Assembly (NCBI GenBank): GCA_014905635.1
Contig: JABVCE010000021.1
Span: 496,001-560,000 of the forward strand
Direction of reading: 5' to 3'
Source of the DNA: Scenedesmus sp. PABB004
Taxonomy: Eukaryota
DNA length: 64,000 nucleotides
The notes under the pieces were generated by a model. The model was not told the origin of the DNA. It searched no databases and saw only the letters and a list, made by a program, of their open reading frames with translations. Positions 1 to 64,000 of this stretch are shown piece after piece; the stretch's first letter is position 1; every line of letters begins with the position of its first letter. Made by a program: the position numbers and the translations under genes.

Positions 1-223
1 CCGCGCGCCGGCCGGCGGCGGCGACGCCTGGGCTGCTGCGTGCACTAGTGACCGCAGCTGCTCCGGCGTCGGCGTCTCGCCGGCCGCTGCCGGCGTCTCG
101 CCGGCGACCGGCGTGGGCACAGCTGCAGCAGCGGGCGCGGCGCGCGGGCAGCGGCGCCCGCGCCGCGGCTGCTGGTCCTGCCACACCGGAAGGCTGCGAT
201 TGACGCAACGGATGCCTGATCAT
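1..223 (-). CDS. 5' end of a probable plastid-targeted protein (gene continues off the window)
   Basis: ATG at 223 opens a frame to the window edge (MIRHPLRQSQPSGVAGPAAAARAPLPARRARCCSCAH...). The R/A/S-rich start is transit-peptide-like; no domain is visible. Confidence 0.35.
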   Translation of the reverse strand, partial: MIRHPLRQSQPSGVAGPAAAARAPLPARRARCCSCAHAGRRRDAGSGRRDADAGAAAVTSARSSPGVAAAGRRA

Positions 224-543
224 GATGCGGGTGGTCGCAAGCGCCCACACCGGGAGCAGAGACCGCTCGACCGCTGCTGCTGCTAGCGGCAGCTGGTGCT
301 CACGCACGCTCACGCAGGCCCCACCGCCAGGGCTGGCACGCTGCCTGATGCCTCAGCGTCCCCAACGTCGCGCGGCCGAGTCAGGGCGCGTGCTGCGCGC
401 GCGCTGGCGGCGGCGGCGCTGCTCGGCGGCGGCGGCGTGTGCTGCGGGCACGTCACCAGCTCAAGGGCCAGCCCGCTCGTCACAACGCCAACGCCGCCGC
501 TCGCTGAAAACCCCCGCCCCGGACCCCGGCACACCGCCGCGCG

Positions 544-846
544 TCACCAGCCCAGGCCGTGCTGCATCACCAGGCTGGATCCCACGCCAAATGCGGCGCG
601 CATGAGCCAGGGCGCCACGGGCAGGTTGTGCAGCCGCTGGCGGTGGTGCAGCACGCGGTGGTCGGCGGCGCGTATGGTCAGCAGGTCGGTCGCCCACACG
701 GAGACCGCCGGCGGCAGGAACAGCGACGTGAGGGGCCCCCGCACGAGGCGCGGGAGGCGGAAGGTGATGCGGCTGATGATGCGGAGGACGTACGTGTCGC
801 CGCCGCCGGCGCCGCGGCCGCGCCGGGGGCTCAGCCAGGCGAGCGG

Positions 847-879
<33 letters not shown>

Positions 880-1686
880 CGGCAGCACCTCGGCCTTTTC
901 AATCTCCACCGCGACCCCCGCGACGGCGCGGCGCTTCGCGTAGAACTGCACATCCACCTGGTCGCGCCCCCAGACCTGCGCGCGGCGCACACGGCGGGGA
1001 GGCGGGGCGGGGCGTCGGCGGCGTGCTCCCGTGCCAGCCCGCGGCCGCGCCCGGAGAGCGCCAGCGCGCACCGCGACGAAGTTGTCGTCGAACGACGCTG
1101 CCTCGTCGTACGACGCCTCGAGCGCGGCGACCTGCTGCGCCTCCGGGCAGGGCTCGAACAGCGCGGCCCAGGCGCCCAGCAGCGCGAGCGCGTCGGGGCC
1201 GAGGCCGCGCGCCGCCGCGCCGGGGTCGGGCAGGCGCTCGCGCGGCAGCGGCGCCGGCGCGAGCGGGCCGAACAGCGGCGCCAGCCTCGACGGCGGCGGC
1301 GGCCCGCCGGCGCCGGGCGCGGGGCTGGGCGCCGCCGCGCGCGGCGCCGGCGGCGCCGTGGGGCTGCCGGGCGCCGCGGGCGAGCCGGCGGCGTCGCCGC
1401 TGGCGCCGCCGCAGGGGCTGCCCGGCTGCGACGGCGGCGCCTGCGCGGCCGCCACGCCGGCGGCGCGCGGCGGCGGCGGCGCGCGGGGGCTGGCCGGCGC
1501 CGCGCGCGGGCTGCCCGGCGCCGCGCGCGGGCTGCCCAGCGCCGCGCGCGGGCTGCCCGGCCGCGCCGCGGCCGCGCCTGCGTCGACCTTGCTCGCGGCG
1601 CGCGCCGCCGCCCGCTTCTGCGACGCCGTGCGCCGTGGCGCGGCGGGCGCCGGCGGCGCGGGCGCCGTGGCGGCCTCGAAGCTCAT
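544..1686 (-). CDS. Hypothetical protein with low-complexity N-terminus and SnoaL/NTF2-like C-terminal domain
   Basis: MSFEAATAP...; one GT-AG intron at 976-1071 joins YDEAASFDDNFVA|VWGRDQVDVQFYA...RVLHHRQRLHN, which resembles NTF2-like folds. TGA at 544-546. Confidence 0.6.
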
Positions 1687-2070
1687 CCGATGCGACGCGG
1701 CGACGCGCGGCCGATGTGGCGCGCTCGGCGGCGCGCGTGCTGGCTCGCGAGGGCCTGGCGTGGCGGGGTGCGCTGCGCTGGGGTGGCGTAGTTGTCCGCG
1801 GGCACGCGCTGCGCGGTGCGGGAGGCGGCGCGCGACGTCTCTTGCGCCCCTTGCGCCGCCGCCGACGGCGGCGCCGCCGCGCCCCTCAGCCGAGCGCGAA
1901 GACCCCGGCGGTGCTGTGTCTGCCCTCTCGTTATGCGCGCGACGCCTGTCCTCCATCCCGCGCGCCCGCAGGCAGCAGCAGCGCCCTTCAAACCGCCCTC
2001 TCGCCCGCACCAGCGCCGCACGCGCCTGCGCCTTCGCCAGGCGGCCTCCCGGCGCACCAGCCCGTCCGCC

Positions 2071-3987
2071 ATGGCCGGCGCCATGCCACGCCGCGTCCTG
2101 GGCGGCACGGGCCTGGAGGTGTCGGTGCTCGGCTTTGGCGCCTCCCCGCTGGGCGGCGTCTTCCAGGTGCGGGGGGCCGCGCAATCGTTCAGCAGTGGCA
2201 TGCACCAGCCCAGGGCGCGCGGTGGGGCGCTGCGGCCGGCCGGCGGGCGCGCGGCGCGTGCGCGGGTGCCGCCGCTGCTGCGCCGCGCTGCGACGCCATC
2301 GCACGGGCGCCCCCCGCGCGCGCAGGACATCGACGAGGCGGAGGGCGTGGCCAGCGTGCACGAGGCGTTCCGGCTGGGCATAAACTTCTTCGACACCTCG
2401 CCCTTCTACGGCGGCACCAAGAGCGAGGCGGTGCGCGCCTGCGCGGCGGCGGCGGCCGCGCGGCGCCCCAGCAGCGGCGCGGCGCGCCCACCGCCCCACG
2501 GCGACCGTCGCCGGCGCCGCCGCAGGTGCTGGGCAAGGCGCTGAAGGACCTGCCGCGTGACAAGATCGTGGTGTCGACCAAGGCGCGCCGCCGCCGCGCA
2601 GCTCCCTCGTCCGCTCTCACACCCGCGCTCACACACACTTGCGCACTCCCACACGCCCGCCCGCGCCCTCACACCCCCGCTGCCGGCAGGTGGGGCGCTA
2701 CGGCGCCGACTTTTTTGACTTTAGCGCGGAGCGCGTGCAGCGCAGCGTGTCGGAGAGCCTCGCGCGGCTGCAGGTGCCGTACGTCGACCTCATACAGTGC
2801 CACGACATCGAGTTCGGCAACCTAGACCAGGCGCGCCGCCCGGCCGGCTGCGCTCCCGCGCGCGCGGCCCCCGGGGCGCTGCCCGGGGCGCAGCGCGGCG
2901 GCGCGCTGTCGCCGGCGGCAGGGGGCGGCGCGCGCGGCGGCAGCGGCGGCAAGCCGAGCCCAGGCGCACGCGCGCACGCGCAGATCGTGTCGGAGACGCT
3001 GCCGGCGCTGCAGGCGCTCAAGCAGCAGGGGCTGGTGCGGTTTGTGGGCGTGACGGGGCTGCCGCTCAAGGCGCTCACGTACGTGCTGGACCGCGCGCCC
3101 CCGGGTGCGCGCCGCGACGCGACGCCGCCGCGCCGCGCCCGCGCGCCGCCGCCCAGCCCCGCCGCTGCGCCGCGCAGCCGCGCCCCGCGCGCCGCCGGGG
3201 TTTTGCGCTGAGCCCTGCCGCGGCGGCGCAGGCGCGGTGGACGTGGTGCTCTCGTACTGCCACTACGCCCTCAACGACACCACCCTCGCCGACCTGCTGC
3301 CCTACCTGCAGGACAAGCAGGCACGCCAACGCGCGCGCCGCGCCGCGGCAGGGTTTAGGCAGGGTTTAGGCAGGGGCGGGCGCGGGTGGGGCCAGCAGGT
3401 GGAGGTGCGCGCCGCCGTCGCCGCCGACGCGCCGCGCCGCGGGGCCCGCGCGCGCCGCGCAGGTGGGCATCATCAGCGCCAGCCCGCTCTCCATGGGACT
3501 GCTCACGCCCCAGGGCCCGCCTGAGTGGCACCCCGCGCCGCCGGAGCTCAAGGAGGCGGCCGCGGCGGCGGCCGAGTACTGCCGAGACCAGGGCGCAGAC
3601 CTCGCGCGCCTCGCGCTGCAGTTTGCCGTCAAGTGCGCGCCGCGCCGCCGCGCTCGCCGGGCGCGCGCCCGGGCCGGCCCCCTGGCGGCGCGCGCTGCTG
3701 CGACCGGGGCGGCGGGGGCGGCGGCGCCGGCGCCGCGCCGCCCACGCGGCAGCGCCCTGTGCCCCGCGCCCCGCAGGCACCCCAGCATCGCCACAACGCT
3801 GGTGGGCATGGCGAGCGCCGCGACGGTGCGGGCCAACGTCGGCGCGGTGCTGTCGGCGCTGGGGCTGGGCGACGCGCCGAGCGGCGCCGACGCGCGGCGC
3901 GAGGCGGAGGTGCTGGAGGAGGTTCAGCGCATCCTTGCGCCCGTGAAGGACCTCACCTGGGCCTCGGGCCGGCCAGAGAACCAGTAG
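2071..3987 (+). CDS. GalDH: L-galactose dehydrogenase (aldo-keto reductase family; ascorbate pathway)
   Basis: 8 exons give RVLGGTGLEVSVLGFGASPLGGVF, GINFFDTSPFYGGTKSE, STKVGRYG..FDFSAERV, DLIQCHDIEFG, VGVTGLPL, DVVLSYCHY and SASPLSMGLLTPQGPPEWHPAP, all typical of plant GalDH. Confidence 0.92.
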
Positions 3988-4220
3988 CGCCGCGCGGCGG
4001 CGCGCGGCGGGCGGCGCGCGCGGCGAGGCAGGCGCGCGCAGCCGGGGCGGCGGCAGCGGCAGGCGGCAGGAGGGGGGGGGGGGGTGCCAGGCGCTGCCCC
4101 GTGGCGGCGGCGGCGGCTGCGGCCGCGTGTGACCGAGCTCGACCGGCGGCCGGCGGCTACGCCCGACGAGCGGCGCCGCGCAGCGCGTGCGTTACCCGCT
4201 CGCCCGCCGCTCCCCGCTGC

Positions 4221-6589
4221 TCACTTGACCTTCTTGCTGTCGCCCGGGGCCGCGTGCCCCGCCTGCCCGCCGCTGCCGCCGCTGCGCTCGGCCGGGAGGT
4301 AGCTCTTCAGCTGGTCGGCAAACACCTGCGGCGCGGCGACAGCGGCGGCACAGCCGGGCGCGGGTCGGCCGCGCCGCGCGCGACGCGCGTGCTTGTCAGC
4401 TGCGGCGTGCGCCACGCGCGCCGGCGCCACAGCGCCACCCACCCACCCACCCACACACCCACCTTGCGCCGCTTCTCGATGAGCTGCGGGTGCTTGTCCC
4501 CCAGGTTGTAGTACTTCAGATAGCCGTCCCACGGCACCACGCGCAGCTGGGCCTGCGCGGCGGCGCGAGCGCGCGGCGTGAGGGCGCGGCGGCGCGAGCG
4601 CGCGGCGGCGCGAGGGCGCCGCGCGGGCCGGCGCGCGCGTGAGAGAGAGAGAGAGGGCAGCGGCGGCGGCGCCGCGCCTGCTTGGCGATCATCGCCTGCA
4701 CGCGCGCCGCAAACTCGTCCACGCTCTCGTCCTCGCGGCGCTTCTGGGGCTCCAGGAAGTACCTAAACCCCAGCCGCGAGGGCGAGCGGCGGCGGCGAGG
4801 CCACGCAGGGGCGCGCGCGCGCGGGCGGGCGGGCACGGGTGGGTGGGGCGCGAGGCGACCGCGCAGCGGGCGCGCGCGCCGCGGCGGGCGCCGCCGGCCC
4901 GGCGCCGGGCGCTCACACGTCGCACACGACCGCCCAGCTCGACATCAGGCGGAAGAGGTGCTGCGTGAAGCTCTGGCGCCGTGAGTTCCAAAAGGCGTCC
5001 ACAAAGATTTTGTTGTACTTGATCGCCACCGGGTGCACCTGCCACGCGCCGGCACGTGGGTGGGCAGGCGGCGGGCGGGCGGCGCGGCTCGCTGGGACCG
5101 CACGGCGCCGGCGCGCGCGGCGCCCCTGCGCGGCGGCGGCGGCTGCGGTGATGGCGCCCGCGCTCGCGCGCGCGCGCGCATGCGGCCGCAAAGCCGCAAG
5201 CCCACCGTCGCGCCCATTTCGAACGCGCCGCGCTTGAACATTACGCAGTACTCGTTGTTGACGCACGTGCCCTCGGGGAAGACCAGCAGCGGCGTCGCGG
5301 CGGGGTCGTTGACGTGGTCCGCCATGCGCTGCGCGACGAGCGAGCGGTCCTTGGCCTGCGCGCGCGCAGGCGCGCGGGGCGGGGGCGGGGGGCGGGGGCG
5401 TGCATTGAGCAATGCGCGTGGCGGGCGCCGCCACGGCAGAGCGCGCCGCCGCCGCGGCGCGCCTGCGTGCGGTTGAACCAGAGGCAGCCGAGCGAGTCGA
5501 GGACCATGGTCTGCAGGAAGCCGACCCAGCCGGGGTGGAGCTGCATGATGACCGCAAACGCGGTGTAGCTGGAGAGGATGATGTAGTCGATCATGCTCGT
5601 GTGGTTGGCGACCCACACGTGCCCCGCCTCGGGGAGGGGCTTGGGGCCGTGGAACTTGATCACGCCCGTCCATGACGCGACGTACATGCCGCACAGCGTG
5701 CGGATCGCGACCTGCTCGACCGAGAGCTTGAGCGGCGACGCGCGCATGAGGCCCTTGACCGCGAAGAAGAAGACCAGGAAGAGCACGTGGCTCGCCAGCA
5801 GCAGCGCGAGGCGCAGCGGGAAGAGCACGCAGTTGCGGAACGCCACGCCCAGCAGCCTGGGGGAGCGTGGGTGCGTGCGCGCGTGTGTGTGGGGCGGCGG
5901 GAGTGTGAGGGCGGGCGGGCGTCGGACGGCGGCGGCAGCGCGCCGCGGAGGCCTCGCTGCCGCGGGCGCCGCCGTCGCGCCAGGCCTGGGAAGGAGCCTG
6001 GGCGGCGCGCAGCAGCAGCAGCAGCAGCAGCAGCGCCGCGCCACGTCAACTGCGGCGGCGCACCACACGGGTGCGAGGTAGAAGTTCCAGTTCCAGGGGT
6101 CTGGCGCGGCAGAGGTGAAGCACTTAAGGAAGGAGTCGTCGACCATCGCCGCCGCGGCGTCGGTGAGGACGCTGTTGATGTTGAGCATTACGCTCAGCAG
6201 CGAGCGCTCGCTGCCGGCGAGCCGCTCCGCCTCGGCCTGCGCGCGGCGGTGCGGTGCGGTGCGGTGCGCGGCGCGCTCGGGGCGGCGCCCCCGACCCGCG
6301 CGCGGGCGCCCCGCGACCCCGGCCGCTGCTGCCTCCCCGGCCGCGCTGCTGGGACGGCGGGGGCGTGGCAGCGCACGCACGAGGCGGCGGCCCGCCGAGC
6401 GCGGCGGCGGCGGCGGCAGCAGCAGCGGCAGCGCGTGCGCGCCTCGATGTAGGCGTTCTCAATCTCCTTGGGGTCGTCTGGCGAGTTGAGATCGCTCGGG
6501 ACGTGTCCCGCGGGCATGGTGAGCCCGGGGAGGTACTGCTGCTGGGCCGTGTAGCTCGGCTGCGTGCGCAGCGGCGGCGGGGTTGCCAT
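4221..6589 (-). CDS. GPAT9: ER glycerol-3-phosphate acyltransferase 9
   Basis: VDDSFLKCF, PWNWNFYL, VANHTSMIDY (HxxxxD motif), LLVFPEGTCVNNEYCVMFKRGAF, PVAIKYNKIFVDAFWNSRRQSF and VPWDGYLKYY; C-terminal ...SKKVK dilysine-like ER signal. Confidence 0.95.
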
Positions 6590-6961
6590 GGTGATGGCGG
6601 AGCCCTCCGCTCGCGCCTGCTCCGCGCCGCGCCCCGGCAGGCCGGCTGTGGTCCGGAGACTGGCACTGCAGCGTCCCAGCGCCGCTGATCGACGCAGAGC
6701 GGGGCAGCAGCAGCAGCGGCAGCGGCGGCGGTCGGCAGCAGCGCCAAGCGGCACGCGCGCGGCGTCGACGGGAGTGCGCTGCGGGGGTGGCGGGCAGGCG
6801 CACTGGTGGCAAACGAAAGGCTGCGCCCCGCGTCGGGGCCCTGCGCTGGACCGCGCGCCAAACCGCGAGGTTTTCTGCGGAGCACCTCCGCAGCTCCGCA
6901 GCACGCGTCATGGCGCCGGCGCGCGTGTGGGCACGGCGCGCCGACGCTGGCTCCCCCTACT

Positions 6962-6966
6962 TTACA
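6962..6966 (-). terminator. TGTAA polyadenylation signal (proteasome beta-6 gene)
   Basis: Chlorophyte UGUAA signal about 90 nt downstream of the stop at 7058. Confidence 0.65.
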
Positions 6967-7057
6967 ACCGCGCCCGCCCGCCGCCCTCGTGTGCCCCAGG
7001 CCGCCCGCCGTCCGCCCGCCGGCGCCAGCGCACGCCACGCCGCGCTGGTGCCTGCGC

Positions 7058-8911
7058 TCAGTCGAGCTTTAGCTGCAGCTCCTCGCGGCGCACGCCGTCC
7101 TTGGTGATGACCAGGATCTCAACGTAGTCGCCCTAACACACACAGGCAGGGCACGGCAGCGGCGGCAAGGCGGCGCCGGCGGCGGCGGTGAGCGAGCGTG
7201 CGCGCCGGCGCGCGGCGGCGCGCGGCAGGCGAGCGCGTGTGTGCCGGAAGGCAAGCGCATGGCCAGGCCGGGCGCGGGCGCGCGGGCGCGCGGGGGCGCA
7301 CGGTGTAGATGTCGCGCTCGCCGGCCGACACAAACGCGTCCTTGACCAGGTCGACCGCCTGCTCCAGCGGCAGCTCCGTCGTCGAGTTCTGCGCGCGGCC
7401 GCGCCGCCCGTGACAGCGCGGCGGCGTCGGGAGCCGCGCCGCCAGGGAGGCGCGGCAGCGCGCCCGGCCGCGCGGGCGCGGATGCCAAGCGGCGCGGGCA
7501 CCAAGCGGCGTGCGGCGCGCGCGCACCCGCGCGGGCACGAGCAGGGGCGACGCGGCCTTGAGCTGGTTGTCCAGCACCGGCTGCATGAGGTCCTTGCCGC
7601 TGCCCTGGCAGCTGTAACCGGTGCGCTCGTACGACCCGATCGCGTCGTACGTGTACACCGCGCCGCGCCCTGCGCGCGCGGCGGCGGTCGCACGGCACGG
7701 CACGGCCGGCCGCGCTGGGCGCTGAGCGCCTCTCCCGCGCGCGCCGCCGCACGCCGCGCGCCGCGCGCGCGCGGCGGGGCGCTGGGCGAGCAGAGCAGCG
7801 CGCGCTGCGCGGCCGGGCGGGGCGCACCCTCGTCGTCGAGGCCGGCGCAGAGGTTGAAGGTGTAGTAGGGGAAGAAGCGCTTGTAGTAGAGCGTGTTGCT
7901 CAGCAGCTGCGCGGTCGCCTTGCACGACATCGGGCGCCCGTGGCTGTGCTGGAACATGACGTTGCGCGCCTGCGCGGGCGCGCGGCGCGCGGCCGGCGCG
8001 GGGCTGGGCGCGGCACGCGCGCGGGCGCAGGGGCGCTGCCGCGGCCCGCAGCGGCCGGCCGCCGCAAGCGCCCCCCCCCCCCCTCACGCGCGCCCGCACG
8101 CGCCTGCAGCTGCTTCTGCAGCGCCTTCATGTCCACCTGGCACCCCGCCGACGCAATGACGCACTTGTCGGTGCTGCGGGGCGCGGGCGCGGGCGGGCGC
8201 GAGTGGGCGAGGGCGCGGCGGTTGCGGCGGTTGGCGGCGCGCCCGCTTCGGTGCGGCGCGTGCAAGCCCCCCACCCTCCCCCTCCCCCCACCGCGTCGTC
8301 CGCGGCGCGGCTGGGCGCGGCGACGCGCGCCCTGTCCGTCCCAGCTGTGCGCGCGGCGGCGCTGCCGTGCCCGCGCGGGGCGCGGCGGCCGCGCTGCCCG
8401 CCCACGCCGTGCCCCTGTGCCGCGCGGCGCTCACAGCTGCAGGATCTTGGTGCTGCGGCGCGTGAGGATGCTGTAGCCCGTGGACATGCGCGTCGTCGCC
8501 GCGACAATGCAGTAGTCGGCGCCCGCCACGGCCAGGCACGTGCTGCGCGGCGAGCGAGCGCGGCGTGAGCGGCCGCGCCCGCTGCGTCGAGCAGCGCGCT
8601 GCGGCGGGCGGCGCTGCGGCGCTGCAGCGGGCGCGCGCGGCTCACCCGCCGTTGTCGTCATAGCTGCGTCGGCGGCGGCGGCGAGCGGCGCGGCGGGTGA
8701 GCGCAGCGCTCGCAGGGCAGCAGCGGCGCTGCTGCGCGCCGCGCGCTGCCCCCGGCGCCCCGCTCTGCGCGGCCGGCGCCGCCGCGCCCGCGCGGCCTGG
8801 GCCTTGCTGCGCCGCTCACGGGCTCCAGGTGGCGTGCTGCTTCACGCCCGGCGCGTCCGCGCCGGCCTTGGGCACGCCAGCAGTTATCCTGTAGCCGCTG
8901 GTGGCCGCCAT
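7058..8911 (-). CDS. PBF1: 20S proteasome subunit beta type-1 (beta-6)
   Basis: WSP|YDDNGG|TCLAVAGADYCIVAATTRMSTGYSILTR, LLSNTLYYKRFFPYYTFNLCAGLD, AVYTYDAIGSYER, VKDAFVSAGERDIYT|GDYVEILVITKDG...LKLD*. Confidence 0.95.
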
Positions 8912-9326
8912 GGCCCCCGGCGCGCGCTGCTGGCACGCGCTGCGATGCGCCTGAACCTCCCTGCCTCGCGGGCGCGTGCTGGGCGGCGACGAGCGGCACG
9001 CAGGGCGGCGCGGCGGGGGCCAACGAGATGGCGATCACCCCGAGCGCGCGCTGTGACGCGTCGGTGGGCGCGGGGCGGGTCTGATCCGGCGCAGGGGCGA
9101 CGTGTGGGAGCGTGGAGCAGCCGGGGGGAGCTCTCCGCTTCGTTGAGCCCGAGCTGGCGCGCTTCACGAGAGCGGTCCAGCCGCTCCCGCGCCGATCGAG
9201 ACCGTTGCGCCGCGTTCCGGTCTGTCTCACTCGCTGCTTCCCACTCACGACCACCAGCCGCACCTCGCAGGCGCACGCCGCACGCCGCCTCCGCGCGCCG
9301 CCCGCTGCGCGCGCGTCTGCCGCCGA

Positions 9327-11625
9327 ATGCTGCTGGCGCCGCGCCGCCAGCCCGCCGTCGCCAGTCCACGCCGCCGCGCCAGCGCCGCCGGCGTCGCGGG
9401 CGCACCCAGCACCGCGCGGCCGCCGCGGGCGCTGCCGCGCCGCGCCGCGCGCTGCTGCTGCCGCGCGGCCGCGGCACCCGGCAACGGCAGCAGCCCGCCG
9501 CATGGCGGCGGCGGCGGCAGCAACGGCAACGGCGGTGCGCCGCGGCCGCCGGGCGAGGGGCCCGGCGAGCCGGACGGCGGCGGCGGTTGGCGGCGGCTGC
9601 CGCGGCTGGGCCGCGAGCAGCTGGTGTCGGCGGCCCTGGGCTTCATCGCCGCCGTGGCGGCGGTGGCGGGCGTGAGCGTGGTGCAGGCCACGCAGGCGGT
9701 CGCGGAGCAGCAGGCGGCGCTCGGGCAGGCGCTCGCGGATGCGGTGCGCGGCAGACGCGGCGGCCGCCGCCAGGCACGCCGCCGCGCGGCGGCCCCGCGC
9801 AGGCGCGCTGCTGCTGACGCTGCCGGCCGCCGCTGCGCCGCGCTGTGTGCCCGCAGAGCGGCGAGGTCGCGGGGCTCAGCGTCAGGTGCGGGGCGCGCGC
9901 CGCGGCGGCGCCGGCGACCTGCGCGCGCGTGCGGCGGCCGCGAGCTCACCCCGCCCGCCCGCCCGCCTGTTACGCTGCGGCGCCGGCGGCGTCAGGGAGA
10001 GCGTGTCCGCGCTCAAGCGCCTGCTGCGGGAGGTCTTTGCTGAGCTCCTGGGCATCAAGGCGCGCCTGGGCGGCCTTGAGGCGGCGGCGGCGGTGCAGCA
10101 CGAGGCCGCCGACGACTATGCCCTGACCGCGCAGCTGGCGGGCCCCGGCGGCCGCGCCGGCGAGGCCTGGGAGCGCGCGCCCGTGCGCGTCAGCGGCTGG
10201 TTTGGCGCCGCCGGCGTCCTGCCCTGGTCCCAGGAGGCGCGCTCGGGCGACGCGCTGGCGATGCTGGCGGGCCTCGGCGCCGGCGGCGTGGCGGACGGCC
10301 GGCTGCAGCTGCACTCGGTGCTGGCGGGCGGCAAGCGGCGCGTGACCGCCACGCTCGCCCCGCGGCCGACGAGGGCGGGGCGCCGGTGCTGCAGCTGCAG
10401 CAGGTGCGCGGCCGGCGCCGGCCCGCCGCGCCGCGCCCCGGCCTGCTGGCGCCGCCGCGCTCACCTGCCCGCCCCGCCCGCGCCGCCCCAGCTGCTGTAT
10501 CGCGTGCAGATCAAGGACTGGCTTCAGCTCATGGTCGCGCCGCTCGGCGGCACGCTGGACGCGCTGGGCCGGGGGCTGACGCCCATCAGCGGTGCGGTGC
10601 GCGGCCGCGCGCCCGGGCGCGGCGGCGACAGCAGCCGCGGCCGCCGGCGGGGGCGGCAGACGCTCGGCGCCGCCCACCCGCCCCGCCGGCGGCCGCGCAG
10701 CGGACTATGGCTGCACCGCCGCGCTGCGCCGGGGGCACGGGCTGTCGCTGCTCGACTGGGCGGGCAGCGGCAAGGCGGCGTGCGTGAGCAAGGGCCGGCT
10801 GTCCGCCAGCGCTGGCTTCTTCGTCGGCGGTGAGCACCCGGCGGGCCGCGGCTGCGGTGGCAGCGGCCAGCCGCGCGCCGGGCGCCGCGCCCCAAGCGCG
10901 CGCCGCCGCCCGCAGGCGCCGCCAAGGCCAAGATCGCCTCGGTGCAGCTCAAGGGCCACGAGGGGCACGCGCTGTCGCTCGTGGTCGCGCGCTGCCAGCG
11001 CCGCGCGGCCGCCGGTGGCGCAGCGGCTGCCGCCGGCGGCGGCGCCGATGGCGACGGCCACGCGCCGCCGCTGCGCTTCCTGGGCGTGCAGGCCCCCGGC
11101 TGCCGCGCTCGCAGCAGCGCCGCCGTCGACGGCACTGGCGGCCAGGCAGCCGCGACCGTGGTCGGCGCCGTGGGTGAGCGGGGCCGCGGCGCCCGGCGTG
11201 GCGCGGCAGGGCGGAGGGGCGCGCGCACCGCGGGGGTCGGGCGCCGCGCCTGCCTCTCACGGCCGCCTCGCCCCGCCGCCGCCGTCGCCGCCAGGCGTGC
11301 TGCCGCTCGGCGACGCCCTGACCGCCACCGCCTGGGCGGAGGGCCCGCTGCGCGGCGGCGCCGCGCCCGGCTGGGGCGTCGGGCTGTGGGCGCGGCCCGA
11401 CGCACAGGGCGCGGAGCTCGGCCTCGCGCTCGGCGGCCGGCCGGGCCCGCGCTCGCTCCCTGCGGCGGCGGCGCGGCGCCGCCCGCCGCGCCGGACCTGT
11501 TCTGCGAGCTCGCGGCCAAGGTGCCGGTCGGCGCCGGCCTGCACGTCGCGCCGGGCGCGGTGCTCGCGCTGCGCCGCGGCCGCGCGAGCCTGGGCTACGT
11601 CATGCAGTCGGGCTGGCGCTTCTGA
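9327..11625 (+). CDS. Putative plastid-envelope beta-barrel protein resembling cyanobacterial porins (two apparent frameshifts)
   Basis: Transit peptide plus poly-Gly stretch; coiled coil LKRLLREVFAELLGIKARLGGLE; strand-like segments RVSGWFG, RLQLHSVLAGGKRRVTATLA and LLYRVQIKDWLQLMVAP; C-terminus ELAAKVPVGAGLHVAPGAV...YVMQSGWRF*. Confidence 0.55.
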
Positions 11626-12043
11626 CGGCGGGCCGAGGGGCGGCAGGGCGCGGGCGCTGGCGCGCGGAAGGAGCGGCGAGCGCGCGCGCCCGGCGTGCGC
11701 GGCGGCGGCGCGCTGGCGGCAGCGCGGGCGAGCGCGCCGAGCGAGCCGCGAGTCGGCGTCGGCCGAGAGCGGCGAGAGGCCGTCGAGCGCGCGCAAAGCC
11801 CGCGCGGCATACCGCAAGAGCTCGCCTCCCTCGCCCGTGCGGCGCCGCGCCGCCCAGAGCTGCGCGTCAGTCTCGCCGCGTCGCAGCGCGCGCCGACGCC
11901 CCGGGGGCGCGACCGCAACGGCTGCTGCTGCTCGCCAACCCACCCCCGCATCCCGCTGACCGGCGCGCGCTGTGTCAGCTCGTCGCGACGCGTCGGAGCT
12001 AGGGCCGGGCCTGGCCGCGGCCGGCGCGGCCGCGGCGGTCGCC

Positions 12044-13184
12044 ATGGCGGAGGGCCGGCCGTCGGAGCCGGCCGAGGCGCCCTGCGAGCCCAGCTGCTCG
12101 ACGTCCGACGTCGCGAGCAGTGAATGCAGCGGACGGGCGGGGCCGGGCTTCATTCTGCACCGGGTGCGGTCCGGGGCGGCCGATGCCCCGAACGCGTTGC
12201 TGTCTCGCGCCGCCCGGCCGCGCCGCCCAGCGCGACGCCGCATCGACGCGCAGGTGACCAAGCTGGACACGCTGGCTGGGCTGGCGATCCGGTACAACGT
12301 CACGGTGCGCCGCGGCGACCGCGCACGCCGGGCCACCCTGCTCCGCCAAATGGCGCGCGCCCCGCCGCCCGCGCGCCCCGCGCGGCCCTCCAGCGGCGGC
12401 CCGAGCGCCGACGCCCGCGCCCACGCCGGCCGCGGCGGCGGCGGTGGCGCGGCGCGGCACGCGGGCGCGCCGCGCTCACGCGGTGGCGGTTGCCGCTGCT
12501 CGCGGCGCACGCAGGTCTCGGACATCAAGCGCGCCAACGGCATCCTCTCGGACAACGCCATGTTTGCACGCGAGTGCATCAAAATCCCCACCGGGCAGAT
12601 GCCCATCGGGTGCGGCGGGCGCGCGGCGCGCGACGGCGGCGCGCGGCCTCGCCGGCCGCGCCGCGCCGCGCGTGCCGCCCACGGTGCGGGCCCACCGCGC
12701 CGCGCGCAGGGAGGAGGCGCAGGTGCTGTTTGCGCGGCTGATGTCGGGCTACGGCCGCGACGCCAGCCTCAACGCCAAGGAGCGCAAGGCGCCCGGCACG
12801 GCGAGCATCACGCAGCTGCCCGGGTCCCCCACCTCGGCGTCGCGCTCGTCATGCTTCGGCAGCGAAGCGGTGGACGGTGAGGCGGCGGTGCCGCCGCGCG
12901 CGGCGGCGCGGCGGGGACGGCCGCCGGCGTGCGTGCTGCCGCTGCTGGCGTCCTACAGGCGATGCCCCGCTCACTGCCCGCGCCGCCGCCGCCGCCCGCC
13001 CGCCCGCCCGCCCGCCCGCCCGCCCGCCCGCCGCCAGCCGACGACCCGGGCACGCCCTACAGCCGGCGCAGCGACAAGTCGTCGTCGGAGCCGGGCGACG
13101 TGGAGCTCATTGAGCGCAGCATGGCGGACGGCTCGTACGGTGCGCGGCGGCGCCCGCGGCAGCGGCGACGCTGGCAGTCGACGC

Positions 13185-13247
<63 letters not shown>

Positions 13248-13980
13248 GATGGCGGCGGGGCCAGGGGGCGCGCGACTGCGTGCAGTGCGGCGAGGAGGCT
13301 GCTGCGGGCGCACGCGCTCACATCCCCGCCCGCCCGCCCGCCGCTGGCGCCGCAGGCTACGGCAGCGACCGCGTGCGGCGGCGGACCAAGGGCGACAGCC
13401 TTAGCAGCAGCCGGCACGGCTCCGTCACAGCGGCGGCGCAGCTGAGCCAAGTCGCAGAGGCAGCGGTGGGCTGGCTCTCCAACGCTGCAGCGGCAGCGTC
13501 GGGCGCGCTACCGCCAAACGGCCTCGCCGCGGCGTGCATGCGTGAGTGCGCCCGCCGCCGCAGCCGCGCCGCGCGTGCGCCCACGCCCGCCGCGCTGCGG
13601 CTCACCGCCGCCGCCACCGCCGCCCGTCTCGCGCCGCAGCCTCGGCAGCGGCGGACCGGCGCGGCATGCACAGCGCGGGCACGCACAGCGACCAGGGCGG
13701 CGGCGGCGGCAACGCGTGGCACCAGCTTTCGAGCGGGCTCATGCTGGGGAGCAGCAGCCTGGTCGCCAAGATCAAGCGCGCCGCGAGCCAGCCGGCGCTG
13801 GCGGGCCCGCCAGGCGCGGGCGGCGGCGGCTTTGGCGACGCGGCCGACGCGCTGCTGCGCGGCGGCGCGCCGCGCCTGCCCAGCCTCACGAGCGGCAGCG
13901 GCGGCAGCGGCGTCGACTTGTTAGCGCGCGGCACGGGGCTCGTGGCGCTGCCGCCGCGCAAGGACACCAAGGGGGACTGA
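12044..13980 (+). CDS. LysM-domain protein
   Basis: FILHR|VTKLDTLAGLAIRYNVT|VSDIKRANGILSDNAMFARECIKIP is a canonical LysM motif, followed by a Ser/Gly-rich tail ending ...KDTKGD*. Confidence 0.85.
13187..13246 (+). repeat. (CAG)20 microsatellite, intronic
   Basis: Read directly; lies inside the LysM-gene intron at 13140-13355. Confidence 0.95.
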
Positions 13981-14444
13981 CCGCGGCGCGCGGCGCAGCT
14001 GGGCCGACGGGGCGCCGCGCTGCGAGGCGCGGTCGCTGAACACGCAGGCGGGGGCGGGCGTAGGGGCGCGTAGGCGACGGCACAGACCCAGCGGACGGGC
14101 GGCGGCGGCGACGCCCGGCAGGCAGAGCGGCGCAGCTTCGCGCGAGCGGGGGAACCTCCGGCGGCGGGTGCAGCAGGAGCTGCGCGCGCGCGGCGCGTGC
14201 GCGTTCCCCGGCCGCCGCCCGCTGTGCGTTCAACCAAAGCACTGCGTGCACTGCGTGCAGCATTTCTCACATGGGCGGGATGTTATCCCTGCTGAATGTT
14301 TTCCCGTGTAGCGGGCGGTCGCTGCACCGCTGCATTGCGGGCGCGCTGCCGCGACGGCAGCGCCGCCGGGCAGCAGCTGGCGCGTCCGGCGGCGGGCTCG
14401 CGCCGCAACCGACGTGGGTAACGAGCGAGCGGCCTCCTACGCGC

Positions 14445-14449
14445 TTACA
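14445..14449 (-). terminator. TGTAA polyadenylation signal (acetyl-CoA transporter gene)
   Basis: UGUAA about 45 nt downstream of the stop at 14495. Confidence 0.65.
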
Positions 14450-14494
14450 GCGCCCCCGCGCGTGGCGGCAGCTCAACCTCCCCCCGCGCGCCCG

Positions 14495-17291
14495 TCACGC
14501 CGCCTTGGGCTCGGCGGCGCCGCGGCGCTGCGCTCTCCAGCTCTCGGGCGGCAGCGCGTCGAGCGCGGGAAAGAGGCGCGCGTACGCGAGGCCGAGGGCC
14601 AGGCCGACGGCGGCCATGGCGTAGCTCACGGCGTAAAAGCCGTCCATGTCGAGCGAGCACGTGTGGCCTGCGCGCGGCGGGCCCCGCGCGGGGCGCGCGC
14701 GGGGCGAGGCGGGCGTCGGCCGGCGCGGGCCGGCGCAGACGCGGCGCGCGCGCGGCGCCGGGGCGTGGGCGGGGCGGCGCACGCGCGCGCGCGCACCCGC
14801 GGCGGTGCACGCGTTGTCTCCGGCGAGCTCGCGCAGCTTCTTGGGGCAGGGCAGGCCGGGGACCGCGCCGCCGGCGGCGTCGCGGCAGGCCGACACGGTG
14901 AGCAGGTCCATCGCGGCAAAGAGGGGCGACTTTGGCAGTATGACGCCCATGTTGGCGATGGTGTTGAGCAGCGTGAGGTAGGCGCCGCCCATCGCTGTAC
15001 GCGGCGCGCGGCGGGCGGGGCGTTGCGGGCGGGCGTCGAGCGAGGGGCGCGCGGCGGCGCGTGCCGCGGGCGGCGTGCGTGGCGCACACGCGGGGCGGCG
15101 GCGCGCGCGCGCGGCACGCGCGGCGTGCCGGGCCACCTGGGTCGCTGACGCGGTTGAAGAACGAGCCCAGCGCGGTGAACATGAGCGTGCTGCTGAACGA
15201 CGTGACGAGCCCGATGCCGCTCAGCGCGCCAAACCAGGCGCTGTGCTCCACGAACGACGACGCGCCCGGCGGGAACGCCGACGCGAGGCCGGTCAGCGCG
15301 ACGGCCATGCCCAGGCGCACAAAGTAGCCGGCGAGGAAGGGCTGGATGGGGCTGTGCGCCGCGGCCCACCTGGCGGCGCGGCGCGGCCGGGCGGGCGGTG
15401 GGGCGGGGCGCGGGCGGGCGGCGGGGCGGAGGAGGCGGCGTCGGTCGCGCCGCGACGCGTGCGCGGGCACGCGGCGGGGGCCGGGCCGCGCCCGCGGCGC
15501 GCGCCTGCCAGCGATGACGGCGGACGCGAGCTCGACGGGGAACTGCAGCAGCACGAGCGCGGCGAGCGCCTCCTTGGCGACGCCCTTGTCAAGCAGCTTG
15601 AGGCTCGCCGCGCTCTCGGCGGGCAGCACGCCGAGGCGGTAGCTCAGCAGCAGCGCCGAGAGACCCCAGATCGCAGGCAGGCGCACCTGGCGGTGGTGGC
15701 GGTGGTGGTGGTGGTGGTGGTGGTGGTGGTGGTGGTGGTGGTGGTGCGGCGGGGTGCAGCGGCGGCGGCGCGCTGTGTGGCCCCCGTCGCGCGCTGTGCC
15801 CCACGCCGCGCCGCGCGCTCACCACCTCCCAGAGCTGCACGTACGCCGCGCTGATCTCGGCGCGCCGGTGCGACGCGATGTCCGCCCAGCCGCTCGGCAC
15901 GGCGCGCAGGCCGCCGGCGCGGCGCGCCGCGTCGCCGCGCCGCGCGGCCGCGGCGGCGCGCGCCTTGCGCCGCTCCTCCGCCGCGGTGACGTAGTGGTCC
16001 GACTCGGTCTTGAGGCACGCAATGGCGACCGTGATGGCCGCAAAGGCCCACCCCCAGAACGAGATGTAGCCGCGCAGGCTCACGATGCCGTCCGCCGACG
16101 GCGCGAGGCCCAGCGCCGCTGCGCGACGCGCGCGCGCGGGCGGCGCGGCGTGGGCGGCCGCCGCGCGGCGCGGCGCGGGCGCGGCGCGGCGCAGCGCGCG
16201 GGCACGGCCGCGGCTGCGGGCGCGCGCGTACCGCCGAGGGGCCCGCCGCGGACGTACTGGTTGCAGAACTCTGCGTTTGAGAGGGCGAGGAAGAAGGTGA
16301 AGCTGGTGAAGAAGCCCGTGTTCATGCCCAGCGTCTGGCAGGTGCTCGCGTACTCGACGTGCCGCGGCGGCAGCAGCGTCAGCGCCCAGCCGTCCACCGC
16401 GATGTCCTGCGCGGCGCGCGCGGCGCGCGGCGCACACGGCGAGCGGGGGCGCAGCGGCGCGGCACGTGAGCTGCCGCGGCGCGGCGGCGGGCGCGGCGGC
16501 ACGCACGTGCGCGCGCCGCGCGCCGCCGCCGCCGCCGCCGCCGTGCCTGCGTTGCGGCGAGGAGGACGAAGAAGAAGAACAGCGCTGTGAGCGGCGCGAC
16601 GGCGCCAGCCTCGAAGCGGGCCTGGATCCAGCCCGCGCTGCCGACGAGCAGCGCGGCCGACGCGAGCTGGACGGGCACGATCCACGACTTGCGCCGCCCG
16701 AGGCGCGCCGAGAAGACGCTGTCGACGATCGGGCTCCAGAGCAGCTTGAAGCTGTAGGGGTAGCCCGCCATGCTGAAGAGACCCATCTGCGTCATGCTCA
16801 GCTTGGCCTGCAGCAGGAACGGCCTGCGCGCGCCGCGGCGGCGCGGGCGGCGGCGCGGGCGGCGGCGCGGGCGGCGGCGCGGGCGGCGGCTCGCCGCGCC
16901 GCGCGGGGCCGCGGCTGCCGCGGCGCCGCGGCGCAGCCCCGCTCCTTCCTCGCGGCGCTCACATGGTGCCCATGGTCAGGCCGAGCGGGATGCCCTGCAT
17001 CGCATAGAGCAGCACCAGCAGCGCCATGTTGCCCCACTCCTGCAGGGTGATGGCGTCGCCGTGCGGGCGGTGGTGGTGCTCATGCGCGTGCGCCGCGCCG
17101 TCCGCCGGCCCGTCGGCGGCGCCGGCCTCGTCGCTGCCAGACGACGACGATGACGACGATGAGGGCGACGCCCGGGGCGCGCGCGCCGCGCCGTGCCAGT
17201 CGAGCTCCAGCGAGCCGCCGCGCGCGAGGGCGGCCTTTGCCGCCGCCGCCTCGGACGCGGCGCGCCGCCGCTCCGCGCGCGTGACGGCCAT
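14495..17291 (-). CDS. Acetyl-CoA transporter 1 (SLC33A1/AT-1-like, MFS)
   Basis: LLVLLYAMQGIPLGLTMGT, YPYSFKLLWSPIVDS, LGRRKSWIVPVQ, LAATQ|DIAVDGWALTLL, ASTCQTLGMNTGFF, MGGAYLTLLNTIANMG and DGFY. Confidence 0.92.
15692..15746 (+). repeat. (GGT)n microsatellite, intronic, next to the acceptor
   Basis: Read directly; lies in an acetyl-CoA transporter intron. Confidence 0.9.
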
Positions 17292-17396
17292 GCCCGCCCG
17301 CCGCTGCCCCAGCGCGCCGCCTTGGCGGCTAGCTGCTGGGCGCTGCCGGCGGCGCGCGTCGCGCTGCGCGGCGCCCGGCGGGTTGCGGCGCCGGGC

Positions 17397-18109
17397 TCAG
17401 GCCTGCGCGGGCGCCGGCGCGGCGCGCGGCTGCGCCTTGGGGATGGGCTGCGCGCCCTTGCAGCGCGTCGTCTTCTCCGACGCGATCGCCTGGTGCGACT
17501 CGATGCACGCCTCCAGCAGCGCTGCCCTGCGGGTCCGCCGCGGCGGCGGCGCCGGCGCGGCTGGGCGCGCGGGTCCGCGGCCGCGGCGAGTGCAGCGCAG
17601 CAGCTGCGGCGCGCCGCTCGCCTGTCGGCGCAGTGCTTGGGGATCGCGGGTGCTTTGCCGAGGGAGCTGGAGATGCCGATGCAGTCCTCGATGGCCCGCA
17701 CTGCGGGCCCAGCGGAGCGAGGGCGGCGGGCGGCGGCCGTGAGCGCGCGCAGCGGTTGCGAGCGCGCCGCCGGCCGCGGCGCGCCGTGCGGCGTGGCGCG
17801 CGGCGCCATGGCAAGAGCGTGAGACGCTCAGGGCCGTCGCGGGCGCCTGCCGCGGTACGTGCGCGTGCTGGGCGGCGGCAGCAGCAAAGAGATCCGGCCG
17901 CTGCTCCGCCGCCGCGACAGCTCGGCGGGCCGCCCCCCCCCCCCCGCCGCTCCGCAGCTCGGCGGGCACGCACCCTCGGCGGGGCAGATGCTGCTGAAGA
18001 TGCACCAGCCCGCGGCCGCCGTCAGCCCGGCGCAGACCAGGTCGGCGTCCCTGCGGCTCTTGCGCTGGCAATCTTGCAGCGCCTGGAGAATGCGCGGGCA
18101 GGACGGCAT
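17397..18109 (-). CDS. Small protein with four Cx9C motifs (CHCH-like; probable mitochondrial intermembrane-space protein)
   Basis: 3 exons (18109-17974, 17700-17622, 17526-17397) encode CPRILQALQDC, CAGLTAAAGWC, CPAE|VRAIEDC and CAD|RAALLEAC. Splicing restores exact Cx9C spacing twice. Confidence 0.8.
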
Positions 18110-18372
18110 GCTGGCTGCGCCGCGGCGCAGGTTGTGGCGGGCGCGCCGAGCGGCGGCGGCGCCCACGCTGGCGGTCGCAAGCGGTTCAGTGGGCGCGAGC
18201 CCTGCCGACAACAACGTCCCGGCGCCCGCGCTGGCGGGCCCGGCACCCGGTTGAGCCCCACCCGCGCCCTGCTGATCACGCGCGCCGCCGTGGCCGCCGC
18301 CGCGAGGGCGGCCGCAGTCCGGTCCGGTCCCAAACCCCCGCGCCGCGCCGCGCAGCGCTGGCCGCCGGCCCA

Positions 18373-20559
18373 CTACTGCGCCTTGGCCTTGCGCTGCGCC
18401 GCGGCGGCCTCCTGCTCCAGCTGCCACACGCGGTAGCTCTGCGCGAGCGTGTTGACGCAGGAGACGGCAAACATGCCGATGAGAACAAAGAGCAGCCAGC
18501 CCCACACCTCGGCGACCGTGTCGGGCACCTGCGCCGCCGCCCACGCGCGCAGCGACTCCTTGCTCCTGCGACCCGCCCCGGCCGCGGCGGCGGGCAGGTC
18601 AGTGGGCGGGCGGCAGCCGCAGCGCGGGCGGCGCGCGCCCACGCCCGCCCGGCGGCGCGGCGGCGCGGCGGCGCGGCGGCGCGGCGCACCGGACGTGGCC
18701 AGCGACTGCGTCGAGCCAGCGCTGCCACCACCAGCGCGTCTCCGCGCGGTGCTCCGCCGCCTTGGCCGCGACGCGCGCCTGGAAGCGCGCGATCTGGCCG
18801 TCCACGAACCGCGCGAGCATCTCCGCAGGCGGCGGGCTGCCGGGCGGCGCGAGCCCCGCGGGCAGCGAGCGCGGCAGCGCCGCCCCGAGCAGCGAGATGA
18901 TCGCGTTGCGGCTCGCCTGCCTGCGCGCGCGGCGGGGCGCGGGGGGCTCGGGGCGCCGCCGCGCGCCGCTGCCGCGCACCCTGCTGCGCCCGCGCGCCCC
19001 GCTGCGCCGCGCGGCCGCGCCTGAACAGCGCGACGCAGACCGCGGTCTGGCCGGCGACCTTGACGAAGCCCTTTCCGATGAGCGTCGCGCCGAAAAACTC
19101 CCAAAAGGGCATGAGGAACGCGCCGCAGCAGATGCCGCAGAGGTCAAACGCCGCGTTGGGCCAGCTCGCGAGCAGCAGAATGCCCAGGAAGCCGTGCTGC
19201 TGAATCAGCCGCATCATCCACGCCTGCATCGCCGCCACGACGCGCGCGGCGAGCCCCGCGGCGCGCCGCGGCGGCGGCGGCGCCGCGCCGCCGTTGCCGT
19301 TGCCCGCGCCCGCCGGCGGCGCCGGCGGCGGCGCGCCCGCGGCGAGGCTCTCCTGCAGGCCCTCAAACATCTCGTTGCGCCGCCCCGCGCTGGCGGCCTT
19401 ATAGGAGAGAAAGTAGGGCGGCACCTCGCCGACCGCGGTGCCGCAGCCCCACAGCACCGCCGTGAGCAGGACCTGCGCGGCGCGGCAGTCGGGCGTGCGG
19501 CGCGGCGCGCGGGCGCGGCCGTCAGAGCAGCGAGGCCAGCGAGGAAGAGGCGCCGCCGCGGCGGCCGTCGAGGGCCCGCCCGCCGCACGGCCAGGGAGGG
19601 GGCTGCTCCGGACCTTTCTGTAAATCTGCCAGTAGCTCACGTGCCCCGGCGCGTCGTCGCCGCAGTGGAAGGGCTCGCTGCTGTACCACACGTCGCCGCG
19701 CGTGTCAAACGCGACGTGCTCGCACGTCTCGGCCGCCAGGCACACCTGCGGCGCGGCCGCGCGCCGCGGCGCGGGTCGGCCCAGCCCAGGCCGGCGCCCC
19801 GGCTCTTCTGGCCGCCGCCCGCGCGCGCGCCGGCCGCGAGCCCAGCCCAGCCCAGCTCGGCCCCGCCCCGCTCGGCCCTGCTCGGCCCTGCTCGGCCGTG
19901 CACACCTTGAGCATGTGAGGAAAGAGGAAGAGCAGGCCCGAGTGCATGCCGGTGCCGAGGCCGATGGAGGAGAGCACGCCCAGGCTGACCCACCAGGTGG
20001 AGTAGAGGAACCATTCCTGCGAGCCACCGCGGCAGAGGAGCGGCGCACGGCGCGCAAGAGCGGGGGCGGGCGGGCGGGCGGGCGGGCGGGCGGGCGGGCG
20101 GGCGGGCGGGCGGGCGGGCGGGCGGGCGGGCGGGCGGGCGGGCGGGCGGGCGGGCGGGCGGGCGGCGGCGTGCGTGCGTCGGCGCGTGTGCGTGCGTGCG
20201 TGCGTGCGTGCGTGGTGGGGGGAGGGGTGGGTGGGCGGGCGTGTGTGTGTGGGGGGGGGAGAGGCGTGTTGGCGCATGCATGTGTACGTGTGATGAGGGG
20301 CGCGCGGGCGCGCGCCCCGGGCCGCGGCGGCCGCGCGCCGCGCCTGCATGGCGTCCGTGGTCGCGCCGTACGCGCCCGCGCCGCGCGCGCCGGCATAGAA
20401 GAGGACCACCGGCAGCGCGACGCAGAGCGTGACCGGGTGCGTGGCCACAAAGTGGGCCGCCTGCGCGGTGCCCGACGCGACGCTGCAGCCAAAGTAGTAC
20501 AGCGTCCGCAGCGGCGACCGCGCGAGCGTCAGGCCTGTGACCTCGGGCGAGTCCCACAT
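18373..20559 (-). CDS. VMP1: Vacuole membrane protein 1 (VMP1/KMS1 family)
   Basis: WWVSLGVLSSIGLGTGMHSGLLFLFPHMLK, LWGCGTAVGEVPPYFLS and GFLGILLLASWPNAAFDLCGICCGAFLMPFWEFFGATLIGKGFVK. Confidence 0.93.
20064..20163 (+). repeat. (GGGC)~25 microsatellite, intronic
   Basis: Read directly; in the first coding intron of VMP1, followed by (GCGT)n. Confidence 0.95.
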
Positions 20560-21139
20560 CGTGGCGCCGCGCGCCGCGCCCGGCCGCGCCGCCGCCGGCG
20601 CGCCTGCGGTCGCGGGTGGGCGCGAGCGCGGGTCGGCGCGCGCCCGGCCGCCGCCGCCGCGCCGCGCATGCGAGGGCGGGCGCCCCCGCCTGCCGCGCTG
20701 CGGACGGCGGGCTGCGCGGCGGGCCGCGCCGCGCGTGCGGCGGGCGCCGGCGCAACCGCTGCCAACCGCGCCTGGCTGGCTCCGCCGCGCCGCCGCGAGG
20801 CTGCCGCTGGTGCCCGGGTGGTGTGTTGGGCCGGTGGCAGCGCCGGGGGCGGCCCAATTCCGCGGATCGGGGCCGCCTGCCGCTCCTGCCGCGAGCACAA
20901 GCGCTGCTGCTGCTGCTCCCGCGGGCGCGGGGCAAAGGCGCGCGCGGGGCGGGCGGCAACGATGGCGGACAGCGTGTGGGCGGCGTTTGTGAGCATGGGC
21001 ATCGCGCGCGAAGGGCTTTGATTCGCACATGACACGCGGCTTCCCAACGCGCGCCCGCGCGCCGTCGCCAGGCGCCTCACCGCCGTCCAGTCGATCGCAG
21101 CGCGTCACCAGCCCGGCGCGCCGGCGCTGCGATGCGAAC

Positions 21140-24100
21140 ATGTCGGACCTGCCCGCCAGCGCGGCGCTGGAGGCGCTGGAGGGCTCCCTGGAGTGCCTCG
21201 GGGCGCGCCGACCCGTCCGGGGCTCGTTCCTCATCGAGCTGGGGCCGGCAGACTTCCCGCAGCAGAAGAAGCCGTGCGTCGCCGCGGCGCCGCTGCTGCG
21301 GCCGCGCGGCGCCGCATGCGGCCGCAATGCCGGCGCCCCGCCCCCACCCCCGCCCCGCCGCCCCGCGCCGCAGGCGCGTGAAGCACCGCACGCGAAAGAA
21401 GGCCGGCGCCGGCGGCGCCGCCGCCGCCGACGACGGCGCGCCCGCCGCGGCGCCGCGCGGCGTCACGCCGGCGCAGGCGCGGCACCGCCGCGAGTACCGC
21501 GACGCGACCGTGACGTGCCTGTCCACGGAGATCGAGACGGGCAACGTGGAGTACAAGTACCGCCTCAGCTCGCTCACCAACGCCAATCGGCAGCACCAGC
21601 TGGTGCGCGCGGGCGCATGGTCGCCCGCGTCGCCCGGCCGCTGGCCCGGCTGAACGCGCACGCGTGCCCACGCCCACACGCCGCCGCCGCGGCCGCCGCC
21701 GCGTGGCAGACGACGCAGATGAAGTTCCGGCTGTCCGAGGGCGGCGGCGAGGCGTTTTATTATATCGGCGTGGAGGACGACGGCTACCCCCGCGGCCTGG
21801 AGCCCAAGGAGCTCTCCGCCTCGATCGCCGCGCTGTCGGCCATGGCCGCGTCGCTCGGCGCGACCGCGTCGCTCGTGCAGCGCGTGCGCGGCGGCTTCGG
21901 CCGCGCCGCCGCGCTGCTGCACATAAAGGCGGACGCGGAGGAGGCGGCGCGCGCGACCGACCTGCGCGTCGCGGGTGCGCGCCGGCGGCCGCGCCGTCGC
22001 CGCGCCGGCGCCCGCGCCGGCGCCGGCGTCGGCCGGGCCCCCGAGCGCCCCCGGTTTCACGCACGCCGCGCCCGCACGCCGCCGCGCCGCAGTCGCGGGC
22101 AGCCTGGACGCGGGCAAGAGCACGCTCGTCGCGGTGCTCACGCACGGCGCGGGCGGGCGGCCGCTGCTGGACAACCGGCGCGGCTCGGCGCGCATGGCGG
22201 TGCTGCGGCACAAGCATGAGATCGAGAGCGGCCGCACGAGCAGCATCAGCCAGCAGGTGCTGGGCTACGACGCCGACGGCCGCGTGCTCAACTACGCGCG
22301 CGTGTCGGCGCCGACGCCCGCGGAGCTCGCGGGCGGCGCAGCGCGGCTGCTCACGCTGCTGGACATGGGCGGCGGCGCGCGCACGCTCAAGACGACGCTG
22401 TACGGCCTCACCTGCCTGCGCCCGGGTGCGGACCGGGCTCCGGCACCAGGGCGCGGCCCTGGCGCCGGGCGCGCCGCCGCGCCGACGCGCGCCGCCGCGC
22501 CGACGCGCGCCGCCGCGCGGCGCAGACCTGGTGCTGCTGTGCGTGGACGCGTGCGCGGGCGTGAGCCGCATCACGCGCGAGCACCTGGCGGTCGCGCTCG
22601 CGCTGGAGGTGCCGGTCGCGCTGCTGCTGACAAAGGCCGACGCCGCCGACGCGGCGGCGCTCGCGGGTGCGCTCGAGGCGGTGCGCGCGCTGCTCGCGCC
22701 CGTGCTGGCCGGCGCGGCCCCGGACGACGTGCCTGTGGTGGCGAGCGAGGCGCAGGCGGGCGCGCTCGCGGCGGCGCTGTCGCAGCCGCGCGGCGCGGGC
22801 GGCGGCGGCTTCCGGCAGGCGGCCTTCCCTGTGTTTGCAGTCTCTAGCGTCACCGGCGCGGGGCTGGCGCTGCTGCACGCGTTCCTGAGCCGCCTGCTGC
22901 CGCCGGCGGGCGAGGGCGGCGCCCGCCTCGAAGCGCGCAGCCAGCTCTGGCTGCCGGGGCAGCAGCTGGAGCAGGAGCAGCAGCTGGAGCAGCAGGAGCA
23001 GCAGCTGGATCAGGAGCAGCAGCCAGACCAGCGCGCGTCGGAGCAGCCCGGCGGCGCGCCGGCCGGCAGCACCGGGGGCGCGCCGCGGCCCGCCGGCCAC
23101 TTCCAGGTGCTGCACAGCTATGACGTTGCCGGCGTGGGCTGGGTGGTGTCGGGCATCGCTGTTGCAGGTGGGCGGCGGCGCTCCGACCGCCCGCCGGCCT
23201 CCCGCGCCGCGGCGGCCGCCGCAGCGCGGCCGCTCACCCGCCGCGCCCTGCTGCCGCCTCGCACGTCGCCCAGGCGCCATCGAGGTGGGGCAGCAGCTGC
23301 TCTGGGGCCCCACGCCCGACGGCGGCTTCACCCCCGTGGCCGTGTCGTGCTGCCAGCACAACCACCTGCCCGTCCGCTCGGTGCAGCCGGGCCAGACCGC
23401 GACACTGGCGCTGCGCTGCAGCGCGGGCGCCGGCGCGCCCGCCGTGAGCAGCAGGGAGGCGCTGCTCTCGGCCGCGGCCGCGGCGCAGGCGGCGGCCGAG
23501 GCCGAGGCGGCGCGCGAGGCGGCGGTCGTGGTCGCGGCCGCGCCCACCATCGCGTTTGGCAAGCCCCTCGTGCCCGGCTCGGCCGCCGCAGCCGCCGCGG
23601 CCGCGGCGGCCGCTGCGGCGGGGCTGGGCGCGCTGCCGCCACTGCCCGCCTGCAGCGGCGGCTGCGACGACGCCGCGCTGGAGTCGCTCGCGGACGAGCT
23701 CGCGGCAGAGCTGGCGCTGGAGGACAGCGACGGCGAGGCCCCTGGCGGCGCGAGCGGCGGCGATCTCGCGCTCTGCGGCGAGTGCGACGCCGGGCTGGGG
23801 CCGGGCAGCGCGGCTGGCAGCGTGGCAGGCAGCGGAGCGGGCAGCTGGGCCGCGCTGCGTTGCGCTGGCGGGCGCGGCGGCTCCGCGGCGGGCGGCGCGT
23901 CGCTGCTGGCGTCGGAGTCGTCCGACTGGGCCAGCGACGAGCCCGGCGCGCTGCGCAGCGTCAGCGCCGCGTCGCTGAGCAGCGGGCGCGGCGGCAGCGC
24001 GTCGCCGCCGCCGCTGCCGTGCGGCGGCGGCGCGGGCGCGCAGCCGGTGCCGGCGGCGGGTGCGGGCGCGCGCGCCGGCCGCGGCGGGGGCTCCTCCGGC

Positions 24101-24430
24101 GACGGCGGCGCGCCCGCGCCTCTGGGCTGCTCGCCGTCCAACGCGCGCAGCAAGGGCGCGGTGCTGCTCGACGCGCACGCCGCGCCGCGCACGTTCTGGG
24201 AGTTTGATGCGCTGCTCGTGCTGCTCGGCGGCCGCTGGCCCGCGCGCGGCCTGCTGTCGGGCTGCTGGCCGCCGTCCGAGGCGGAGCCCGAGCGCGGCGG
24301 CGGCGGCGGCGGCGGGGCGCGCGGCGCGGCGCCGCGGGCGGCGCTGCCGGCGGCGCCGGCGGCCGGCGGCGGCGGTGCAGCAGCGGCGGCGGCGGCAGCG
24401 CCGGCGGGCGGCAGCGCTGGCGGCGACGGC

Positions 24431-24462
<32 letters not shown>

Positions 24463-25038
24463 CGCGCGCGCGCGGCGGCGGCGCGCGCGGCAGCAGCAGC
24501 GGGGCGGCAAGGCGGCCGACCACGCGTACGTGATCCACTGCAACAGCATCCGCCAGACGGCGCGCGTGGTGCACATGCGCGAGCTGCTGACCGAGGGCGG
24601 CGCCGGCGGCGGCCCGGAGGCGGCGGCGCAGCGCGTCGCGCCGAGCATCCGGGCGGCCGCCGCGCTGCTGCGCGAGGCGCGCGCCCGGGCCGGCAGCGGC
24701 AGCAGCAGCGCCGGCGGCAGCGGCGGCGGGGCGGGGGCGGCGGCGGCGGCGCGGGCGACGTCGGGAGCGTCGTGAGCGTGCGCTTCCGCTTCACGCACCG
24801 CCCCGAGTGGCTGCAGGCCGGCGCGCGCGTCATCGCGCGCGACCGCGGCGACGGGCACGTCGCCGCGGCGGGCGCCGTGACGGCGCTGCGCGATCCGCAC
24901 GGGGCGGCGATGTTGACGGTGGAGACTCGCGTGCCCGTCGCCGCGGCGGGCGCCGTGACGGCGCTGCGCGATCCGCACGGGGCGGCGATGTTGACGGTGG
25001 AGACGCGCGAGGGGGCGGCGGCGGTGGCGGCGCCGTGA
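21140..25038 (+). CDS. GTP-binding protein 1/2-like translational GTPase (divergent; apparent frameshift near 24765)
   Basis: EIETGNVEYK, TQMKFRLSEGGGEAFYYIGVEDDG, G1 VAGSLDAGKSTL, LDNRRGSAR...RHKHEIESGRTSSIS, G4 TKAD, VFAVSSVTGAGL, VIHCNSIRQTA and VRFRFTHRPEWL. Confidence 0.88.
24858..25004 (+). repeat. Perfect 69-nt direct repeat, period 78 nt, in the last coding exon
   Basis: cgtcgccgcggcgggcgccgtgacggcgctgcgcgatccgcacggggcggcgatgttgacggtggagac occurs at 24858-24926 and 24936-25004. Confidence 0.95.
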
Positions 25039-25501
25039 CGAGCGCGCCCTGCCCTGAAGAGGGACGTACAACAGCCTGACGACGAAGACGAACACACCAT
25101 TGTACAGTTTTGTGTGTACGAGCGCGCGGGTCGTCGAGCGCGGCCGTCTTGGCGGCGGCTTCGTTGACGTTGACGTGGGGGTGCAGGCGGTGGCTGGTCG
25201 GTGCGCGCGGCAACTGTGCACACACGCCACACGCCGCAGCCGCTCGGTGCCGCGCGGCAGCGGCCGGCGCAGCGCGGCAGCGGCGGCGGCAGCGGCGCCG
25301 GCCGCGCAATCCGCTCTCGCCCGCCGCCGCGCCGGCGGGGCGGTCCAGAGCGACCGATCGGACCCGGGGGCGGTCCCACCGAGCTCTCAATGACCTGCTC
25401 GAGGTTCAGGTTCAGCGCATGCGGGTCTCGCCCTTGGCCGCCGCCGGCCCCACGCGCGCCCTCTTTGGCTCCTGAGGGTCGCGGAGCAACAACTCGGCAC
25501 C

Positions 25502-27029
25502 ATGGGTGCGCCGCCGGGCGGCCGGGCGCCGCGGGGCGGCCGGGCGGCCGGCGGGGCGCCCGCCGCTCACGCTGGGCCCGCGCCCGCCGCGCAGGTATCA
25601 GCCGCGACAGCCTCCACAAGAGGCGCTCCACCGGCGGGCGCAAGAAGACCTGGCGCAAGAAGAAGAAGTGCGCGCCGGCGGGCTGATGGCGCGCCCGCGC
25701 GGCGCCGGCGCGGCGCCGGTCGCGCCGGCGCCGGGCCCGGGCGGCGCGTCGGGGCGGGCCGGAGGCGCGGGGCAGCCGCGGCGGGCGCGCGGAGCCCCCG
25801 GCGCTCACGGGCGGCCCGGGTGCCGATCCTGCCCGCAGGTATGAGCTCGGTCGCCAGCCCGCCAACACCAAGCTCTCCAGCAACGTGGCTGTGAGGAAGG
25901 TGCGCACCCGCGGCGGCAACTCCAAGTTCAGGGCGCTGCGCCTCGACCACGGCAACTACTCGTGGGGCTCGGAGGTGCGGCGGCGGCAGCAGCGGCGGCG
26001 CGCGGCGCGCCGGCCGCTGGCGGCGGGCGGCCACGCGGGGCCGCGCCGCGGCGGGGGCGGCGGCAGGAGGGGCAGCGCGCGCCCGCGCCGCGCGCCCGGG
26101 GCGCGCCGTCGCGCCGCCGACGGCTGGCGCGGCTGCTGCTGCTGCTCCTGGTGCTGCGCAGGCCATCACGCGCAAGACCCGCATCCTGGACGTGAACTAC
26201 AACGCCTCCAACAACGAGCTGGTGCGCAGCAGCGGCCGGAGCGCGCCCGGCGAGCGGCGGGGGCGGCAGCGGGCGACACGGCGCCGGCGGCAGCAGCGGC
26301 GGCGCGGCGCTGCCCGGCTGCTGCTCCCGCGTCGGCAGCTGCCGGTGCTGTCGTCAGCTCGAGCTTCTCAGCGTCAGCGTCGCCGAGTCGCTCCCCTGAC
26401 GTCAGCATCGGCAGCTGCCGGCGCGGGAGCTGCAGCAGCGCCGCGCCGCGGTCGCGCCGGCAGCGGCGGCGGCAGCGCCTGCGCCGCTCGGGCGGCCTCT
26501 CGGCCCGCGGCCCGCGCGCCCTCCGACCCCTCCGCGCTCCCTCCGCTGCCCCTCCTCCCCCCCAGGTGCGCACCCAGACGCTGGTGAAGAACGCGATCGT
26601 GCAGATCGACGCGGCGCCGTTCAAGCAGTGGTACCAGCAGCACTACGGCATCGAGCTCGGCCAGAAGAAGGGCCAGGAGAAGGAGGCGGAGGAGACCAAG
26701 GTGCGCGCCCGCAGCGGCGGCGCGGCGCGCGCGGAGCGGCGGCGCGCGGCGCGGCGCGGCGCGGGGCGGCGCACCCGCGGCGGGCTGCGCTGCGTCCCCC
26801 GGGGAGCGGCCAGCGCGGCGCGCGGCGCGCGGCGCGGCGCGGCGCCAGCGCGGGGGCCGCGTGACGAGCACACAAAGCTTCCATGACTCTGAGCGGCGCC
26901 GCGTCGCGGCCGCCGCGTCGGAAGACAGACAGACCACACACACTCTGACGGCCCGCGCCGGTCGCGGGGCGCCCCTGCGCGCCCCCGCGCCGCCAGCCTG
27001 GCGCTGCACCCTCCGTCCTCACCCCCGCC

Positions 27030-27063
<34 letters not shown>

Positions 27064-27423
27064 GGGCGCAGGGCTCCAACCACGTGCAGCGCAAGATGAA
27101 GGAGCGCGCGCGCACGCACAAGAAGGTCGACGCGCTGCTGGCTGACCAGTTTGTGGTCGGGCGCCTCTACGCCTGCATCTCGAGCCGCCCCGGCCAGTGC
27201 GGCCGCTGCGACGGCTTCATCCTGGAGGGCAAGGAGGTGCGGCGGCCGCCTCCTTGGGCTGCGCGCGGCAGCGGCGCGGCTGCGCGCGGGCCCGTGCGCC
27301 GATCGCGCGGGCCGCGGCCGACGCCCCTCCCCGTGCCGCCGCCGCCGCGCCCTCCTTGCCGCCGCGCAGCTGGAGTTTTACCTGAAGAAGATGCAGAAGA
27401 AGAAGTCCAAGGCCGCAGCCTAA
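25502..27423 (+). CDS. RPS8: 40S ribosomal protein S8
   Basis: [75 protein letters not shown] and [26 protein letters not shown]. Confidence 0.98.
26299..26449 (+). ncRNA. Long intronic stem-loop (pre-miRNA-like) in an RPS8 intron
   Basis: Arms gctcccgcgtcggcagctgccggtgctgtcgtcag (26323-26357) and ctgacgtcagcatcggcagctgccggcgcgggagc (26396-26430) are near-perfect reverse complements; pairing extends out to 26299/26449. Confidence 0.5.
26854..26954 (+). ncRNA. Box C/D snoRNA in an RPS8 intron
   Basis: Terminal stem gggccg (26854-59) / cggccc (26949-54); C-like box GTGACGA at 26861; D' CTGA at 26889; D CTGA at 26945; an A/C-rich island in a GC-rich intron; rRNA-antisense-like element gcttccatgact just before D'. 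Confidence 0.75.
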
Positions 27424-27778
27424 AGCCCTGCCGCCACCACAGGCCGGACGCAGCGGCGACCGCGCGCGCGCGCGCGGGGCCGCGGCCGCCCCGCTAGCGC
27501 GCTAGCAGATGGGGCGCCGCGGCGCGCGCGCGCTGGCGGCCTCCTGCGCTTCTCCGAGGTAACTCCGCCAGGTCCCCTGCTCGCCCTTGCCCGGCCGCCT
27601 GCGCGCGGGCTAAAAGAGAGATCTCATCGCTGGCCGCAGTCGGACCGCAGCAGCAACTCTGCCCCCGCCCCCCTTGCGGCTGGGGACTGGTCAGCCGCGA
27701 GATCGCGCGGCGCGTGCCGGCAGCAGCTGCGCGCTGAGGGGCTCGCGGTGGTGCGGGCGGGCCGGGCGCCGCCCTTGC

Positions 27779-27783
27779 TTACA
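27779..27783 (-). terminator. TGTAA polyadenylation signal (LHCA gene)
   Basis: UGUAA downstream of the stop at 28115. Confidence 0.6.
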
Positions 27784-28114
27784 CAGCGCGAGCGAGCCTG
27801 CGCGGCGCTGGCCGCCACTCCGCCCTCGCTAGAGACACCAACCGCGCGGGCGCCACGCGAGAGCCACCTGCACACCTAAACCGCACACGCGCACTGCGTG
27901 AAAAAGCCGCGCCGGTCGGCGCGGCGCGCGCGCCGCGGGGGCGCGCGCGCCGGCCGCCAGCCGTGCGGCCGCAGCAGGAGCGCGCGCAGCGCTCCTGCTG
28001 ACCCGGCCGTGGACGCCGCGCGCGCGCGCGGGCGCTGCCCGCCCGCCGCGCGCGCGCCCCCTCGCGCCGGGGTGCCCCCTCCCCGCCACCCAGCAGCAAC
28101 ACTCGGCCGGCCGC

Positions 28115-28823
28115 TCACAGGTGGATGGGGATGGAGATGCCGCTGCGGGCGGCGGGCGCGCGGGCGGGCGGGGCGGGGGCGGGCGCAGCGCGTGAGCGAC
28201 CGCGGCGGCGCGGCTGCTCCCGGCGGCGCGGCTGCTCCCGGCGGCGGCGCGGCGCTGCGCGCTGCGCGGTGCGCTCACTTGTCGACGAAGGTCGTCTTCA
28301 GGGGCGCGGCGAGGTGGTCGGCCAGGTTGTCGAGCGGGCCCTTGCCCGTCGCGCCGTACTGCGCGGCAAAGCCGAGGCACGCGAGCATCGCGAGACGGCC
28401 GTTCTTGATCTCCTTCAGCTTCAGGTCCTTGGTCTTGGCCTCGGACTCGCTGCGCGGCGGCGGCGGCGGCGCGGCGCGCGGCGACGCGTGGGCACGTGTG
28501 CGCGGCGGCGGCCGCCGGCGGCTGCCGCAGGCTGCTGCACACCCCCCGTCTGCAGCCCCGGCCGCGCCGCCGGCGCCGCGCGCTCACTTGCACATGCCCA
28601 TGGGGTCAAACGGCCCGCCGGGGTAGCCGTTGTCGGTGCCCTTGAAGCTCGCCTCAAAGCCCAGGAAGCTGCCCGCCTCGGACTGGCTGCCGGGCTTCAG
28701 GAAGTCCATCCAGCGCTTGCCCTCCACAAAGCCGCACATGAACAGCTGCACCGCCAGCAGCGGGCCTGCGGGGCCGGACCGGCGCGGCGCGGCGCGGCAC
28801 GGTCGGCGCGGGCGCGGGCGCGG

Positions 28824-28876
<53 letters not shown>

Positions 28877-29793
28877 GCGCCGAGGCGGCGGCCCAGCGGC
28901 GGCTGCGCGCGGCGCGGCTGCGGCGCGCACCGAGGGCGATGCCGGTCTGCTCGGCGGAGACCTTGCCGGCCTCGTACCACTCCGGCACGTTGAGCACGCC
29001 GGCCTTGGTCAGCAGCTGCGGGCGCCGCGGGCGCGCGCACGCGTGAGCTCGCCGCTGTGCTGCGCGACTGCTGGCCCGGCCGCGCGCCCGGTGCGCTGCG
29101 CAGCTGGCTGGGGCCGCCCGGCCCCGGCGCGCCGTCGCCGCTCGGCTCGGCCGCCCGCAGCTCGCGGGCGCGCGCCACGCCGGCCGCTGCTCACCCCCGG
29201 GATGAGGATGCCGGCCACGGCGGTCATCGCCGTGCGGCCGTGCACCAGCTCAGCCTGCTGGTACCAGCGCAGCGCCTGGGGGTCCTTGCCCAGGTTCTGC
29301 GGACACGCGCGGCGGCGGCAGCGCGCGCGTCAGCGGGCGCGCCGCCCGCCGCCGGCCGCCTGCCGCCGCGCCGCCGGTCGCCCGCGCCGCCCGCGCACCA
29401 GCGGGTCGAAGCCAAAGTCGCCGGCCAGCCTGCGGGCGGGCGGACGGGCGCCGGCGTGGGCGGGCCGCAGCTGCGCGGGCCCAGATCGCGCCGCGCGCGC
29501 CGCTGCGCCGCGCTGCCGCCGCCGGCGCCGCCGGCGCTCGCGGGCGCGGGCCCGGCTGCCTGGAGGCGGGGTTACTCACTCGCCCTTCAGGTGAGCAGGC
29601 ACGGTCGCGCCGGGCATCCACAGCGGGCGCGCGGCAGCGTTGCACGCCACCTGCGGATGCGCGCGCCGGGGCGGCCTCAGGCCGGCCCTGCCGGCCCCGC
29701 GCCGGCCGGGCACGCCCTCCCGCCTCCCCCGCGCACCTGGCCGCGCGTGGCGGTGCGCCCGAAGGCGCGGGTCTGCTTCAGCGCGAGGGCCAT
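28115..29793 (-). CDS. LHCA8: Photosystem I light-harvesting chlorophyll a/b protein, Lhca8-like
   Basis: [88 protein letters not shown]; last exon N|GISIPIHL*. The family call is secure; the paralog assignment is by recall. Confidence 0.9.
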
Positions 29794-30238
29794 CTTGCTG
29801 CTGCGGCTGGCACGGGCTGGGCGGGGAGACGGCGGTGGTGCTCGGCTCAGCGGGGCGCGGGCGGCGGGGCAGAGGTGAGGCGCGGTCGATCGAGATGCAC
29901 ATTCAGCAACCCTAAACCTCAGCCGGGCAAATCGAGCCTCTGGGTCCCCCCAGGCCCTGCCCGCCCTGCGTTCGCTGGCGCGCGCGGTGCTCTGCTCTCG
30001 CGGCGGGCGGGCGGGCGGACGCTCAGCGGCGGCGGCGGCGGCGCGCTGCGGGCGGGCGCGGCGCCGCCGGCGCGCAGCGCGAGGGCGCAAGCTGACGCCC
30101 GTTTCGCCCTTGTCCCTTGTCGCGCCCCCGCACCTGCGCCTCCCGCCCAGCGCGCCGCCCCCGCACGAGCGCACGCACACGCACGCGGCCGCACACGCGC
30201 GGCGCCGCTGCCAGCTACCGGCGCGCCGCCGCCGGGCC

Positions 30239-31035
30239 ATGCTGGCGCGCCGGCTGCCGTCCGTCTCAGCAGCTCTCACACGCCGCGTCGCGCCCGGTTT
30301 CAGCGCGGCCCGGCCGCGGCCCCAGCAGCGCGGCGCGGTGGTGGCCATGTCCAGCGAGGCGGACGCCGCCGCCAAGGCGGCCAGGTGCGCGTCTGGGGTG
30401 GCGACTGGCGTATCATGACGACCGCGATCAGGCTCCCCCCGCGACGGCGACGGCTGGCGGGCGGCGGCTGCGGCGCTGCGGCGCCGGAGCAGCGGATCAC
30501 TTTGCTGCCGCGCCGCGACCGCCGCCGGGTCCCGCGCCGCCCTCAGCCTGGCGGACAGCGACGGCCCCACGCTGTTCGACAAGATCGTGGCCAAGCAGAT
30601 TCCCGCGGCCATCATCTACGAGGACGACCAGGCGCTCGCGTTCCGCGACATCAGCCCCCAGGCGCGCCGCCGCCGCAGCAGCCGCGGCCGGCAGCCCTCC
30701 GCCCCTGGGCAGGAGGAGGACGCCCCCGCGCGCCGGGCGCAGCTGCCTGCGGCGGCGCGCGCGCCGCGCGCGACCAGGCGGGCCCCGACCACGCCGCCGC
30801 GCGCGGCGCGCGCCGCCGACGCCCGCGCGCGCAGGCGCCGACGCACTTCCTGGTCATTCCCAAGGATCGGGACGGGCTCACGCGGCTGTCCAAGATGGAG
30901 GACCGCCACAAGGCGCTCGTGGGGCACCTCATGTACGTCGCGCAGCACGTCGCCAAGCAGGGTGCGACCGCGCGCGCACGCCTGCATAGGGCTCGCCGCG
31001 CCCGCGCCCGCGCCCGCCTCGGCCCACGCGAATGC

Positions 31036-31091
<56 letters not shown>

Positions 31092-31350
31092 TGTGCCGCC
31101 GCGGCAGAGGGCCTGCTGCCCGGCTTCCGCGTGGTCATTAATGACGGCCCCGACGCATGTGCGCGCGCGCCGCGGCCGGCGCGCGGCGCCTGCACGCAGC
31201 TGCTGCGCCCGCGCCCGGCGCGGCCCGTCGACGGCGCGCCCGCGCCGCCGCCGCCCCCGGCCCGCCGCTGCTGTCGCCGCAGGCCAGTCGGTGTACCACC
31301 TTCACCTCCACGTCATGGGTGGCCGCCAGCTGACCTGGCCGCCGGGGTGA
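30239..31350 (+). CDS. Histidine triad nucleotide-binding protein (HINT) with N-terminal targeting peptide
   Basis: [76 protein letters not shown] (HxHxH triad). Confidence 0.95.
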
Positions 31351-31566
31351 GCGCTGGCCTGGTCGCCAGGGCGAGACCGCCCGCGCGCAGGAGCGGCGCG
31401 GCGGGCGCGGGGGCGGGTCGGAGCGAGTCGGTGACGCAAATCGGTGGCGCGTTGCTTGCGATGCACGGCAGGCACAGGCAGGGCTGGGCCCACGGCAGCG
31501 GGTAAACGAGCCGGCGCGACGGTTACGCGCACGGCGGCATGCGCGCCGCGCCCGTCCCCGGCGCCG

Positions 31567-33683
31567 TCATTGACTACTGCCCTCGCCCGGCTGCTGCGCC
31601 TGCGCCGGCTTGCCCGTGCGCCGCTTGAACGCGATGGTCACGCCGCCGCCGGCGCCGGCCTCGGCCGCGCCCAGCGCGACGCCGATGCCCTGCCACGGCC
31701 CCGCGCCCGCCGCCCTGCCGGCGTAGTACAGCCGCCAGCGCCCGCCGCTCATCGCCACGCCGCACGGCGCGCCGACGCCGCCGGCGTCCCACGCGCCGCG
31801 CGGCGCCGCCGGCGCGAGCGCGGGCGCGTCGGCGCGCCGCCAGCCGGCCTTGCCGTCGGCGGACGTCGCCAGGCCGATGCTGCGCGCGCCGTCGGGGCCG
31901 ACGGCCTCGTAGAACATCAAATACTGCTTGCTGTCGGGGTCGCGCACCTGGATTCGAGTTTGAGTGACGTTGCGCGCGGCGGCCGGGGCGGGGCACGGAG
32001 GCGGGGTTGGCGCTCCGCCGGCGCGGCGGCAGAGGCAGCCGCAGAGGCAGAGGCGCGCGCGCGGACCCCGGGCGGCGCCCCCAGCCCCGCGCCGCCGCTT
32101 GACTCACCACCTGGCACGCGGCCGCGCCGCCGCCGTCGTACGCGCCCGCCGGGCCGCCCTCAAACACCGGCCCCTGCTTGGCCCAGGTGAAGCCGTCGCA
32201 GCTGGTGGCGAGACCGACCTTGAACTTGCCTGCGCACACGCACGCGCACGCGCCGCGGCGGGCGGGCGGACAGCAGGCGGGCGGCGGCTCGGCGGCGCGG
32301 CGCTGCAAGCTGGCGGGCGCGCGGTGGCTGCCTGGGCGGCACGGCGCGGCGCGGCGCGGCGCGGCGCGGCCGCGTGGTCCCCACCCGCGGCCGCGTCGAA
32401 CGAGTGATAGTACATTCGCATGTCGCGCGGCCCCGCGTTGAGCACCTGCGCGCCGCGACGCACAGCGCCACGTCGCCGGCGGCGGCGGCGGTCGGCGGCG
32501 CGGCAGGGGCGCGGCGGCGCGGCGCGCCGCTGGCGGCCCGGCGCGGCGCGCCGCCCGTCCGGCGCGCCTGTGGGTGGCCAATGAAGGCAGCGTCCCACTC
32601 GCCCGCCGCGCCCACGTCAAACAGCGCGCCGGTGTGGTGGTCCGCCTCGATGCGCGCCCAGTTGCGGCCGTCCTGCAAGGCGGGGCATTCAGCGGCGCGG
32701 TCGGACCGCCGCGCCGCGCGTGCGCCGCGCGAGCTAGCGCGCGAGGGCGCGCGCCCGCGCGCCGCCGTCGCACCTGGCTCATCGCGAGCCCCGGCCGCAG
32801 GCGCAGGCCCTCCACCGGCGCGCCCGGCTCCGCGCCGGGCAGGCCCGGCGGCGCGGGGACGGGCTCAAAGTCGCCGCCAGAATAAAACATCCAGTACACG
32901 CCCACGCCGCTGCTCACGCTGCTGTTGGACAGCACCTGCACGTCCGAGACCGCCAGGTGGTGCGTGTCGAGCGTCCACCAGTTGTCGGGGTTGGGGCCCA
33001 GCACGATGCCGACGTCGCCCGCCTGCTCCGCGCCGCGGTGCCCCTCGACGAGGCCGTCGCCGCGCGCCCAGGCGATGCCGTCGCGCGACACCGCGACGCC
33101 TGCGCCGCGCGGCACGGACCGGTGGCGCACCCGTCGACGCGCCCGCGCCCGCGCGCCGACCGGGGCGGCGGCGGCGCGCAGCGCCGCGCCCCGCGCCGCG
33201 CGCCGCCCGCCTGCCCGCGCACCGATGCTGCCCGAGCCCGGCGCGACGCCGGAGAGGCCGGGCAGGTGGCGGTCGGCGCCGCTGTACCACATGTACCAGC
33301 GCTGCTCGTTGTCGCCCACGTAGCAGCGCACCTGCGCGCGCGGAGAGCGGGCGCGAGCTCGCGGCGCCGCCACCGCCCGCCGCCGCGTGGTACGCCACAG
33401 CGCATGCCTGCCGCGCGTCGCTCACCACCGGGTTGCCCACCGCGGCGGCGTCCCACGCTCCCGGGCCGCCCAGGCCGAACACCAGGCCCTCGGCGGCGGC
33501 CACCTCCGTCGCGGCGGCGCCCGAGCAGGAGATCTGCGCCGGCCGTAGCAGCGGCAGCGGCGCCGCCGTCGTGGGGCCCAATTGCCCCGCCGGCCGCTGT
33601 GCGCCTGCGGGAGGTCCATGCGCGAGCAACGCGGCCCCGCACCTTGCTCGACACGCGCCGTGCGCGAGGCAGTGCGCGGGCAT
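31567..33683 (-). CDS. Five-bladed beta-propeller glycoside-hydrolase-like protein (arabinanase/levansucrase/invertase superfamily), probably plastid-targeted
   Basis: Repeated blades: [110 protein letters not shown]. Confidence 0.8.
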
Positions 33684-34010
33684 CGCGGAGCGTCCCGCCC
33701 ACACGCGCGCCCTGGCGCAGCGGCTGCTGCGCCGCGACCCGCATGGCGACGCGCGTGCAGCGAGCGAGCGATCTGGGGCGCCCTGGCGCGTTCGAGCCGC
33801 GCTGGCGCTGCCGCCGCTGCTGCCTGCGCTGTCGCTCGGGGGCAGCAAACGCACGTTTCCTGCTGAGCAGCGCCGCTGCGTGTGCTTCCGTCAGCGTTTG
33901 GGCCAGGAACGTGCCGGGCCGAGCAAGCCGCGCCCGGCGCGGCTCGGCACACGCCAGTCGTCGTTCCGTTTTTTCCCGCGCGCACGGCTCACGCCCTCTC
34001 GACGCCGGCC

Positions 34011-35240
34011 TCACTCGTACACCCAGGCGCACGTCGTGGGCGTGTAGTCGGCCAGCTCCTCGGCCTTGAACCACAGCGCGATTTCGCGCGCCGCCGACTG
34101 CGCGCGCGCGCGCGCGGGCCAGGGCCGCGTCGGCGGCCGGCGCGCCTGCCACGCCGCGCAGCGCGCGCCGCGCGGCGCGCCGCGCCGTCACCTCGACCGA
34201 GTCCGAGCCGTGGATGATGTTGCGCCCGGTGTCGATCGCCAGGTCGCCCCGGATCGTGCCGAGCGGCGAGGCGAGCGGGTTTGTCGCGCCGATCATCGCG
34301 CGCCCCGTCTTGACCACCTCCTTGCCCTCCCACACCCTGCGCGCGCGCGCGCGCGCGCGCGGCGTGACGCTGACGGGCCGCGGCGCGCCGCGCAAAAGCA
34401 CATGCGCAGGGCGGGCGGGCGCGGCGGTCCACGTCGCCGCGGCGACGCTTGCTCACATCGCGACAACGGGCCCCGAGCTGAGGAAGTTGACGAGCTTGGG
34501 AAAGAAGGGCTTGCCCGCGTGCTCGGCGTAGTGCCGCTCGGCCAGCGCCTGCGCGGCCGTGCCGCCGCCGCGCGCTGAGCTGCCGCGCGCGGCCGTGGCG
34601 CCCGCGGCGCGCCGGTGCCCGCGCCGACGCCGGCCGTGCCGCGCCGCGCCGCACCTGCGTCGGCACGAGCACCTTGATGCCGACGAGCTTGTAGCCCTTG
34701 CGCTCAAACCTGCGGCGCGGCGCCGCACGGCCCGGCGGCGGACTCGGGCGCGCCACGCCGCGCGCCGCCGCGCGGGGCCCGCGCGCGGAGCCGCTGGGCC
34801 CCGCCCGCCCGCGCGCGCGCGTACCGTCCGATGATCTCCGCGATGAGGCCGCGCTGCACGCCGTCGGGCTTGACCATGATGAAGCTCAGCTCCTCGCGCG
34901 CCAGCGGCTCCGCAAGCGCGGCCGGCGCGGCAAAGCCGAGCCACGCGGCGCCCGCGACGACGACCGCCATCGCCGCGCCGAGCCCCGGCTTGCCGCCGCC
35001 GCCGCCGCCGCCCAGCCGCCCTGCGGCGGCGGCGGAGTGCAGGCCGCACGCGGCGCCGCGCGCGCCTGCGGCGCCGGCGGCGGCGGCGGCGGCGCGGGTG
35101 GGCGGCAGCGGCGCGGCAGCGGCGCGGCAGCGGCGCCGCCAAGCGGAGGGCTTCTGGGCTTGCTGCGCCGCTCGCTGGAGCTCACCCTGCTGCGACAGCG
35201 CGCGTGCCGCGCGCAGCAGCCGGCTGCCGGAGCGCCACAT
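34011..35240 (-). CDS. Nucleoside diphosphate kinase, organellar (NDPK3-like)
   Basis: [73 protein letters not shown] and WVYE*; mitochondrial-type presequence with a hydrophobic segment. Confidence 0.95.
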
Positions 35241-35415
35241 CGCGGCGGCGTGCTCGGCGCTCGCAGATCAATCTGCCGCCGCCGCGCTGGCGCCGGCTGC
35301 CACAGGCCGCGCGGGAGGCACGCTGCCGCTCGAGGTGAGCTCGGAGCTGCCGGGGGCGCTGCGGGAGCGGCGCGCCGGGCTCCCGCTCTTCACACACAGC
35401 CCCAGCGCTGAGCCC

Positions 35416-37151
35416 TCACGCGTCTGGCGACTGGTCCGACGCGAGCACGAACACGTGATCGCTCGTGCACGCGCACCACACGCACGCGGCGGCGGCGTAC
35501 ACGCACGCCAGCGCCCCAAACACGGCGCAGTACGAGCCGGTGCGCTCGACGGCGAGCCCGGTGAGGAGGCTGCACGCGATGCCGGCGAGGATGGACGCCG
35601 AGTTGGTCACGCCCTGCAGCACGCCCGCCGCGCCGCCGGCGACGTCTTGCAGGTGGGCGTGAAATCCGCCGAACGAGAGGCTGTAGCACGCCAGGTTGGC
35701 AGCGAGGCAGGCGACCGCGGTGCCGAGCCCGGGGTCTGGCGCGAGCGCGAGCGGCAGCGCACTCAGCGCGCACCCGCCGAACGACGCCGCCTGCATCAGC
35801 CGCCGCACGAACAGCGTCGGAAGGCCACCGCGAATCAGCCTGCGGCGGGGCGGGCGGCGCACGGCGTGGCGCACGCCGCCCGCGAGCCGCCGTCGCGCGG
35901 CCCCGCCCGGCGCCCGCCCCGCACCCGTCTGAGACGGAGCCCGCCAGCATGCCGACCACTGCTGCCGCGAGCCAGGGCGCCGCGGAGAGGCGGCCGGCCA
36001 GCGCGGCGCTCTCGCCACCGCCGCCCAATGACCTCACGTATGAGGGCAAAAAGTTCTGTGCGCCAGCGGGCGGGCGGGCGGGTGGTTGTGTGCCCCCGTG
36101 TGTGCGGTGCGCTGGCCTGTGCGCCGCCCGCCTGGGTGCCACAGGTCCGGACCTGCAGCAAGAAAAACCCAGCGCCGATCACTGCGTGCGCGAAGCAGAG
36201 CAGCGCGACCTGGCGCTGGCTCGCCGCGTCGAGCCGCCAGCTCAGCCGCGACCGCGCCGCCCCGCGCTGCTTGCTCTGCTGCTGCTGCTCCAGCTGCTGC
36301 TGCTGCTGCTGCCCCCGCTGCTGCTCCGGCTGCTGCTGCTCGCCTGCGCCGCCGGCGCTGCCGCGCGTGAGGCGGCGCATCGCGAGCGCGCCGCCGGCCG
36401 CCCACGCGACGCCCGCCGCGCCGACGAGCGCAAACGCGGCGCCGCCGCCGACCGCGTCGGCGAGCAGCGGCGTGAGTGCGAGGCCGATCACGCCGCCGAC
36501 GTTGAAGTTGGCGTATACAAAGGCCACCGCGGCGCTGCGCTCCGCGCGCGGCACCCAGGCGACCGCCGTCGCGGTGACGCAGGGCATCGCGCACGCCGAG
36601 GCGAGGCCCATGAGCGCGCGGGACGCGAGGATGACGCGCAGCGGCGCGCCGCTGCCGCCCGCGCCGCCGCCGGCGCCGGCGCCGCCCACGCCCAGCCCCG
36701 CGGCGGCGGTGAGCGCCGTCGCGGCCGACCAGAGCGCGAGGCCGGCGAGCAGCACGCGCGGGCCGCCGTATTCGTCGGCGAGGCGCCCCGCGGGGAGCTG
36801 GCCGGCCAGGTAGCCAGCCAGCATCACAGCCTGCACCGCCCCGGCCTCGCCCGCGCGCAGGCCGAGCTGCGCGCACAGGTCCGGCAGGAGCACGGCGAAC
36901 GCGCTGCGGTGCAGGTTGCACAGCAGCAGCGCGCCCGCCGCGACCGCGACAACGCGGCGCCACGGTGCGACGTGGTGGTCGCCGTCCCCCGCGCCCGCGG
37001 CGCCCGCGGCCGCCGCCGCGCGCAGCCGCCGCCGCCGCATGCTGCCGCCGTCCCGCGCCCCGGGCGCCGGCCGCGCCGGCCGCCGCGGGGCAACGCTCGG
37101 CGCGGGTGCGCGCAGCGGCTGCGCCCGCGCCACCACCGCCGCTGCCGCCAT
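35416..37151 (-). CDS. MFS anion/phosphate transporter (PHT4/SLC17-like), probably plastid-targeted
   Basis: LLLCNLHRSAFAV, GYLAGQLPAGRLADEYGGPRVL, SRALMGL, WVPRAERSAA, QNFLPSY, VRRLMQ and AGVLQGVTNS. Confidence 0.8.
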
Positions 37152-37569
37152 GGAGAGCGGCTGCGGCGGCGCGCCGTGCGGCAGTTCCGGTGCGGCACGC
37201 AGGCGCGGCGGTCGAGCAGCGGCGGTTGCGCGCGGGTGGGAGCAGCGCCCAGAGGCGGATCGCTGGTTGTAGTGGTGCAGTGGATCGGGGGAGGGAGGAG
37301 GCGGCCTGCCACGGCGGGACTGTCAGAGCGCGCGGCGGTGCAGGCGGCCAAAAGCGCGCCGCCGCTCCGCGCTCGGCCGGCGCGCCGGCCTGCGCTCGCT
37401 CACAGCGCCGCACCACCGCCACCGCCACCGAGCGCGCTCTCGGGTGGACAACTCCCCGCTCCGCGCCGCTGCTAGCTCCCGGCGCAGCAGCGGCAGCGGC
37501 AGGCAGCGGCACGCCGCAGGCGGCGCTGGGCGGCGCTGGGCGGCGCTGGGCGGCGCTGGGCGCCGCCTC

Positions 37570-39156
37570 ATGCAAGGCGCGTCGCATGGCGCCGAGCCGC
37601 GCGAGTCGACCAGCGGAGCCGTGCGGCGACGGCTGCAGGCGCTGCCGGCGTTTGCGCGGGTGCGCCGGCGCCGCTGCTTCTGGTGTCGCGGCTGGCCTGG
37701 CGCGGCCACACGCCGGGGCGGCCCCCTGCCCTGCGGCAGCCCCCCGGCCCACACCCCGCCGCGGCGCGCCGCGGCGCGCAGGAGCTGATCGCCGGCGGCG
37801 CCGCGGGCGCGCTCGGCAAGACCTCGGTTGCGCCGCTCGAGCGCGCGAAGATCATCTTCCAGACGCGGGGCGGCAACCTGACCGTCGCCGGCGTGCTCCA
37901 GTACATCTGGAAGCACGAGGGCGTCGCGGGGCTGTTCAAGTGCGGCGTCGAGGGCGGCGACAGGGGCGGCGCGCAACGCGGGGCGCGGCCGGCCGCGCCG
38001 CGAGCCCGCCCGCCCGGCCACCCGCCACGCGCGCGCAGGGGCAACGCGGCGAGCGTGCTGCGCATCGTGCCGTACGCCGCCATCCACTTTGGTGCGACGC
38101 CCGCCGCCCGCTGCTCGGCCCTGCGCCCAGCGCCTGCACCCCTGAGCCCCGCGCCTGCACCGCGAACCCATGAAACCCTGAACTTCTGACCCCTGAACCC
38201 CCGAGCCCCTGAGCCCCTGAACCCCTGAACCCGCCGCGCAGGGCTGTACGAGCACTTCCGGCGCGTCATCACCCCCCGCCTCGCCCACCCCGGCAGCGCC
38301 GCGGCCGGCGCGCCCGTGTATGACCTGCTGGCCGGCTCGGCCTCGGGTGCGCGCGCGCGGGCGCCGGCGGGTGCGGCGGGCTCGCGGCCGACGGACATGT
38401 GTGGCTCGGGCGGCGGCTAAACGCGCGGCCGCGCCGCCGCGCAGGCGCCGCCGCGGTGCTGGCGACGTACCCGCTCGATTTGGTTCGCACGCGGCTGGCG
38501 TGGGCGACCGAGGCGCCTGCAGGTGTGCGGGCGCGCCGCGGCTTCATCCCCCGTGCCTCGGCGCACGCGGCGCGCGCGCCCCCGCCACGCGGCGGCCCGC
38601 CCGACCGCCTGCCGCCGCCCGCCCGCCGCCGCGGCGCGCCCGCAGCAGCGGCGGGCGCGGGCGCGGGCGCACCGCGCTGGCTCGCGCGGCGGCGCGCGGG
38701 CATCGTCGGCCTGCTCGCGTGCACCGCGCGCGAGGAGGGCGTGGTCGGCCTCTACCGCGGCGTCGCGCCAACGCTGCTCGGCATCCTGCCGTACGCCGGG
38801 CTCAAGTTCTACGTCTATAACGTGGGGTTTACGCCGGCGGGCTGACAGGGTTGAGGGTTGAGGGTTGAGGGAGGAGCGCGCCGGCGCGCGACGGCCCCGC
38901 GCGCGATGCCGCCGCCGCCGCCGCCGCCGCCGGGGCGCAGGCCATGAAAACCCACTACCGCGCCTGGACGGCGCGCAGCGGCGGCAGCGGCGGCAGCGGC
39001 GGCGGCGGCGGCGGCGGCGGCGACCGGTGGGAGCGGCGGCAGCGGGCCGGGGCGCCGGGGCCGCCGCCCGAGCAGAGCGCGCGGGAGCAGCGGGAGCTGC
39101 TCGCCGAGCGGGCGGAGCTGCGCGCGCAGCTGCCGGTGGCGCAGCAGCCGCTGCCC

Positions 39157-39187
<31 letters not shown>

Positions 39188-39837
39188 TGCAGCAGCCGCC
39201 GCCGGTCGGCGAGAAGTTGCCGATCGCGGTCTCGCTCGTGGCGGGCAGCCTCGCCGGCCTGGTCAGCCAGAGCGTGACCTACCCACTCGACGTCATCCGG
39301 CGCCAGCTGCAGGTCGCGCACCTGCAGCGCGCCGCGAGCCTACGTGAGGTCATTGAGGCGGAGGTGCGCGCCGCCGCGGGTGGTGCGGGCGCCACGGGCG
39401 GCGGTGCAGGCGGCCCCGCGCAGGCAGCCGCGGCGGCGGCGCCCGCGGGCGGCGGGCAGGCGGCGCCGCCGGCGAAGCGCAGCGGGGCCGGCGGCCTCGC
39501 GCCCGCGAGCCGCAGCGGCGGCGGCGGCGCGGCCGGCGGCGGGCCGCCGCGGCACGGCGCGCGGGCGCTGCGGCTCGCGCCGCGGCTCGCGCCCGGCCTT
39601 GCCCCCGCCGGCGCGCGCGCGGGGAGCAGCGCCCGCGCGCCCGCGGCGCCCGCGCCGCCCGCGGAGGCGCGGCCGAGCATGGCGGGCGTGACGCGCGCGC
39701 TGTACGCGGAGGGCGGCCTGCGAGCGTTTTTCCGGGGCCTGAGCCTCAACTACATCAAGGTCGTCCCCAGCACCGCGATCGGTTTCACCGTCTACGACGC
39801 GCTCAAGGCCCAGCTCGGCCTCGCGAGCTCGCTGTGA
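37570..39837 (+). CDS. Mitochondrial carrier, CoA-carrier (CoAc/SLC25A16)-like
   Basis: Three carrier signatures ([33 protein letters not shown]), plus [34 protein letters not shown] and [21 protein letters not shown]. Confidence 0.9.
38165..38232 (+). repeat. Degenerate telomere-like (CCCTGAA/CCCCTGAG)n tract, intronic
   Basis: aacccatgaaaccctgaacttctgacccctgaacccccgagcccctgagcccctgaacccctgaaccc. Confidence 0.75.
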
Positions 39838-40485
39838 GCGCGCGGCGAGGGAGGCCCGCGAGGGAGGCCCGCGAGGGAGGCGCCTGCGCGCGCGGCGCGC
39901 GGCGGCGGCGGCGGCGGCGCGTGCCGTGCGCGTCCTGCAGGGGGGGGGGGGGAGCGGATTTGATTGCATTGGCACGTGGCGGCGCAGTTTTGGGGCCGAG
40001 GGAGTGCGCAGGGCGCGGAGCGGTGCGGAGCGCGTTGGGTCGGCGAGTGAGCAGCGGGCAGCGTCGGCGGTCAGGGGCAGTGGTGTTGCTGTTGCATCGT
40101 GCGTCAAGGAATGCAGTGCGCAGGCTGTTGGCCGGGGCCGGCCAGCTCTGAAATAATATGAAAGCAGCAACCCGTGCGATGACGTTCCCATGACCTGCTG
40201 TGAGTGTTCACGGTCCGCGCTGGGCGGCTCGACGGATCAATCGGCCGGGGCGGGCCGCCAGGCCCCGCGCGCGCCCGTCAGAGCAGAGAGCACAATAAAC
40301 AACATGCCAGCAGGCAAAGCGCAGCACAGGGGAGCGCGCGGCGCTCATCCCCGCGCACGCGCGGCATCCCCAGCCCCCCCCCCCCCCAGCCGCCGCGTTC
40401 GCCCGCGCGGCGTCGCGTGCTGCAGCTCCTGCACCTCTTCCTCCATGAGCAGCTGCGGTGGATGCTGGCGCAAAAAACACCTTTG

Positions 40486-43400
40486 TCACCTGGCCCTGCA
40501 GTTTGGCCAGGTCGGCAGCCCCGCGAGCTCCGGGTCGCTCAGGGGCACACGCCAGCCCCAGCTGACGTAATGCGGGGTAACGTTGCATCCCGCGGCCTTG
40601 GACTGCTGGCGCACCCAGGTCGCCATTTTGGCCTCGTCCGACGCGTCGCTGACCGAGTCCGGCAGGTCCCGATAGCTCACGATCGTGGCGCGCAGGAGCT
40701 CAAAGCCCCAGCCGCCGTCCTCGATCAGCTGCGGCGGCGGGGCGCGGCGGCGGCGGCGGGTGTCGCCGCCCGGCCGCGGCCGGCGAGCGCGCATGCCCAC
40801 ACTCACGAGCACACCAGCGCCGCCACGCGCCGCCCAGCGCGCGCGCGCTGACCGGCTCGCAGCACACACGCACGCACACCGCCAACCAGCGCGCACGCAC
40901 CTGCAGGTAGCTGTCGAGGAAGAGGGCGGGGTCGTCGCACAGCACCTCGTAGCGCGGCCCGGACTCAAAGTAGGCCCGCCGGTTGGCGCCGCGCGCGGCG
41001 GGGTCGTCAAACCACGAGTAGAAGGTGGCGGGGTCGGTCTGGTTGCGCACCGCGTACTCGGCGCGCGCGGAGAACCAGTTGCACGTGACCTCGCCCGTGC
41101 AGCCCCACGTCCACGCGCTGCGCTGGTGCTCGTGGCCGAGCTCGTGCAGCTGCGCGCGCGCGCGGGGCGCCGCGTCGGGCGCGGGCGTCGGGCGCGGGCG
41201 TCGGGCGCGGGCGCCGCGGGGAAGCGCAGCGCGCGGCGGCGGCGCGCGCGGGCGCGGCGGGCGCCGCGCACCTGGCCCCAGTGGCCGGCCGCCTCGGGGC
41301 GGACCTCGAGCGTCGAGTCGACGACGTCCATGAACGTCATGATCGGGTACCTGCAGCGTTTGAATGGCCGTTTGAATGAGCATTTGAACGTTCGTAATCG
41401 ACCCGCGATTTGAGCCCGCGTCGCACGTGCGGCGAGCGCGCACGCTCGGGACCCCACCACCACCACCACCACACACACGCACACACACACAAACGGGGGC
41501 GGCGGCGGCGGCGGCAGGCGCACCCGCTGTGCATGTAGCCGACCGAGATGTCGGCGTCGTGCTGCATCCGCAGCGGCGCCAGGTCGGCGGGCGGCGCGCC
41601 GTCGCCAATGAGGCCGGCGAGCCAGCGGTGGCTGTCCATGATCTGCGGCGTCACGCGCGCCCGGGCGGCCGCGGCGGTCAGGGCGGCGGGCTGCTCGCAG
41701 GGACGAGAGAGGGAGGGCGAGAGAGGGAGGGAGAGGGAGGGAGGGCGCCGCCGCGCTGCGGTGTGCTGCCGCACCCGCGCCCAGTAGCCCGTGACTGCCT
41801 CGGCGTCGGTGATCTTGGCGAGCGACGCACGCGGCGTCGCGATGATTAGGCGGCCGCCCGCGTCGACCTCGCCCCACGGCGCCGGCGACGCCGCGAGCTC
41901 GGCCGCCCACGCCTCGGGGGTCATGCCGCTGCGCATCGTCGCCGCGCGCAGCGCGCCTGCCGCAGGGGGGCGGGCGGGCGCGGCGCGGCGGCGCGGCGGC
42001 GCGTGGGCGGCGCTGCCTGGTCAGCCGCCGCGCGGGGCCGGGGCTGCGCACCGCGCACGAGCGCGGCGCCGCGCCGCGGCTGCTCCGCACCCTCGACCGT
42101 CACGTTGAGCGGCCCGAGCGCGAGGCCTTGCGGGAGCACCACATAGATCAGGCCCCCGAGCGCGGACGCGACGCGCGTGGTCGCCTTGGTGAGGCTGAAG
42201 CTCCGCACGACCTCCGGGAGGCGCGCCCACTCGTCCTTCTCGTACAGCGTGTCGGTCCACCCGCCGATGTGCGCGGTCACCGCGCCCGCGTCCGAGTCGA
42301 GGCCGAGCAGCGCGGCCGGGAGCGTGAGCTTGACCACCGCGCCGGGCGGGGCGTAGAGGCCGGTGCTGTGCCACAGCATGGCGTCGCCGGGCGTCGTCGC
42401 GTTGACCTGCGCGGGCGGCGCGGGCGGGGGGCGGGGGGCGGGTGCGCGCGCGCGTGAGCGCGGCGAGGCCCCCTGGCGCTGCGCGGCGCGGCGCGGCAGC
42501 GCGGCACGGCGACGGCCGCCGCGCCGCCGCACCACGACGTCGGTGGGGCCCAGCGGTTGCGCGTCGGCCGGGGGCAGCCCGGGGAAGGTCGCCGCGTCCA
42601 GGCCGACGGGCAGCTTGCCGACGGGCAGGTGCTTGTACAGCTGCGTGCGGGCAAACGCCTGCAGCACGCGGCGGCGGCGGCGGCAGCAGTCGGGCGCGAG
42701 GGCGCGAGGGCGCGGCTGGCGCGCCCGCGCCCCCGGGCCTGCGCGTCAGACGCGTGCTGAGGGGGGGGGGGGGGGCGCTTCTCTCACCCCCACGCGTCGC
42801 TAGTGGTGATGTTGATGCGCGCGTCGGAGGTCGGGACGCGCGAGTAGGTGCGCGCGGCCTGCGGCGGCGGCGCGGCGGCGCGGCGCGCCTCAGCGGCCGG
42901 CCGGCCTGAGCGGCCGCAGCGCGGCGGCGCGGCACGCGGCGCGCCCCGGGGTGCGGCGGCGGCGCGCACCTCCTGCAGCAGCGCCCATATGCCGCTGGCG
43001 GGGGGCATGAACGGCAGCGCGCCGTCGACGGCCCGCATCAGCGCCCGCACGCCCTCCGCACCCGCGGCGGCGCCGCAGTCGCCGCCGCGCTGCGCCCCCG
43101 TGAGCGCGTCGCCGAGGCAGCGCGCCGCGACCTCGGCGTTGGCGGTCTGCCGCGGCGGCGCCGCGAAGCTGGTCGCCCACTGGCCGGCGCTGGCGGTGAG
43201 TACGATACCCATGCGCGCGGTCAGGCGGTTGTTCGGGTGCGCCGCCACCTCGGCACTGTACGACCAGTACCACGCCTGCGCATGAGCGCCGGGGCACCCC
43301 GGTGGGTGCAGCGCACGCACCGCTGCGCGTGGCCGGGCTCGCAGCGCCGCGCCACGCCCGCACCTGCCCGCCGATGACCACGCCACCGCCGGCGCGCACG

Positions 43401-44149
43401 TACGCCGCAATCGCGCCCGCGTGCTTGCCCACCGCCGCGGCCTGGCCGTTGAGCAGCAGCAGGTCCACCGCCGACGGCGAGAGCGGGCCGCCCAGGTCCA
43501 CGCGCCCGCCGTCCTCGATGCGGCCGCCGCTCTGCGGGCAGCGCGGGCGAGCGGGTGACGCCGCGCGCACGCGGCGCGGCGCCCGGCCACAACGCAGCGG
43601 GCATCGCCCTCGCGCGATTGCGCCGGCCGGCGCAGCGAGCGGGCGCCGTGTGCCGGGCACTCGCGGCGACCTTCCTCGCCGCCGCGCCGCCGCGCCGCCG
43701 CGCCGCCGCGCCGCCGCGGGCCGCACCTCGCTCGCCAGCCAGGTCGCGGCGGTCTCTCCATTGGAATCGGTGTGGCAGAGCCGGACGCTGCGCCCGTTCC
43801 GGTAGCGGCCCGCCCAGAGCGCGGCGCTGGTGATGAGACCAACGAAGCCTGGCTTGTCGTCCGGGCTGTCGAACAGCATGCCCTCGTGCCCGAACTGCAC
43901 CAGCCGGCCCTTGCCAAAGCGCGTGGCGGCCACCACGCACTCGCCGCTGTCGCTGGCGGCCACGGCGAAGGCCCTGCCGAACAGCACCAGCGCCGACGAG
44001 TAGAAGCTCTCTGTCGGCACAGACTGCACGCCCGCGGTGATCGCGTTCCAGTCAGCCAGCTGCTGGGCTGTCAGGGACTGGCCCGCGGCGCCTGCGGCGA
44101 GCAGCGTCACCGCCGCGAGCAGCGCCGCTGCCGCCGTGCGGCGCGGCAT
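40486..44149 (-). CDS. Peptidase M60-like / TCAF (FAM115)-architecture protein with signal peptide
   Basis: AATRFGKGRLVQFGHEG, GGGVVIGGQ|AWYW, WHSTGLYAPPG, HIGGWTDTL, ALGGLIYVVLP, APWGE, DISVGYMHSG|YPIM and WGQ|LHELGHEHQ...GEVTCN. An alternative upstream ATG lies at 44176. Confidence 0.88.
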
Positions 44150-44530
44150 CCCGCGCTCTCGCTGCTGCGCGCACATTCCGGCGGTGTCTGTGTGTGTGCC
44201 GGGCATCTGGGAGGGCCGGCTGCAACGCGCACTCGTGCGGCGGCCGAGCGGGCGCGCGCCTGAGCCCTGCGACAGTGACGACAGTGACGCCGCGGGCAGC
44301 GGCGGCGGCGGCAATCCATCTCACCCCGGCCGACGCAGGTCGGCGCGGTCAGCAAAGCAGATAGTTCACCGTCAACCCCCTACTGTACAGTGTACACGGT
44401 CTGGCCGCGCAACCAGCCGCTGCGCCGTCCGCCAGCCTGCGCCTGCCTGCGCCCGCCCGGCCCGCCGCCCCCCGCAGCTGCGCGCCCCCGGCAGCTGAAG
44501 CCCCGCCCGCCGCCCCGCCGCCCCGCCGCC

Positions 44531-44561
<31 letters not shown>

Positions 44562-44563
44562 GC

Positions 44564-46192
44564 TCAATTGTAAAACTGCAGCCCGAACTTGCTGCGCGGG
44601 CCCTGGTGCTGCCCGCGCAGGTCGGCGCGGCCGCTGCCCGGCCCGAGCGCAAAGTGCTTGGTGACCTGCACGCGCTCGCCGTCGCGGCCCGCAAAGCCCG
44701 TGCCGCCGGTCTTGAGCTTGATGACGTCCCTCTCGCGCAGCTTGTGCCCCCGCCACTCGCCCTCGGGCTTGATGCAGGCCTTGTACGTCTCCTCGAGCAC
44801 CACGTCCCCCGTCGGCGCGAGCACCACGAGCCGGCTCGCGTTGGTGAAGGTGTCCTTGGTCACCGGGTCCATGTGCCGCCCCGGCTCGCCCTCGGGGACG
44901 GGCGTGAACTTGACGGCCACGCAGTCCTTGAGCCGCAGCTTCGCGCCGCTCGCGGGGCAGAGCGTCGACGCGTCCGGCTTCTCCAGCAGGTCCTTCGCCT
45001 TGGGCTGCTGGCTCGGCACCCAGAACGCCTGGCGCACACGCGACGTGACGCGCGGCGGGGCGGGACAGGCGTCAACACGCGGGCAGCGGCGCGCTGCTGC
45101 GCCGCGCGCGCACGGCCACACGCACGGGCACGCGCCGTGCGCCGCGCGCGCCGCCGCGCGCGCCGCGCACCCGCAGCTGCTTCGCGCGCTCCTCGTGCTC
45201 CTTGATGTTGATCGCGCTCTTCACGCCCCGCGCGTCGTGCATCGTCGCCGCCTCGGCCGTGATCGCGTCCTCGATGCGCTTCGCGGTCTTGCCGCTGATG
45301 CCCATGTGGTTCTGGCGGTCAAACGCGATGAGCTTGGCCTCATGCGCCACCGCCGCCTGCTCCGCCGCCTGCGGCGCGCGCGGGCGGGCGCGGGGGCGGC
45401 GCCGCGGGGGCGCGGTCAGCCCGCCGCCGCCGCCGCCGCCGCCGCCTGCATCGGCTGCGCCCCTCTGCTGCCCCGGCGGCGGCGGCCGCCGCCAGCCGGC
45501 GCTCGGCTGCTCGCCGCCGGCTGCCGCCGCTGCTCGCCGGCTGTCGGCGCTCGTGCCCGCCCGCCGCCGGCTGCTGCCGCCGCACCTTCTGCGCCTCGTC
45601 TGCCTGCTGCGCCTCGTACGCGGCCAGCTTGCGCTTGATGGCCTTCTTCTGCTGCAGCAGGCTCTCCAGGATGGCCTCCCTGCTGTAGAGGTAACCGTCA
45701 GGCGTCACGACCGGGTCCTGCGAGCCGCGCGGCGGCGGCAGCAGCGGCGGCGGCGGCGGCGGCAGCAACGTCGGCGCGGCCGCCTCCCCGCCAGCGCGCG
45801 GCGCCGGCCCTGGCGCTGGGGGCGGGCTGCTGCGGCCGGGGCCAGCGCTGGCGAGCCCACGCGCACGCCCCCGGCCCGCCGCGGGGTGCGCACCGCTGCC
45901 GGCTGCAGCGTGAGGCAGCAGTCGTAGTAGTTGCCGAGCGAATCCTGCGCAGCGGCGGCCGGCCGTCAGGGTGCGGATGCGGCGGCCCCGGGGCGACGCG
46001 CCCGGCGTCCCGCCCGGCCCGGGCGCGGCCCGCATGCGCCGCGGCGGCGCCGCCGACAGCGCCGCCCCCCCGCCGCACCTTGCCCTGCCGCTCCTTCACG
46101 GTGCCGAAGCCCAGGGCCCGCTTCTCGTGATACGTGAAGGCCTCCGAGCCCATCGTCCCCGCATTTTTGCTGTGCCTGCTGCCGCGACCCAT
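44564..46192 (-). CDS. NOSIP: Nitric oxide synthase-interacting protein homolog (NOSIP/CSU1)
   Basis: RHSKNAG..FTYHEKRALGFGTVKERQGK|DS..CCLTLQP, DPVVTPDGYLYSREAILESLLQQKK, AFWVPS, CPASGAKLRLKD and GGTGFAG. Confidence 0.92.
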
Positions 46193-46673
46193 CTTGGCTG
46201 CTGCTCCCGGGCCGGGCTGGGGCTGAGGGACCGCACCGCAGCGGACGGGGTGGGCTGGGGGGAGTGGGCGGGCCGGGGAGTGGGCGGGCCGGGGAGAGGA
46301 CTGCGCAGCGGGCCGGTGCGGCGGCGCCGGGGAAGCCGCGCGGTCGGCCGTCGCGACGGGCGGCGCGCGCCGCTGGCCCCCCAGCTGAGGGGGCCTCGTC
46401 CCTGCGCCGCTGACCGCCCAGCTCCACGCCCGACACCACACGCGACTCGTCGGTGACGCGCCGCCGCGCCTGGCCGCAGCGTGCCCGCGCGGCCGCAGCC
46501 GCCCCTGCGCTCATCGGCGCGCCCCGGCGCCCTGCCGTCGAGCTTCTGAAAGCGCCCCGACTGCTTGTGCGCTCGCGCGCCCCCCGCCGGCGCGCGCGCC
46601 GCGGCGCGCGTGAGCAGCGCGCCGCGCGCAGCGGCGCCGGCCGGCGGCGCGGGCGCCGCCGCCGCCCGCCGCC

Positions 46674-48075
46674 ATGGCGCCGTCCCCCGGCCGCGGCGGC
46701 GTGACGTCCGTCAACTTTGCGCCGAGCGGCGGCGGCGCGAGAAAGGTGCAGACGACTGACGACATCATGCGAGCCATCGAGTCGACGCTGCCGCCCGACG
46801 CGCCGAGCCGCTACAAGCAGGAGGAGCTCAGCTCCCGCGTCATCGGCAGGCGCGGAGCGGCGTCGCGCCAAGCTGGCAACGCCCGCCTCCGGCGCGCCCG
46901 CGACGCCAGCTCCTGGCCGCCGCCAACCTGGCACCGCACCGCCCGCGCTGGCGCCGGCGCAGGATCATCGAGCATGAGTCGGCGTTTGGGGACAAGGCGC
47001 TGCCGCGCAGCCGGCTGCCCAAAGTCGACGCGGTGTGCGCGCGCGGCGGCGCACGCGCGCGGCCGAGCCCGGCGCGCTGCCGCCCGGCGCTGCCCGTGCT
47101 GCCGCCAACTCCCCCTACCCTGACCCGCCCGCCCCGCCCCGCCCCGCCCTGGCCTGCGCGCGCAGGCGATGCTGGACCGCTACCAGGCGGCGCGGCGCAA
47201 CGTGCTCGTGCTCGGCGCGATCCAGCAGGCCAGCAGCGCCGCACCCAGCCGCGCGGCGAGCCGCCCGGCGACGCACCGCAGCGGCAAGGGCAGCCACGGT
47301 GCGCGCGCGCGAGCGCGGCCCGCGCGTGGGAGCCGGCGCTCGACCCTCACCCTGCCGCCGCGCGCCGCGCGCCGCGCCAGCAGCCCCCAGCGCCGCGGGC
47401 GGCGACAGCGACGAGCACAGTGAGGACGGCGAGGAGGGCGGGCTGGCGAGGCTGCCCGGCGTCGGCGGGCACGAGGGCGGCGGGCTCAGCCCCGAGGCGT
47501 CGGGTGCGCGCTGCGCGCTGGCGCGGCGACCGCAGCGCCGGCGGGCGGCGCCCCTGCTGGTTCGCTGACGCGCCCGCTGCCGCTGTCCCCGTCGCCCGCG
47601 GCAGGCTATGCTGGCACCGAGGCCGGCTCCGCGGCGCTCAGCAGCCGCCGCATGCGGCACGCCGCCAGCGGCCGCAGCGCCGCGAGCAGCTTTGCGGGCA
47701 GCGCGTGCAGCGGCGCGCGCCTGCGCAAGCAGGGCAGCTCCGGCAGCTCGGGCAGCGGGCTCACCGGCACCACGACGCTGCGCAGCGAGGGCAGCCGCTT
47801 TACCCACCGCTCCATGTTCGGCCGCAAGGCGCCGCGCAAGTGCGGCGCCGGGCCGCCGGGGGTGGGCGAGCGCACCGCGCCGCGCCGCCGCGCCCAGCCG
47901 GCCGGCGGCCGCCGCGCGGCGCCGCAGGAAGCCGGCCAAGCCCAAACCCGGGCGCGTCGCGGCCGCGCTGGCGGAGCACGGCGGGCACGACGACTGGATG
48001 AGCCGCACGCTGCTGCGGCACTGCCTGGCCTCAATCATACAGGCGCGCCCGCGCTGCGGGGCGGCCGCCAGGCCA

Positions 48076-48131
<56 letters not shown>

Positions 48132-49459
48132 AGGGGGGCGGCAGCGGCGGCTGCGGGCGGGGTCGTCGGTGGTCCGCGGCGCAGAGGCGCGCACGCGCTG
48201 CCGCACGCGCGCGGCGCCGCGGCCCCCGCAGGCGCGCTGGCGCGGCTACGTGGTGCGCAAGCGCTGGGCGAGCCCCGACGCGCGCGCGGCGCTGGTCGAG
48301 GAGGAGAAGGCGCGCGCGGGCGCGGGCGCAGCGCACGCGGCGCGCCTCGCGGAGCTGCGGGCTGCCCTGGCCGCGCGCCAGCAGCGCCAGCTCGCAGCGG
48401 CCGCCGCGGCGGCGGTCGCGGCCGCGGCAGCGGAGGAGGGCGGCGGCGGCGGCACCAGCCCGCCAGCGGCGGGCGCGGCGGCCGCGGGCGCGGCGGCGGG
48501 CAGCTCGCCGGCCGCGGCGCCGGCCGAGGCGCCGGCTGCACGCGGCGCCGCGCCATGCGGTGGCCCGGTGGCCGCTCCGTCGCGCGCCGCGTCTGCTCGG
48601 CGGCAGCCGCCAGGCAGCCACGCACTGAGCGCCGCGGGCGGGCGGCGCCCCCGGTGGCCGCCGGCTGGCGCAGCGCCCGAGCGGCGCTCCTGCAGCTCTG
48701 ACAGCGGCAGCGACGGCGACTGGTCAGAGGAGGAGGAGGGGCTGCAGGACGTGGCAAGCCTCAAGTTCCGGCCGGCCACGCCGCCCCGGCCGCGCGGCCG
48801 GCCGCTGCCGGGCATGAGCCCCGCGCTGCGGCACCGCACGGCGGCCGCTGCCGCGGCCGCGACGGGGGCGCCGCCGCCGCCCGACCCGGCGGCTGAGGCG
48901 CTGCTGGCCGCGCTGTGGGCGGGCGGCGGCGGCAGCGACGCCAGCAAGCGCCTGGCAGAGGCGCGTGCGCGCCGGGGGAGCGGGGACTAAACTCCGCGCG
49001 GCGCACGCGGCGCACCCCTCACCCGCCCGCCGCCCGCCCCGCCCCGCGCAGCTGCGCCAGCGCCGCGCCCGCCGCGCGCCCGCGCCTGTCGCGCTGTCGG
49101 AGCCCGCGCTTGCCGCGGCGGCCGCGTCGGGGCTGCTGGCGAGCGGCGGCCGCAGCTCGGCGGCGGCGTCGGACGGCGAGGGCGCCGACGACGGGGACGG
49201 GGGCGGCGCCACGGCGTGCGCGCCGGGGCCGCTGCCGGCTGCCGTGGTGGAGCAGCTGCTGCTGTCACGATACAGCGAGAAGTTCACGCGAATGGGCGTG
49301 CCGGAGCGGCAGCCGGGGCGGCTCAGGTGGCTCCAGCAGCAGGCGGCGGCCAGGGCGGCGGCGGCCAAGGCGGCGGCGGCGGCCAAGGCGGCGGCGGCGG
49401 CGGGCGCGGCGCCGCGGCCGTCGCAGGCGGCGGCGGCGGGGACGGGCGCGCCGCGGTGA
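46674..49459 (+). CDS. Hypothetical IQ-motif (calmodulin-binding) low-complexity protein
   Basis: Spliced ASIIQ|ARWRGYVVRK fits IQxxxRGxxxR. Other exons are low-complexity, so the exon structure is approximate. Confidence 0.6.
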
Positions 49460-49605
49460 CGGCGAAGATTCACGCGTCCGCGACGCCGGCGCTCCCCGCT
49501 CGGGGCGGCGCGGCAGACCGGTCGGTCAAAGCGGTCAGATCAAATGCGGCGCGGCGCGCCAGCGGCTCCGCACGTGCCAGCAGCTCCGCCCTCAGCGCTG
49601 CTCGC

Positions 49606-50578
49606 TCAGCGCGACAGGCCGTACTTGCGCATCAGCGCCGCCTCAAATTCGTCGTCATCGCTGTCCGCCGCCTCGGGCGCCGCCACGTGCGCGCGCACAA
49701 CCTCGAGCAGCGGCGGCACGTCGAGCGACGCGCGCGCGCCGGGCCCGCGCCAGCTGCCGGCGCTGCCGCGCGGGCCGGGCGAGCCGCGCGGGCCGGGCGA
49801 GGCGAGGGGGCCGGGCGAAGAGCGCGGCCCGTCGCCGCTGCCGCGCACGCCGCCGCGTCTGCGCGGCGAGCCGCTGTAAAACTCGGCGGCGCTGGCCGCG
49901 CCCGCGTCGCCGCTGTCGCTGCCGCCAGCGGGGCCGGCCTCGGCGGGGCCGGCGCCGCTCGCCGCGCCGCCGCCAGCGGCACCCGGCGCGGAGGGGTGCT
50001 GCGCCCTTGCCCCCCTGGCCACCGTCGACTCGGCACAGTGCAGCAGCGGCGGCGGCGGGGCCTCGCTGGTGCCAGCGTCCGCATCGCGCCCGGCGCCCCC
50101 GCCGCCGCCGCCGCCGGCGCCGCTGCTGGTGGTGCTGCTGCTGCTGCCGCTGCTCAGGGCGGCGGCGACGAGCCGCCCCTTGGCGCGCACGCTCGGCGCC
50201 GCAGCCGCGGGCGGCGCTGCCGGCTCCGAGCCCTGCTCTGCCGGGCGGGCGCAGCTGACCGCTGGGTGCGACGTGAAGGGGGGGCTGCTGCCAGACCGCG
50301 CCGGCGCCGCTGCCGGGGGCGGCCGCGCAGGGCTCGGCCCGCCAGCAGCCCCAGCTGCAGTCGCAGCCGCGCCGCCGGGCGTCTGCAAGGCCGCCGGCGG
50401 GGCCGCCGGCGGCGCCCCTGGAGAGGCGTCGGCGCCGGCCTGGGGCGCGCGCTCGCCGCCCGCGTGCAACAGCGACAGCTCGGCCTGCACGCCCGGGCTG
50501 CCGGCCGCGCCAGCGATGCCAGCAGGCGCCGCGCCTGCTTGCTCGGCGCTCGACTGGGGCGGCTCCGCAGCGGGCCCC

Positions 50579-50623
<45 letters not shown>

Positions 50624-52331
50624 GGCGGCGCCGCCGCCGTCTCCTCCTCCCCGCCACCGTCCGCTGCGGCCAGCCCCGCCGCCAGCTCGTGGGGGCCGGG
50701 CATGCCGGCGGCGCGCAGCTGCTGTTGCAGCTGCCGCAGCTGCGGCAGCGCGGGAGCGGCGGCGGCGCGGGTGAGCCTGGTGCCCTGGCCCGCGCGGTCG
50801 CAGCCCCCAGCGCGGGCGCCTGCACCGCGTGCGCGCACCTGCGCCCTGAGCCGGTCCACCTCGCCTTGCAGCGCCTGCGCCACCGGGTCCTGCCACGCCG
50901 GCAGCAGGGCCTGCCCCAGCTGGGCGAGCTGCTGCTGCTGCAGGGCCTCGGCGCCGCCGGGCGGGGAGCTCGCGTGCAGCGGCGCGCCGGCCGGCCTGCC
51001 GAGCCCGGCGCCGGCGGCGCCCGGGCTGGCGGCCAGGCCCGGGCTGCCCGGGCTGGCCACGTAGCGCACGCCTGCGATGCAGCCGCCCGCCGGCGCGCCC
51101 GCCGCGCCCACCTGCATGCGCGCCGCGTCGGCGGCGTAGCGCTGCGCGCCGAGGCTGTGCGCGTAGGGGCTCGCTGGCATGCGCTGCACCGCGTCGGTGG
51201 CCGCCCGCAGCGCGGCGTCAACGCCCGCGCCGCTCCCGTGCGGGCTGCGCGCGGCGCCGTCGTAGCTGCCCACGCTGGCCACCGAGCCGCGCAGCGCGCC
51301 GGGGCTGGCCGTCGCGGCCGCGCCGTCGGAGCCGGCCGCCGCCGACGCGGGCGTGCCGGGCGTGCGCGGGCGGCCCAGCCCCGGCTCTCCACCACCGCCT
51401 GCGCGCTGCGGCGAGCCCAAGCGCTCCAGCGCCTGCTGCAGCTGCCCCGAGTTGAGGTGCTGCAGCAGCGCCAGGTTGCTGAGCGCCACGCCCGCGCGCA
51501 CCGAGGGCGACACCGGCCCCTCCGCGGACGCGCGCCAGCCGGCGGGCTCGCCCCGGCCGCGGGCGACCTGACCGGCGAGCCCAGCCGCGGCGCCCAGTCG
51601 CCGCCGTCGGCGTCAAGGTCGGCGCCCGCACCGCGCCCGTTCCCGGCCGCTGTGCCGGGCGCGGGCTCGACCAGCAGCCGCTCGGCCAGCTCCACGCGCT
51701 GCAGCGCGGCGCCGGCGCCGCCGCCCGGCGCGTGCTGGCGCTGGCCGCTGTGCGGCCGCCAGGGCTGCAGGTCGGGGCTGCCATAGGGCCGCACCGGGGT
51801 GCTGGTGCGGGGCTCGGGCCACGCGCCGTCGTCACGCTCGCCGCCGCCCCGCGCCGCCCGCCCGGCAGCCTCGCCAGCCAGCGGCAGCGAGCGCCGTGCG
51901 GCGGGGGCGTCGGCGGGCGGCCGCAGGCGCGCGGCGTACGCGCCGGGCACGCTGGGCGCGCTGCTGCGCGCGGGCGCCAGCGCGCCGGGCGCCCGCCTGG
52001 CCGCGAGCCCGCTGTCACGGCCCCGCACGAGCACCGGGCTGTCGGCGGCGCTGCCCAGCCCCGGCAGCGCCAGCAGCGCGCCCCGGGGCTTGCCCAGGCG
52101 GCCGCCGGCGCCCCACGCGCCGCCGCCGCCTGCCTGGACGCCGAGCTGGCCGGGCAGTGGCTGCGGCTGCGACGCGCAGCGCGCCCACTCCGCGCGCACC
52201 AGGCCGCCGGGCGCCTGCGCCGCGATGCTCACGGCGGGGTCGAGGCTCGCCGTGAGGTGCAGCGCCGCGAGCTGCAGCTGGGAGCTGTCCCCTGGCACCA
52301 CCTCGTAGCACCGACTGACAGGGTCGCCTGG

Positions 52332-52379
<48 letters not shown>

Positions 52380-53108
52380 CGGCGCTGGTCAGCGGGCGCG
52401 GCAGCGGCACCCGCGAGGCCGCCTTCGCCCGCCCCGCCCCGCCCTCGCCGGCCGCGCCGCGCCGCGCACCCTCGGGGCAGAGCAGCAGCAGGAACGCGCC
52501 GCCGCCGTCCGCGCTGATGACGCGGTCAGCCAGGAGGCCGCTGAACGCAAAGCGCAGGCACGCCGCCGCCACGAGCGGGTGCAGCGGCGAGGCGGGGCCC
52601 TTCACCCACACGCCGACCAGCGGCGTGCTGTAGACCTGCGGGCGCGCCGCGGCGCAAGATGCGGCGCGTCAGCGCCGCGGCGACGGCGCGCCGCTCGAGC
52701 TGCCGCTGCGCCCGCCTCGCCGCACGCCGCGCGCGGGCGCACGTTGACGTCGGTCGCTTCGAGCGGCAGCAGGCTGCGCGCCTGGTCCATGCTCAGGAAC
52801 CCGCTCTGCGCCGGCAGGCGGCGGCGGCGTCAGGGCGCCGCGGCCACGGCGACGCAGGGCGCGGCTGCGTGCGCGCGGCCCGCGGAGCCCCCCGCTCCTC
52901 CCCCGGCCCAGGGGCCGCGCCTGCCAGGCGGGCATGGCGCCCGGCGTCAGCAGCGCCTCGGCCAGCGGCACGTGGCAGAGGCGCTTGGTGTAGAGGGGCG
53001 TCGCGAGCAGGCCACCGGCCGGCATCACCAGCGCGAGGCGCAGCGCCGCGCGCGCGCCGGGGCCGCCGCCGCCGCCCGCGCGCGCGCTCGCGGCGACCGC
53101 GTACAGCT

Positions 53109-53164
<56 letters not shown>

Positions 53165-53930
53165 CGTCAGCCGCGACGCCAGTGCGCGCGTCGCGCGAGG
53201 CGTGCATGCCGCCGCGCGCGGCGCGCCCACCTGCGCCACGCGCGCCGTGTCGCGCTGGTCGAGCTGCGCCTGCGCGACGCTGCGCAGGCCCGCCAGCCCG
53301 TCCTGCGGGTCCTCGCCCGAGAGCGGGCACGCCAGCTGCAGGCACTCGCCCGGCCGGGCGCTCAGCGGGTCGAGCTCCTGCACCAGCGCGGTGACCTGGT
53401 GCGTGGCCGTCACCGACAGCCCGAGCGCGAGCGGCACCGCGGCGGCGCCGCGCTCCGCCGCGCGCGACACCGCGCCCAGCGCGGACGCCGCCACCTGGAC
53501 GCGCGGCACGAAGCCCTGCGGCGCCGCGCGCGGGCGCGGCGGCCTGGGCGCGGGGGAGGTGTGGCGGGCGCGCGCGGGAGCTGCGCGCCAACGCAGGTGT
53601 GTCGAGGCATGTCGGGGCGCGCGCGCGGCGGCGGACCCCTGTGCACACCTGCAGGCCGATGAGCACCTGCGCGCCCGCGGGCGTGCGGTCCCACAGGTAG
53701 CGCCGGCTCGATGGGAAGCGCAGGCTGCGGCCGCCGCCGCCGGCGCCGAGCAGCTGCGCGTGCGGCGGCGCGCCGCCACCGCTGGAGGCCGGCGCGCTGC
53801 TCGCGCTGCTCGCGACGCTCGCGCGCAGCGCGCCGGCCCCGCCGCCGCCCGGGCGCGCCCCCGGCGGCGACGGCGGCGCGGGGGCCGCCTTGTCGCGCGT
53901 CGCCGGCGACGGGTAGAACGCCGACTGCAT
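49606..53930 (-). CDS. STIL (SCL-interrupting locus)-like protein
   Basis: LRFPSSRRYLWDRTPAG; GFLSMDQARSLLPLEATD|..STPLVGVWVKG..HPLVAAACLRFAFS..DRV..GAFLLLL matches the STIL N-terminal domain core as recalled; central coiled coil; C-terminal LMRKYGL. Confidence 0.72.
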
Positions 53931-54947
53931 CGCGGCGGCGGCGAGCAGCTGCTGCTCGTTTTTCAAGCGGGCCGCCGCCGCGCGCGCAGGCCGCGACGGC
54001 CAAGACCGCTCGTCCGGCAGGAGCTTCCTCCACGTGCCACCACGCTTGCGTGGCCTGCGCGGAGCGCGCTGTCGCCGCGCAACGGGCGGACGAGCGCGGC
54101 GCGCTCGCAGCGGCGCCGCCCGGCGAGCGGTCGGGCGCCGGTCGTGTGCGCTGCGGCGCCCCAGGCGTGCTCGCTGCGATCGGCAGCGGCGTGGCGCCAG
54201 CGCAGGCCCTGCAGCGCGGCGGCGGGGCCGGGCGCGGCGTTGGCGCCGTTTTGCGCGTTTCGGCGGCGCGTTTTTGCGGTGCGTCACGGCCTTCATGCTA
54301 AAGCATCCCGCGCCCCCCACACACGACCAGATCAGTCACCATGTCCATGATCATCGGCCGCCGCCGCCGCCCGCGGACGGCCGCCGCACGAGCGCCGCCG
54401 CCCTCCCAGCCCTGCCGCCGCGGCGTGAACCTTCGGAGCTCGTTGCCGGGTCGTCGTGCGCAGCGACAACCTCCGACAAGCTGCGAAGGTCCACGCCCGG
54501 CTCAGGCCGAGCGCGCAGCGGCCGTTCGGCGAGCATCATCATCAGCCGCCCCTGCCTTGCGCGCCGCCCTTTGTGCCGGCCTCCTTGTACTGCGTGGACA
54601 GCAGCTTCAAGCAGAACTAGGAATCCGCCGGCGCGGCGGCGCGCAAAAGGCAGAGAGGCGGCAGCACCGCGGCAGCGGCAGCAGCAGCAGCAACTGCGGC
54701 GAGCGGCCGAGCGGGCCAGAGAGAGGCGATCTGCTCTGCGGGGCCTGCTGGCGTCCTGTCGTCCCTTGTGCAGGCGCGGGTGCGGGCGCGGCCGGGGACG
54801 CGGCTGCGCGCGCGCGCGCGCGCCCTTGCGCCCCCGCCGCCGCAGCGGCAGCGGTGGCAGCAGCGTCGCGTGCGGGCGAGCGGTGGGAGCACAGGGCGCC
54901 TCGGCGCGCGACTGGGGGCCACAGTGGTGCGGGCCGCAGCCAAGCTG

Positions 54948-55004
54948 CTGGCTGGTGAGCATTGAGAACTCGTCGACGACGAGTTCTCCATGCTGACCGG
55001 GCAG
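54948..55004. other. Intergenic stem-loop of about 24 bp
   Basis: gagaactcgtc-gac-gacgagttctc forms a perfect 11-bp core (54964-54988), extended by agcat/atgct, ctggt/accgg and ctg/cag. Confidence 0.7.
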
Positions 55005-55276
55005 GCGCGGGCAACGCGAGCGCATGGCCCGGCTCCATCATCAGCCGCCGCTGCGGCGGCCGCGGGCCGCGATGCACAACGGGCAATGCTTGAGCTTGTA
55101 AGTGCATCACAAGCTGAAGCCCTGCCCGCTGTGCAGCGCGGGCCCGCGGCCGCGCCGGGTGTGCGCGGGTCGTGGACCGCGACGTGAGCGCGGCGCGCGC
55201 GCAGCTGGCGCTGCTGCTGCGGCTTTTCGGGCGGCGCATTCGGGGTAACGGACCTGGATCGCGACGTTGGATGGTG

Positions 55277-55281
55277 TTACA
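55277..55281 (-). terminator. TGTAA polyadenylation signal (F-box/LRR gene)
   Basis: UGUAA about 200 nt downstream of the stop at 55480. Confidence 0.6.
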
Positions 55282-55479
55282 AGATGTGTGTGGTGGTACA
55301 CAGCCCGCGCCTCAGACATGAGCAGCAGCGCCGGCAGTCAACATGACGATGATGGTCGCGCGCGGCCGCCGGCGCGCCCCGCGCAACCAGCGCCCGCCCA
55401 GCCCCTCTCCCCGCACGCCCACGCCGCTGCGGCCAGCGCCCCAGCCCCTCCACCCAGCGCCTCCCCGGCTCCCGGCGCC

Positions 55480-58297
55480 TCAGCAGATGAGGTCGAGCCG
55501 GGCGTACGGCATGAGCGCCCGCAGGCGCGCCTGCCCCGCCTCGCCGCACGCGTGCGCGAGCGTGGCGGGCGTGCAGGAGAGGCTCAGCAGGCGCAGGCTC
55601 GTGAAGTGCTGGTATGCCTCCATCACGGGCCCCAGCGCGGTGAGGTCGTCCGAGGACCAGCTCAGGTACCTGAGCCCCCGCAGCGACGCAAGCGCGGCGA
55701 GGCCGGCCTGGCTGAGCGCGCGGTTGTGGGGCGCGAGCACGCTCAGCTCCTGCAGGCAAGTCAGGCGGGAGACCGCCGACACGCCGTCGTCGGCGAGCCC
55801 CGCCACGTGCGCGAGCCGCAGGCGCTGCAGCCTCGGCAGCGACAGCGTCAGCGCCTGGGCGCGCGCGGGGACGGCGGCGCGGGCGCTCAGGCTCGCGCGG
55901 GCGCGCCGCCGCCGGCCGCCGGCCGCCGGGGAGCCGCGACGTCCCCCGCTGCCCCTCGCCGCACCTCGAGCTGCGGCGAGCGCAGCCTGCAGGAGTCCAG
56001 CTTCAGCGACGCCAACTGCCCCAGCACGCGCGCGGCGTCGGCCCTGCGCGGCGGCGCCGCGCCCGGCGCCGCGGCGCGGCTGCTGCCGGCGCCGCCGGCC
56101 GCCGCGGGCGGGCCCGCGGGCGGGCCGCGGCCGCGCCGCCGCCGGCCCCGAGGCAGAGCACGTGCGGCTGGGGCGGGCCGAGGCCCAGCGCGGCCGTCGG
56201 CGGCGCGGGGGGCGCGCCGGGCTGCGCCGCGCGCGGCGCGCAGGGCGTGGGCGGCCCGCCGCCGCTGCCCGCGAGCGCAATTGCGGGCGTGGTGATGTCG
56301 ACGTGTCGCAGCTCCAGGTTGGTCAAGCCGCAGGGCAGGTGCAGCAGGTCGAGGGCCACGGGCTGCGCGTTGGCGCCAAACGGCTCGGCGCTCACGGACA
56401 GGCTGCGGAGGCTGCTGAAGCGCGCCAGGCCGGCGAGGCCCTCCGACGTGACGTCGCTGCTGCCGAGGCTCAGCCGCAGCGCGCGCAGGCGCTGGCAGCC
56501 CTGCGCGAGCGCGGCCGCCGAGCCGGCGTCCAGGGGCACCGCGATAGAGCTCTCGCCCATGCGCCGCTGCTCCGGGAAGTACGCGTGCTGCTTAGTCAGG
56601 TGCAGCACCTGCCCGCCGGCCGGCACGCGGCGGGCGAGGGCGGACGGGCGGGCGGCGAGCGGTCGGCGGTCAGCGCGCCGCGCGCGTGCGTGCCAGGGTC
56701 GAGCCACCACGCATCCGCGCGTCTGCGCTGCCGCGGCTGCCGCCGCACGCGCCGGGAACGCGCCTGCAGGTTTGCGAGGTGCGCGAGGTCTGCGAGGCGC
56801 AGCGTGAGCACCGCGTCGGCGTTGCTGTAGACGCTCATGCGCAGGTCGCTCAGCGCGGTCAGCGCGGCGAGCGGCTCGATGAGGCTCGTCGCCGGGTCGC
56901 GCGCGAGGCGCACGCAGCCCAGGTCCAGGCGCACGAGCCGCGCCTGTGCCGGCGGCGGCGGCGGCGGCGGCGGCGCGGGAGCAGACCAGGGGCGGCGTGT
57001 GCACGCGGGGGGCGGGAGGGGGGGGGCGTGTGCGCGCGGGGGCGGCATGCGCGCGGTGGGGGCGGGGGCGGCGGCGGGCAGCGGGCGGCGGCGGGGCCCA
57101 CCGTCAGGTAGAAGCGCGCCGTGCGCAGCAGGCCGTTGAGCTTGTCGGTCCACCGAAACTTCATCGAAAGGTCGCCCGCGACGTCGCGCAGCTGCTGCAT
57201 CGCGCCCTCGGCCAGCTCGTAGTCCATGCCCTGCGCGGCACGTGCGGCCGGCCTGTCGCGCGCCGCCGCCTGCGCCGCCACTCGCGCCGCCGCGCGCGCC
57301 GCGCACCAGGTGCAGGTCGTGGAGGCTCGGGCAGGCGGCGAAGCAGGCCGCGGTCGCGGCGTCCATGCAGGTGTCGAGGCCGTGGACGGAGAGCGAGCCG
57401 AGGCGCGGCAGCTGGCCGGTCAGGCGCGTCAGGCCGGCGGCAGTGAGGCGGGACGCGCGGAACTCGAGCACCTGCAGGTTGGCCAGCCGCCCCAGCGCGG
57501 CGACCTCCGCGTCGCCGAGGCCGCAGCGCGCCTCCGGCAGCACGCGCAGCGCCTCGAGGCCGGGGCAGGCGCGCGCGAGGCCGGCGAGCAGGCGCTCGAC
57601 CGCGGCGGGCGTGAAGGTGCCGCCGGTGAGCGTGAGCGCGCGCAGCTGCGAGAGCTCCGCCAGGTCGTCGGCCGAGTCGAGCCACAGCTCAAAGCCCTCG
57701 CTCAGCTCCAGGTGCAGGTCCTGCGGCGCGGCGGCGGGTGCGGCGCGGCGCCGTGTGACGGACAGGCGGCGCGGCCGCCGCCGCACGCCCCAGGTGCCCG
57801 CCGCCGCGCGCGGCGGGCACCTGGATGCTGTCGAGCTGGCGGGCGAGCTCCGCGAGCGCGCCGCCGAACGAGCCGCGCGGCACCGCCGACGACACGTGCG
57901 CCTTGCAGGACGACAGCGCGGGCGTGAGGCGGCGCAGCTGCGCCACCTTGGAGGCCCAGGCCTGGGCGCAGGGGTTGACGTCCAGCTCGAGCGCGCTCAC
58001 GCCGCCGGGCATCGCCGTCTGCCAGCTCCTGCACACCAGCGACGCCGCGCCGACGTGGCCCGGGACCGGCCCGATGCGGCCGCCGATGGCCGCCAGGATC
58101 TCTGCGGCGCGGCGCGGCGCACGCCGCGCTCGGCGGCAGCGGCGCACGCCGCGCTGCCACCTGGCGGCGCGGCGCGGCGCTGCATGGGGCCCCGGCAGCG
58201 GCCCCCCGGGACGCAGCGAGGCCCCACCTGGTGGCAGGTCGCCCCAGGGCGCGGCGTCCGCGTCCGTCATGGGCGGCAGCTCGATTTCGGGGTCCAT
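55480..58297 (-). CDS. F-box / leucine-rich-repeat (RNI-like) protein
   Basis: F-box PWGDLPP|EILAAI...ASLVCRSW, followed by many LxxLxxLxL repeats (CPGLEALRV, LANLQVLEF, LPRLGSLSV, CQRLRALRL, LTCLQELSV). Confidence 0.85.
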
Positions 58298-58824
58298 GCG
58301 TGCCCGGTCCTCGCTCCCCTGCTACGCGGCCGTTTCGCTGGGCACGTTCCGGCCTGCCCTCCCTGGCAGCTACTCCCGCGCCCGCAGCAGCTGCGGGCGC
58401 CGCGTCGTGCCGGGGACCGGTGGCGAAGGCCTCGCCGAGACCAAGTGCAGGCCGCAGCGGCCTTGCTCTGTCGAGAACGTGCTCGTTGGTCGGCGGCGGC
58501 GCGCGAGGAGGGCCGGGGGCCTGGCGGCGCAGGCCGCCACAACCGCCGCCGCGGCGCGCCAGCGGGCGCCGCCGCGGATTGGCCCGGCAGCACGTGTCGG
58601 GTCGGCTGTGATTCTGACTGGGCGGTCACGCAGCTTTTGCGGGCGGCCGGGCGCGATTGACTGTTGGCTGTAGCGGGGCGCGAGCAGCGCCGGCGCCTTC
58701 AGCTCCAAGTCGCTGCCCGCCTCGCCAGAGCCACGCTCATTGGCTGCCACAGGCAATCCTGCACTCACACCAGCCAGCGCGCGCAGTCTCGAGCCTCCAG
58801 TCGCCGCCGGGCGCATCTCCCGCC

Positions 58825-60287
58825 ATGGACGCCACTGGTCATGCCAGCGCTCTCGTGCCGCTCGCGGCTGCCGCGGATGAGGCGGCAGCGCAGGCGTGGC
58901 GCACGCGCTGCCTCTTCGCGCCAGTCGACGACGGGGCGCCGCTCTTCGTGAGTCCAACGGCGGCGGTGCGCGCGCGGCGCAGCGAGCGGCGCAGCGGCGC
59001 CCACCCCGCCGGCCGCCCTCCCCCCTCTCCGCGCCGCCGACGCTCAGGGCGGCTGCCACAGCCCGCTGGCGGGCGTCGCTCTGGCACAGCTGGCGGTGAG
59101 CCGCGGCGGCCCCCCGCCGCCGCAGGCGCCGGCGCCGCCGGCGCAGCGCGCCGCGAGCTACGGCCGCGCCTTCCGCTCCGCCTGCTCCGCGGCCTGGGGG
59201 CGGCGCCGCTGCCCGGCGTGTGGTCGCCGCCGCAGCACCCGCCGGCGCGCGGCCCGGCGCCGCCGTGCGCGGCGGGCGCGCCGCCGGCGGTGCCGGGCCT
59301 CGGCCCGTGGGCCGCGCCCCTGTCGGCCTGCCCCGTGGGCTGCGGCCAGGCTCCCCCGTGGGCTGTCTCGGTGCCGCCCAACCCCAACCCGTCGCGCACG
59401 CTCGCCGACCGGGCGGCCAGCCTGGCGCGCACCAAGGCCGCGCTGGACGAGGAGCGCGCGAAGCTGGACTCAGCTGCCCTGACCGCCCTGGCTGAGGCCC
59501 AGCGCCTCGCAGAGTTTGCCGTCCAGCTGGCCACGCGCGAGCTGGCGGCCGGCGAGCGCGAGGCCGCGGTCGCGCAGCGCGACGCGGGCCTGGCGACGCG
59601 CGCCGCGGAGCTGGCCGCGCGCGAGGCCGCGGCCGGCGAGCGCGAGGCGGGGCTGACGGCGCGCGCCGCGGAGCTCGCCGCACGCGAAGCCGCGGCCGGC
59701 GAGCGCGAGGCGGGGCTGACGACGCGCGCCGCGGAGCTGGCGGAGCGCACCGCGGAGCTGGCGGTGCGCACCGCGGAGCTGGCGGAGCGCGAGGCCGCGG
59801 CCGGCGAGCGCGAGGCGAGCCTGGCGGACCGCGTCGCAGGGCTTGCGGCCGAGCGCGCCGCGCTGGCGGAGGCGTGGTCCGCGCTGGACGCTGAGCGCGC
59901 GGTGCGGCGCTGGGCTGCCGGCCGCCGTCCGGCACGCACGCGCCGCCCCTCACACCCCCTCACGCCGCCACGCCGCAGCCGGGCAAGGGCCGCGGCGTTG
60001 CTGGCAGCTGCAGGGCTGCCAGCCCTGCTGCCCCCTCGCCCCCGCCGGCGCGCGCCAAGCCCGAGGCCGCGCAGCGCCCGACGAGCTACGCAGCGGCCGC
60101 CGCGCTGGCCGCGCCGCGCAAGAAGGGCTGCGCGGCCGCGCAGGGCCGCCCCGCCTCGGCGGGCCGCGCCGCCAGCGCGCAGGCCAAGTGCCGGCGCCCG
60201 GGCGCGCCGCGCGTGGCGTCGCCGCCCGGGGGCAAGGCGGCTGCGCGGAAGGCCTCTGGGATCAAAGTGCTCTTCAGGCGCGTGTGA
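58825..60287 (+). CDS. Hypothetical coiled-coil repeat protein
   Basis: MDATGHASALVP...; central helical repeats RAAELAAREAAAGEREAGLT; last exon after the CAG acceptor at 59978 ends ...GIKVLFRRV*. Confidence 0.55.
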
Positions 60288-60543
60288 GTGCGGCGGCCAG
60301 CCTGGCCGGCGCGCGGCGGCAAGCAGCGGGGCAAGCGGCCGGGGCGCGCGCGGCGCGCGCGCGGGGATCGATCTAGGCGAGTGAGGGGGCGGGAGGCGGC
60401 AGCGCGGGAGCGCACGCGAGCGATCGAGCCACCGGCCGAGGGGAACGCTTTACCCGGCCGGCCAGCCCGCGCGTGCACGCCCACAACCACTGCGCTGCTC
60501 ATTCACGCTCGCGCACGCGCCGCGCGTGCGGCCAATTGTCCGG

Positions 60544-63500
60544 TCAGCTCTCTTCCTTGACGCGCACGGCGCCGGTCCAGCCGCCAGCCTCGCCGCCGGC
60601 CTCAGCGCCGTGCAGCTCGCGGTCGGCGTCGCCGCTGCCGCCGTAGCTGGGCGACCGCGCCCCGTAGCTGGGCGAGCGCGCCCCGTAGCTGGGCGAGCCC
60701 GCCCCCAGCAGGCCCTCCAGCTCGTCGGCCGCCGCCGCCGCCGCCTCCTCGGCGGCCCGCAGCGGGCTGTAGAGGCCCGCCAGCTGCGTCGCGGCCACGC
60801 CGCCGTCCGGCGGGGGCCCCAGGTCGGCGGCCGACAGCGGCCGCGGCGCGGGGTGCGGCGCCGTGTCGCCGGCGAGGTGCGGTGGGCCCCAGCGCGGCGG
60901 CCGCGTCCGCGGGTCGCCGGGCCGCGGCCGCGGGTCCCCTGGCGGCGGCGGCGGCAGCGCCACGCCGCCGAGGGGGAGCGGCGCGCCGGGGACCGGCGGC
61001 GCGGCGCCGTGCGCGCCGGGCGCCGCAAACGGCGCGCCCGGCGGCGGGCCCGCGTAGCCCAGCGGGGGCCCGCCAAAGCCCGGGCCGCCAGGCGGCGGCC
61101 CGCCGGGGCCGGGGCCGGGGCCGGGGCCCAGGTGCGGCGAGGCCGCGCGGCGCGTGCGGTACGCATCGACGTGCTTCGAGCCCACGCGACCGTCGTGGTA
61201 GTTGCCGCTCCGGTGCTGCCCGCGGCGCACGGCCAGCACCGCGGGGATGGCACGCGCGTCGTCCTCGGGCGCTGCGGGGCGGGCGCGCGCGCAGGGAGCA
61301 GCGGGCGCCGCGTCAGATGGCGCCGCGGCGGCAGCGCGGCCGCCAGCAAGAGCGCCAACGCAGGCGCCGCGCGCCGCACCAGCGTCGCCCCGCCCAGCGC
61401 CTCCGGCGCCGCCGTCCGCTGCCTGGCCGCCCGCCAGGCCCGCCGCGCCGGCCAGCAGCTGCTGCACAGCCCGGCTCTGCTTGCGCGGGCGCTTCGGCGG
61501 CACGAGGCGCTCCGGGCCGAGCAGCGCGCTCACGGCGGCGGGCTCGCCGCCGAGGCGTTCATCGTAGTTGCGCCCGCGCTTGGGGCGCGCCCCCGCGGCG
61601 GCGAGCGCGGCCGCCGCCTCGCCGCACACATCCCAAAACTCCGCCGCGGCGAGCTCGCAGGCCAGCAGCACCGGCGGCGCCGCCAGCAGCGAGGCGACGG
61701 CCTCGGCGCCCGGCGGCGCCGCGCCGGACGCGCCCACCGCGTGCTGCACCGCCTCGGCGAAGCTGCGGCGCGGCGCGGCGGGGGCCGGCGTCGGCGCTGC
61801 CGCCGCAGCGCCAGCACGGGCCGGAGGCGCGGCGCGCAGGCCGCGAGCCCAGCCGGCGCGCCAGCGCGCGCCGAGCGCCGCCGCACCGGTGAGTGGCGCT
61901 CGGCGGCGGCTCGTCCGACGCTGCCGCGCCCACCTCCGGCGGCGCGGCTGCGAGCGCCTGGAACGCAGCCGCGACGCGCGCGCACGCCGCCGCGTGGACG
62001 GGGTCGGCGCCGGCGGCCGCGGACAAGTCGGCCAGCCGCCCCGCCGCCCACAGCACTGCCGCGGCCTCCGTCTCCGGCGCCGCCTGCTGGGCTGCCGGGC
62101 GCGCGTCGCGCGGCAAAAGCGACAGGTACCAGCGTGACGCGCCCTGGCGCAGCATCACGCGGCCGCGCGCGTGCTCGGCGAGCCCGCGCCCGCCCGCGGC
62201 GGCGCACGGCCCGACCAGCAGCGCCGCGGCGGCCGCCATGTTGGCGGGGCTCAGCAGCGCCGCGGAGACGAACACCGCGGCGACCATGTTGCGCGCCTCG
62301 GACAGGGCCGGCGTGTCGGCCAGCTCGCGCGCCCTGCGCGCGCGGCGGCGGCGGCGCGGCGCGTTGGCAGCGGGGCGCGGCGCGGCGCGCGGCGGGGCGT
62401 CCCTCGGTGCCGCGCGCCGCGCCGCGCCGCGCACCTGTCCTCGGTGGGCGTGAGGCTGACGTCAGGGTTGCACAGCGCAGCCATGAGCCGCACCACCAGG
62501 CCGGCCACCACCTGGCACTCGGGCTGCTCCTGCGACCTGCGGCGCGGCGCGCGCCCGCGCGCGCGTCGGCCGGGCGCGGGCCGGCGAGCCGCAGAGCGAC
62601 AGGCCGCGCCGCCCCGCGGAGCGACAGGCCGCGCTGCCCCGCAGAGCGACAGGCCGCGCCGCCCCGCGGAGGGAGAGGCCGCGCCGCGGCGGCGTCGCGC
62701 GCGCGCACTTGGCGGCGAGCTTGTGGAGGTACGAGGCCAGCACGCTCGCCACCCTGGCCTCCATCAGCGCGGCCTTGAACGCCGGGCGCGCCGCGAGCGG
62801 CAGCATCACCTCCACGACACGCTGCCCGTCGGCGAGCGGGGGCGCGGCGGCGGCGGCGGCCTCCCTGTGGCGCGCCAGCGCGGCGGCGCCCTGCCCCTGC
62901 GCGGCCATCTGGGCGAGGTCGGCGTTGAGCTGCATGGCCGCCCTGGTGGCCGCATTCATGACCGCCCGCAGCTCGTCCACCAGCTGCGGCGGCACAAGGT
63001 GCACGCGCGCGCGCGAGCCAGCGACAGCGGCGGCGGCAGAGCGCTGGGCAGTCGCGGGGCCCGGGGGCGCCGGCACGCAGCGCGGCGCGGCGCGGCGCGC
63101 CGCGGCGGCCGTCGCGCGCACCAGGGGCGCCAGAAATGGTGCCATGCCGCCGCCCAGGCCGCCGGCGCGCACGCACAGCCGCACGAGCGCGCCGCGCACG
63201 AGCAGCCCCTCGGCGGCCGCGCCAAACGCGACGAGGCGCTTCAGCGGGCCCATGGCCTGCTCCAGGCTCGCCGCGATACGCGCGCGCAGCGCGATGTGGC
63301 TCGGACGCCCAAACGCGGCGGCTGCGGGCGCGGCGGCGCGCCGAGAGGGGACGGCGAAGGGGGCGGGCGCGGCGTCAGCGCCGGGGCGGCCGCCGGCGGC
63401 GTCCGGGCGAGCCGGGCGCGCCCCTCCCCCCGCGCTCCCCGCCCGCGCACGCGCGCGCACCTGGGCGGGGCCTGCCGGCGGCGGCCGCCGCGTCCGCTGC

Positions 63501-64000
63501 GGCCGCGGCGGCCTGGCTCGCGCCGGTGGGCGGCCACTCCGGGGGGCACACGTCGCCGAGGGCGAGCAGCGCGGCCAGCAGCTGGCGCGGGCCCTGCCGC
63601 GTCGCCGGCGCGGGCGGCGCGTCGCGCTCGTGCCTGGCCCGCGCGGCCGCCTCGGCCGCCGCGACCGCGCACAGCGCGGGGCTGGGGCTCGGCCACTCCC
63701 CGAGGATCGCGCCGACGCAGTCGGGCCACCAGCTGGCGCGCTCCCAGCAGCGCAGGCATGCCGCCAGCGACTGCCGCGCCGAGAGCAGCAGGTGGTGCGC
63801 GCGCCCGCCGCCGCCGCGCGCGACGGCGGCCGCGGCGGCGGCCGCCGCGCGCGCCACGCGGCTGGCGTCGTGCGGGCCGGTCGCCGCGGCCGCCAGCGCG
63901 GCCAGCTGCGCCGCCACCTCAGGGCTGGCGATCGTGGCGGCGAGGCCCTCGTGCGTGGTCACGACGGCGGTGTACGCGCCTGCGGGCGCCGCGTGCCGAG
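60544..64000 (-). CDS. 3' part of a large helical-repeat protein, possibly Virilizer (VIR/KIAA1429)-like; 5' end lies off the window
   Basis: Spliced Ala/Leu-rich helical exons, then GRVGSKHVDAY (recalls the VIR C-terminal R-x-x-S-x-H-V-D-x-F/Y motif) and a Pro/Gly-rich tail. Coding status is clear; the family is tentative. Confidence 0.45.
62589..62688 (+). repeat. 25-nt minisatellite, 4 copies, intronic
   Basis: Unit ccgc(a/g)gagcgacaggccgcgc(c/t)gcc at 62589, 62614, 62639 and 62664. Confidence 0.92.

Follow-up and report, generated by a model that had tools for sequence, protein, structure and literature searches.

STIL is the human microcephaly protein and starts centriole assembly; in animals it is switched on by the kinase PLK4. 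Animal STIL carries, in this order, an N-terminal domain, a proline motif, a coiled coil and C-terminal KY motifs, two in number, and it possesses a TIM tail. The TIM motif is common to animal STIL, Drosophila Ana2 and Caenorhabditis elegans SAS-5 (PMC4113102). According to PMC5095913, the working core of Ana2 and SAS-5 consists of a short coiled coil and a STAN-type C-terminal motif; both proteins act with the PLK4/ZYG-1 kinase. The N-terminal domain was lost in insects, and the structural work assigned it to metazoans and choanoflagellates (PMC5928214). STIL has been recorded in print for Stentor and fungi, and no description of a green-algal STIL was found in the literature searched; in the table of a 2023 profiling study, the entry for a Chlamydomonas orthologue is blank (PMC10425847). 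PLK4 is reported to be absent from Chlamydomonas (PMC4888484) and outside opisthokonts (10.1101/2020.12.21.423647), and centriole initiation in PLK4-lacking eukaryotes is treated as an open question in both papers.

The genome of Scenedesmus sp. PABB004 contains one STIL_N locus, as identified by genome-wide profile search (39.4 bits). It is located on the minus strand at 49606..53930 of the window, the whole 64,000-nucleotide stretch analysed here, and encodes a protein of ~1,130–1,200 residues, the length being set by the junction near 51550. The preliminary description had proposed a STIL/SAS-5/Ana2-like centriole duplication factor, and every motif that it quoted was mapped to the minus strand inside this span. 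The gene starts with ATG at 53930 and stops with TGA at 49606, directly after MRKYGL. Exon 1 (53649..53930) contains the start, a conserved SA[FY][FY] motif (53924–53910), a low-complexity linker and the beginning of the N-terminal domain; FPSSRRYLWDRTPAG (53717–53673) also lies in it. Exon 2 (53231..53515) encodes the first MPN-like subdomain of the N-terminal domain, which continues through exon 3 (52921..53106). Exon 3 is followed by one GC-AG intron, at a place where the relatives continue gap-free; GC donors were also read by eye in the SAS-6 and SAS-4 genes of the same genome. Exon 4 (52743..52805) carries the GFLSMDQAR block within GFLSMDQARSLLPLEATD (52802–52749), and the unspliced frame of one relative diverges at the same place. 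PLVGVWVKG (52623–52597), AACLRFAFS (52566–52540) and FLLLL (52494–52480) are all located in exon 5 (52470..52635), the core of Pfam STIL_N. Exon 6 (51549..52327), whose 3′ limit is uncertain, contains the end of the N-terminal domain (to ~52290) and a linker. The last exon (49606..50739) is mostly of low complexity, rich in poly-Q and in Ala/Gly/Pro/Ser.

The 55 residues of exon 5 match Pfam STIL_N (PF15253) at 40.3 bits (cut-off 27, E 2.4e-10); the other seven of the eight gene segments scanned with Pfam gave no STIL family match. In pairwise comparison, the spliced model matches an animal-type STIL with an E-value of 3.6e-26 and is 72% identical to the Tetradesmus protein over 273 columns of the N-terminal domain. 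Only 5OI9 and 5OID were matched when the PDB was searched with the Tetradesmus domain. Prediction of the fold from the single sequence reached a pLDDT of only 38.9. The AlphaFold model of the Tetradesmus domain (pLDDT 93.8) superimposes on 5OI9, the N-terminal domain of Trichoplax STIL, with Z 25.1 and rmsd 3.0 over 263 residues (Foldseek E 1.8e-19), a comparison made on this stand-in for the window protein and with an alignment that included animal STILs. Like the animal domain, the stand-in is a two-subdomain, MPN-like fold. The next structural family scored Z 9.2. The ATG7 N-terminal domain (Z ~9) and MPN/JAMM folds (Z 5–7) resemble the model in structure, as already reported for STIL itself; however, they share 6–12% identity with no sequence match, and they were rejected as best match, STIL being far better in both structure and sequence. 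Glycosyl hydrolase 38 C-terminal clusters ranked top in the ESM Atlas feature search (0.93, 156 shared features) and were overruled by Pfam, the PDB matches and the fold.

The tree places the gene inside Sphaeropleales (100/100) and Chlorophyceae (99/97), and transfer or contamination from an animal was rejected on this nesting. By sequence, fold and tree, the gene is the single, vertically inherited STIL orthologue of the alga. Direct orthologues, auto-annotated as STIL-like, are found in Tetradesmus obliquus (P0001), Monoraphidium neglectum (P0019, 'putative SCL-interrupting locus like protein'), Volvox carteri (P0065), Chlamydomonas eustigma (P0036) and Hariotina (P0011). They share intron positions with the window gene and, where the model is complete, have the same C-terminal motif; they differ in the linkers only and carry database names alone. 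Further orthologues occur across chlorophytes and in Chara, a ciliate, oomycetes and a malawimonad, several of them already auto-annotated as STIL in NCBI/UniRef. The deeper origin suggested earlier for this module is correct, but as a general feature: since STIL is present in many non-animal lineages, Scenedesmus sp. PABB004 is not special, and its gene is ordinary for its lineage. The named matches of the homologue searches included no Chlamydomonas reinhardtii record. One of the homologue alignment searches was crowded out (6 matches among 8,000 scored), and a metagenome scan gave two short, distant loci out of 90 matched stretches, which were not used.

The C-terminal motif (49615..49701) consists of one hydrophobic-R element, one acidic/Ser run and a helix ending in KYG; it is a candidate half-STAN and a candidate SAS-6 site. 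It is present in 26 of the 46 long non-animal homologues and missing by the selection rule in the other 20, some of which are evidently incomplete or fused models. With the window protein left out of the profile, its motif is still recovered with an E-value of 7.6e-6 among 21 targets. The preliminary description had set MRKYGL beside the MKRYGL end of vertebrate STAN. Our comparisons make the first half of STAN the more likely counterpart of the KYG motif, although hhalign probabilities of 1–21% do not decide between the halves. Scored against 83 windows of an animal STIL alignment, the motif obtains its six highest values within STAN; the animal STAN profiles did not find the window motif. 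Bridging STAN forms are seen in Chara (iE 0.003), Chromosphaera (iE 8.5e-6) and, weakly, Trebouxia (iE 0.05), which keep the second half (reversed controls ≥0.5). Together these matches are suggestive of about half a STAN being retained in the alga. The protein ends four residues after KY, leaving no room for a TIM tail; across 47 targets the TIM profile gave no match, yet it likewise overlooked the TIM-like tail that can be seen in Chromosphaera. Where animals carry Ser, the alga has an acidic run. At position −9 from K, where animals have Ser, Asp occurs in 13 and Ser in 6 of the 26 motif-bearing homologues, counts biased by a selection rule that is itself acid-rich. A simple phosphomimic idea was set aside on account of this bias and because S1116D failed to mimic phosphorylation in human cells (PMC4477857).

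SAS-6 and SAS-4, two of the proteins named in the preliminary description, are encoded with open exons in the same genome. The last 42 residues of the window protein were modelled in complex with an 86-residue exon of SAS-6, supplied in two copies. The complex scored 0.43, a range in which, by the tool's own account, wrong results outnumber correct ones, and the best of three controls scored 0.01; contact agreement was at least 61%, and the partner had a pLDDT of 56 or higher. In the calibration, which contained no peptides, 51 of 78 solved pairs came up to the mark, as did 2 of 108 mismatched pairs; at scores of 0.60 or below, only 5 of the 78 solved pairs reached it, along with all four passing mismatches. 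The model lends weak support to binding of the algal STIL tail to its own SAS-6. The exact PRxxPxP spacing of the CPAP/SAS-4-binding motif is not present in the window protein. A candidate counterpart with longer spacing, PR-x6-P-[HFY] (51774..51812), is carried by 10 of the 20 chlorophyte proteins compared, the window protein among them (0.78 expected, for a pattern picked after looking); the Hariotina orthologue does not have it. In the CEP85-binding patch, Arg is kept in the window protein and Tetradesmus, Leu is replaced by Ala, and the patch is not kept in other algae. One CEP85-like genomic match (26.4 bits, cut-off 27.3; profile positions 5–71 of 85) was discarded as lying in a long generic coiled-coil protein; its match to PDB 5OI7 is circular, because the same CC4_CEP85 profile picked it.

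Between ~51572 and ~51520 the reading frame switches without a convincing intron, a feature on which the preliminary description was silent. Either one base is missing (51520..51572), through assembly error or a real lesion, or a weak intron ends at 51568. A codon model trained on the gene itself favours the upstream frame to ~51570–51545 and the downstream frame beyond. Motifs common to relatives lie on either side, among them one block (51427..51516) that also occurs in Hariotina, with 58% agreement across 55 columns, and the in-phase splice sites are all weak or delete conserved motifs. A 227-nt intron at 51794–51568 was rejected on this ground, as motifs shared with Monoraphidium and Hariotina would be lost. 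These observations could mean that the gene was disrupted not long ago, a true single-base frameshift near 51550 depriving its product of the coiled coil and the C-terminal motif. We consider this very unlikely: the downstream motifs are all intact and conserved, the other six introns are regular, and IFT46 and dynein genes are present in the genome beside those of SAS-6 and SAS-4. In addition, the site contains short G runs, a usual spot for assembly slips, and an intron of 104 or 128 nt ending at 51568 would also restore the frame.

The central coiled coil (50716..50889, ~25 residues) is interrupted by one in-frame 99-nt intron (50838–50740) and shows a heptad pattern at residue 814 of 1201. 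Of 25 chlorophyte proteins inspected, 11 others have a corresponding segment, at a like relative place (0.42–0.71 of the length). Together with the serines found upstream of KY in most chlorophyte orthologues, this would suit a canonical, animal-like STIL, with a divergent PLK4-like kinase docking on the coiled coil and phosphorylating the tail. However, such regulation is hardly credible here. A PLK4-binding character of the coiled coil found no support: CC_STIL (PF25775) has no Pfam match on the window exons or algal orthologues; a 13-sequence animal coiled-coil profile found 0 of 47 targets under iE 0.4, its 29 columns being insensitive at such distance. Neither Plk4_PB1 nor POLO_box was matched in the genome, a weak negative obtained without a positive control, and PLK4 is reportedly missing from the lineages cited above. 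The STIL-like architecture proposed earlier holds in module order and similar length; the TIM is lacking, the STAN is probably kept by about half, and the coiled coil is not recognised by CC_STIL. The diverged or missing interaction motifs might also point to a true STIL descendant with another job, its N-terminal domain and C-terminal motif having been kept for a function outside the centriole or outside initiation, such as scaffolding a different coiled-coil protein; SAS-6 and BLD10 alone would then build the algal cartwheels. Orthologues are present in Parachlorella, Micractinium and Peronosclerospora, to our knowledge organisms without flagellate cells. A Chlamydomonas basal-body review mentions STIL 0 times (PMC4888484), and SAS-6 and Bld10 self-organise into cartwheels in vitro (PMC5839779). 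Even so, this role seems unlikely: four modules are retained in animal order, the SAS-6 complex model passes, if weakly, and two further sources place STIL in a ciliary phylogenetic-profile cluster (PMC10425847) and report its co-expression with SAS6 during basal-body production in Stentor (PMC9371601).

We favour a STIL orthologue that probably serves as a cartwheel adaptor working without PLK4. With the TIM, the second STAN half, the coiled coil and PLK4 gone, altered or undetected, timing would have to come from elsewhere, perhaps from expression or, as the motifs hint, from another kinase, CDK or CK2. More tentatively, STIL may act without PLK4 throughout non-opisthokonts, the first STAN half binding, either constitutively or under the control of CK2/CDK, to the end of the SAS-6 coiled coil, with the acidic Ser-rich run standing in for the animal STAN sequence. 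Chlorophyceans would then have cut the protein to that half, Chlamydomonas-type cells would possess an overlooked initiator of basal-body duplication, and PLK4 control would be a later addition to an older STIL–SAS-6 contact. Because their STIL apparently lacks the activating kinase, algae could reveal how centrioles start without PLK4; a recognisable, trimmed-tail STIL in volvocine algae offers one gene and two short motifs for the best basal-body model organism. As for the flagellate stage suggested earlier, STIL is a poor indicator, being also present in the taxa without flagellate cells named above, and the IFT46 and dynein genes support it better.

The window protein belongs to the STIL_N family, as its preliminary description had proposed: exon 5 scores above the Pfam cut-off (40.3 bits, E 2.4e-10), the remaining seven of the eight scanned segments gave no Pfam STIL family match, and the window gene is the only STIL_N locus in the genome. 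In a PDB sequence search, the sole match of the Tetradesmus domain was the N-domain of Trichoplax STIL (E 2.3e-11 single, 1.9e-32 profile). The same domain was modelled with AlphaFold, as a stand-in for the window protein, from a 76-row alignment including animal sequences. The model has a pLDDT of 93.8 and superimposes on the Trichoplax structure 5OI9 with a Z of 25.1 and an rmsd of 3.0 over 263 residues. The next structural likeness is to ATG7 N-domains (Z about 9), MPN domains following at Z 5–7; both likenesses were already reported for STIL itself in the sections available of PMC5928214. In a tree of 37 N-domains, whose deep branches are without resolution, the window protein forms a group (100/100) with Tetradesmus, Hariotina and Monoraphidium, nested within Chlorophyceae (99/97). 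As judged from sequence, modelled fold and tree, the gene is a vertically inherited STIL orthologue. N-terminal of the folded domain, at 53924–53910, lies one SA[FY][FY] motif, conserved across many STILs of algae and protists and in some of invertebrates.

All the motifs described earlier were located on the minus strand, between the ATG at 53930 and the TGA at 49606. The gene contains six introns with clear ends (99–142 nt), five GT-AG and one GC-AG. Once these are spliced out, the N-terminal domain is an open frame; the junctions are borne out by relatives, the spliced model being 72% identical to Tetradesmus obliquus P0001 across 273 aligned columns and the relatives' unspliced frames breaking at the same places. 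GC donors appear not only in STIL intron 3 but also in the SAS-6 (locus L002, ∼1825) and SAS-4 (locus L003, ∼1687) genes; GC-AG introns may thus be frequent in this genome. Between ∼51572 and 51520 the coding frame shifts: motifs shared with Monoraphidium and Hariotina lie in the upstream frame as far as 51567 and in the other frame from 51516 on, and a codon model, trained on the STIL gene itself, also switches at ∼51572–51520. The change reflects either a base missing in the assembly, a weak intron ending at 51568, or a freshly broken copy.

The Tetradesmus domain search gave 421 cluster representatives at E ≤ 0.001, the best 150 of which were considered; organisms were named for 14 of the 30 homologues looked up. 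These 14 are Astrephomene, Haematococcus, Chlamydomonas eustigma, Parachlorella, Apatococcus, Ulva, Hariotina, Micractinium and Volvox carteri, together with the ciliate Blepharisma, Gefionella, Chromosphaera, Chara and the animal Saccoglossus; Monoraphidium, Edaphochlamys, Trebouxia, Pleodorina, Phytophthora and Peronosclerospora came from other searches. Several homologues are already labelled in databases, for instance as 'STIL N-terminal domain-containing protein'. The window gene is a genuine STIL orthologue, unremarkable within its lineage, and its relatives have been annotated automatically. In public gene models, STIL is fused to a subtilase (Hariotina, P0011) or a Rieske oxygenase (Edaphochlamys, P0025), most likely through merging of neighbouring genes.

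In the accessible parts of the literature, the STIL N-domain and CEP85 are assigned to metazoans and choanoflagellates (PMC5928214), STIL is listed among Stentor basal-body genes (PMC9371601) and fungal flagellar orthogroups (PMC13358043), and the core structural components are called universal (PMC10425847), the supplement row for STIL in the last leaving the Chlamydomonas and Trypanosoma identifiers blank. The portions available report PLK4 as absent in Chlamydomonas, with no mention of STIL (PMC4888484), and as not found outside opisthokonts, with STIL not covered (10.1101/2020.12.21.423647); PMC4113102 gives STIL, Ana2 and SAS-5 alike a C-terminal TIM motif, and PMC5095913 describes a short coiled coil with a STAN-type C-terminal motif as the working core of Ana2 and SAS-5. 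The accessible text of PMC9014216, PMC6070874, PMC8705618, PMC5839779 and PMC13406575 holds nothing on algal STIL, and full-text searches of openly available papers found no description of green-algal STIL. The orthologue is apparently unstudied so far.

Downstream of the N-domain, a pattern search located one proline motif, PR-x6-P-[HFY], at 51812–51774 (minus strand). It stands at the place of the animal CPAP-binding PRxxPxP, but its spacing is longer; the pattern, picked post hoc, fits 10 of 20 chlorophyte proteins, where shuffling predicts 0.78. At 50889–50716 (minus strand) lies a coiled coil of 25 residues that is also seen in other chlorophytes; it matched neither Pfam CC_STIL nor a 13-sequence animal profile. 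Between the two lies a 30-residue block (51427–51516) shared with Hariotina (pairwise E 5e-11), which has no family match. Of two CEP85-contact residues, the Arg is kept and the Leu is not. Elsewhere in the genome, one long coiled-coil protein (locus L008, 1501–1701; G000:C46:796153-796353) has a sub-threshold CC4_CEP85 match (26.4 bits against a cut-off of 27.3), which is probably a generic coiled coil.

The C-terminal motif consists, in order, of one hydrophobic-Arg element, one acidic Ser-rich run and one helix ending in KY. Of 36 long non-animal homologues, 19 have it in a first count, and 26 of 46 do after proteins were added and the end window widened; a profile built without the window protein retrieves its motif at E 7.6e-6. 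Animal STAN is made of two halves, each with a KY/RY, that share one register. Homology of the algal motif to STAN is suggestive only: animal STAN profiles miss it; among 83 windows of an animal alignment the six best all fall on STAN, three per half, at 2–7%. In profile comparison the second half reached 21% over 9 columns; the first reached 18%, in register, over 33 columns. A P[RKH][ILV]xY element stands 27–32 residues ahead of the first KY in four of nine animals, and 17 of 20 non-animal proteins have a similar one 22–33 residues ahead of KY; in Chara and Trebouxia, second-half-like sequence follows the acidic run (iE 0.003 and 0.05, respectively, the latter weakening to 0.33 with a shorter profile). 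Because of this placement and this downstream sequence, correspondence to the first half is favoured. In Trebouxia P0199/P0200, the last 57 residues run on past KYG into the second-half-like sequence. Chara braunii P0101 (residues about 2040–2126 and C-terminus) keeps the acidic run, a second-half sequence (iE 0.003, animal profile) and what looks by eye like a TIM tail, an arrangement suggesting that the longer tail arose before plants and animals diverged.

By their numbering, the PLK4 sites S1108 and S1116 presumably lie in the second STAN half, the part absent from the window protein. The TIM tail is also absent from this protein, which ends four residues past KY. As TIM is absent and STAN unproven, we do not class it as canonical STIL/Ana2/SAS-5; it is a STIL with a trimmed tail in a genome where no PLK4 was detected, and it quite probably works like the canonical proteins. 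These PLK4 sites, S1108 and S1116, license SAS-6 binding, according to the part of PMC4477857 available.

SAS-6 and SAS-4, whose presence had been proposed as a check, are both encoded in the genome with open exons; Plk4_PB1 and POLO_box gave no match in profile searches run without a positive control. IFT46 is encoded as well, and DHC_N1 matches four contigs, so the flagellar kit is present. The suggested flagellate stage gains from this kit and little from STIL, which is also carried by some taxa not known to form flagellate cells.

Ancestry, fold and motif order are established for the window gene, as is the presence in the genome of both SAS-6 and SAS-4. The protein would oligomerise through its coiled coil, its tail would bind SAS-6 and its proline motif SAS-4, and together these would seed the cartwheel. 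The proposed modelling with SAS-6, using the last 42 residues, two copies of the exon with the SAS-6 coiled-coil end and no alignment, scored 0.43 against 0.01 for the best control, with contacts agreeing in at least 61% and partner pLDDT of at least 56; this is rated weak support, the score level being more often wrong than right (calibration at this level: 5/78 solved pairs, all 4 passing mismatches). Control without PLK4 is a conjecture. An S/T-x-x-D/E site occurs in 24 of 26 tails, as expected for segments that are acid-rich and chosen for acidity; the window protein contains five S/T-P-x-K/R sites, compared with a mean of 1.2 and a maximum of 6 in shuffled sequences.

Tail-to-tail with STIL, a plus-strand neighbour (47100–49459) ends 147 bases from the STIL stop; none of the four frames scanned matched Pfam at E 0.01, and by eye this neighbour has an IQ-like segment near 48150–48200. 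The upstream neighbour (55480–56322, minus strand) shows one weak leucine-rich-repeat match, LRR_14, below cut-off at E 0.0096.
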